A model generated the notes under the pieces. That model was not told where the DNA came from. It did no database searches and saw only the letters and a program-made list of their open reading frames with translations. A DNA stretch of 63,784 nucleotides, the filler included, from Rhabdomonas costata (lineage: Eukaryota), in assembly GCA_019059605.1 (NCBI GenBank). It is 56 parts of 56 records of this genome, joined end to end, with 100 filler letters (N's around TTAATTAATTAA, not from the genome) between each part and the next. Parts side by side here need not be neighbours in the genome. Positions count along the whole stretch, not along the records: positions 1 to 1,040 come from JAHMHO010031849.1; 55 more parts are not named here. The stretch is one strand, 5' to 3'. Position numbers and translations under genes: made by a program. Each line of letters starts with the position of its first letter. Position 1 is the first letter of the stretch. Below are positions 1 to 63,784 of this stretch, one piece after another.

Positions 1-487
1 TACGATGATGCTGATGGCTGCCAGGCTCCACGTCATGCTCTGTGTCCATGGCACCACCACACCCAGCGATGTCAGTTGGAAGGTGGGATGGTCCAGCGGA
101 GCCCAGCATGCAACGTGAAAGGGTGAGTGAGGTACCGATCGTAACCCTGATGTCGTAGAGTGAGGGATGTTGGTGAGTAGAGGCAGAAGGCTGATGACCT
201 GATGCCCGTGAGACCACTACGCAAGATGCCAACCCCTGGTGTGGTGAAGAGTGTCTGCAGTAAGGCCGCTCAGAGGAAGGGAGATGCCAGAGCGTAATCC
301 TGACCTTGATGCCACCTGTTGACCTGTTGAGGGTGAAATCCAGAGGGTGAGACTGACGCGTAGGATGATGCCGGATGAGTGATAAGGCCGCTACGAGTGG
401 AGGAAAGATGCTGAGATGAAGCATGAACCCGTAAAGGCCCCGCAGGGAGGAATGCGTCCCTGAGTTAAAGAGGCCTCCGGCCACGCT

Positions 488-871
488 CTCGCTATGCTCG
501 GTCCACTGCGTGTCCCTCGCTCCGCTCGTAATGTCCAGAAGAGTGAAGAAGAAGAGTCGCATCTTCGCATACGCCCAGCTCCACTCTTACGTCGTCGTGT
601 CATCTCCTACGTCGATGCCACTCCTCCTCTCAAGATGTAAGAGTGAAGATGACGTCGTCGCTTCCCACCTTCCGGTGGTACGCTCCTCCTCTCTCTGTCG
701 TCACTCCGCTACGCTCCGTTCCTCCTCTTTCTGTATGTCGTCGCTTCACTTCGTTACGCTCCTCCTCTTTCATGTCGTCACACTCGCTCCTTGCTACGCA
801 ATGTCGCTCCTGTTCCTCCTTCTTTGTGTCGTCGCTTCGTCACTCACTGCGTTCGTTCCTCGCTCCTCTTT
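488..871 (-). repeat. Array of at least 7 structure-conserved GA-zipper hairpins (G-GA-G-GA-[variable stem-loop]-GA-C-GA-C)
   Basis: Units at about 828-871, 774-821, 737-770, 697-730, 654-692 and 591-631 share GAGGA...GACGAC flanks on the minus strand; 488-528 has the same internal grammar. Interiors differ in sequence but fold with Watson-Crick pairs alternating with GA/GA steps and GNA (one GGAA) loops. Confidence 0.85.
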
Positions 872-1040
872 CTGTTGATCACTTGCCATAGTTCCCTCCA
901 CCACCATAAGTTGGTTACGGTCACTGGTTCACATTCGTCCTGAACTGTTCTAGCTTCTTCCCCCATGGGCAGGCTTCACGGAAAAGTGGGTGGAATGTGG
1001 ACATGCAGATCCCTGAGCTTGTCCTCGACACCCCCCACCC

Positions 1041-1140
1041 NNNNNNNNNNNNNNNNNNNNNNNNNNNNNNNNNNNNNNNNNNNNTTAATTAATTAANNNN
1101 NNNNNNNNNNNNNNNNNNNNNNNNNNNNNNNNNNNNNNNN
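1041..1140. other. Artificial contig linker (first of 55)
   Basis: N44-TTAATTAATTAA-N44 recurs about every 1141 nt; the palindromic core gives stops in all six frames. Confidence 0.99.
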
Positions 1141-1465
1141 GTGTTGTTGGTTCCACTGACAGAGTTTTCTTTGGCCGATTTATTTACGGAATTTCGGGCT
1201 TTTCGATTCTGTGAAGCGAAACATAACGCAAATGGTGAAATAGTATAAAAAGAACAGATAACGTGTGCACAAACAGAAAACCAAGTCCAGCAAAGGGCGC
1301 GGGAAGGCCGCAACACAGCCCACCAATTCGTCCGCAGGTATTCTATTCGATTGCAAAGATTATTTACATACCTTTATGCTTTTGCGGGTTTAGCGGGTTT
1401 TTTGAATACCGCGAACTTCTCCCAGGCCCAATACCGCTCCAAACACAATTTTTCAAGTGCCCCAC

Positions 1466-1680
1466 CTGCCGGAACCACACGTCGTCGGCGTGCAGGGTGA
1501 GCTGCACGGCCCACCCGTGGGGGTTGGGCACCGGCCGGAAGTCCGTGGGGTCCGCGCCAAAGGCCAGCGCCAGAGACTCCAGGTCCGGCCCCGCCGGGCC
1601 GCCTCCGGAGACCAGAAGGGTGCGGGGGCGAGAGGTGCCCCCACCCCCACTTCCGCGGCCCTTCGGCTTCGGCTTCGGCT
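1466..1680 (-). CDS. Internal exon, unknown protein
   Basis: cag|...|gtgggg borders, GC3-rich, reads PKPKPKGRGSGGGGTSRPRTLLVSGGGPAGPDLESLALAFGADPTDFRPVPNPHGWAVQLTLHADDVWFRQ; this frame is not in the ORF track. Confidence 0.55.
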
Positions 1681-2517
1681 CTGCTCACGAGAAAATTCCG
1701 CTGAAGGGCCATGCGGCAGCCCCTGCTCCAACGCTGCCGAAGGGTGGCAGCACAGGTCCCTCTCACCAGCGCAGGTTGGGTGCAGCGGAGGACAGAGAGA
1801 AATGTGAAGGTCCGGGTCCTGAGCTGACCTTGGTCCAACGAACGTTGCTGAGCAACACTGTGCTAGAATTTAAATAGAACCAGTTATGGTGCTGATGCCT
1901 AACGTCACTGGTTTAGTGTGGTTTTGAATGTCAGGTTGCACCATACACCCAGTTCAAGGGGTGCTCCCAGTCTTGATAGGCACATGGCGGTGTTTCAGAC
2001 ATCCTGGGATCCACAAATAAAAAGTGCGTTTCCCAACAAAACCGCACGATAACAAGGGCTTTGAAAAGACTTTCATGTATGTTCGGGGGGGGGGGGGATG
2101 GTCTATTTAAAGTCTAAAGAGGGTGGTCAGGTCAGATCAGGTCATGCCGTGCTACACCTTTCCCTCAACAACCCAAACCCCNNNNNNNNNNNNNNNNNNN
2201 NNNNNNNNNNNNNNNNNNNNNNNNNTTAATTAATTAANNNNNNNNNNNNNNNNNNNNNNNNNNNNNNNNNNNNNNNNNNNNCGCTGCTTGGGCGTGTGCG
2301 CATGTGTGCCGTTGTGCCTTTATTCTGCATTGCTTTTGGAGTGCAGTCCTGTGCGTCCAACAAACGCACATATTTCTGGTATATCCACGTACCCACTGAG
2401 GAGTTCTAAAACTGAGAAGCTTTCCAACTGATGATAGCAATCTTTCCTCTCGCCTGCGAACCATGCAAATCAAAAAGTTATGTGGGTGTGCCTCTGAAAA
2501 CTCGGCGCGATCTCTAG

Positions 2518-2723
2518 GCCGACGGTGTTCTTCCGGAGGGACAGTGTCTTCCCCATCGCGTCCCCTGAGCCCCCGGTTCTTCTGGGGGGTGGGCCGGACC
2601 AGCTCCCCGCCCAACCCCTGCCCCTGGACTCCACGGTGCCGCCCAGCACCTCTGTGGTGCCTTTCAGCCAGCGCCCGCTGTGGCAGCAGCTCCTGCTGCC
2701 ATCTGCGGAGTCCGAGCCCACGG
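2518..2723 (+). CDS. Internal exon, Pro-rich unknown protein
   Basis: tag|...|gtcaac borders, GC-rich island, PTVFFRRDSVFPIASPEPPVLL...PLWQQLLLPSAESEPT. Confidence 0.45.
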
Positions 2724-3034
2724 GTCAACACCCTAAGCAGTGCACCGCCGCGCATTTCAAAAACAGCCAGGTCTGAGTGGCGCTCCATTGTCGTCGTCAG
2801 GCGTCAGTTAACCTTTCACTGGGCTTTTGGAAAACTACTTCATGTGCAACGCTGAGAGATACAGGGACCACTCGTACAACGAATCCTGTCCACTCAAAAG
2901 GCTATATATTCACTGATTGGGTCATTTTTGTCCCATTGGGGCCGTTGGGGCTTTTCAGGAACAGGCTGCTCTTCATTCGGTGCCTCCTTATTCGTCGCTC
3001 CTTCTTTTCCATCTCTGTTGCCCACACACACACC

Positions 3035-3139
3035 GCGCCAGTCAGTCCCCAGTGGTCACCACCAACCAGTCAACCAGTCCACCAGGCAACCGCCAGCGCG
3101 CAATGCGCCCAACACACACACACACACACACACACACAC
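3035..3139 (+). repeat. Dispersed short repeat ending in (CA)n, copy 1
   Basis: About 75 nt matches 42022-42114 (agtggtcacca...ccaggcaac.gccagcgcgcaatgcgcccaacacac). Confidence 0.85.
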
Positions 3140-4377
3140 GAACACACACTCTTCACTCTTCTCTGAAGGAGAGCAGGCTCTGCGTCTTAACACAGTTTCC
3201 ACATTGCTCTCACATATCCGTCTGCATATCCGTTCGCGGCTTCAAATCCCCCTTGGGCTTCTCATCTTCACCGCCCAAAGACTCCCATCTCACGTCCCTT
3301 TTGCAATACAAACCCCACCACCCNNNNNNNNNNNNNNNNNNNNNNNNNNNNNNNNNNNNNNNNNNNNTTAATTAATTAANNNNNNNNNNNNNNNNNNNNN
3401 NNNNNNNNNNNNNNNNNNNNNNNGTGGGTGTGGAAGACCCTGGCGAAGCAGAACCAGACCAAGGGATGGAAGTCAAGTGGAAGGAGGTAGCCAGCACACG
3501 ACCCGACCGCATTAGAAATCCACAGGGTGTGTTACAGGGTTCCGGAGGAAGAAAGTTGCATTTTCACCTTTCTTCCGAGTTTCTACCGGTCAGGCTGATT
3601 TCAAGAGTTCGTCCTGACTACCCTGGTGCCACTGAACGCTAAGAACTACGAGCATTACAGAGAGAGAGGTCCTTGATTAGGTTTTTGTACATTGCGTGAT
3701 TCCGTTAATGCAGTTAAACCTAAAATGTCGCTTTTTATTTCAATTTGTGTTGCGATTAGCCTTTTATTGTGTTTTTACAGAGGAGGTGCAGCAGAACCAC
3801 AGCGGAACCGCAGGCGAGAGCCGCGGAGACCCGAGGCACCAGCAGAGGGAGAGGGTGGAAAAATGAAGTGGCGTTAGTGCGGTGAACACAGGACAGGGTG
3901 TGTATGTGCGGTCGCGTGCCCCTTCCACAGCCTTCTTTTTGGGTGGGAGATTGGGGAAAGGCATAAGCGGCGAGACCTTCCCAGCGAAACCTCTCCACAG
4001 ACCAGAAGGTGTGAGCACCAAGGCCCGGCCAAGAGACCCCCCCTGTGCCTAAAGCAGCCTTCACGAGCCACAAGTGACCCCCCCTGGTCTGCAGAGTAGT
4101 GCCACCAGAGGTCGCCAGATTTACGCCGAAGCGGCTTGGTAAATCGAAAAGTGGTTGGCACCCACGCCCCAGTTTCAGAAAGGCGACGCCCGCAGAGAGC
4201 ACCAGAGCACCAGCGACCCCCGTACGAACGGAAGAGACCTCCGCCACGTTCTAGGTGCCAAGACCGTTGCAGCGCCCACCTTGTGCAAGCAAGGTCGGGA
4301 TACAGTCCAGCTCGAGTGGGATCCAGAGGCACAACCACCCAAAGAGGTAGGAGACACGTAAGAGTTCACGCAGCATA

Positions 4378-4465
4378 GTTTGAGTGTAAAAAACCAGCAC
4401 ATTTTTTCAGGGCCTAGATCACGTAGATGGGCCAGAAAAAATGTGCTTGTTTTTTACACACAAAC
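4378..4465. repeat. Imperfect inverted repeat (31-nt arms) at contig end
   Basis: gtttgagtgtaaaaaaccagcacattttttc versus gaaaaaatgtgcttgttttttacacacaaac, 2 mismatches. Confidence 0.85.
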
Positions 4466-4565
4466 NNNNNNNNNNNNNNNNNNNNNNNNNNNNNNNNNNN
4501 NNNNNNNNNTTAATTAATTAANNNNNNNNNNNNNNNNNNNNNNNNNNNNNNNNNNNNNNNNNNNN

Positions 4566-4750
4566 TGCACGTGTTTCGTGGGATTCCAAAAAAAGATTTT
4601 GCAGGGGGTTAGAGGTCGGTATTCGTTTTCCGTGGAATTCCAGCAAAAGATTTTGCAGGGTGCACGTGTAACGTGGATTCCAATAAAAGCTTTTGCAGGG
4701 GGTTTGTGGGCGATGCACGTATTCCGCGGGATTCCAATGGAAGATTTTGC
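4566..4750. repeat. Degenerate minisatellite, 4 units of about 40-55 nt
   Basis: Recurring gattcca...aagattttgcaggg and tgcacgt cores. Confidence 0.8.
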
Positions 4751-5330
4751 CCTTTTGAAACTGTGCGAGCACATTCGTGACGGCTATTTTCAGTGATGCT
4801 GCCTCTTTTTTCATTCCCTTTATTCAGAAGAAGGGGGTTGGGACACTTTGCATGCTTCAGGATTTCCCATAAACAGCATGCAGGGGGTTAGGGAGCCTTG
4901 CTCGTGTTCCCACTTAGGGGAAGTACAGTATTAAAGTCATGCCAATTATTCAAAAGGAAGAGGCGTTTGACCTTTGGCATTGTTCAATGTTTTTCGCATT
5001 TGTGAAATCATGGAATTGTGGATGCTGAGCTTGGGTCCCCAGAAGTAAGTTTGTCTGTATAATGCACACGATCCGTGCCAATATAGCAGGCCAAGGCATT
5101 CGCGGGTTGTTTCCGTTTCAGGATTCACTACACTGCGAAGTTGTCTCGAACCCTGCGAGCCGTACCCTGCCATAGAGGTGGGAAGATAACTGGCTAGATG
5201 GATCCAAAGTGCCTAGTTGTGAGTTCCCCAATGGCACCCCGACCCCGGTTCCGAAAACACGCTGCGGAAGATTTTTGGGCCAGAATAACCCGAAAGGGTT
5301 GAAGTAAACGAGAATGAGGCTGTGCCATAC

Positions 5331-5437
5331 CCCACAATGCACCCGGCAACGATTCCCGTGGTCAAGGGGACCTTGGAGTACACCTGCTGAGTCCAGGAGT
5401 CCGAGTCCGTGGCGACAACAAGAACCCAGAACAGGTT
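5331..5437 (-). CDS. Exon of membrane receptor-like protein (possible end of Cache domain running into TM helix)
   Basis: ttttgcag|NLFWVLVVATDSDSWTQQVYSKVPLTTGIVAGCIV|gtatgg; W-x-L-V-V followed by a helix and a hydrophobic stretch resembles the last Cache strand. Confidence 0.45.
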
Positions 5438-5821
5438 CTGCAAAAAACACCCAAAATTGGCGAAGCAAGGCGACAAAATACCTCTGCCTTCCTCTGCTGC
5501 AAATATCAGACGAAGGCCAAGAGTCATAACACCGTTCCCAAACATTAAAATCCTGAAACCGAAAAAGTGGTGATCCAAGCCCAATCACGAACCTGAACCC
5601 ACACCCNNNNNNNNNNNNNNNNNNNNNNNNNNNNNNNNNNNNNNNNNNNNTTAATTAATTAANNNNNNNNNNNNNNNNNNNNNNNNNNNNNNNNNNNNNN
5701 NNNNNNGGGGGTTGGGCATGGCTGCAATGGCTGCCTGTGTTTAGTGCACGCTGTGCTCTTGTGGCCATGCCATGACAAGGCGCCTGGTGAAGTACTCCGT
5801 CGAAAGCCAGGACAGAACTGC

Positions 5822-5864
5822 TAGGGTTAGGGTTAGGGTTAGGGTTAATCCTATCCCTATCCCT
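5822..5864. repeat. Interstitial (TTAGGG)n tract abutting inverted (CCCTAT)n variant
   Basis: tagggttagggttagggttagggtta-atcctatccctatccct read directly. Confidence 0.85.
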
Positions 5865-6246
5865 GAAACAATAACAATTACGAGGCATAAGAATGACTCT
5901 TTGTATGTGTGGGACGTGCCTCTGAAGTGGAGCGGCTCACTGCAAGGACATAGTATGCAGTTTGTGGCAGCCTGAGAATCATGCATCACGTTATGAAACG
6001 TTTCGCCGTGCACTGTGGGGCATCATCCTCTGAATCATCTTGCATATTCCTGTAAAGATTCAGAGAATCGTAAAGACTGGAAAATAACCGCGGTCACTTC
6101 CTGGTTCAGTGGACCAACCAGCGGGCCAGGAAAGCCCGGGGGCACCGTGGTCGGTGCATTTTGTGGCAATCCTCGATGTCTACCATTGGTCTGGCTTTGG
6201 GCTGTGTGAGGTGGTACGGCACCGTGGGTGGGTGGGGGTGCCGCAG

Positions 6247-6374
6247 TGCGATGAGCTGGAGCTCTCCACAGTACTCTCGGAGTGCGCCGCGCTGCGGCAG
6301 GAGTCCCTGATGCTGAACCACAGGCCCCTCTGCGGGGAACTACCATCTGCCCTGCTCCGCTTGACTCACCTGAG
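6247..6374 (+). CDS. Exon of leucine-rich repeat protein
   Basis: cag|CDELELSTVLSECAALRQESLMLNHRPLCGELPSALLRLTHL|gtacac; L-x-L-xxxx-L-x-G-E-L-P-xx-L-xx-L-xx-L pattern. Confidence 0.6.
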
Positions 6375-7240
6375 GTACACGCTGCTCTGCCTCCTTCTCA
6401 ACGAGAGACCGTCGCGTCACCTCCACTGCCCAGGGATTCTTCACCTTAACATACTAACATTCTCCTGCTATCCTGCACTTCAGCCCTCCTCAATGGCCCC
6501 ACCACGGATTCCACTGGTTTCACTGAGAATCCTCTCTTGGGCCATAGATTGGGGTTCCGGGCTGGAATTCTCGCACGGACATTGCACGCATGGCCTGACA
6601 TTCTGCCTCCTGGTCTTCCTCATGGTCTCTCTTCCGGTATTCCCTCTCACCTGGCCCTGCTCTGCTCGCCTTCTTGCCCAGCAGGTTGATATAGAGCCTG
6701 AGCAGTTTTGCAAGACTTGAGACCCCGAGACCCGAGAACCACACACNNNNNNNNNNNNNNNNNNNNNNNNNNNNNNNNNNNNNNNNNNNNTTAATTAATT
6801 AANNNNNNNNNNNNNNNNNNNNNNNNNNNNNNNNNNNNNNNNNNNNGGTTGGTGTGTGTGGCAACAGAAACCGATCCCGCGGGTGCGTTCCGATTCTAAA
6901 GAACCTTGTTTGGTCTGGTTCTTGTGGAGAGGATGCGTGTACGCCCAGCACGCGGTATGTCTGTGAACGTGTGCCCCACAGCAAAGCCTCGGATTTTAGA
7001 ATCGAAATTTAATGAAAGGCACAGCATTCTTTGCAGTCCTGCGCTACATTTCAATCTTGCCGCGTAAATGATAGAAGGATGGATGGTTGGGTATGGTTGG
7101 ATGGATGGATGTTCACATATTTTTGCGAAGCTTCGCAGTTCACACCTGACCACATGACCACAGACAGAAGACAAGTCAACACTGATCAACGCGCACAATG
7201 CAAGCAAAGAATATCTCTCCACTTTCGTCTGGCACGGCAG

Positions 7241-7421
7241 GAAGAGGTGACGCTTTTGGGGACGTGTCCCAAGTGTGGGGCTGAGGTGGGTCGGGAGGCT
7301 CTGGGAGTGCACCTTGGGCCCTGCCCGCCCTGTGGTGGGCTGTGGGCAGGGTGCCGGGTTCTGGTGCGGTTTAACACCGCCTTCGGATGGTGCGGGGGAG
7401 AGGTTTTGGACGCTCAGTCGG
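7241..7421 (+). CDS. Exon, Cys-rich (CxxC...H...C) unknown protein
   Basis: cag|EEVTLLGTCPKCGAEVGREALGVHLGPCPPCGGLWAGCRVLVRFNTAFGWCGGEVLDAQS|gtgcag. Confidence 0.45.
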
Positions 7422-8708
7422 GTGCAGACGTGGCGGGACTGAAGCGGCCCTCCCGCGCGTCGTTTTTCAAGAGGAAGCTGCAGTGGTCAACCACGGGCTC
7501 TCAAATGGCGTCTCGCATTGTCCCTGTGCTGTTCGACAGGTCGCTTGGCGTCTGTGGTGCATTGCCTCATTGCTTTTTTCAGTGTTTGAAACCGGGTCGT
7601 GGCAACGTGTCGCGGCAGGGTCGGGAAGGGTCCAACCGACGCCGTAGTGGATAAAAAGAAGCACAACGAACCGCATGAAATTGTACGTGCAGGTCCGCTG
7701 CGAGGCACCCTCAAAGCCTTCTCTGAGCTGTGTAAGACGAATCTCAAGAACGCCGCACACACGAACTAGTGGGACACGCCCGTCGGCAACATGGTAGATG
7801 CTCTGAAAGCGAGCCCGGGGGAAAGCACGGGGAAAGCATCAGCAATAGGGACGCCCTTTCCGACAAAACACACTACTCCACAACACCNNNNNNNNNNNNN
7901 NNNNNNNNNNNNNNNNNNNNNNNNNNNNNNNTTAATTAATTAANNNNNNNNNNNNNNNNNNNNNNNNNNNNNNNNNNNNNNNNNNNNGTGTCTTGAGCAA
8001 CTGTCGTGTGTCGAGTATCACCCTGAGGTCTTTGGGGGGGGGGGGAAACCACAAGACATAACGAACGGCACGAAAAAAAGGCATGTGCATCAACCCATCT
8101 TTCAGCACCCGAGTACTTCCAACTCTTCTGTAAAATTTCCTAAGTCCTTCGCCAACGGCAGGTGGCCCTGGTATCTAGCAAAGAACAATTATCGTGGGCG
8201 TCGCGGGTGTGCACTCGGTCCTTCATCCAGTGAGAGTGCTGAGTTTCCTCCCACCATAGCTACATCATTTATTTACATTGCTTTAACTCAGCACAGAGGA
8301 TGCCACAGTCACTGTGAGGGCCAACACTCTTGGAAACTCGCTAACATGCCGTCAAGTGGTCCAGCGCGAGTAGACCGACGCCAGCACTCCCACTCCGCTA
8401 CAATCCACAGAGAAACCATGGTGTAGCAATCACCACACCCTAAAAAAGGGTGTGCTTGACAGGGCAAAAACACAAAACAGAGAGAGTAGGGAAAAATATA
8501 GATACAGACACCCCTCCTTGCTAAAAAAACATTGCAATCATCAGTGAGTGCAAAAGGGGGCGTTTTTTGGAAAGCATGAAAGTGGTGCTGCTGGGTCCAC
8601 CAGTGCACCGAGAAATTGCCCAGAGCAGGCAGTTCGGTGGGAGGATTCGGGACGGCATTACATCTCAACCCCTCCTCCCTCCTCCCACTGGCCTCACGGC
8701 CAACTGGG

Positions 8709-8879
8709 TCAGCTCTTGGAGGACGGAGCCGCAGCGGGGGCGGCCGGTGGGCTGGGCTGCAGGAAGTGCTGAGCAACGATCCTGCGCTGGATCTTCCCCG
8801 TGGCCGTGCGGGGCATCTCCGCGGCAAAGAAGACCTTCTTCGGAAGCTTAAAGTCCGAGAGCTTCTGCCGTAGTGCTGC
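8709..8879 (-). CDS. Last exon of oxalate-CoA ligase-like acyl-activating enzyme (AAE3/Pcs60 family)
   Basis: ttgcag|AALRQKLSDFKLPKKVFFAAEMPRTATGKIQRRIVAQHFL...SSKS-stop; FKxPKxVF and GKIQRRIVAQHF match the AAE3 C-terminus. Confidence 0.85.
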   Translation of the reverse strand, partial: AALRQKLSDFKLPKKVFFAAEMPRTATGKIQRRIVAQHFLQPSPPAAPAAAPSSKS

Positions 8880-10311
8880 CTGCAATGGGGGCCACACTGC
8901 GAAACCACAGGCCTATGCACGGAAAGATGTCATTTAGCCAGTGACCTTTTGTAGCAACCATCACAACTATCCGCTCGAAGAGCTAATATTTAAGGGGACC
9001 ATTGTGGTCCCTTACAACAACACACCAANNNNNNNNNNNNNNNNNNNNNNNNNNNNNNNNNNNNNNNNNNNNTTAATTAATTAANNNNNNNNNNNNNNNN
9101 NNNNNNNNNNNNNNNNNNNNNNNNNNNNGGTGGTGTTGGTGTGAAGCTTGCAACAACCCTCGCACCACTCGGCTCTGGCTGCGAGCGGAAGGGGTGTGCT
9201 GTCTGATGAGACTTGCTGTGTGTGTGTTTATGTTTGCGTTTGTTTTTGTGTGACTCACTTTCCCTTTGGTTGAGGCCACGGGCCTTTTTCGTTATTTGGA
9301 ATGTGCGAGATGTTTCCTGTGGGGTGCTGTTGCCATGGGAAGTTGACTGGATCTGCCGCTGGCGAATTGCCTGCACCCCCAGTGTTGTTTGTTCCTGCCT
9401 GTCTGCCTGCCTTGGTCTTAGCGGTCATTTTGCGGGGTTATCTTTGAAGGGTTCCTGTACACTACGGTGTTCCTGGGAGGTTTCCATGGAGATTTTAGAG
9501 ATTTTCCCACGGATACCTCTGTCGTCGGAAGGAAGGAAAGATTCACCAGATTCACCCCGGCTATTGAATGGGTGGGTGGATGGATTCTTGCTGTGGTTCT
9601 TGTGGGGTGTTGCCTTCTTGTTGCGAGAGATTTTCCCATGTTACCTGAACACGGTGGTGTCTGTATGAGGTGTGGTGGTTCGACCGATGACAACTCACCC
9701 TCCCGTCGGCCCCCCTCTCTCTCTCTCTCTCGTCCCTCCACCTCCTTGCGTTCGCCTGTCCGATTTTGGCTGACTCGTGGAGACCGCCCCTTCCCTCCTC
9801 TCTATCTCTCACACACCTTCTGCATGAACGTTCTCTCCAAGCATAGAAAAATGGATAGCGACCGCAGATTTGTCCGAAAGATTGGTCTTAAAATAGCGCT
9901 TGGCTTGCCTCCTCCCTTTCCTCCCTTCCCTTCCTTTCCCTTCCTTTCCCTTCCTACCCATCGCCGCCCTTCTGTCCCAGAGCAACCGTTGCTCGCGGTG
10001 CACACAGCATGGCTGCCGTTTTGCTACTCTCCTCCACCCCACTACGCCTGCACAAGCGCACACAAACGCACACACTGGAGTTTCTGCAAGGCCCTTCTCC
10101 CCATTGCCACGTGTTTGGGATGCCCCCACATATATACTCGGATGTCCCGTGCTCCCCCTACCAACAAACNNNNNNNNNNNNNNNNNNNNNNNNNNNNNNN
10201 NNNNNNNNNNNNNTTAATTAATTAANNNNNNNNNNNNNNNNNNNNNNNNNNNNNNNNNNNNNNNNNNNNGTGGTGGGTGTGTTTGGTTGTGTGGTGATGC
10301 CCCATGCCCAG

Positions 10312-11139
10312 GTTCTTGACCTGCAGTGGCACCCGCGGGATCGGTTCACTCTACTGACCTCGGGGATGAGCGACAAGACGGTGTCCATGGTTCAGATGGG
10401 GCAGGTATTGGAGGTGGGGCGATTTCACGAGCTGTGCTGTCCCTGTCCCTCTTCTGTGCTATCCTTGCACAAATTTCCGCTGTATTCGCAGCCCCCTTCT
10501 TTTATGTAAATGGCTCCACAGCCGCGATGGTTTCATGGGTGTTTGCTCGACGTTGGGCCCTGCAGGGGCTGGTGGAATTTGCATCATAACTGCCCACGCA
10601 GTCGCACTCGCACTCGCACTTGCAGTCCCAGTCCCAGTCCCAGTCCCAGTCCCAGTCGTAGTCCCAGTCGCAGTCGCAGTCGCAGAACGGGAGTGCGAGT
10701 GTTTGCTGTGTGCTGTGCAGAACAAAGAAACGTTAAGGTGGACCCTGGACTCTCAGCCCTACTGTCTGTCGTGGCATCCTCACCAGGAGAACCTGTTTCT
10801 GGTGTGTGCGTTAGCGTGGGTGGGTGAAGGCTGGGAGTTGTTGTACAATGCTCTTTTGTTCGTTTGGGATATGGTGGAAGTTACCTGCGGAGTCTGAGTG
10901 GTGAGGTCGCATGTGGGCATCGGCCGCCTTGGTGCGCGTACGTTGACCTGCTGCGGTAGAAGCGCTGCAGCAGATACCTGCATCTGGTTCATCACCCAGA
11001 GTCATGTTCCTCGGGCGGTGTTTTCCTCGGCTTGATCTCGTCAGTGCCCACTCCCTTGTCTGTTAGGTGGGAACCAGCACAGGGGAGGTGCACGCCTATG
11101 AGAAGCGAATGAATGCCGATCCTGTGTTCAGCTTTGAAG
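10312..11139 (+). CDS. PWP1: Periodic tryptophan protein 1-like WD40 protein, 3 exons
   Basis: Exons 10312-10404, 10721-10801, 11067-11139 splice in frame (GT-AG) to VLDLQWHPRDRFTLLTSGMSDKTVSMVQMGQNKETLRWTLDSQPYCLSWHPHQENLFLVGTSTGEVHAYEKRMNADPVFSFE, colinear with PWP1 repeats. Confidence 0.75.
10597..10685. repeat. Intronic hexamer microsatellite (GCACTC/CCAGTC/GCAGTC)
   Basis: Direct read; explains the ALALAVPVPVP and ATATGTGT ORFs. Confidence 0.95.
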
Positions 11140-11409
11140 GTATTGCTCCGCTTCCTGCTCTCGTCCTTGATTGTATGCCCCTCTTGGCTGGAAATATTGC
11201 TCCTGGGATTGTCTTATAGACTTAGCTTGCTCCTTACTACTGCTCTTTAAGCCACCTTAGCCAATTTAAGTTCATTTAGTTATCCTCATCCGGGACATTC
11301 CCACCACCCNNNNNNNNNNNNNNNNNNNNNNNNNNNNNNNNNNNNNNNNNNNNTTAATTAATTAANNNNNNNNNNNNNNNNNNNNNNNNNNNNNNNNNNN
11401 NNNNNNNNN

Positions 11410-12171
11410 ATTGAACCTCCACTTGCAGTTGCTGGCGAAGACTTACACATGTCTCCCGAGAAGCCCAAAGCTGCAGCTCCAACTCCTTACAACGTTTCTG
11501 AAAATCCTCCAGCGACTGCCGCAAACTGTCAACAACTCCTTCCCTCACCCATTCGGCAGCCGGAGGATTGTCAACAGCCCCAGCCTCAGCAGTGCACCCG
11601 ACAGAGAGAACACTGGTGGCTGGGAAGCTAATGCAATGAAACAAATCAGCAGAAGAACCCTCCCGACAGCTCCGGCTGGGTAAGCAGGAAAGCAAATCTT
11701 CAGCCTCGAGGCGATCAGCGACGGCCACATCCATTCTTCCACGAACTACCACAACAGAGAAACAAAAAGACTTCCCAGACAATTCTGCGACCCCAATCTT
11801 TTCCACCCTAAATAGCGGTATCAGAAAGTGGCATAAACTCGTATTGGCTGTGGAGCGATGCCACCATCGGTCTTCATCGGGGATTTCCCAGTATTTTTGC
11901 ACGAACCAGCTGAGAAGGATCTCTGGTGAGGGGTGATCGTGAGTAAGAGTCCGCTTGGCAAGGCTGGAGATGTAATACCTGCCACCCCACAAAAAAAGGC
12001 AAGAAGGCTGAAAGAAGAATGACTCCTAAAATCCAAAGAATTACCCCCGGAATCGTCAAATGAGAAAAGACAACGAGCACCAACAGCGAAAGGTTTGCAG
12101 GCACCTCTGAGAACAGGGACATCTCAGGACAGCGAGCAGATCAATGAGATTCTTTTCCGTCCAGATATTTC
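11410..12171 (-). CDS. Multi-exon fragment, unknown protein with coiled-coil segment
   Basis: ...NIWTEKNLIDLLAVLRCPCSQR joins via gt..cag (exon start 11978) to YYISSLAKRTL...; downstream DSLRQSLEDFQKRCKELELQL heptads. Outer boundaries approximate. Confidence 0.4.
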
Positions 12172-12593
12172 TCTGGTGGATTCTCAAAGTGAAATTTCTG
12201 GATTTTTTTTGATGAAGTCGAAAAACCATTATAACTAATGCCCAGAATGCATCCCGTCCTCATGCGTGTTGACCATTCCTCCAACATTCCGACTTCACCT
12301 TTTCCTTAGGTTTTGTGTTCTTAGTTTTTCTGGGTTCAGTTTTCCTCTTCCCTTCTGTACAGTATTTGTTCTTGATATTGCACCAGAATCAAAAGAAATT
12401 CTGCAATACAACAGAGAAAACCACTGCAGTAGGGAAAATAGTCCATGTGTNNNNNNNNNNNNNNNNNNNNNNNNNNNNNNNNNNNNNNNNNNNNTTAATT
12501 AATTAANNNNNNNNNNNNNNNNNNNNNNNNNNNNNNNNNNNNNNNNNNNNGGTGTGGTGGGTTCTCTGGTCACTGTTCTTGGGTGAGCGGCCG

Positions 12594-13501
12594 ATGCAAG
12601 AGTGGGATGAGCTACTGGGATTCCTGACGAACCCGAAGCCTGAGGTCAGGAAGATTGCCGTTCAGAATGTTGTAGGCATGACCTGTTACCTTCTTGACCT
12701 GCTCCCGTCTTTTCTTGTCTTGTATCTTTTGTTTTGAGACCACGTTGCACGTATGCAAACTTCGCAAAGGACGTCGTGTTTCTTCGCCATGTTTGGCAAG
12801 GCTCGAATTCGCTTTGTGTCTGTCGACGAAGCACAGTATTTCTCCACACTTCAAAGAGCTTGACTTTGAACGTCGCGCCCGCTCCAATTCCATCATTTTC
12901 TTTGGAAAACCTGCTATCTTCTTTTGAGGTGATCCTCATTTGGGATTCAGGGGAAATCAGGACCAGAATTCCGGGTATGTACTGTATGAACCCTACTGTT
13001 TATCACCATTGAATCAACATGAAAGGCTGATGAGGGTGGGCGTCTCATCGCAGCGTACACGCGCAGCGAGGAGCACGTGCGGCATCTGGTGACCAAGAGG
13101 CCCGACACAGTCCGGCAGCTGTGTAACCTGTTGGGCGATGAGCTCTCCATTGCTGGTCTGTGAACTCGTGCTGGATGAAATGTGCCTTTTTCGCCGTTTT
13201 CTGCTTTCTGGATCAGGAACTGCCCGAATCGGATGAAAAAAAGGTGAACATGGTGTTATCTGTTTATCTTATTGTGACCTGTTTTGTTTGTATTCCCCAA
13301 GAAAGCTGAGCAAAGGAAACCTTGTAACCGAAAATGATTTCATAAGTTGTCCAGTTCACTTTCAGCTGTGTGCTGCGTGTGCTGCACAACTTGTGCTGCA
13401 ATGGATGCTTAGGGGATGCCTGCCTTTGCCTGATTAACCTGTGCAGCGAGGCCGCTCTGGTGGAGCAAATGCTGCACTGCGGGGTGATCCGGTCGATTAT
13501 G
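12594..13501 (+). CDS. HGH1: HGH1 homolog (eEF2 chaperone), first 3 exons
   Basis: Exons 12594-12675, 13054-13155, 13413-13501 give MQEWDELLGFLTNPKPEVRKIAVQNVVAYTRSEEHVRHL...GDACLCLINLCSEAALVEQMLHCGVIRSIM, matching HGH1 N-terminal ELxxFL..P.P.VR..A and LxNL motifs. Confidence 0.85.
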
Positions 13502-13901
13502 GTGTCATGCATTCCTTGTTTTCATTCTTGCTTTGTCTTTTTTTTCACGGCAGCAGGGCGGCTTCACCGCAACGGTGCCGTGAAAAAAAACNNNNNNNNN
13601 NNNNNNNNNNNNNNNNNNNNNNNNNNNNNNNNNNNTTAATTAATTAANNNNNNNNNNNNNNNNNNNNNNNNNNNNNNNNNNNNNNNNNNNNTGTGTGGTT
13701 GGTGGTCCATAACGCCACAGGAATAGAGGCGAGCCCACGTCGTCTCAAAGCATTACATTTCAGCGGGTTTGGGTAAGGGAGTTTTCGAATATTTGAAGGT
13801 GTGTTTTGCAAGCGCGGATTTTTACAGTTAAGGAAGGGTACCGGTCCCCTGTCGGAATCAGCAGGTAAGCTGAATTAGGAGAAGAAGTCTCGCAGGCTTA
13901 C

Positions 13902-14459
13902 CTCCAGCCGAAGGTATGGAATGGTGGCCAGTGCCTCCGGGGGGTTTTCGGCGTCCTGGCGGGCCTTAAGCGCTGAGGCGAACTTCGCGTAGCGGCCAAG
14001 CTCTTCCTAATAAAAGGTGAAGCACATCACCCCGCAATGATGAGATCGGTTTTAGCGCAGAGAGCGAAGGAAAGAAACAGGATTAAACAGTTGACGAGCT
14101 TCCATAACTGTGCAACGTTAGCTGAGTGCTGGTGTCTTCAGCACTGAGGCTTGGTCGAGCGACTAACCGAGAAGCCGCTCGACAAGATCCACAAAAAGAG
14201 ATGGGGGACTGAATACCTCACCTAACGTAGCGCGGTGGGCCTCCAAAGCGGTGGCCGCCGCGCGCTGGGTCTCGGCGCCCAGCGAGGGGTCGGGCTCACT
14301 CAGAAGGGTCACTCGGTGGGGGTTGTCCAGGAAGAGACGCTTCAGGGCAGACTGGAACAGCGTGGGATCACTGGCCACCTTGGCCTTGACCCGCTCCAAG
14401 GGAGCCTCGTACTGCATCGGCTTGATCGGGTCGTGCCCATAGCTGAGATACATGAAGGT
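13902..14459 (-). CDS. Presequence protease (M16C, PreP/Cym1/PITRM1-like), 2 exons
   Basis: Exons 14459-14217 and 14006-13902: YGHDPIKPMQYEAPL...FLDNPHRVTLLSEPDPSL...LKARQDAENPPEALATIPYLRLE; NPHRV and PEALATIP motifs. Confidence 0.9.
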
Positions 14460-14877
14460 CTACCGAGAGACTATCCCTTCCTCTCACCTCCACAGTTCAG
14501 CAAAGACAACAAGTCACTTCTTAATCGACGTGTTCAGGAGCTTCCGGATTATCACGCTAAACGAGAATTGAAGTCAGATTAACATAAGGTGTGGATTTCA
14601 CTCGGTTTCGTTACAATCAGAGCGAGACTTCACATTGGGACACTGAATGGACCTTTCAAAGGCTGCTGTCATGGGCGCGCATTATACCGAAATATCCGAA
14701 TGTGAAGTCTCGCTCTGATTGTAACAAACCACNNNNNNNNNNNNNNNNNNNNNNNNNNNNNNNNNNNNNNNNNNNNTTAATTAATTAANNNNNNNNNNNN
14801 NNNNNNNNNNNNNNNNNNNNNNNNNNNNNNNNGTGTGTGGGTCGCCTGCGAGGGCCGCAGCACAAGCAGCCCAGCGC

Positions 14878-15261
14878 ACCACCGTCCGACGTTCTCCCGC
14901 TGTGGAGCGCTGGGCTGCTTGTGCTGCGGCCCTCGCAGGCGACCTACGCCGACATGCTGGCCCGGCTGGATGAGTTCCCGGCGTTGCAGAACACCTTCTT
15001 TGAGATGGGGTGGCTGAACCGCTACTTCCCGGTCAGCCGGGTTGCCCGGCTGCCGTACTGGACACACGTGGTGAAGGTGCCCACGGGGGGCTCCCGCCGG
15101 AACAGGCTGCTGACCGTGGACCTGCCTTTCGTGTGGTATGCTTGTTTGTGTTTGTGGATGTGTACGCGCGGTGTTTCAGTCGATTGTCATGCCCCTTTGT
15201 GGTAGGCTGATGTGTTCACCTCGCAGCTGGAGCTGCGGGACTTTTTCTTTGGTTGGCACAG
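14878..15261 (+). CDS. Glycosyltransferase family 8-like fragment, 2 exons
   Basis: WSAGLLVLRPSQATYADMLARLDEFPALQNTFFEMGWLNRYF...RLPYW (to 15076) resembles GT8 NAGVLVxxPS...EQxxLNxxF...LP; next exon 15206 to about 15261. Confidence 0.7.
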
Positions 15262-18200
15262 GCGGGTAGTGGGACAAATTGGTATAGATGCAGAGGCTAT
15301 CGCCAAAGCGAAGTGCCGACGTTGGGTGTTGCCTGGGTTGGTGCCGTGCTGCCTTTGCATTCCACTGAATATACATTCAAAGGAGTATTGTGTCAGTGCT
15401 CGCTAGACACGTACATATTTCCGGTTAAGGAAGGTTGGGGTGCCTTTGCGGTGGTGCATAGTCCGAAAAATGCAAATAATTACGAAAAAATTTCGAATGC
15501 AACTTTTCCGGGAAAGGTAATACGAAAATATGCATCCCTTTGCAAAGCCCCCGTGGACCAAAATACCCATCACATGCTGTTTGTGTGGTTATTCGTGAAG
15601 GCTTTCAGATTTTCGGGTGGTAACCATCCCCCCCCCCCCGCACCAAGGGTTCGGACCAAGGGTTGTTTGTGCCATGGGTATGTTATAGGGGTTGTTGTGT
15701 GCATTTATTGGCGCAGGTGCGTTGGGGTGGAGTGGGGACGGATGAGTTCGGATGCAAAGCTTCTTCTTCGCATGATCTGAAGTCCCTCTCTCAGCACCCA
15801 AGATAAAAGGACAGAAGGTTCCTCCAAACGGGTCCCTCAGCTCGGTCCAAGAGTTGATGTCTGCTGCTTCTTCNNNNNNNNNNNNNNNNNNNNNNNNNNN
15901 NNNNNNNNNNNNNNNNNTTAATTAATTAANNNNNNNNNNNNNNNNNNNNNNNNNNNNNNNNNNNNNNNNNNNNGGTTTTATTGACCATAAAAAGTGCATT
16001 TTAATATCGAGCTTTGTCATATATTTAAATAAAGACAACAATCTGATACCGGGTTGACGTAGGGTATATCGCCATAAGCATGTCCTTGGTTTCCGTTCCC
16101 ATATAAAAGCATTGCTGGAGAAAGAAACAGCCGAGAGAGGTCATACTTGTAATCGACGTGTTCTGGAAGGCAAACACAAGCGGTCTGGACCCGGTGATGA
16201 CCACTCCGGTGTCACTGTCCACCAAAAGTACCCCTGAGCTGCGCGCCGTGGAGTCCTGAGGGCAGTAAGGGAGTGCAGCCCGGAGGTTGGTGGTTCTGGT
16301 GCAGTTTACAACGTTAATCGTTCGCAACTGCAGAGGAGGTGTTCATGAGGACCCCCCCCCCCAACAAAACACTTTCCGCACAGGGACAAACTTTGCGACA
16401 TCTCCAGACAGCAAACCAGCAAGGAGCGAGGGGAGACCCAAATTTGTGAGAAGAACAATACCCTGAACCCGTGGGTTAATAAATATCAATCGTCTTTCAT
16501 CCATCGTGTTGACCGCTTAACACTTTAAGGTTCAACCGAAACTGGGGGGGGGGGGCTTCGTAACCGTTATCAGCAGTAACGATTTTTCCATTTTTACAGG
16601 CCACCTTCGCGCCTCCAGTGCGCCCTTGAATGAATACTGCCCCACTCGTCCGCCCAAATCCGAGCATAAGACCAGCCCAAAGTCAGCATCAGATTTGCCG
16701 TGGAAACCAAGAGAAACCACGAAGAAAACGCTGGCACAGTTGACTCACCGCAATTACACCAATATAAAATCACTTTGAAAAGCTAGCATCAGTCACCTAA
16801 AAAAAATCTTGCCAGGTAGAAATAACACTTTTTGATCATTTTTCTAATACCGTTGGTAACTGTAACCAGTTTAAACCGTCGCCACTCCCTCTCCCCAACG
16901 TCAATCGGCCAACTTTAACGTCACTACGCATTTATTTCATTTTCTTTCATTTTTAAGAACGCAGAATTTCGCCCGACAGACAGATATATTGGGATGCAAT
17001 GAACCCACACCACNNNNNNNNNNNNNNNNNNNNNNNNNNNNNNNNNNNNNNNNNNNNTTAATTAATTAANNNNNNNNNNNNNNNNNNNNNNNNNNNNNNN
17101 NNNNNNNNNNNNNGGTGGTGGGTCAAGAGGTAAGGTTAAGTTGAGTTTTTATGGGCTTTGCGTGTGCAATTTCGACATCTGGATTACTCTTTCCCTCCTG
17201 ACGATGATTACCCGCAAAGCGGTACTTGGAGCTTCGCGGGTTTTGTTGTGGATTGCTTTTGCCTTGGAAAGTGGTGTTAACGCTAATAAAGCGTCGCCAA
17301 TGGAGACTCACAAAAGTGCTTGATTAGAAACAGGTGAAATAAACATTGGTTTTGGAATCCTGGAAGCCTGTTCTTCCTGTGTGCTTGGTAGCCTGGAGGG
17401 CAATATGGGGATGGCGGTGCGCCTGATAGTCTCTGTGGACATTGCGCACGACACCTTGCCGGCTTCATGTGTGATCCAGTCACTTTTTTTGATTAGGCCC
17501 CACGCCCGCTTGTCCATGGCACCGTGTCCGTTCGCTCCCCGTATCCGTCTGCCATCCCTCCTGGCCGCATTCGTGGTGGTAACGTATCAACCAATTGGCT
17601 TTTGAAAGCTCCGGCCTGGCCTCTTGCGAATGACGCCGCGTGGTGACACAACTTGGCCGTAGGTCCGCGCACCAGGCGCCCTACTGAAACTTGAAGTGCA
17701 CGACCTCCCCCGGACGACGGGAGGTCAAGAAACTGAAGGTGGGCACAAAAACGAAAAAAAAAAGCCTTCAACACGAAGACGCCTTTCGCAGGGCCAAACG
17801 TTCGGAATGAAAGCCCACGCCGACGGCGCATCGAAGCATGAATCAAATCGCCCCTCCGCGTATTCAAAACCCGTGAAAAAATGGGCAATCCACATGTCTC
17901 AATGCCTTCTGCCTGTGGGGGGAACTTGCGCATGTGAAACGCCGTTCTTTGATCCTGCAAACCCTAGCCTTTGCCACGCCTGCGCCTAACACCTTTCCAA
18001 CTTCAACGCGTTCTTTCGTTCGATTCTGGCGTCTCGGTTTTTGGCTTGCTGGCTCTTTCCTGCTTGCCTGCCCCTTGTTTGTATATACCAATTATTACCA
18101 AAAATTAGGGAGTGCCCGAGAACCGCGCCGCAGACCGACAGCTCCTGTTCTGCCTNNNNNNNNNNNNNNNNNNNNNNNNNNNNNNNNNNNNNNNNNNNNT

Positions 18201-18733
18201 TAATTAATTAANNNNNNNNNNNNNNNNNNNNNNNNNNNNNNNNNNNNNNNNNNNNCTGAGCTGCAGGCCATGGTTAGTGAGAGAGAGTGTGGGTGTGCGG
18301 GTGTGGCTGTGCCTTGGCTTTGCACCTTGCCTATTGTGATGAGTTTTGAGACAGACACCTGTTTTCCTCCTTTGTCACAGGCTTGCTCGCACCCCGATAC
18401 CGCAGGGCCTATGCATCCGTCATCGTTGCCTTCCCGGATCACCCATCAAACAAGTTCCTAATAAGTGGAGGCCATTGGTGGAGAGAACGCTGACTGCACG
18501 CCTATCGCCGCTCTCTCTTTGGGGTGCGACTGTGAAAACACCACCCTCCATCCGCCCGACTGTCGAGTGTCGAATTGCGTTGGGAGGGCCAACACTTACT
18601 GCAAGCGTTTTTGCCCTCTCCTAGCTCTCTCTCTCTCTTTGGATTACGAGAATACCAGAATCCATTCATCTGTCCGTCCGCTCTGAGTTTCAATTGTCGA
18701 ATCTATTTATGTTTATGTTCCCGCCGTGCAAAG

Positions 18734-19285
18734 ATGGGGGTTGAGGAGGAGGGCGCTCTGGAGGACGCCCTGGAGGAGCTTGCTTTTGAGTGGAGGGCCG
18801 CAGAGATGGTGCGGGCGACGAAGGCCCTGCCGTCGCATCTCCGGGTTAGGGTTGTGATGTCCACGCCAACCAAGGTGCCAGTGCATTTTTTGTTAGCTTA
18901 ACTCAACTCAACTCATTTTACCGCTACACACCCGGAGATGGAATTGTCGCGTTGCGGTACCAAGTGTTTTGCAGGTATCAGTCAGCAACCACCCTTTGAG
19001 TATCTCACGCGATAACCTTGATGTTGCATCCGGTAGAATTCACATCGACGCAGCGGTGTGGCTTTTTTTTTCTTGTTTTCCTTTTTGGACGGCCACAGGG
19101 ATGACATGCCTGTGCGGGAAGGGGGGCGAATTGAGTGATTTGAAGCCTTCCGTTCGTGCTCCCCGCTCCCCGCTGGCACACAGGTGACCTTCGCCGCACC
19201 CCACGAGGCCATCGCCGCGCTGCAGGCCCAGGGCTGCACCCCAACGGGACTCGCGATGCACTCCCTGGAAGGGGGCAACCCCGCC
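18734..19285 (+). CDS. Three in-frame exons, unknown protein
   Basis: 18734-18808, 18975-19055, 19184 onward, all phase 0 GT-AG: MGVEEEGALEDALEELAFEWRAAEM-VSVSNHPLSISRDNLDVASGRIHIDAA-VTFAAPHEAIAALQAQG. Confidence 0.55.
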
Positions 19286-19869
19286 CCCACCCACCCNNNN
19301 NNNNNNNNNNNNNNNNNNNNNNNNNNNNNNNNNNNNNNNNTTAATTAATTAANNNNNNNNNNNNNNNNNNNNNNNNNNNNNNNNNNNNNNNNNNNNTTTT
19401 TGGGGGGATTTCCTTCTCCTGTTCCCTTAGGTGTTGTCGCTGCACCCCGAAAACACCTAAGGGAACAGGAGAAGGAAATCCCTCCAAAAATTATTGAAAT
19501 TTCCAACAGCTCCTCCGACAAGTGGGTACATCCGAACAACGCTGCAGAGCAGTCCGAGACCAAAGTCTGCAGGTACAAAATCTGTCGAAGGAAAAAGCGG
19601 CAGGGCATGCATGCCAAAGTAACCGACCACTAATCGACAAAAGCCTTTGACAGCAGCAAGCTCGTCAAAAAATATCTGTTACCAGTAATACAGAAAAAAA
19701 CGAACATTTCCTTCATCTAAAGGAAAAGATAGCAGAGAAGAAAAAATCGCAACCCGGCTGCAGGGGCAACCCGGAGCAGAAATTTGAGGACGAAAGAGAT
19801 ATGTGCAAAACCGACAAACAGTACTGAAATGCCAAAAAAAGCCCATCGACATATGGCAAGGGTACGTGC

Positions 19870-20163
19870 CTTGGTACAGTCTGGGCTGAACTGCACGGAC
19901 CAAACGCAACCCTCGTGTAGTATCCGGAGCACCTCTCGCCCCACGGACCAGTCCCAGACTCTGGCGGTGCAGTCACGAGAGCCTGTCACTGCCCGTGGGC
20001 CATACCCTATGCTGAGGTCTACCGAGGTCACAGGGCCTTCATGGCCCACCAGCAACGCCGCAGCTGTCTTACCCATCAAAGGCCATACCCGAGCATTGCC
20101 ATCCAAAGACGCCGTGGCAACGTGGAGAGGCCCCTTCGCAGGGGAGAAAGCCACACCGCTCAC
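19870..20163 (-). CDS. WD40-repeat protein exon
   Basis: cag|VSGVAFSP...TASLDGNARVW...GHEGPVTSV...TGSRDCTARVWD...HEGCVWSVQFSPDCTK; canonical WD40 repeats. Confidence 0.9.
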
Positions 20164-20754
20164 CTGCGCGGGGATCGGCAAAAGGTGTAGAACAAGCATC
20201 ACAGCAAACCTTCAAAAAGCCTTCAAAAAAAGGCTCGAAAGCAAGAGAAAGAAGGCTCCCGAACTGAACACCGAGGGCCGAGTAGAGTTGCCCGTTAGCA
20301 TTTTCACCCCGGAACCTCCTGCCTGCTCTGCGCTCTTGTCTTTCCCTCTTCATTCCCTCAAGCTTCACATCAGAGAGAGAGAGAGCGTCACGATCGTGTT
20401 GCTAGGCCACGGTGCCCACCTCAAAACCTGCAAACCCNNNNNNNNNNNNNNNNNNNNNNNNNNNNNNNNNNNNNNNNNNNNTTAATTAATTAANNNNNNN
20501 NNNNNNNNNNNNNNNNNNNNNNNNNNNNNNNNNNNNNGGTGTGTTGTCGTCGCATCCTCCTTGGGATAGGGACGACGGCTCGAAACTCGAAACACGGTGC
20601 CTGCTGAGAGAAATGGGGCGGACACCTGGTCCACCCTTGCTTGCCATTCTGATATACTTTTCAGAATATAAGACAATGGTCGGAAAACAGTCTGAGGGGG
20701 TGGTAAAGCCTGAGTAGTGGTGTGACGTATTTTTTTTGGGCGGGGGCTCTTCAG

Positions 20755-21293
20755 CTGTTGCGATGCTCACCACGGAGCAGAAGCAGGCCAGGCTAAAGCA
20801 GGTGAGTTTGCGTTTGTATGCCTCTGCGCATTGCGTTGTGTTTTATTTTTTCGGCTTTGCACCTGACGAGTCCTTCTTTCGCTTTTTCCCTATTTCGGAT
20901 CTTGCCGAGAAGATTAGTGCGATGTGTGAGACTGGTTGCAGGTTTCTTAGAAAGGTTTGGACAGTTTCCACCAGGGAATGCACACTCAGGGAGGCGCTTC
21001 GCCCGTTTTCGGGTGGACGTTTTTGCCTTCGTTTCAGGCTATATCCTCATTCGGTCTTGGAAGGGCAAACAACTCTCAGGGTTAGGGTTGCTCTGCGTCC
21101 TTTTGTTGCCCTTCTATTGGTATTTTTGCTCTCTCCTCTGCTTTCCAGTATGTCTCTCTCTCCTTCCGTCCGGTTCCTGCTCTCCCGTCAGCTTGCTCAA
21201 GACATGCTCCGCGAGTCCTCTGACGAGCTGTGGCACTGCGCCGTGTTTACCTTCTTCTGTGAGGCAAACCTGCACCAGCAGTACCTACTCGAG
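20755..21293 (+). CDS. NUP155: Nucleoporin Nup155/Nup170-like, 2 exons
   Basis: Exons 20755-20801 and 21192-21293: ...LAQDMLRESSDELWHCAVFTFFCEANLHQQYLLE resembles the S-x-DELFH..LY.W....L...LL motif. Confidence 0.6.
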
Positions 21294-23322
21294 GTGGCCC
21301 GAGAACACCCTCCCCGTTCTCTCCACCCGTCACCCGCCGCATGCAAACACGCCACACCCGAGCGTCCAAATCACCCCGCCACCACCACAGCCATGATCGC
21401 CACCTCTATTCAACATTATTCGTTCAATATCCTCCCAACCCACCCAGCAATCCCTCACATCCGTGCGAAACATTTCGCTGATTGCGGGCAGGTCTTCTGT
21501 GCGCAACCATTCCTGATTGCATAGTTAAAAAGCAACCGTAACAAAAAAGTGGTCAAATTCATACCCACACTCACAACCNNNNNNNNNNNNNNNNNNNNNN
21601 NNNNNNNNNNNNNNNNNNNNNNTTAATTAATTAANNNNNNNNNNNNNNNNNNNNNNNNNNNNNNNNNNNNNNNNNNNNGTTGGTTTGTGAAAATGCAGGC
21701 GGCGTCAGCGGCATTTTGGTGCGAGTGTGTAATGGTGATTGTTATTCCCAGCTAAAACGTGTGCGCAAGGCGCCAGATTCTGTGCAGTAGACGAATGAAT
21801 ACATGGCGGACGCGCAGACACTCAGTGTGGAGTGATATGCGGGATTGTAGTCCATGATGACTTAATCAGGCACAAGTGACTGAACTTACGCAGTACAGCT
21901 TTTCGTATACAATCAAAGACACCATACGGATCGTCTTGGTGTTGGATTTTGACACAGATCGGCGCCACAACGGAGGTCAGCATCAGAGAGTGCTAGCTTG
22001 TTGCAATGCGGATGAGATATGGATCGGTGGTGAGTCAACAAATATTGGCGGTAGGGAAAGTGGGTTGAGGAGATGTAAACAATGCCGGATTTTGCATGAG
22101 GACAAATCAATTGAGCAATGGAGGCCAAAGGTAAACTATACAGTAGCGTTCAGAAGATGGGCGGTAGAGCCATCGACCGCCGCCTCCGGAACCTTTTCGA
22201 AGGCTGTGCCCCGGGAAAAACCGGGAGAGACGAAGCATCAGGCAAACGGCAGCCGCAGATGACGCGAACCAAGCAATGTGACCTACCATTCCACCCGGCC
22301 AGTGGGATGCGGCGGCCAGGGCCTCAGGGCAAAATGCCAAAAAGTTCTAACATGACGGGAAAGGAACCCGGCACCCGAGGCAGGAGGCAGTCACCAGAAA
22401 GGTCCCACCAAAAATGCGGTCACCTTTTTTCACGAATACGTGGATTTCCTGGGATTTCCAGCAGGTCAAGCAGGCCGATGCGCAAAAAGCGCCAAAAAAA
22501 ACCAGGGTGGTCGAAAAATGCCGGGTTACAAGCGGATTATGCCTTGTCCTGTTTGTAAAAGCGTTTCTACCAGATGATGCCCGAACTAATGCCCTTTTGT
22601 GCTTCTGTGCTTCCGATATGCCCCTTTTTTCTTCGTCCATAGTTCGTCCAAAGCCGTTGTCGAACCCCGCCGCGCAGAATTACGAACGTGACCTACGCAG
22701 CGGGGTTCGACAACCACAANNNNNNNNNNNNNNNNNNNNNNNNNNNNNNNNNNNNNNNNNNNNTTAATTAATTAANNNNNNNNNNNNNNNNNNNNNNNNN
22801 NNNNNNNNNNNNNNNNNNNTGGGGTGCGCAACAGCACAAGGGAAACATCGGTGGGGTCTGACAAGACGTTGAGCAGATCGGGGGCAGAGGGTGGAGGGTG
22901 AGAGCTGAAAAGCTTCTGTTGCGAGATGCCGAGCTTTGCCGAGCGCAGGTTTTTTTTATGAGATGTGGGTTCTCCATCTTCGCGAGGTCCGAATTTCCTG
23001 AAACCGAACAAGTCTTCCTCTCCCAGTAATAAGCTTTTTTCCTGTTCTGTACCTTTTGCAGGGGCCTTGTGCCTGCCAGCCAAGCGCCATATTTCTGCGA
23101 TGGATGGGTGAAAATCCTTACTTCCTCACCAAACACTGAACGACAGGGGTGTTTTTTTCGAATTTCCACATATGTGAAAACAAGAAGCAAAGGGAACTTA
23201 AGCGTCTTAAGCACAGAAGTCTTGCACACGCCAGGTCGGGTTGTGTCCCCAGCCCACACACAAGCACAGTATAGAGTCAAGTCACCCCGTTCTCCTTCCC
23301 CTTCTCCGGAATTGGCAACTAC

Positions 23323-23430
23323 CTGATCGATGAACGCCGATCGAGCCACCGCCATATCCACCAGTACTTTCTGCTTCAGCTCCCATACATTGCGAAAGAG
23401 CTCCTTGGTTGCGGCAGTCAACGAGCCCAG
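23323..23430 (-). CDS. RRM1: Ribonucleotide reductase class I large subunit exon
   Basis: cag|LGSLTAATKELFRNVWELKQKVLVDMAVARSAFIDQ|gtagtt; KxLYKTVWE..QK...MA..R.AFIDQ motif. Confidence 0.9.
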
Positions 23431-36022: not shown

Positions 36023-36524
36023 GTATTGGAAAAGCTGTTTCTGTCCTGCCGGTGATGGGCAGGGAGGTCTTCCAGTGATTCCGATTTCTAGTCGGCTTGA
36101 CGCCTTTTCTTGCTTCATGATTCATTTTCATTTTCCATCCCGCTTGCGTTTTGTTGGACCCGAAGGATGGAAGCGATACAAAATGTCCACTGGTGTGTTT
36201 TGCATATTTGTACTATTCGCCCCTGGCTCCTCGTCTTACAAGCCCTGACTCATGAACGTTTTGTGAACGTGCTATTCCCTAAACTTGCGTTACTCGAGCA
36301 GAAGGCGAAGCCGAAACCGGCCCGGGGTCTTTGTGATTACAAAAGGCTTCCCGAAAAAATTACGTTCACATGTCCGACGCCCCGCGCGACATGTCTCTCC
36401 CCAACCACANNNNNNNNNNNNNNNNNNNNNNNNNNNNNNNNNNNNNNNNNNNNTTAATTAATTAANNNNNNNNNNNNNNNNNNNNNNNNNNNNNNNNNNN
36501 NNNNNNNNNGTGGGTGTTGTGCAG

Positions 36525-36617
36525 CTGCTGGGCTTTGCCCTGCTCATTCTCGGGGGACTGATGTACCGTGCCTGGGTCCGGATCCCGGGCTGCTTCTACC
36601 CTCCCACGGAGGAGTGA
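36525..36617 (+). CDS. C-terminus of SLC35F6-like DMT/nucleotide-sugar transporter
   Basis: (Q)LLGFALLILGGLMYRAWVRIPGCFYPPTEE-stop; QLxGF..L..G...Y last-helix motif. Confidence 0.65.
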   Translation: MLGFALLILGGLMYRAWVRIPGCFYPPTEE

Positions 36618-37162
36618 GGGACGCTTGGACATCGTGTGGGGTGTGGGGTGGGTCGAGTCAGCAGGGTTATTCTAGCGTGCTGCCAGTGACACTTGTTCAC
36701 GTGCGGGTGCTTGTGTATGCTACTGCCTCATGTATTCTGTCATCTTGCGCAATGAACTGTTGGTGTAGGAGTTGGACACCTGCAGTACATGCGCATCTAC
36801 ATACGGATTGTACTGCTGGCCCGTGATGGCCAACGATCGCCGACGATAGCCAGGTGCTCTTTCTGGTTTATTGAATGGGCGCAGGAGTAGGCCGGTGTGA
36901 TCGGTTGAGTAGGGACGTTCGATGTGGTCGTTTCATACTGCAGAACGTGGAACCATGTTCAACGACTTGATTGAAGGTAGGGTAGAAAAGGTGTGAAGGT
37001 TTATGACGTTTAACGCCGTCCTTCCCTCCACCTCATTGAAGATACAAAAGTCCTTAAAAGTCCTTGTGGAAATACACTTGCATTCTTGCTTCAGGGGGAC
37101 GTAACCTTCTCCGGGAGTGTTTTGTTGGTGTGTGTGTGTGTGGTTTTTTGGTGGTCCCGAGA

Positions 37163-37291
37163 ATGCCTGCCCTACTTTGGTTTGGACGGCGGTGGCAGAT
37201 AGGGGCGGACGACCTGGTGCTTCCCGGAGTGTTGGTCGGCGCTTGCCACTTCACCTTTCTGGGGTTGTTGAGCTGGCTGCTGACAGTTCAG
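37163..37291 (+). CDS. Diacylglycerol lipase-like protein, first exon
   Basis: MPALLWFGRRWQIGADDLVLPG...|gtcttt matches the DAGL N-terminus MPxxxxFGRRWxIxxDDLVxP. Confidence 0.8.
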
Positions 37292-37942
37292 GTCTTTGCT
37301 CCCGTGCTGAAGGCAGCTGGATCCCCCCCCACACACACACTTTATTGTACACGTACCACCTCATGGGTCGTATGCCCTAGTTAGTTTCTGCGGATGGTGT
37401 GCCCTTGATATGCTGATTGACAGGTTTTTAACGAGGAAACCATCCTGACACAAATGTCTTGGGTCAGAGCTCATCCAGAGGGTCTTTGCCGGTTAGCCGC
37501 CATTTTGTTGCATTTCGCTGCATGTATGTATCGAAATACAACAAACAAACNNNNNNNNNNNNNNNNNNNNNNNNNNNNNNNNNNNNNNNNNNNNTTAATT
37601 AATTAANNNNNNNNNNNNNNNNNNNNNNNNNNNNNNNNNNNNNNNNNNNNCACAGGATGTGCCATCCGCCACCGGTCTTTCCTGAACTCCGGGGACTGGC
37701 TTTGCGCCACATACACACGAAGTAGCATACCCACATACAAACACCTAACCCACCACAGAAACACGCAAGCCCTAGAAGTTGGCAAAAACACATAGAGCAT
37801 ATACACACCGTGTAACATCACCCACAGATATCGTGTCCAAACGCAAAGCCCCAAAGCAAAGCACGCTTTGCGCTCGCTCTCTGCACAAACCTGATCAATG
37901 AGTGGGATGGCCCGCTCTCTTCACTGTCCCGTTGCCCCACAG

Positions 37943-38482
37943 GTACTTCAACATCTTGAAGCTATATATCCCTGCTCTGGCGATCAGCCTGGCCATGCTG
38001 TACATCTACAACTGGAGGGTTAAGTTGGCCGAGGTGTTCTTTAACGTGCTGTTCTACGTCCTCCTGTACGCCATGGGGGTGGACGGGATGGTGAGCGGGT
38101 GGAACTTCTACGTCAAGATCAAGAGCTGGTGGACCCGCAGCAAGTTCACGGCCAAGGTTTTTCCTTTTTCCGCCCAGAGGCAGGGACATTTCGTGTGAGC
38201 GCTGGCGGTTTGTCCCTTCCAGACCACGGACCACCAGTGCACCACATACCGTGAGTGTTCCCAGCCCCCTACAGGGTCATCATGACTTAAATTCGAAAGG
38301 GTTGTGAAGATGGCCATTCTCTTCACTGTGGGTGGGCGGGTTCTGGGCGGTTTGTGTTCGGGCGCTCATCGCTTTCTGAATCTCCCACAGGGCTTCGTGA
38401 CCTCCCCGCGGACCCCTCAGACGGAGGATGCCGTGTGGTTTGACCGACTGTCCATCCCGCGCTTCTTCTTCGACATTCAGCG
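37943..38482 (+). CDS. Multi-pass membrane protein, 2 exons
   Basis: 37943-38156 and 38391-38482 in frame, strong GC3: YFNILKLYIPALAISLAMLYIYNW...FFNVLFYVLLYAMGVDG...KFTAKGFVTSPRT. Family not recognised. Confidence 0.65.
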
Positions 38483-39698
38483 GTAGAGTAACCTCTTTTT
38501 GTGAATGTGATCGTTTATTTCTGTTTCTGTTTCCAAATGCAACACGATTGTCACACTGTTGGTTGGGTGTTCACACTGAAATACCCTTTCCATTGGAAGG
38601 CACCTCTGAAGTTGTTGGAAGCGTGAACGCGACCGCATTTGCGACCCGTTGTGATGGTATTCGCGCTGTGTTCTGCCTTGAGGAGTTGGCTNNNNNNNNN
38701 NNNNNNNNNNNNNNNNNNNNNNNNNNNNNNNNNNNTTAATTAATTAANNNNNNNNNNNNNNNNNNNNNNNNNNNNNNNNNNNNNNNNNNNNGGGGTGGTG
38801 TGTTTGGTGTGTTTTGCCAAGCCAAAGAATGAGTGAAAACAGTCCGTTATTTTCTATAAAATATTTTCATATAAAAGGGCTCACCTGAGGGAGTTGACAG
38901 GCTGCCTCTAACAGTGGATCGGCAATCCTCTCCAAAAATGAGTGCGCACCCGTGCCCTTTGCACAGGTAAAATCCATCAGTCTTGATAAAACACAGAAGC
39001 AGGGGAAAACGCTCCCTGAGCATGGCTTGAAGCTCCGAGAGTAGGAAGAAGTCAGCTTCCGTGAAAAGCCTACAGCAACAAGAGAATAGTTTGAGTTGTC
39101 AAGCCTGCGCTAAGCAAGAGAGCTTAAACAAACACATGCACATGCACATTTTCTCCTTTCTCCTCTCTCCACTCCCTGTGATGTGTACATCAGCTCACAT
39201 ACGTTTGCTGTTTGCCCACCAGACGCTGAGCCTGAATGATAGGCCTGTTTGTACGGGCATGCCTGTGATTTATCTTCCAAACAGAAAGTTCTGTCATTTT
39301 CAGTTTTCTTCTGTCGGTACGCTCCAATTTCGGTTGGCGCTAAATGGACATGGATTTCTTATCTGTGCAACTTCTGTTGTGAAAGTCGAACCGCAATCTA
39401 AATTTGCTGCAAAAAAAACAGAACAGAAAAAAAAACCCCTCAGCAACTTCCCGGTTGAGACAGGATAACAGAACCCGCCGAGGCTCAGGTTTATCACTGG
39501 TCAGCCTGAAACAGAAGACAAAAAAATGAGAAAATTTCTTCTCCTTACATCACATTACCATTCGCCAACCTGGACCATTCCATCTCCACGCCCAGTGTTC
39601 TGTGTTTTGACCTCGTCCCAGTTAGCGGGCAATATGCTCAACCCATATTGAATTGAGTAGCGGAGTTGACCAGGTTTTTTATCTTATGGTCCAGCTCA

Positions 39699-39699
39699 A

Positions 39700-39746
<47 letters not shown>

Positions 39747-39766
39747 GCGCACACACACACACACAC
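39699..39766. repeat. (GCAC)n-(CA)n microsatellite
   Basis: Direct read. Confidence 0.95.
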
Positions 39767-39946
39767 TTGGTGCACTTGGCAAGGATGAGTTTTTTCTGGG
39801 GAGGACTCGAGGTCCACTTCTCCCCAAAAAACNNNNNNNNNNNNNNNNNNNNNNNNNNNNNNNNNNNNNNNNNNNNTTAATTAATTAANNNNNNNNNNNN
39901 NNNNNNNNNNNNNNNNNNNNNNNNNNNNNNNNGGTGGGGTTGGGTT

Positions 39947-40841
39947 GCTAAGGTTCGTGTCGCGGCACCGTCTGAGGGCAACTCCGAGCTGCGGCCTTCG
40001 TTCTACGACATGATCTCCAATGATCACGACATTCTGAAGGTGATGGTGCTGATCATGACGGGAATGAGCTCCGTGCAGGAGGACGTCACGAAGTACCTCT
40101 ACCGCTGGGACAAGTACAACAACATCTACACCCTGGACAAGGTTGGAAGGCCTCGCCACGCGCGAACGGGGCTAGAGAGAACATGGAAAGGGTGGAAAAG
40201 GAGGATCCTCTGTGTGCGGTTGTGGGCTGAGTTTTTCTGGCACCGGTTTCACCGCGTCTCTTCTTGTGTGGGTGTGGCACCCCGTCAAGGCGAGCAGCTC
40301 CAGTTTAGTATGTGCAGTGTAGTATGGCTCCAGTGCAAGGCAGTTTGCATATATTTATTGGTGGTGTTGACGCGAGGGGGTTGAGCCAGCTGCAACAGGT
40401 AGCGCTCGCAGCTGGTGAGGACGTTGCTCGGGGATAAGCTAAGCATGCGGAGGTGGGGATCCGCCCCAGCCCATTCGGCAAAGCGTGCCATTTGGTATAG
40501 GTACTCCATTCGAGTGGAGGGTTACACCGTAATTGCATGGCCATATTTGCATGGCTGCGCTTCTGTTGGGAAGGCATGTCCAACTTGTGGATAATCAACT
40601 CCGCAAAAAGCAGCTGAGGCCTTTGACCCAAGGCCTTTGACTCAAGGTTGCATGTAGTGTCACTTCTTCGCAACCGTTCCAACACCGCTGCTTGGTTCTT
40701 CGCTCACAGGATGCCTTCATTCGGAGGTTTGCGAAAGCCAACCGTCCGCTGTCCCAGTTCGATGCCGAGATCCAGAAGTACAAGGACAACCTCAACCTGA
40801 TGCAGAACGAGGAGACCGCCACGGTGATCAAGTTCATCAAG
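39947..40841 (+). CDS. DNAH2: Axonemal inner-arm dynein heavy chain (I1/f beta, DNAH2-like), 2 exons of the tail
   Basis: Exon to 40141 and exon 40710-40841: ...IMTGMSSVQEDVTKYLYRWDKYNNIYTLDKDAFIRRFAKANRPLSQFDAEIQKY...QNEETATVIKFI, colinear with the DNAH2 tail. Confidence 0.8.
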
Positions 40842-41250
40842 GTTTGGTGCCTCCTTTCCATACACGCACCTGGTGTTTTCTTATAATCCCAAGCGCGAGT
40901 CGGCATCCGTGCCGGCTGAGAGGCTCTTTTTGAAGGGAAGGAAAAGAAGGAGACAAGGTGAAGATGCTCACTTNNNNNNNNNNNNNNNNNNNNNNNNNNN
41001 NNNNNNNNNNNNNNNNNTTAATTAATTAANNNNNNNNNNNNNNNNNNNNNNNNNNNNNNNNNNNNNNNNNNNNTTTGTTTGTGGTCAGCTCTGGCGTCAA
41101 CACTTGCCAGTGAGCAGTGCTCGACTCATCGGATTGAGTGAAAGCGAGCTAATAGCGTTGGGCGAAAGATGCAGAAATATGTCATAGAGGAGGACGCAAG
41201 CGGAGTACGGGGAGGGGATCGCGTTCGTGTGTCTGCCCACGCACCTACAG

Positions 41251-41404
41251 GTCGGTGCGTCCGACACCCACTGCTTCCAGAAGTTCATGGAGGGGGGCAA
41301 GAAGAACCCTGTGCCTGCCACGGAGCCCGACCCGGACACCCTTGCCGCGCTGATCTACACCTCGGGTACCACTGGGGTCCCGAAGGGGGTGGAGCTCACC
41401 CACA
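41251..41404 (+). CDS. AMP-dependent synthetase (long-chain acyl-CoA synthetase-like) exon
   Basis: LAALIYTSGTTGVPKGVELTH AMP-binding signature; cag|...|gtatgt. Confidence 0.9.
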
Positions 41405-42021
41405 GTATGTCCCCTATGCTTGAAGGGATGGTTGAAACTCCTGAGTTGAGCGGCTGCATCTCCACGCCGAGTTATGATATCTTGAAGGGTCCATTTTTTC
41501 TTGGCCCTTTTTAACTTTTGCCTTCTGCCAACCACATTTCCAAGGGTATGGGGGGAGGCAGCTTTTCAAAATGCAGGGGTCCGCAAGGAGCTGCGGAGCA
41601 TATCTAAGAGTTGACGCGAGGAATGCTTGCGCCGAAATGCGTCGGTTTGCAGCGGTTTATTCCTCTCTGTGCCTAAGTCAGTAAGGCTCAGGAACGCGAC
41701 ACCCACTCCACCGTAACGCTCGGCATTAGTTCAGGCGCTCTTTCAGACATTCGCCCTGACCCAAATCCCCTCCCATTCCTCCCATTCACATGCACACCCA
41801 CACAACCGAGGAAGGAGTGTGGAGTCGCAGAGACCTGAGCATCAGTGGAGCAATGCAGGTAGCCGCTGGAAAAGAGCAGCTGCGCGACAACGGCCCGGGA
41901 CGCGTGGGGCTGAAGGGAGGTTACCAGATGTGGAACGTTCCGCAGTGAGCCAATTCCGGTTCCCCACGGCACCGTTCGCTCCAACGGCACCTCCCGCGAG
42001 CACCCATTGCCAACAGCGGGT

Positions 42022-42114
42022 GCGCCCGTCATTCCAGAGTGGTCACCAACAACCAAGCCACCAGTCAACCAGGCAACAGCCAGCGCGCAATGCGCCCAAC
42101 ACACACACACACAC
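42022..42114 (+). repeat. Dispersed short repeat ending in (CA)n, copy 2
   Basis: Matches 3035-3139. Confidence 0.85.
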
Positions 42115-43416
42115 NNNNNNNNNNNNNNNNNNNNNNNNNNNNNNNNNNNNNNNNNNNNTTAATTAATTAANNNNNNNNNNNNNNNNNNNNNNNNNNNNNN
42201 NNNNNNNNNNNNNNTTTGTTGTTTCCTGGTGCGTTTCTTCAAAAAGCAAAACTCAAGCTATTTAACTAACTAGGTTTACTCTGTTCTTGCGTGACAGGCG
42301 GCAGATGGCGTGTGATGGTAAGGGGCCGAATTCAAGTGTAAAATAGTCCGTGTATTTCACTCTAATTCGCGTTTTTTCCCGTGGCCTGGACAGGTCATTT
42401 CGACCTGGTAGGGCACCTCCTAGCGCCCGCGGCATTAGCTGTATTGCTCAAGCGCATTGATGAGTGGCCCGAGTAAAAAAAAACGTTCGTTCGAGGGGGT
42501 CGTCTGTGCGCTTCGGGGGCTTTTGTTTTCCGCCCTATTTTGAATGGGAAAAGCAAGGCCCGTAACCAGAGGTAGTTGAAACAAACGCCTAAAAAAGCGC
42601 CCGACGGATGGGCCCGACCCATGTGGGACTTGGGCCTCAATGTTTCTCAAATAGTGGTCCCGAGTTGCCCTTTGGGCTAATAACGTTACCCTCCTGTGGG
42701 TATCTTTTGAATGTGATGGCCCGCGCGCTTACTTGCTTCCTGTCGTTCCCCGGCCGTGTCCGGCTTAGCCCCGATTTTTGTTTCCCACGCATCACCATTT
42801 GCGGGATCCTGTTCCCATCCACCAAGGAAATGGTTGGATCTTAGATTTTCCGCCTTCCAAAATTTTATTGGGTCCAGGCGGATCGGTGGGCCTCGTTTTA
42901 TTTCCTCGCGTTGTCTGGCGCGCCCCGCCCAATAAATTTAGCCACAAAATCGCGGCGTCGCCCGGAATCTATCAAGGTGGTCAGTGGCTAGCCGGTGCGT
43001 CCCCGATTAATCCGCCAGCCGCTTAACTAGCGAAAGTCAAGCTTACAGGTTAATGCTTGACTTCAGGCTCCCGGGTAAACCACCGCATAAACGAAAAAAG
43101 GCACCCAATACAGTACCAAACAGGGTTAACGGAGGGATGAAGGGATGAAAAGGGCAATGTGACACGGGACCGAACCGAGGCGCGGATTGAGGCTAGAAAG
43201 ATTGAGGCAACGAAAGGCAACGACAAAAAAAAGCGGAAAACGGCAAAACCAACACNNNNNNNNNNNNNNNNNNNNNNNNNNNNNNNNNNNNNNNNNNNNT
43301 TAATTAATTAANNNNNNNNNNNNNNNNNNNNNNNNNNNNNNNNNNNNNNNNNNNNGTTGGTTGGTTCCGTTTTTGTTCAACTGATGTGGTGATTCACTGC
43401 TGTGCTTTGTGGGTAG

Positions 43417-44177
43417 GGTACAGCTGCATTATCAGCATTACCATCCACACCGCCAACTCCCGGCTGCGCGGCCACACGCAGGCCCTGTACGTGCTGACAA
43501 AGTTCAACTCCTCCCGGTTTGAGTTTATCTTCACCAATCTGGTGTGCTGTTTGAATTTTTCCCACTGGCGTGACGTGTGTGATTTTCCACTGCTATCCAC
43601 CCCGAGCTTCTGAGAGGTTAATGTAACCCTCCACTTTTCCGACCTGCCGAAAATGCCCCCATCGTTCGCACCCACGCCTCAGCCCGTTTGTGTATTGCCT
43701 GCTCCATTGAACAGACCCCGTGCTCTGTGAACCCATGAACCGGCACAATTTTACACGCTTGTATTCTATTCTTTTCTTCCCTCCCTCCCTTGGTCTCTGC
43801 GTTCCAACGTCACCCCCTTCTGCCATCTGACAATTGCTAAATCCCAATGTCCCGCCTCTCTCTCTCTCTCTCTCTCTCGCCGGTTTGGTCAGAAATGACT
43901 TATGCCTTTATCAACTGTTACCTTATATGTTACGCCTTTGTGTTGATTGTAAGGATCACTTTGCATTGACCACTTCTGCACAGCATCATCTCAAACGATT
44001 ACTGCGTGTCACCACTCACCATGTGGTTTTTATGTTCAGGTGAAGAACTCTCCGAGGCTTTTCACCACCGTCCAAGCGGTGCACCGAGCATATGAAACCA
44101 GCAAGCTGTACCGAGACTTGAAGCTCCGCGGAGCGATCATCCGTGACAAGGAGCTGATCCTGCTTCCCAAGGAGCAG
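43417..44177 (+). CDS. BBS5: Bardet-Biedl syndrome 5 protein, 2 exons
   Basis: 43417-43541 and 44040-44177: [76 protein letters not shown]. Confidence 0.97.
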
Positions 44178-44510
44178 GTAGGTCTCACTCCTGTGCAAGG
44201 GCTGCCAGCTGCATCAGTATTTCCATTGGTCGATATCCTGCTTGCTTGATTCTTCTGTATTCTTCTCTGCCGATCGGGTTTTTAGCCCCAATTAACGCCC
44301 GGCAGTCACCAACAAAAACCCACTTCCCAACCCGTGCGAGGCCTGACGAGGCCGTGGCGGCCGCTCGCTTCCGCCTCCATTGTCTACCACCACCCCNNNN
44401 NNNNNNNNNNNNNNNNNNNNNNNNNNNNNNNNNNNNNNNNTTAATTAATTAANNNNNNNNNNNNNNNNNNNNNNNNNNNNNNNNNNNNNNNNNNNNTGTG
44501 GTTGTGTTAC

Positions 44511-45148
44511 CTCAGCCAGAAAGTTTGACGGTCCTTGGCCAGCACTCGCAGCCAGTCTCGCAACCCCTTCTTGATCAGGAAGTTTCGGGTAAGGTACCGG
44601 AGAAACCTGAGAGTTCGCGGCGAACAGAATCAAATACTTGAGGCCACAAAAGGGAAAAGGTAGCAACAGAAGATGAATGCTGAAATTAAAAGAATGAAAT
44701 TTTGAAGCTGTTGCACCTCTTTGTGAAAGGAGTGTACGAGGTGATGCTGAGGACGGGGCCTTCCAGCTTGATGAAGATCTTACGGGTGTGGAGCCTATCT
44801 GGCCGCCCGGGCTTCCCCGCAAGACGAATCCTCTTGCGAACGTACGCATACTGCGAACAGAAGTGACACAAATCACCAGGTCAACTTGGGATTGTAAATG
44901 CCAAGGCACTCTGCAGCCCGGAGTGCGAGGGGAAGATTTTTCCGCACCGCGACATTCAAACTTGTGTTGACCCAAAGGGAGCGAATTGACAACATCACAG
45001 AGGTTTTACAAGGAAAAATGTACAGCAACAGGTGTGTCCGCAGGTTTGCTCAGCTGAACGAGCATGCAACGGAACATACCAGACTGTTGAGCATGTCGCT
45101 GTCGAGGATGCCATCGTTGGCAGGGATTGTGCAGTCGAGCTTCCACAC
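44511..45148 (-). CDS. RPL22: 60S ribosomal protein eL22, divergent, 3 clear exons
   Basis: 45148-45080, 44850-44717, 44606-44511: [38 protein letters not shown]...[31 protein letters not shown]..DGI and LRDWLRV motifs. A further 5' exon may start at 45319. Confidence 0.9.
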
Positions 45149-45986
45149 CTGCGTGACCCACGGAGGTGCAGCAAGAGCACAGTTCCCAAGCTCTGGGAAA
45201 ATTTCCTCGCCCAACGTCATGGTGGGCAATTCAACAATAATGCTTAAAAGCGTAAAAGCACACCACAGCCCTGAAGGTGGACTTCGCAGCCTTCTTCTTC
45301 AGCTTGCCGTGTGCCAGAACTGAGAGAAGCAGACAGTGAGAGAGGAAGAGGCGTCAGCTAAAACCAAATTGTACATAGTTCAATTAAACGTGAGCCGAAG
45401 GTTTAAAAAAAAACCACACAACCTCAAAACCTCACCTTATTTCGCGGTACTCAAAGTCAAAGTTCAATCCGAAAGAATTGTGATGACAGCACATCGTGTG
45501 AATTGGGAGACAAACACCACCAAACTCTCCTAACACANNNNNNNNNNNNNNNNNNNNNNNNNNNNNNNNNNNNNNNNNNNNTTAATTAATTAANNNNNNN
45601 NNNNNNNNNNNNNNNNNNNNNNNNNNNNNNNNNNNNNGGTGGGGTGGTGGTAGGATGCGGAGCAAAGCAAGCATCATCCTTTAAGAGACCCAGGAAAGGC
45701 GGAGAAGTAACCCACACGACTGTTTTCGTCTGAGGAGAGCGATAATGAGAATGAATTGTCGCTACCCGCATTCCTAGATTCAGCACTTGAGTCCCAGGTA
45801 AGGATCCAGGACATTGAGTGGTAGGGAACCTCGGCCTCATCTGTACGGCGCGATGTGCCCCCTCCCATATTCTTCTGCCTCCCTTCCGCTGTCGTTCCCC
45901 GAGAGAGTGGGTCATCGTCATATCGGTCGCACAGCAGATGACCTTGCCCCATTTCGCAGGTATGTTTACGTCCTCTTTTTTTCCAG

Positions 45987-46410
45987 GGCCTACCAGCAGC
46001 GCTGCCACAGAGCATGCCTGACGAAATCCGCGCTGCCATCTTGAAGGAGCAGGTGCGGAACCTGCATGCTTGTGCACTCCTCCCGATCAGTGTGAGACAG
46101 GGATCGGGTGGAGCATTTTTATGGTGCAATCCCGCAATTCAGCAGAATCCCGCTGGATTTTGCTTAATTCACGAGCAGAACCCTTCCCTTAATCGACTTT
46201 TTGGGTAGGGGGGTTATGGGATCGGGTGACGGCCCATGTGTGTTTGTGTGTCCCACAGACTGTGCTCCAGCAGCTGGCGCAGGTCCAGGACTCGCTGAGA
46301 CGCCGCCGAGCAGCCGCGGCCGCCGAGAGTGCCCTGCAACATCAGCAAGCCAGCAGCAGCAGTAGTCCTGAGGCCGTGGAGCTGGCCCACATTGAGGAGG
46401 ACCTGCTACG
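45987..46410 (+). CDS. Two in-frame exons, helical unknown protein
   Basis: 45987-46052 and 46259-46410, GT-AG: ...MPDEIRAAILKEQTVLQQLAQVQDSLRRRR. Confidence 0.55.
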
Positions 46411-47694
46411 GTGTATGACCAAGCGGGTATTCTTTGCGTTTACATACTCGCACGCACAGACACAAAAACGCTTAAAGCGCTGCAGTGCTGTTCCGTTCCG
46501 TGGTCCCTGCATCACTGCCATCGGCGTGAACGGAAAATGAGCACCTTGTGGGGCTTTTAACGAGCGTATGCGCCGTATGCGCCAGATTCCGAGCACTTCC
46601 TCAGTTTCCCTGGAATATCCGGTCAAAGAATTCTTACATAAGAAACTTTCAGTAGCCCCGCGTCAGCTACCAAACCCCNNNNNNNNNNNNNNNNNNNNNN
46701 NNNNNNNNNNNNNNNNNNNNNNTTAATTAATTAANNNNNNNNNNNNNNNNNNNNNNNNNNNNNNNNNNNNNNNNNNNNCCCATTCGTCTTCCAAATCCCA
46801 GCAACAGATTGGTCCTTTGTCAGCAGCGACCCCCCCTCCCAAACTAAAAGAAGGTTAAACTGATGTTATTCTGGTCACTAAAGCATGTTGCTTTTCAAAC
46901 CAAAAGAATTTCAGTGCCTTTTGTGGCCAGTGGTAACATTTAACAACAACTAGCTGACAGCTAGCGGTACCAACCAAAGCAATCAGCACAGAGTACAAAC
47001 CTCAAAAGAAGTAACGCAATAAAACGCAAGGAAGCACCGAAACAGCTGGTGTAGTGGAGCAGACAGGGTTGCCCTCCGGCAAGCAATGGTTCTCTGCTTG
47101 GATATGTCCCATGATTTCTTAAGTACACCGCACAGAATATGGAGAAGCTTAACACACGCAGTGCAAAAGCCACCAGCATGCCAATCCCAAGGAAAACACA
47201 CCGGAGGAGGGAGGGGGGGGGCGTGCATGGAAACCTCCGTAGTTGCATGTCAGGAGCAGGGCCTGATCAGCGATTCCAAGCTTGAGCTCAGAGGAGGCCG
47301 TGGCCCACCGCCAAAGGTGCTGGTCCGAGCCCGGCTCGGGCTTGTCCACGAAAACCCATACCTATAATCATCCCAGAGGTCAGAGGTCAGAGGAGAATGG
47401 CAATCACCTTCTGAGAATCCAAAGAGGAAAAAGACGAGGAAGGCAATGCCGGAGGGGAAGCAGCAAAACTCAGACAACGACGCAGCCAACCAAGATCATG
47501 CTGGACTTAGCATACAGGTGGTAGTGAGGACAACCGAATCCCACCCTCCGCCCCCCTCCATATGAGGTGATTTCCGACAAATCAGCTTCTCGTGGGGGAA
47601 TCGCTTCAACTCAGGGAGGTTCTTGAGAAACAACAGTGGCGCATTAAACCGAGGTTCTACGGGGTTCCAAACCTCAGCGCTCGCCAAGTCTGAG

Positions 47695-47695
<1 letters not shown>

Positions 47696-47731
<36 letters not shown>
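47696..47731. repeat. (CA)n microsatellite
   Basis: Direct read; shorter CA/GT tracts occur in many other contigs. Confidence 0.95.
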
Positions 47732-47733
<2 letters not shown>

Positions 47734-49190
47734 AGCTGGGTGTAAAGGGAGAACACTGGTACGGATACTGTCAGGCACCGAGGTCGGGTCGAACCCATAT
47801 CACGGTCTAACACGCTGGTCTNNNNNNNNNNNNNNNNNNNNNNNNNNNNNNNNNNNNNNNNNNNNTTAATTAATTAANNNNNNNNNNNNNNNNNNNNNNN
47901 NNNNNNNNNNNNNNNNNNNNNTTGTGGTTTTGCACAAGAGAGTTGAATCGAATAAAGAAGAATTCGGGAAAGCTTGAGAATTATGAGAAGAATGGCGGAA
48001 TTCAAAGAAAGCTGACTTCTTCAAAAGAAGAAATTTGACTGCATTGAAGGATGTTGTTTGCGAGTTCTCTGGACCAGTTTTTCTGTCAGAGTGGTCCTTT
48101 TGTTGGATTAAGGTTTTGCTGCAAACGAAAGGCTGATCAAATGGTTTGGACTTTGATTTCCTTTGTTCGTGCTTCTGCTGGTTGTGCTTTGTAATTAGGT
48201 TGCAAGTGAGAAGCGCGGAGGCGAAGGTAAAGTGTGGGGATTGTAGCTGTTTTGATTGTGGTTGTGAACGCGGATGTACTTGCACTGTTGCTGCGCAGTT
48301 GCGGCGTGAGTCCCAGCCTGCTTGAAGTTGTAGCCAGAGTAGCACCAAGCACGCCACCTTGAATAAGCAGAGCCCGTGGCCGCGCGCCCGAAGAAGTCGA
48401 GACACCAGGTTCCTCCTTGAAAAGCTCGTACCCCCTTCCCCGTCTGTTGATTTGCAGTGTGACCCAGAAGTCTTCAAGAAGCCGGGCTAAAGAATGAGAT
48501 TGCCCCGCCGCCACCTTTGCATAACGCACCCAAGCACACGAGGAAAGACCGAAAAGCCTTGCACGCCTCCCCACGTTGCAGCAGCTGAAATGACAATCCC
48601 ACCACTGACCAAGGGACAGACCAAGGGAGACCACAGGTTCCCTCGCACCCAAGACTTCGGACGCAAGTCGAAGCCGCACCGGTCGTAAGAAACCCAGGGT
48701 AAGCCGGGAAAGCGCCCACTTTCGGAAAACATAGTCGGGATAAGGCTGCGGAACACCGAGCCCAGTGGAACCAGCCCATTTTCACGCAAGTGATCAGGTT
48801 GCAATCCGGGCCGTGTAACTCTCTGCCTCAACCTCAACCAAATTAATACCTATGAAGCTGCTGGCGCGGCAATAAGCTCACAAATTCCCTGGCGCAATCA
48901 TGTCTCCATTTCAACACGTCACGCCAAAAAAGTTCTCTTTATCATCACCTGAAACCAACAAANNNNNNNNNNNNNNNNNNNNNNNNNNNNNNNNNNNNNN
49001 NNNNNNTTAATTAATTAANNNNNNNNNNNNNNNNNNNNNNNNNNNNNNNNNNNNNNNNNNNNGTGGGGTGTGGTTTCTGCGTGACCGGTGGTACCCAACG
49101 AAGTGGTGGCTTCGTGCCTTTGCATGCGAACTGCTGGGGTATGGTGTCCCCCTCCTGTGCTTGCCGAAGGTGCTGCGTCAAGTTTTGCTG

Positions 49191-49306
49191 CCAGAAACCC
49201 AAGACTAACGCGTTCCCTATCACTCTACGCCTCACTTGTTCACGCCAGCTGGCGTGAACAAGTGAGGCGTAGAGTGATAGGGAACGCGTTAGTCTTGGGT
49301 TTCTGG
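49191..49306. repeat. Perfect 116-nt spacerless palindrome
   Basis: Symmetric about cacgccag|ctggcgtg (49248/49249). Confidence 0.95.
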
Positions 49307-50396
49307 GACGGAGAGGGGGTCTGAAGGTGGAGTGGAGGTGGTTGCGGTTGACCGGCCATGTGTATGTGTAATTAGATTTCTTTTTGCGCGTGGACCAAGA
49401 AACAGAAACCGCCCGTGCATGTCGCTACTTTGCTTTGTGTACAGGTTTGTTGTTTCACTGAGGACGTTTCTTATTGCGGTTTGAGACCTTTGCCGGAGTG
49501 AAAGTGAAAGGCTGGAACCGCAACCACCGCAATAGGAAAAATGGAGGAAATAAATCGGGTTGGGTGGGTCAAAGAGTTCGCAGGAAGCGGAAGGAGGCCC
49601 AGGAAATGGAAAACGCTTAATGGGACGATGGATGACCATGATTGCAGAACTGATGTGATGGTTTCTGGTCACGTTGGACGGACAGAACTTACTGGATAAT
49701 GGAAAAGACAGCCAAAAAGCGCCATACCTCAGCATGAAAAAAGCGCCCACCAAATTTGCTTCATCACATCGAAATTTTATGATTTACAACGGTGGTTTAA
49801 CTGCCTTCAAAGGAATGTTCCCACGTGGTTGTCCTGCCCAACCGCTTCCGCACCCCCATCCCAATTTTGATTTGGTGTTCTGGAGCCCCTGCTTGCTCAA
49901 AAAGTTTCACAAAAGAACCCTGTCACCATTGAAAGCGCATACGTGATTAGTTGGGAATTTTTAGTGTGTGGCCGGCGGTTCCGACGTTGTGGCAAGCGCC
50001 ATTAACAGCGCGTTCTTCACAGCGCGTCATTCCTTGAGCCCAACTGAGTCCCCGACGGGTAGGAGTCGCATGCATGGAACGTGGCAGATGTCCCACCACC
50101 CCANNNNNNNNNNNNNNNNNNNNNNNNNNNNNNNNNNNNNNNNNNNNTTAATTAATTAANNNNNNNNNNNNNNNNNNNNNNNNNNNNNNNNNNNNNNNNN
50201 NNNTGTGTGGGTGGGAGAGGGTCGGTATGGAGGAGAACGGGCACAAAATAGGGCTACCGCATATGGAGTGCACAGTGGTGCTGTGCGCTCTAAAGGTATC
50301 TTCCCCGTGAACACCGTGGCCAACAGCAAGTGCGCCTGTGAATCGACAGCGGTCAATAATGGCTCTTTGTAAAATTGCCAATTTGCCGCACGCCAG

Positions 50397-50907
50397 GCTC
50401 GGCGAACCCGCAAATGATCCTGGGCTTTGGCACGGTGATGTACGATGCGGACGGCGACCGCTTGGCTGTGTTGACAATGGTCTACCTCACCAGCACTATC
50501 TCTACGTCCATGGCCAGGGAATACTCCGTGCTAGGCGATGGTATTATCCGTGCTGTCGAGGGGGCCCTCCCTGAGACCTGAGAGTACCCTTACCTCGGAC
50601 CTTGTTATTCATGGTTTTATATTGGTTTCTTCGCAGCTTTCATTATCTTCTAATAAGGCCACCTCCACCCAGAAATTGAAAAAAAAAGTCTTGTACATTT
50701 CCATGAGAAGTTTTTTACCTCCATTTTTATCTGGCTGTTTCCTGCCCTCCGAATGAAAAGTTGCTTTCCTTGTGGAACAAAGAAGGGAAATGGGCGCTGG
50801 TCTCGACCAACGGCTCCCTGCTCGTCGCCTCCGTCAACACAACGCTGTTCCCTCTGGGGACGTACACGTCTCTGTACGACAAGTGGTTTGGGATCTGGGA
50901 GTTCACG
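50397..50907 (+). CDS. Cache-like sensor domain fragment, 2 exons
   Basis: 50397-50540 and 50786-50907: MILGFGTVMYDADGDRLAVLTMVYLTSTISTSM...GDGKWALVSTNGSLLVAS follows the dCache pattern (YD..G...V.....L..IS....G.G...LV..NG.L). Confidence 0.6.
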
Positions 50908-52755
50908 GTGTGCGTGCCTGGTCTGCCTTCGTGCCTGTATTTTGCTTATGATTATTAGCTGTCACAGCTTCTGAAAGACGAAAATCGACAGCGTGGGGTT
51001 CTCCGGAACCGTGAGGGCCGCTCGATTGCTCCCTGGGGGCGACCATGTTCACCAATGGTTACGACGCCCCCAACCACCAGCTCAGCTCACATCTACCTCG
51101 AATCGATTTTATTTCGTGATGGAGTGTGGCCTGAAAGAAGCTTGTTGTTTGACAGTGTACTGGATCCCCGCAAGCCAACCAGCAGGTGCAAAAATCCAAA
51201 TTTATTCGAGTGAAGGATTTGATTACGGTTACACAACCCACACANNNNNNNNNNNNNNNNNNNNNNNNNNNNNNNNNNNNNNNNNNNNTTAATTAATTAA
51301 NNNNNNNNNNNNNNNNNNNNNNNNNNNNNNNNNNNNNNNNNNNNGTTGTGGTGTCCCCTTAATAGCCGAGGAGCGTCACCCAGGGAGGGCGATCAACCCA
51401 CCCGTGCTTCCGGCTCGGCTCGCCCGTGCCCGTGCGCCGGTTTGGGGCGCTTCTGGGCCCTGGGAGCCCGGCGTCAGGATCTCCGGGGATCAGGATCGGC
51501 GTCAGGATCTCCCATCCTCCGAGCGCGGGGAGCGCCTCCCACCTCTTCTTGTACATTAGCCTCCTCTCGCACATTATAATATATCTTTACAGGTTGAAAG
51601 ATTTTGTGATCCCGCAGTTGCTGATTTCCCTTTGAGCAGGGGTTGAAGCGCAGGAGGGGGGTTCGGGTTTGCCACTGACTGAGGGTCTTAAACACATACC
51701 TGGCCCACACCTGGTCGCGAGAGGACATACCAAAGTCCAAGTGGCAGCATCCCTGCCCCGTGCCTTGTCACGAATCTCCCATTGGCAATGCAGCATCGCG
51801 GTCGTCTTAGCATCCTGCTGCTTCAGGCTGCCTTGGGATTGGCTTGTAATGGTAGCGGTTTGTAAACTGTATGCATAGAGTGGTTGAAAACGACTTTTGC
51901 TTTTTGGACTGTCGGTTTACAGCTTATGGTTGTGGAAAAGCCCCCATACCTCTTGGATGTACTCCTCATTTTCCAAACATGCAGTCTTCAACTTCAGATT
52001 GTGAATCTTTTGCTTCCTGGCAGCCTCGAGAGTGATGTCCGTCATGGTTTCAGCAAACGGTAACGTAAAAGCAAAAACAATACTTACTTTCTGTCTAAGA
52101 CGTGTCTCTTATAATCTCTCCACTGGCTCTTTTTGCTCACTGGAATTCGAATCAATATAAAATTGCAACTATTTTTCATCACTTTCCGAAGTTGAAGGAA
52201 TTGCGTTTTAATTTTTGGGACAGCGGTCTTTTGAAACGGTTGCGTGGCGTTCCTTGGGTCCAGAATTAACAATTTTCAGAGAGGATCTGACTGGTTTGGT
52301 CAATCCCGGAACCCTTCCAAGTAGAAGTGAATCCGCTCATGAAAAGACCCTCCATCCAGCAGTGCCAAGGAAGACACCAACCCNNNNNNNNNNNNNNNNN
52401 NNNNNNNNNNNNNNNNNNNNNNNNNNNTTAATTAATTAANNNNNNNNNNNNNNNNNNNNNNNNNNNNNNNNNNNNNNNNNNNNGTGTTTTTGTTGGGGAT
52501 CAGCCCCGCAGCCCTCATCAAAAGTCCAAAAAGATTGCGCTCTTTCGACTGTATGTTCCGTTGGTTAGCGATGGCATCTCGGGGATGAGCAGCCCTTTAG
52601 GGTAGTCGGGAAAGAGAAGCAAGAAACCGCGTGAAGCGAGAAGAAAGACCATTTGCTAGAATACCTCCAACGTGATGGGAGTATTGAGGGAGTAATAGGG
52701 GTTACAACCGCGATCCGTATCTAGGTCACAGGTAAGCAGGTCAGCGGAGGCACAC

Positions 52756-52958
52756 CTCAGGGGTAAGCAGCTTCTCGAGGCGGTCGGGGAAGCTCTCCCC
52801 CTTGACGCGAGTGGTCGCCTTGGATGCTGGCCGGGGCTTCGGCGGTGCGGGCTTGGAGGCCAGAGTCTGCTCGGCGACCAGGGAAGCGCTGGCCACAGGG
52901 GCACCAGCCACCGCACTGGGCTCAGACAGCACAGCCACCACGCTTTCCACGCGTTCGT
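52756..52958 (-). CDS. Internal exon, unknown protein
   Basis: gacag|ERVESVVAVLSEP...KGESFPDRLEKLLTPE|gtgtgc. Confidence 0.5.
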
Positions 52959-53253
52959 CTGTCACGTAAAAAGGACACGAGGCCAAACAAAATAAAAACA
53001 ATGGCACAGTGGAGGATACAGACTCATCATTGAGGTGCTTGAGGTGCTGATTCCCCTAAGGCATCTTACTTTTTTTTTCCGTCTCCACGACTCAGCCGGA
53101 AGCTAGAACAGAGAGAAAATGACAAAGCTCCGTCTGAGGCCACATTCGAGATCTTTCGCGTCGGCCGGGAGTGTTTATGTGGTCCAAAGAAAAGCATGTG
53201 GGTAAGCAATGAGACACTAAAAGCACTTAATATCCACGGTTCACGGGTCAGCA

Positions 53254-53524
53254 AAACCTTCCACTCACGCCATCAGGTGAATAATGCACCATATCGTTAG
53301 AAGGCCTCAGCCCCTCCCCCCAACCAATATGATCCTCCCTACTTCGTGACCAACCGATTGGAGAATAGTCTGATGACCAATGGACCAATAACCCAATGAC
53401 CTAATGACCAATGGAGAGCAGTGCTGATACGTGGACTACAAAAAAAAGGGGGGCAAACCTTCCACTCACGCCATCAGGTGAATAATGCACCATATCGTTA
53501 GAAGGCCTCAGCCCCTCCCCCCAA
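53254..53524. repeat. Direct repeat, 201-nt period
   Basis: 53254-53323 is identical to 53455-53524; CCAAT-like motifs cluster between them. Confidence 0.9.
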
Positions 53525-53888
53525 NNNNNNNNNNNNNNNNNNNNNNNNNNNNNNNNNNNNNNNNNNNNTTAATTAATTAANNNNNNNNNNNNNNNNNNNN
53601 NNNNNNNNNNNNNNNNNNNNNNNNGTTGTGGTGGAAGAGTACAGAACAGTAAGAACTCGGGTTGCCTGTACGCCCGTCACTTACCCCGTGAGGAGTGCCT
53701 TCTCTTGAGCCTTCCCCGTGCCTTCGTTTAACACCTCCGGTCTGTTTCTGGGGACTCCAGGAAACCCGAGTTCTTACTGTTCTGTACTCTTCCAGCACAG
53801 CCACGTGCACTCTCAACAGCCTCTGGTTTCTGTGGCCTGTAGAGAGAAATTCTGCTATGGTGTGTGTGCGCTATTCCATGTTTTGCAG

Positions 53889-54411
53889 AGCCTGTACCGG
53901 GTCGGAAACGTAGTGTGCTGGGCTGCTTTCAGCAGTACTACAGCAAAAGCCCAGGTGTGTGTTTGTGTGTGTGGCCCGGGATTCTCTGCTGCTTTGGTTT
54001 CTATTTCTTCCTTTTTCTTCTGAACAGTACCAGCTTTGAGCGCACGCTCGTTGCACATCGTGGTGTACGTGCCAGCAGTGGCATCCGTTTCCAATGTGGT
54101 GATGTTGGGTCAAGTAACCCGTGCCTAAAATGTAGTGGCGTGACATCGCCTCACGAAAATTGAGGTCATTTTTAATGGGAAACACCTTTTCCGTGCCCCC
54201 CTCTCACATACCCTTGCCCAGAGATAGAACGCTGACCCTTTTGCTTTACGAGATCTGACGGATGTGGGGATGTGGCGGCTGGGCTTGCCAGGTGGCCAAT
54301 GAGTTCATTGCGCAGAGCGGGCGGAGCTCGCTTTTTATTATCACCCCTTTGCCCGGGGATCTGTGCCAGGCCAAGTACATCTCCGTATTTTCGGCCTTCC
54401 CCGACGAGGAG
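53889..54411 (+). CDS. R-S-E type (ARTC/VIP2-like) ADP-ribosyltransferase domain, 2 exons
   Basis: 53889-53954 and 54292-54411 in frame: SLYRVGNVVCWAAFSSTTAKAQVANEF...SLFII...AKYISVFSAFPDEE; shows the STS-like motif, VA..F and the IS.FS.FP.E run-up to the catalytic Glu. Confidence 0.8.
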
Positions 54412-55915
54412 GTGGACACCTCTTTTCCTTTGTTACTTACCTCTCTCCTTCTCTCTCCCTCTCGAGGATTTATTCTCATTTCTCATGTATCACTTACACA
54501 AGTCTCACCCAGGCACCCCTCCCACTGGGGCACACACGCGCCCCAGTGGCCCCTGGCTCTCCGTATCCGATTGGAGCCCCTTTTAACTTAAGTGTCGGAC
54601 GTGGGCGTATTATTAACCTCTCGGAGAGGCTCGTCCAATCCTTTGGATTCACTGCCCAAACCACANNNNNNNNNNNNNNNNNNNNNNNNNNNNNNNNNNN
54701 NNNNNNNNNTTAATTAATTAANNNNNNNNNNNNNNNNNNNNNNNNNNNNNNNNNNNNNNNNNNNNGGTTTGTGGTCAAGGCTCTGTCGTCGTTAAAGTAC
54801 GTCTTTCTTTTGGTTCTTTCACACGTGACATTGTGTTGAGTTTCGGAAGGGTCTCCGCCTGCCGTTATACCGTCTTGCGGCGCCTCCGCGCTGTGAGATG
54901 ATCCGCACCTGTGGGAGCGCTTCGTGTTGTTTCCTTTTGCTTTTCTTCTCTTCTGCAGACCTCTCACAAAAATTCTTTTCCCCCTTCTGCTTGCCCTTAT
55001 GACCAGTGGACATGTCGGTGACTCTAATTGGGCAAAGTTTGGGTGACTTTGACAGTATCCCAAGAAGGATCCCAGGAAGAATCAAATTCGACGTTGAGCC
55101 ACCATAACATTCCAGAGTTTTCCCCAAAACATTGTCTGTTAAGACAAGCCGTTCCTGTTGTGTATTTTAGGTGACAGGACAGAACCGCGAGTTGAAGGAG
55201 ACAATCAGTTTGCACCCTTCAGAATGTATATCAGGTGGGTATTCATACTTTTGTGTCGGCTTTGTCAGAGTGAGTGTACCGGCAGTCAGCATCGTTCACA
55301 GTTTATGCGAAAGGAAGAAGAATGTAACAATTTACAATTTACGGCAAAAGCAGACATTTTCCTCCCTCCCGCCGCATTCAGAACGGTGAGAGGCCACCTC
55401 TGATTCACCCCTTTCACCTTTCAGGACGAAGCATTTTCCACGTTCTTAAATTGGTGCTTGGTTTTGCGATGATGTTAAAGATTTTCTATCGACAAATCAT
55501 GTGCCTTTGCCCCGTAATATGGATTTTTTGAAGCTTCGTTCTGATATTTATAGCGGCGCTCTGAAAAATTTCAAAACTCTACTGCCAATTTTTTTTCAAT
55601 TTTGAAAACTTGTATTGCATCCCTATAAATTTCTTGAAGCATCGCTATAAAAGGGGCGATAATAAAAATAAACCACAAAGATTGGATCACATTTCTCATC
55701 CTCGTTTGCTCCGTTCTCGTTCCACTCGTGTCACACGGCGGCTGGTGCAAACCTCTGGGCTTTTCCAGTATCTCGACAGCTGGGCGCTGACCTTCCCCTT
55801 GCACTGNNNNNNNNNNNNNNNNNNNNNNNNNNNNNNNNNNNNNNNNNNNNTTAATTAATTAANNNNNNNNNNNNNNNNNNNNNNNNNNNNNNNNNNNNNN
55901 NNNNNNGTGTTGGTT

Positions 55916-56876
55916 GTCATGGGCAGATGCGGGCTTCACCTGAGTGAAATCGCAACCACACTCTCCTAAACTCCATCTGTCGCACACAAGACACACACAC
56001 ACACACACGAACAAAGAACATTTTTCAAAAGAGGACACGCAAAAACGATGCTATAATCTCAGCGAGAACATCGACCTGCAGGTTTGGAGAGTCAGTGTGG
56101 GCTCCGACAATCTTGAGCCCGTTCTGGGGCTCAAACTTGCCGCCAACCGCAAAGGCTACAATCGATGTCCCTCCGCGGGTAAAGAAGTACCGCCCTAAAG
56201 AAGAGGAAAGGGACGTGTGCCCTCATAATCCTATTCCATTTTTTCCACCAAAGAAGGCTCCCTTCGTTTTCGCGCAGTGACAGCCCTTGGAGCTGCCAAG
56301 AACTCAGAGACCTTCAAAACTGAAACGCGACTGCATCAGCGAAGGAGTGCGTGTTACAGCTTTTACTAGGGTGCGCAAACATTAATAATATTTCTCTGCA
56401 GCAATAAAGCTTGACTGGATTAAATTCGTTTCAAAGTAACGGAATTATGATGAATACAACGAATGACAGGGGGTTGCAGAGGTGCAAGACAAGTGGACAG
56501 ATGCAACCTCCCAGTTAATCCAACATTTCCGACAAGACTTCCCTTCCCTCACCTACCATTCTTTTCGATGTGACCAGCCCAGGAGGCCTTCTCGGAGAGG
56601 CGCTTGTACCCGCTCTTTTCCAGACGCTTCACACAGATGTCTGAAAAAGAACAAGCGGTTCAAAACCCAACAAAAAACAGCAGTGAGACGCGGCTGCAAG
56701 GGCAAGTCAAATCATTATGCACTATACAAGCACACACCAACTGCGTGGAAGGGGGACGGCGACTGATTGATGAACTGCAGCAGCTTCTCACTGAACTGAA
56801 AGAGACAAAATCAATTAAGATCAGATCTGGTTTTTGCGCTTTCAGTGCAACCTCTTCTGTTACTTCATACACTCAT
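55916..56876 (-). CDS. DNPEP: Aspartyl aminopeptidase (M18), first 5 exons
   Basis: 56876-56871, 56795-56738, 56640-56557, 56194-56076, 55939 onward: MSFSEKLLQFINQSPSPFHAV...GYKRLSE...RYFFTRGGTSIVAFAVGG...IVGAHTDSPNLQVKP. Confidence 0.95.
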
Positions 56877-57089
56877 GGAAGGAAAGGAAGAAAGACTGCC
56901 CAAAACTCTTAAAATTTCTAGGTGGTATCGAGCCATACCAAAAACAANNNNNNNNNNNNNNNNNNNNNNNNNNNNNNNNNNNNNNNNNNNNTTAATTAAT
57001 TAANNNNNNNNNNNNNNNNNNNNNNNNNNNNNNNNNNNNNNNNNNNNGGGTGTGGGTTGCCTGCACCACGTTTGGGCTTTTGGGGGCAG

Positions 57090-57887
57090 GTGTACGACAA
57101 TGAGAGCCACCGCCTGCTGGGCTTTGACCCGGTGGCCAGGCTGTTCTCTCTGAATCTCACCTATGTGCTGACTCCAGCCAGCATACCGCCGCACACCCTG
57201 CAGACAGATTCCTTGCCGGAGGTTTGGCGACGCCTCTCCCACCTCTCCCGCCTTTTTTTGGACCGTGAGGTGATCTGCCAAGTTGGCTTTTGGGGCTCTT
57301 TGGAGACCAAAACACACGTCACCCTTTGTGCAGGTACAAGTATTTCGTGACAGTATAACAGGTATCGGTATTTCGGTTAGTTCTGTTGCACCGGTTTGCT
57401 GTCTTCGGGCGCCAACTTGGGACCGGAGAGGCCCTTTTTCGGTGTTGGAGGGTGACGTATCATACTCTCTTATCTATATCGATCGTTTCCAAACACACAC
57501 ACACACACACACACTCACTCACTCACTCACTCACACTCACACATAGAACTCCGCCCCCTCACATCCAGCTATTTTTCCATTCCCCCTCCTTTATCTCTCT
57601 GCAGTTTTGCTGCCGAGGTTTGTGCCCGACTTTGGACACTGTGGACTGTTTTTGTCCAACCTAGGGAGGTGGGAATGAATGCCCGCTCCTTCTTCTCCCG
57701 CTGTAGATGTAGTCTTGGCAGAATGGGCATGTGGGATTGTTGGGGTGGGTGGGGCAGGCTTCCATCTCTGCCGCTACGGCGCTGCGCGGCCACAACAGAA
57801 ACTACGCCGTGAACGGCACGATGGGGGTGTACTCTCGAGATGGCTTGGCGGTGGCCTCTGGGCTGTGGATCCCCTACCCTCCCGTCG
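57090..57887 (+). CDS. Two exons, unknown protein
   Basis: 57090-57221 and 57758 to about 57887, phase-compatible, GC3-rich. Confidence 0.45.
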
Positions 57888-58784
57888 GCTTGTATGCCGA
57901 TAGGAAGGAAGGCAAATGAGCTGTACTCTTCCTGGATGACACCGTTTTTTTAGGGGGGACCCCTCACTCTCTAGGTTAACGTTTCCTGTATTCACAACAA
58001 ACCCTGTTCAAAATACTGCAGGCTTTGGCAGCCTGGTTTTCGAGTATTCTACGGTATGGTATGAAATTGGTTAACACCACCCNNNNNNNNNNNNNNNNNN
58101 NNNNNNNNNNNNNNNNNNNNNNNNNNTTAATTAATTAANNNNNNNNNNNNNNNNNNNNNNNNNNNNNNNNNNNNNNNNNNNNTTTGTTTGGTGTGTTGTT
58201 GATTTATTCAGCACGTTGTGGATATCGTTGTTGAACTATGCGTTGCGCGGGGATGAAGCGTTGCACATATACAACAAAAAATGTACCCCCTACTGGTGCG
58301 GAACCTGGAAAAAAAAATCCGGCGATGCAGCGTGTCGGGAAACGCCAGAGATGATTTGGCTCCGCTCTCGGAACAGAGTGTGGATTTGGATTCCAACAAA
58401 AGACCAGTAAGCGTACTGGTTGGCAAACGACTCACGCGACAAGTTCGGATGTAATTCCCGTGGCCCGTGGCATTCCAGCGTTGACGCAGTATTGCACAGC
58501 AACCGTTTTCCTTGGTGATCACTACCAACTGTTTTGCGTGGCAAGTGAGGGACCTCTGGACTGTCCCCAGCTCGCACACACCGCAATGAAATTTTACTTG
58601 TAACTTGGTCCAAAGGAAAGGAATGCAGCATTTGAGATAGAATATCCTCGTACACAAGCCAAAACAGGCATGGTTTCTACTCGGCAACACCAGGGACTTA
58701 TCCACTCGTCCAGGACCTGAGTGGTCCAGCTAGGGTGATGATAGGTGTCGTGGTAGCTGGGTGCTTTATTTCGTTCACGCAAAG

Positions 58785-58919
58785 TCGGACTTCATGGCGA
58801 CCAACGCGGCGCAGCTGGAGGCCTCCCTGGACGCCGAGCGCCAGATCACCTCCGAAGTAGCCGCGCTACTGCTGGCCGAGAAGACTAAGCTCAACCAGCT
58901 AAGAGAAGAACAGAGGAAG
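58785..58919 (+). CDS. Coiled-coil exon, unknown protein
   Basis: ...MATNAAQLEASLDAERQITSEVAALLLAEKTKLNQLREEQRK|gttact. Confidence 0.5.
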
Positions 58920-59759
58920 GTTACTTCGTGTGTCTGCGAACTTAGCCTGAATGGTGCGATGTGGCAGTGTGCAACTCACAGAGGCTTGCAACTCAAAGAG
59001 GGGGTTTGCACCCAAATGCACCCCTTCTCCCATGTCGGGATTAACGTTCTTTCTCCCCCGATATGACTCCGGAAATTCCTCGGTAAGTTTTCTGATATGT
59101 CAACCCCACAGCCTATATTTTCTGCTCCCTGTCCCCCTTTCTTCCTTTGAATTACAACCTACCACCATTTACAACCAACTCTTGAAATTGAAATCACCCC
59201 CCACACCCAAACACACCCACCACNNNNNNNNNNNNNNNNNNNNNNNNNNNNNNNNNNNNNNNNNNNNTTAATTAATTAANNNNNNNNNNNNNNNNNNNNN
59301 NNNNNNNNNNNNNNNNNNNNNNNGTTGGGTTTTTCTTCTCTGCTCATTTTCACCGCCAGCATCCAAAAGTTACAGACTAAAGAGCAGCTGGCAGGGGAAA
59401 AGGTAAACCTTTGCGGAAGCATCTATGGAGGTCTGCTCCCGACGTTCAGCCTGAAAAGAGAAAAGGCCCGAAAGTAATAGTGGCCATGCCGTGCCTCTGG
59501 TTTTAGATCCTGTTCCTCCGTTACCCACTAACCACGAGCGGAGGGGTGACTCATATCACCGTGCTCTGAGAACTTGCTCGACTCTGACTCTGAAAAAAGC
59601 ATGCACACATGCCAGCCGGTTGCAGTTTTCCTCTCGAGGCCAACCAGGCCCACAGCTAGCTACACAACGCCTGCAAACCTTTGCAACCTGATTTTCTGAA
59701 CCTAATTCAGCTCCTGTTTCCCTAGGACCACTGAGGCCCTTAGCTGCGTGCTGTGGTAC

Positions 59760-59882
59760 CTTCTGCTTCTGCTTGGCATGCTTCTTGTACTTCCGCTTGA
59801 TTCGCTCCGCCTCGGAAAGAGCGTTCAACTCCTCAGCGTCAGCCTCGTCCGTAGAAGACTGCCCCTGCCCCTTGGAGTCGGC
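59760..59882 (-). CDS. Charged exon, unknown protein
   Basis: gcag|ADSKGQGQSSTDEADAEELNALSEAERIKRKYKKHAKQKQK|gtacca. Confidence 0.55.
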
Positions 59883-60474
59883 CTGCGGCGAGACGGGCCG
59901 AGTAGGAAAAAGGCAGAAGGCCATAGGTCGACGTTTCAATAACCACTGCAGCCAAACATTGGACCAGTATCAACAAATCTCTGGACTATATATCTCGATA
60001 CTCATTCCGAAATAGTAGATGAAGATGAGTGATGTCCGGTACACTCCACTCCACAGCTTAGTGCAAGAGGTACCCAGTGGCGCGAAATCGGAGAAGAGAG
60101 AAGAAAGCGGGGTGGGGTGGGGATCGGTCTTTCCTGCTGGTCGAAACCGCTGCCGCGACTGAAACCCGCTACTGCAAACAAAACCCACGAATATACTGGT
60201 ATTGCAACCTTGCGCTCCGCGGCCCAAAACATTCATGGCCATTGCCAGAGACACGTGGGTCGCAACTTAACCCCCTACAACCTAACCCCTGCAAACCTTC
60301 TACGACAAATATAAAATCGTGCCTTCGTTTCCATTGGTTTCCAATCAGTTTCCGGCTGGTTTCNNNNNNNNNNNNNNNNNNNNNNNNNNNNNNNNNNNNN
60401 NNNNNNNTTAATTAATTAANNNNNNNNNNNNNNNNNNNNNNNNNNNNNNNNNNNNNNNNNNNNGGGGGGTGTGT

Positions 60475-60619
60475 GCCTGTATTTTCCATAATAAAAGCAC
60501 ACATGTCCCCAAGAATACACCAACGACGTAAAAACTTACTGTTCCAGACTGTTTCTGAGCTTTGACGTCGTTGGTGTATTCTTGGGGACATGTGTGCTTT
60601 TATTATGGAAAATACAGGC
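60475..60619. repeat. Perfect 55-nt inverted repeat at contig start
   Basis: 60475-60529 is the reverse complement of 60565-60619. Confidence 0.9.
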
Positions 60620-61841
60620 CAATTGCAATGGAATGGGAGTGTGCCCTAATTTTTGCGGCTATTGCCCCTTTTACGGCTTTCCCGTTTCGGTCAGGCTGGT
60701 ATTAGAAAGCCTGTGGCAGACAATGTATGAAGGTGCCCACTTGAGGCACTCAGAGGGTCGTCAAGTTCAGCGGAGGTGGGAGTGCGACAGAACATACTCA
60801 GCCCACCCACAAGAACACATTACGTCCGCATCTGTTATATGATAAACAGGAGGGGGAAAGAGACCATCCCCCTCGCTCGGGGGTAGATAGCCTCTCGGAA
60901 AGACACTCTGCCGTTTAGAAAAACTAATCTAATCTTCGACATCCTTGTCGTGTTCTTGGGGACATTTGAGCTTCGATTACATTATCGATTACATTACGAA
61001 AACTACGTGTCGATTGCTAGTTCAGTTCAAAAACTGGCTCAATTGTTTGCCGGGCCTCCACCCCTCTTTGCAATACCCTTTGTCGTGTAATTGGGGGAGG
61101 GGGAGAGCACCTCCTGCATGTGCAGACTGCGGGCGACCAGCTGTGACGATAGAGGTGAGGAAGCGTAAAGCTGACGGAAATGGCGATAGTTTGGCCGGCA
61201 TACGTTCAGCAGTGAACCTTTTTCTAGGGGACACGTGCATCGCATCCTAACCCCTTGCGAGATCAATTATCTTGTCCTAGGGGACACGGTCATCGCCTGC
61301 GAGATCAAATATAAAAAGATTCACTGGAAATGCCCATCGCGAATGTGCTCCACAGTCGTGAGCCCATCAGTAGGCCAAAAGAACGAACTGCTTCAAAAGA
61401 AAGCTTAGAGCCCTCCGAGGGACTAAGGCGGCAGTTCTGGTCAGTACACACAAAGTCATCACTTCCCTTCCCCACACACCCGCACACCCGCAAGACCAAC
61501 CACANNNNNNNNNNNNNNNNNNNNNNNNNNNNNNNNNNNNNNNNNNNNTTAATTAATTAANNNNNNNNNNNNNNNNNNNNNNNNNNNNNNNNNNNNNNNN
61601 NNNNGTTGTGGGGGGTCAATCTCCTCCATTAATGGACAAATCACGAACAGAACAGAGCCTCTTGAACAACCAGAAATCAAGCCACCTCATTAGGTGGGCC
61701 GAATGTTTGCATGCTGAAGTCTGCGCTTCCGAGGCCCTTAGCTCGCCCTCGCTATGCGCCCTTTGCCGCATCAGAAGCGAAGCGACTATGCCGTTCTCTC
61801 TGTTTAGGTGTTTGCGAGTGGTGATTGGGTGTGCGTCATAG

Positions 61842-62078
61842 ATTTTGCTCTTGAAGCAGTACAGCGTGGACCACTACCTGGACCTGCAGGAGCAGCTCAC
61901 GCTTCAGGACGAGTGGCAGACCCGATTCACCAGCATCGCACCCGCGGACATGGCGGACTCGGCCACGGAGTTCTTCACAGGGGCCCTGGTGCGGCGCTTC
62001 GAGGAGTTCCGGCTCACCGCCGTGAACACCTTCAAGCCGGGCGATCCCAGCGTGTACCCCTCGGAAATCGACTTCCAC
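61842..62078 (+). CDS. Internal exon, unrecognised globular protein
   Basis: catag|ILLLKQYSVDHYLDLQEQLTLQDEWQTRF...FFTGALVRRFEEFRLTAVNTFKPGDPSVYPSEIDFH|gtctgg; 79 codons, very high GC3. Confidence 0.7.
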
Positions 62079-63784
62079 GTCTGGTCAAAACCCTTGATCT
62101 TTTAGCGCCTCCTCGAAGCCATCCCATTTTTTTTCGTCCGTCACACATGACAACGCTCGAACTGAAAACTGTGTGTTTGATGATCGGCTCCTCTCACATG
62201 AAGTTGGAGAACGGAGATTCTCTGGAGATTAGCAAGGGACGCTGTCCTGAGTTAACAATCTCTATCTTCTTCGAAAATGTATTGCTTCTGAATGTTTTTT
62301 CACTTTGCAAGACATTGCGCGCTTTATGGTTCGATTTAAAACGAAGATTACAAATGAGCCACACTGGTTGAGGCGACCCATCTGTGAAGAATGGCTTGCG
62401 CAACTATGACGGGGTGCGACTTGCGCATCGCCCCATCGTTGCCTACGCACTGGTCGATTTTGTTGCACCATGGCATCCTTTGCACTCTCTGTTATTCATC
62501 TGAATAGGATCCATCGCAGATAATGAGACTCGTATCAAAACGTGTCCTTAATCCTTGTCTTCTGTTTACTGCGTTGAAAACTTGAAAGGAGCGGGGCATT
62601 TCTACTTTCTGCGCATTCACAAAAACCCCAACCACACCCAACACNNNNNNNNNNNNNNNNNNNNNNNNNNNNNNNNNNNNNNNNNNNNTTAATTAATTAA
62701 NNNNNNNNNNNNNNNNNNNNNNNNNNNNNNNNNNNNNNNNNNNNGGTTTGGGTGGGAGAGGGACTCCTCAATTCGATGTGGGTGTTTGCGCATCGCGCCT
62801 TCACCATTTGCTTGGTTGGTCTTTGTTTTGGGCTTCGTCTTAGGTTTGGAGAACTTCCCTCTTTTGCTCGGTAAGGGCGTTCGCCTGATGTTAGGCTCGA
62901 AGCAATGAGCGGGAAATCAAAAGATACCAGTGTGATTGAATTCCAAGCCTTGCTTTGGGTTCACTCTCGAATGGAAGTCCTACCCGGGTAAATTTGTTTG
63001 TCGGAACGTCCTACATTTTTCGCATGGGTTCCACTGTTGAGAACTTTTGCACCTTTAACAACTAACCCGAAGGAAGCGGGTGAAGGCATGATTTTGTGGG
63101 GATTATGCGCATCTGGACGCCTGGCTGGTTCAAAACCAAACCTTCCTGGGTATCGTATCACGCAGGGGAGGACGGGGATCAGCAATTGCGTGGCTTTTTC
63201 CTTATCTCGCTTCGGAAAACTGTTTCACCCGTTGCTGTTGAAACTGAAAGGGGTCTTTCTGGCTCATCCTTTTCCTTTACTGACTCAAACGGGTTTACAT
63301 GTTGAGGAGTTGCCGAAAATGCCATTTTTTGTTTCTCAAATGGGTTTTTATGGAAAAGTTTACGCCATTTAGCGCCAGTTGTGCCTCTTTGCGCCAGTCT
63401 TTCCTCTTTTGGATCGGGTGGCCCCAATAAGACCGGCGTGGCCCAAACTTAAGTGTCTGCCCATCCCCGTGCATGCACTACAGACCATGTGCCACCAACC
63501 ATTACAGTGTTCCTCGCAATGTTATGAAAATGTCATGTGCGGAGCTAGTGTTGATACCATCCCGAAAAAAATTTTATATTTTGTTTCTTTTCTTTTGAGC
63601 GAGGTGTCCGATCCGGGTCTATGGAAGTATTTTTTGCGTGTGTGCTGGCATTGCTCAGTTGGTATGATACGCAGGAACATAATTCCCTGTTGCTCTTGTG
63701 AAACGGTCGAAGACCGCAGGTAATTAGCAAGCACAGCATATCTTTCCTCACTGATTTGGCACAACGCTGCATTTAACACAACAC

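Follow-up and report, generated by a model that had tools for sequence, protein, structure and literature searches.

The minus strand of a short contig from Rhabdomonas costata carries seven degenerate tandem units, each of which parses as a hairpin in which Watson–Crick steps alternate with 5′-GA/5′-GA and GNA/GNA steps; this pattern is far beyond chance, and the covariation within the array is real. We tentatively read the region as a constrained, cis-acting array of single-strand hairpins, our leading interpretation although we give it less than even weight, with DNA slightly favoured over RNA as the material that folds.

The window analysed here, 63,784 nt in full, joins 56 contigs of 1035–1043 bp each through junctions made of N44, a 12-base six-frame stop linker and a second N44. 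The array lies wholly within contig 1 (window positions 1–1040; 1040 bp), and all array results rest on these 1040 bases and the controls, that is, on one locus in one contig. Contigs of the window have ~52% G+C and a CpG observed/expected ratio near 0.8. No relatives of contig 1 were found among the other 55 contigs, and neither tRNA genes nor Rfam genes were detected in the window; a Pfam scan of 15 frames outside contig 1 yielded no more than a WD40 exon and a weak fragment of a ribonucleotide reductase. In these respects the contigs look like parts of a fragmented eukaryotic assembly.

Table 1 Features of contig 1, in window coordinates; hairpin and parse limits are given in minus-strand order where they descend.
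Feature	Position	Strand	Description
Whole array	488–871	−	Seven degenerate tandem units, 34–48 nt
U1	828–871	−	Hairpin 866 to 831; GCA loop, C-G closing pair
U2	774–821	−	Hairpin 819 to 774; 4-bp stem topped by an exact GCGTAGC mini-hairpin
U3	737–770	−	Perfect 29-nt strict parse, 765 to 737; loop GAA
U4	697–730	−	Perfect 29-nt strict parse, 725 to 697; apex an exact GCGTAGC mini-hairpin
U5	654–692	−	Perfect 36-nt strict parse, 689 to 654
U6	591–631	−	Hairpin 627 to 591; loop GTA; unit-specific 3-bp and 4-bp Watson–Crick segments
U7	488–528	−	Most diverged unit; different flanks (CGAG-like blocks), loop GCA
Watson–Crick inverted repeat	576–651		Arms 576–593 and 634–651, 83% complementary (inverted-repeat finder)
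Small hairpin adjoining U7	472–482	−	4-bp GGCC stem, GGA triloop; read off the sequence, without chance control
Left flank	1–487	+	Non-coding, moderately purine-rich on the plus strand
Right flank	872–1040		Unique sequence, without recognised feature

All seven parses listed in the initial annotation were recovered on the minus strand where it had placed them (Table 1). Purines make up 76–78% of this strand across positions 651–900. Six of the seven units are capped by C-GNA-G and the remaining one, U5, by C-GGAA-G on a 5-bp Watson–Crick apex. Linkers between most units are purine-rich and 5–11 nt long, and there are two longer spacers with pyrimidine islands. Irregularities, one or two each, are needed by four of the seven units: one of the four to five GA/GA steps of U1 is a GA/GAA asymmetry, U2 has a bulged A and one G/G apposition, U6 has a single G/A apposition, and U7 includes a GGA/ATA step. 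Strict cores of 25 nt run from 861 to 837 in U1 and from 520 to 496 in U7, and parts of both units are CGAG-like sequence of low complexity. TRF reported the core only (679–799; period 40, 3.1 copies, 70% matches). With this period, and with seven units recognised by the covariance model described below, the array consists of head-to-tail repeats within the unit range of minisatellites (~10–100 bp). Identity between units is 47% by column, which is low for a homogenised array.

A protein-coding repeat was considered and rejected, there being no Pfam match, no homologues and unit spacings (38–61 nt) that do not keep to multiples of three. On the minus strand the array has frames of at most 69 aa, and the frames on the plus strand owe their openness solely to its scarcity of purines.

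No G.A-zipper hairpin was found in the left flank (1–487), whose one GA/GA loop was equalled by 37 of 100 shuffles, and counts of GA/GA loops in RNA MFE structures were unremarkable in both contig flanks. The left flank was also rejected as a diverged, inverted copy of the array, its best similarity (18.3 bits) being the median of 200 shuffles. GATGCC occurs five times in this flank and a sixth time at 614, inside U6. A ~122-bp periodicity across 1–487 amounts to a weak alignment with 43% column identity, and weak C/D-box snoRNA matches at 120–215 lie far under threshold. The inverted repeat at 576–651 encloses U6, extends the U6 stem and is predicted in the RNA MFE structure. Motifs of the CACTCTTA type (582–589; inverted at 638–645) may resemble the subterminal transposase-binding repeats of CACTA elements; no terminal repeats were evident.

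Excess of hairpin parses over chance

We used a strict parser, with rules taken from the description in the initial annotation and written after it, that starts at a GNA or GNNA loop and extends the stem by Watson–Crick, GA/GA or GNA/GNA steps only, without bulges. The array contains five non-overlapping strict parses of ≥25 nt, the longest of 36 nt, which are not five independent events because the units are paralogues. The 401-nt region was shuffled 1000 times with dinucleotides and 1000 times with trinucleotides preserved, which gave 0.001 parses on average and never more than 1; the longest shuffled parses measured 28 nt and 25 nt, respectively, and the observed value was reached by 0 of 1000 in each set. 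The initial annotation had reasoned that its parses would lose their force if sequence shuffled at constant trinucleotide composition gave equally long ones, and none of the 1000 such shuffles did. Its claim of strand specificity held as well, with parses on the minus strand only and no strict parse on the plus strand of the array.

Natural sequence gave a similar picture. The other 55 contigs, which include some stretches of similar purine bias, yielded no strict parse of ≥20 nt on either strand. A loose two-unit pattern, GAGGAGGA..GACGAC..GAGGAGGA, matched at least 120, at least 119 and at least 120 stretches in viral, metagenome and genome contigs, respectively, and no zipper-hairpin array was present among the matches listed (359 loci); judging from their codons, these matches look like acidic coding runs. 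Within the same public loci (2.54 Mb, both strands, preselected for flank motifs) there were six isolated parses of ≥24 nt, at most one per locus, some of which are simple-sequence runs (GAATA, GAA, GA).

When AG/AG, GG/GG or AA/AA replaced GA/GA in the rules, or when Watson–Crick steps alone were allowed, the longest parse was ≤14 nt. In the RNA MFE structure of the minus strand, 13 of 14 2×2 internal loops are GA/GA (mean 1.18 and maximum 5 in 100 shuffles). The array thus shows what defines the G.A-zipper class, namely G:C pairs alternating with tandem 5′-GA/5′-GA on one purine-rich strand.

We consider it highly improbable that purine-rich sequence produced the pattern by chance or through an artefact of assembly. 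The contig is unplaced and short, and GA is the commonest dinucleotide of the 401 nt (70 occurrences; AG, 56), which makes GA/GA appositions cheap, but neither the shuffles, nor the swapped rules, nor the natural sequences reproduced what is seen.

Covariation between units of the array

Covariation is stronger evidence than the excess of parses because it compares the units with each other; the units compared are paralogues within a single array, not orthologues. Half-swap chimeras, in which the 5′ half and loop of one unit are combined with the 3′ half of a different unit, fold less well than cognate halves do. Among 5040 assignments of halves, the cognate total was reached by 2 with RNA parameters (the true one included) and by 43 with DNA parameters. 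This signal comes mainly from U2, U5, U6 and U7, with U5 showing the best cognate pairing under both parameter sets; U3 and U4 are interchangeable with others.

Direct comparison of U3 with U4, which align without gaps over 29 nt, reveals seven substitutions, none of them fold-breaking. The paired differences are two double Watson–Crick changes (G-C to A-T and A-T to G-C), and the others fall on two N positions of a GNA/GNA step and on one loop N. A perfect parse was kept by only 8 of 200,000 random sets of seven substitutions and by 13 of 200,000 composition-weighted sets. Relative to U3, U5 has insertions on both sides that are mutually complementary.

As the initial annotation had suggested, we built a covariance model in which G.A appositions are written as pairs, training it on U3 and U4 only. 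Over both strands of the 63.8-kb window, its seven best matches are the seven units. Scores of the five units outside the training set run from 19.2 to 12.5 bits (U1, 18.1; U2, 14.3), and U7, at 12.5 bits, stands at background level, barely over the best unrelated match (12.3 bits). Loci preselected for flank motifs reach up to 17.5 bits, so the model is unspecific and mostly recognises the flanks. In a seven-unit alignment fitted to the structure model, Watson–Crick cells are paired in 41 of 41 cases over six model pairs; both-sided changes occur in five of the six pairs (10 cells) and one-sided changes in none. None of 500 shuffles reached these values, and sliding the partner by 1–3 columns left 8–65% of cells paired. 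These counts bear out the proposal that Watson–Crick segments co-vary between units while the GA/GA and GNA/GNA steps persist.

Because the units have a fold rather than a sequence in common, we infer a constraint on the foldability of the purine strand. Its retention through compensatory changes and symmetric insertions fits a constrained element better than a homogenised satellite, and on the sequence comparison it may be selection, rather than a mutational process, that maintains the hairpins. To this extent the comparison supports the initial annotation in its reading of the array as a selected, strand-specific structural element. A mutational account would have the array arise without function, as a neutral minisatellite grown from a symmetric founder unit (GGA-/GAC-type triplet flanks and CGAG-like cryptic simplicity), in which slippage or intrastrand templated correction within transient hairpins keeps the arms matched. 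Classical GC-rich minisatellites have units of tens of bases, degenerate variants and a strong purine/pyrimidine strand asymmetry, and the array resembles them in unit length, degeneracy and strand asymmetry; hairpin-forming repeats are, moreover, prone to expansion. We nevertheless regard this account as unlikely. Some twenty GA/GA or GNA/GNA steps persist while the Watson–Crick steps swap by double changes, and the fold is kept in all units at a column identity of 47%. Descent would explain the outer flanks G-GA-G-GA/GA-C-GA-C, common to five of the seven units, and the CGAG-like parts of U1 and U7 would self-pair in several registers (PMC10085684), but the unit-specific stems are true inverted repeats, beyond what periodicity can produce. 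That GA/GA steps have been kept, and not converted to Watson–Crick pairs, argues against hairpin-templated correction.

If the array is indeed a constrained single-strand element, it would be a short tandem array in non-coding DNA, old to judge by its divergence, whose unit is a strand-specific hairpin module. Upon opening of the duplex, the minus strand of each unit, which is rich in purines, would fold into a hairpin, its stem alternating single or short Watson–Crick steps with tandem 5′-GA/5′-GA steps (sheared G.A pairs) and GNA/GNA steps and its cap being a triloop (C-GNA-G) or a tetraloop (C-GGAA-G); only the few Watson–Crick pairs would be open to the pyrimidine strand. Such hairpins might be bound by a protein that recognises hairpins or single strands rich in purines or, alternatively, act as blocks that hold an unwound state during replication or transcription. 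That the hairpins form, in DNA or in RNA, is a prediction from the sequence.

Folding as DNA or as RNA

ViennaRNA with RNA parameters reproduced the proposed parse in six of the seven units, including U1; for U4, the RNA MFE prefers a partly different fold. Under these parameters the minus strand has a z score of −2.95, with 0 of 100 shuffles as stable, vs +0.44 for the plus strand. DNA parameters gave −0.36 and −0.15 for the two strands, with small unit energies and a region no more stable than shuffles, and the unit hairpins were absent from the output of the inverted-repeat finder. The expectation that standard folding tools would miss these hairpins was therefore correct for DNA parameters and for the inverted-repeat finder, and wrong for RNA parameters.

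RNA parameters carry tandem-GA terms and recover the parses, which makes a transcript of the purine strand a serious alternative. The strand would then be transcribed as part of a spacer, untranslated region, intron or long non-coding RNA, with the hairpins serving as protein-binding or processing modules; we rate this as possible, if unlikely. The sole significant stability signal is the one obtained with RNA parameters, and the covariation seen in the half-swaps, in U3 and U4 and in the alignment is as compatible with RNA as with DNA. RNA often contains tandem G.A loops, and structures conserved in cellular genomes are mostly those of RNA. Searches with Rfam 15, however, gave no match at gathering score in the window and a best E-value of 1.9 on the contig. 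Six of the seven loops are GNA triloops, vs the tetraloops usual in RNA, and G-U is found in 0 of the 41 paired cells; with no one-sided pair change, there are neither G-T nor G-U cells among them. The energies of U3 and U4 under RNA parameters (−3.1 and −4.0 kcal/mol) are marginal.

We slightly favour the DNA strand over a transcript as the acting form. All seven apices carry C-GNA-G or C-GGAA-G, and CGNAG occurs 11 times, vs 4.6 and 5.4 times in shuffles, of which 0 of 1000 and 3 of 1000 reached 11; this loop type is, we presume, more typical of stable mini-hairpins made of DNA than of hairpins made of RNA. The lack of G-T/G-U cells and the small RNA energies of the best-preserved units lean the same way. 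A priori RNA is the likelier material, so that DNA is rated only slightly ahead. DNA hairpins with consecutive G:C and sheared G:A pairs and GNA triloops are reported to melt well above physiological temperature (PMC10085684), and the stability of mini-hairpins is said to escape current prediction parameters (PMC13037366).

Relation to known systems and significance

Mini-hairpin DNA of the GCGNAGC/GCGNNAGC type has been reviewed for the G4 origin, RSF1010 ssiA and phage N4 single-strand promoters (PMC13037366). All seven apices of the array are C-GNA-G or C-GNNA-G; an exact GCGNAGC or GCGNNAGC is present in two of the seven units (GCGTAGC in U2 and U4), and the other five have an inner C-GNA-G or C-GGAA-G with a different second pair. 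The mini-hairpins reviewed there are single isolated hairpins in phage and plasmid single-strand signals, whereas the array hairpins cap longer G.A-zipper stems, stand in tandem and lie on a eukaryote-like contig without replicon context.

The initial annotation had proposed a mobile hairpin, or else a single-strand origin, priming site or processing signal that would belong to a replicon of organellar, viral, extrachromosomal or co-amplified kind. Similar loops in the phage N4 promoters and where single-strand initiation takes place in phage G4 and plasmid RSF1010 (ssiA) (PMC13037366) are in keeping with this proposal, which we consider very improbable; the known examples are one or two hairpins, not seven in tandem. 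None of five contig-1 frames matched Pfam, and a search of 1.84 billion representative proteins gave no relatives for the longest frame on the contig, one of 195 aa over the left flank; within 1040 bp the array is thus linked to no gene for Rep, HUH or reverse transcriptase. An origin would belong to a replicon with a single-stranded stage and replication genes nearby, and no such genes were seen on the 1040 bp. In blastn searches the contig had no match in plasmid and phage collections, and stricter versions of the two-unit pattern matched viral contigs 1 and 0 times, the single match (L360) fitting the covariance model only in the flank motifs. Contig 1 flanks have the second most deviant dinucleotide signature of the 56 contigs (0.187 vs a median of 0.08), a test that is noisy because only 656 nt of repeat-rich flank were used, but in G+C contig 1 (rank 4 of 56) does not fall outside the spread of the others.

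The closest chemical relatives are CGAG blocks, known from NMR structures of a repeat in the human AUTS2 promoter (PMC10085684); their stems consist of consecutive G:C pairs and sheared G:A pairs, and their loops are of the GNA or GNNA type. Like those hairpins, the array would be a one-stranded fold of purine-rich DNA with G:C pairs, tandem sheared G:A pairs and GNA or GNNA tips, and literal CGAG/GAGC blocks occur in U7 and U1. The AUTS2 element is described (PMC10085684) as one locus with a simple 4-nt repeat that flanks a binding site and slides between registers. The array differs in having seven complex units of 34–48 nt whose register is fixed by unit-specific Watson–Crick segments; its units also use GNA/GNA steps and show compensatory change between one another.

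In the Drosophila dodeca-satellite, the purine-rich strand alone folds back through sheared G.A pairs. The strand of human satellite III ATGGA repeats likewise folds via sheared G.A pairs (PMC11014236). The array has in common with both satellites its tandem repeats and a purine-rich strand that alone would fold back in this way. The satellites consist of short, homogeneous units of 5–12 nt that pair between repeats. In the array, unlike those satellites, each long, diverged unit forms its own hairpin, and there are seven units on the available DNA.

The earlier view that the element was undescribed proved too strong, as hairpins of G:C and sheared G:A pairs are described in PMC10085684 and GCGNAGC mini-hairpins in PMC13037366. 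Searches of open full-text literature found no natural array of long, diverged units that keep such hairpins by compensatory change. The hairpin chemistry is already known in vitro; an array with compensatory evolution seems to be new. To our knowledge, no minisatellite units keep an internal dyad through compensatory changes.

Non-B DNA with sheared G.A pairs is well characterised in the test tube, and evidence of its cellular relevance is thin. For RNA structure, function is conventionally proved by covariation, and we know of no instance in which this approach has been applied to sheared-G.A DNA motifs. Should the compensatory pattern fail in more copies or orthologues, the locus would be a curious minisatellite; should it hold, the locus would offer a short, easily synthesised test system with seven natural variants and a search pattern for further examples. 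The strongest form of the claim, that a cellular genome holds a selected array of non-Watson–Crick DNA hairpins in which G.A and GNA steps are fixed and Watson–Crick steps compensated, is one that we hold to be unlikely. If true, it would provide the first comparative (covariation) evidence for sheared-G.A DNA hairpins as functional units in vivo, and would imply as reader a hairpin- or purine-strand-binding protein (an initiator, primase, nuclease or recombinase) acting on the single strand.

Composition of the window and its coding traces

The window (positions 1-63784) consists of 56 contigs, each 1035-1043 bp long, placed end to end with spacers of N44 + TTAATTAATTAA + N44 between them, so that sequence across any spacer is not genomic context. 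Of the coding exons observed here, the most clear-cut is a minus-strand open frame that contains a WD40 repeat. A short segment similar to the barrel domain of the large subunit of ribonucleotide reductase matched its family at E = 7e-4, under the family cut-off.

Features located in the window
Feature	Position	Strand	Details
Open frame with WD40 repeat	19720-20211	minus	Pfam PF00400, E 7.4e-14
Ribonucleotide reductase-like stretch	22768-23475	minus	PF02867
94-bp tandem repeat	4566-4750		two copies, 79% matches; start of fifth contig
93-bp shared stretch	3035-3127 and 42022-42114		two contigs, 89% identity
62-bp shared stretch	34229-34290 and 61196-61257		two other contigs, 89% identity, opposite orientation
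Hairpin	443-462		6-bp stem, 8-nt loop
Hairpin	472-482	minus	4-bp GGCC stem, GGA triloop
GATGCC	201, 225, 283, 308, 367, 614	plus	contig 1
Purine islands, AAGAGTGAAGA type	539-552 and 639-652	plus	

Repeats in other contigs

Beyond contig 1, we found a tandem repeat and two stretches each common to a pair of contigs. The 93-bp stretch is probably a dispersed repeat; at 3035-3127 it overlaps both a CAACCAGT repeat and an (AC)19 microsatellite.

GATGCC hexamers and purine islands in and around the array

Directly past U7, the most diverged of the seven array units, lie two more small hairpins. The plus strand of contig 1 carries six copies of GATGCC, where chance alone would give about 0.25 in a single 1-kb strand; four of the six extend to GATGCCA, and one lies within the stem of U6 (the unit at 591-631, minus strand). 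On the same strand, the pyrimidine-rich array is broken up by two purine islands that are 93% alike and whose CACTCTTA core may resemble the subterminal repeats of CACTA transposons. Both islands are complementary to positions 579-589, which places U6 on a longer Watson-Crick stem.
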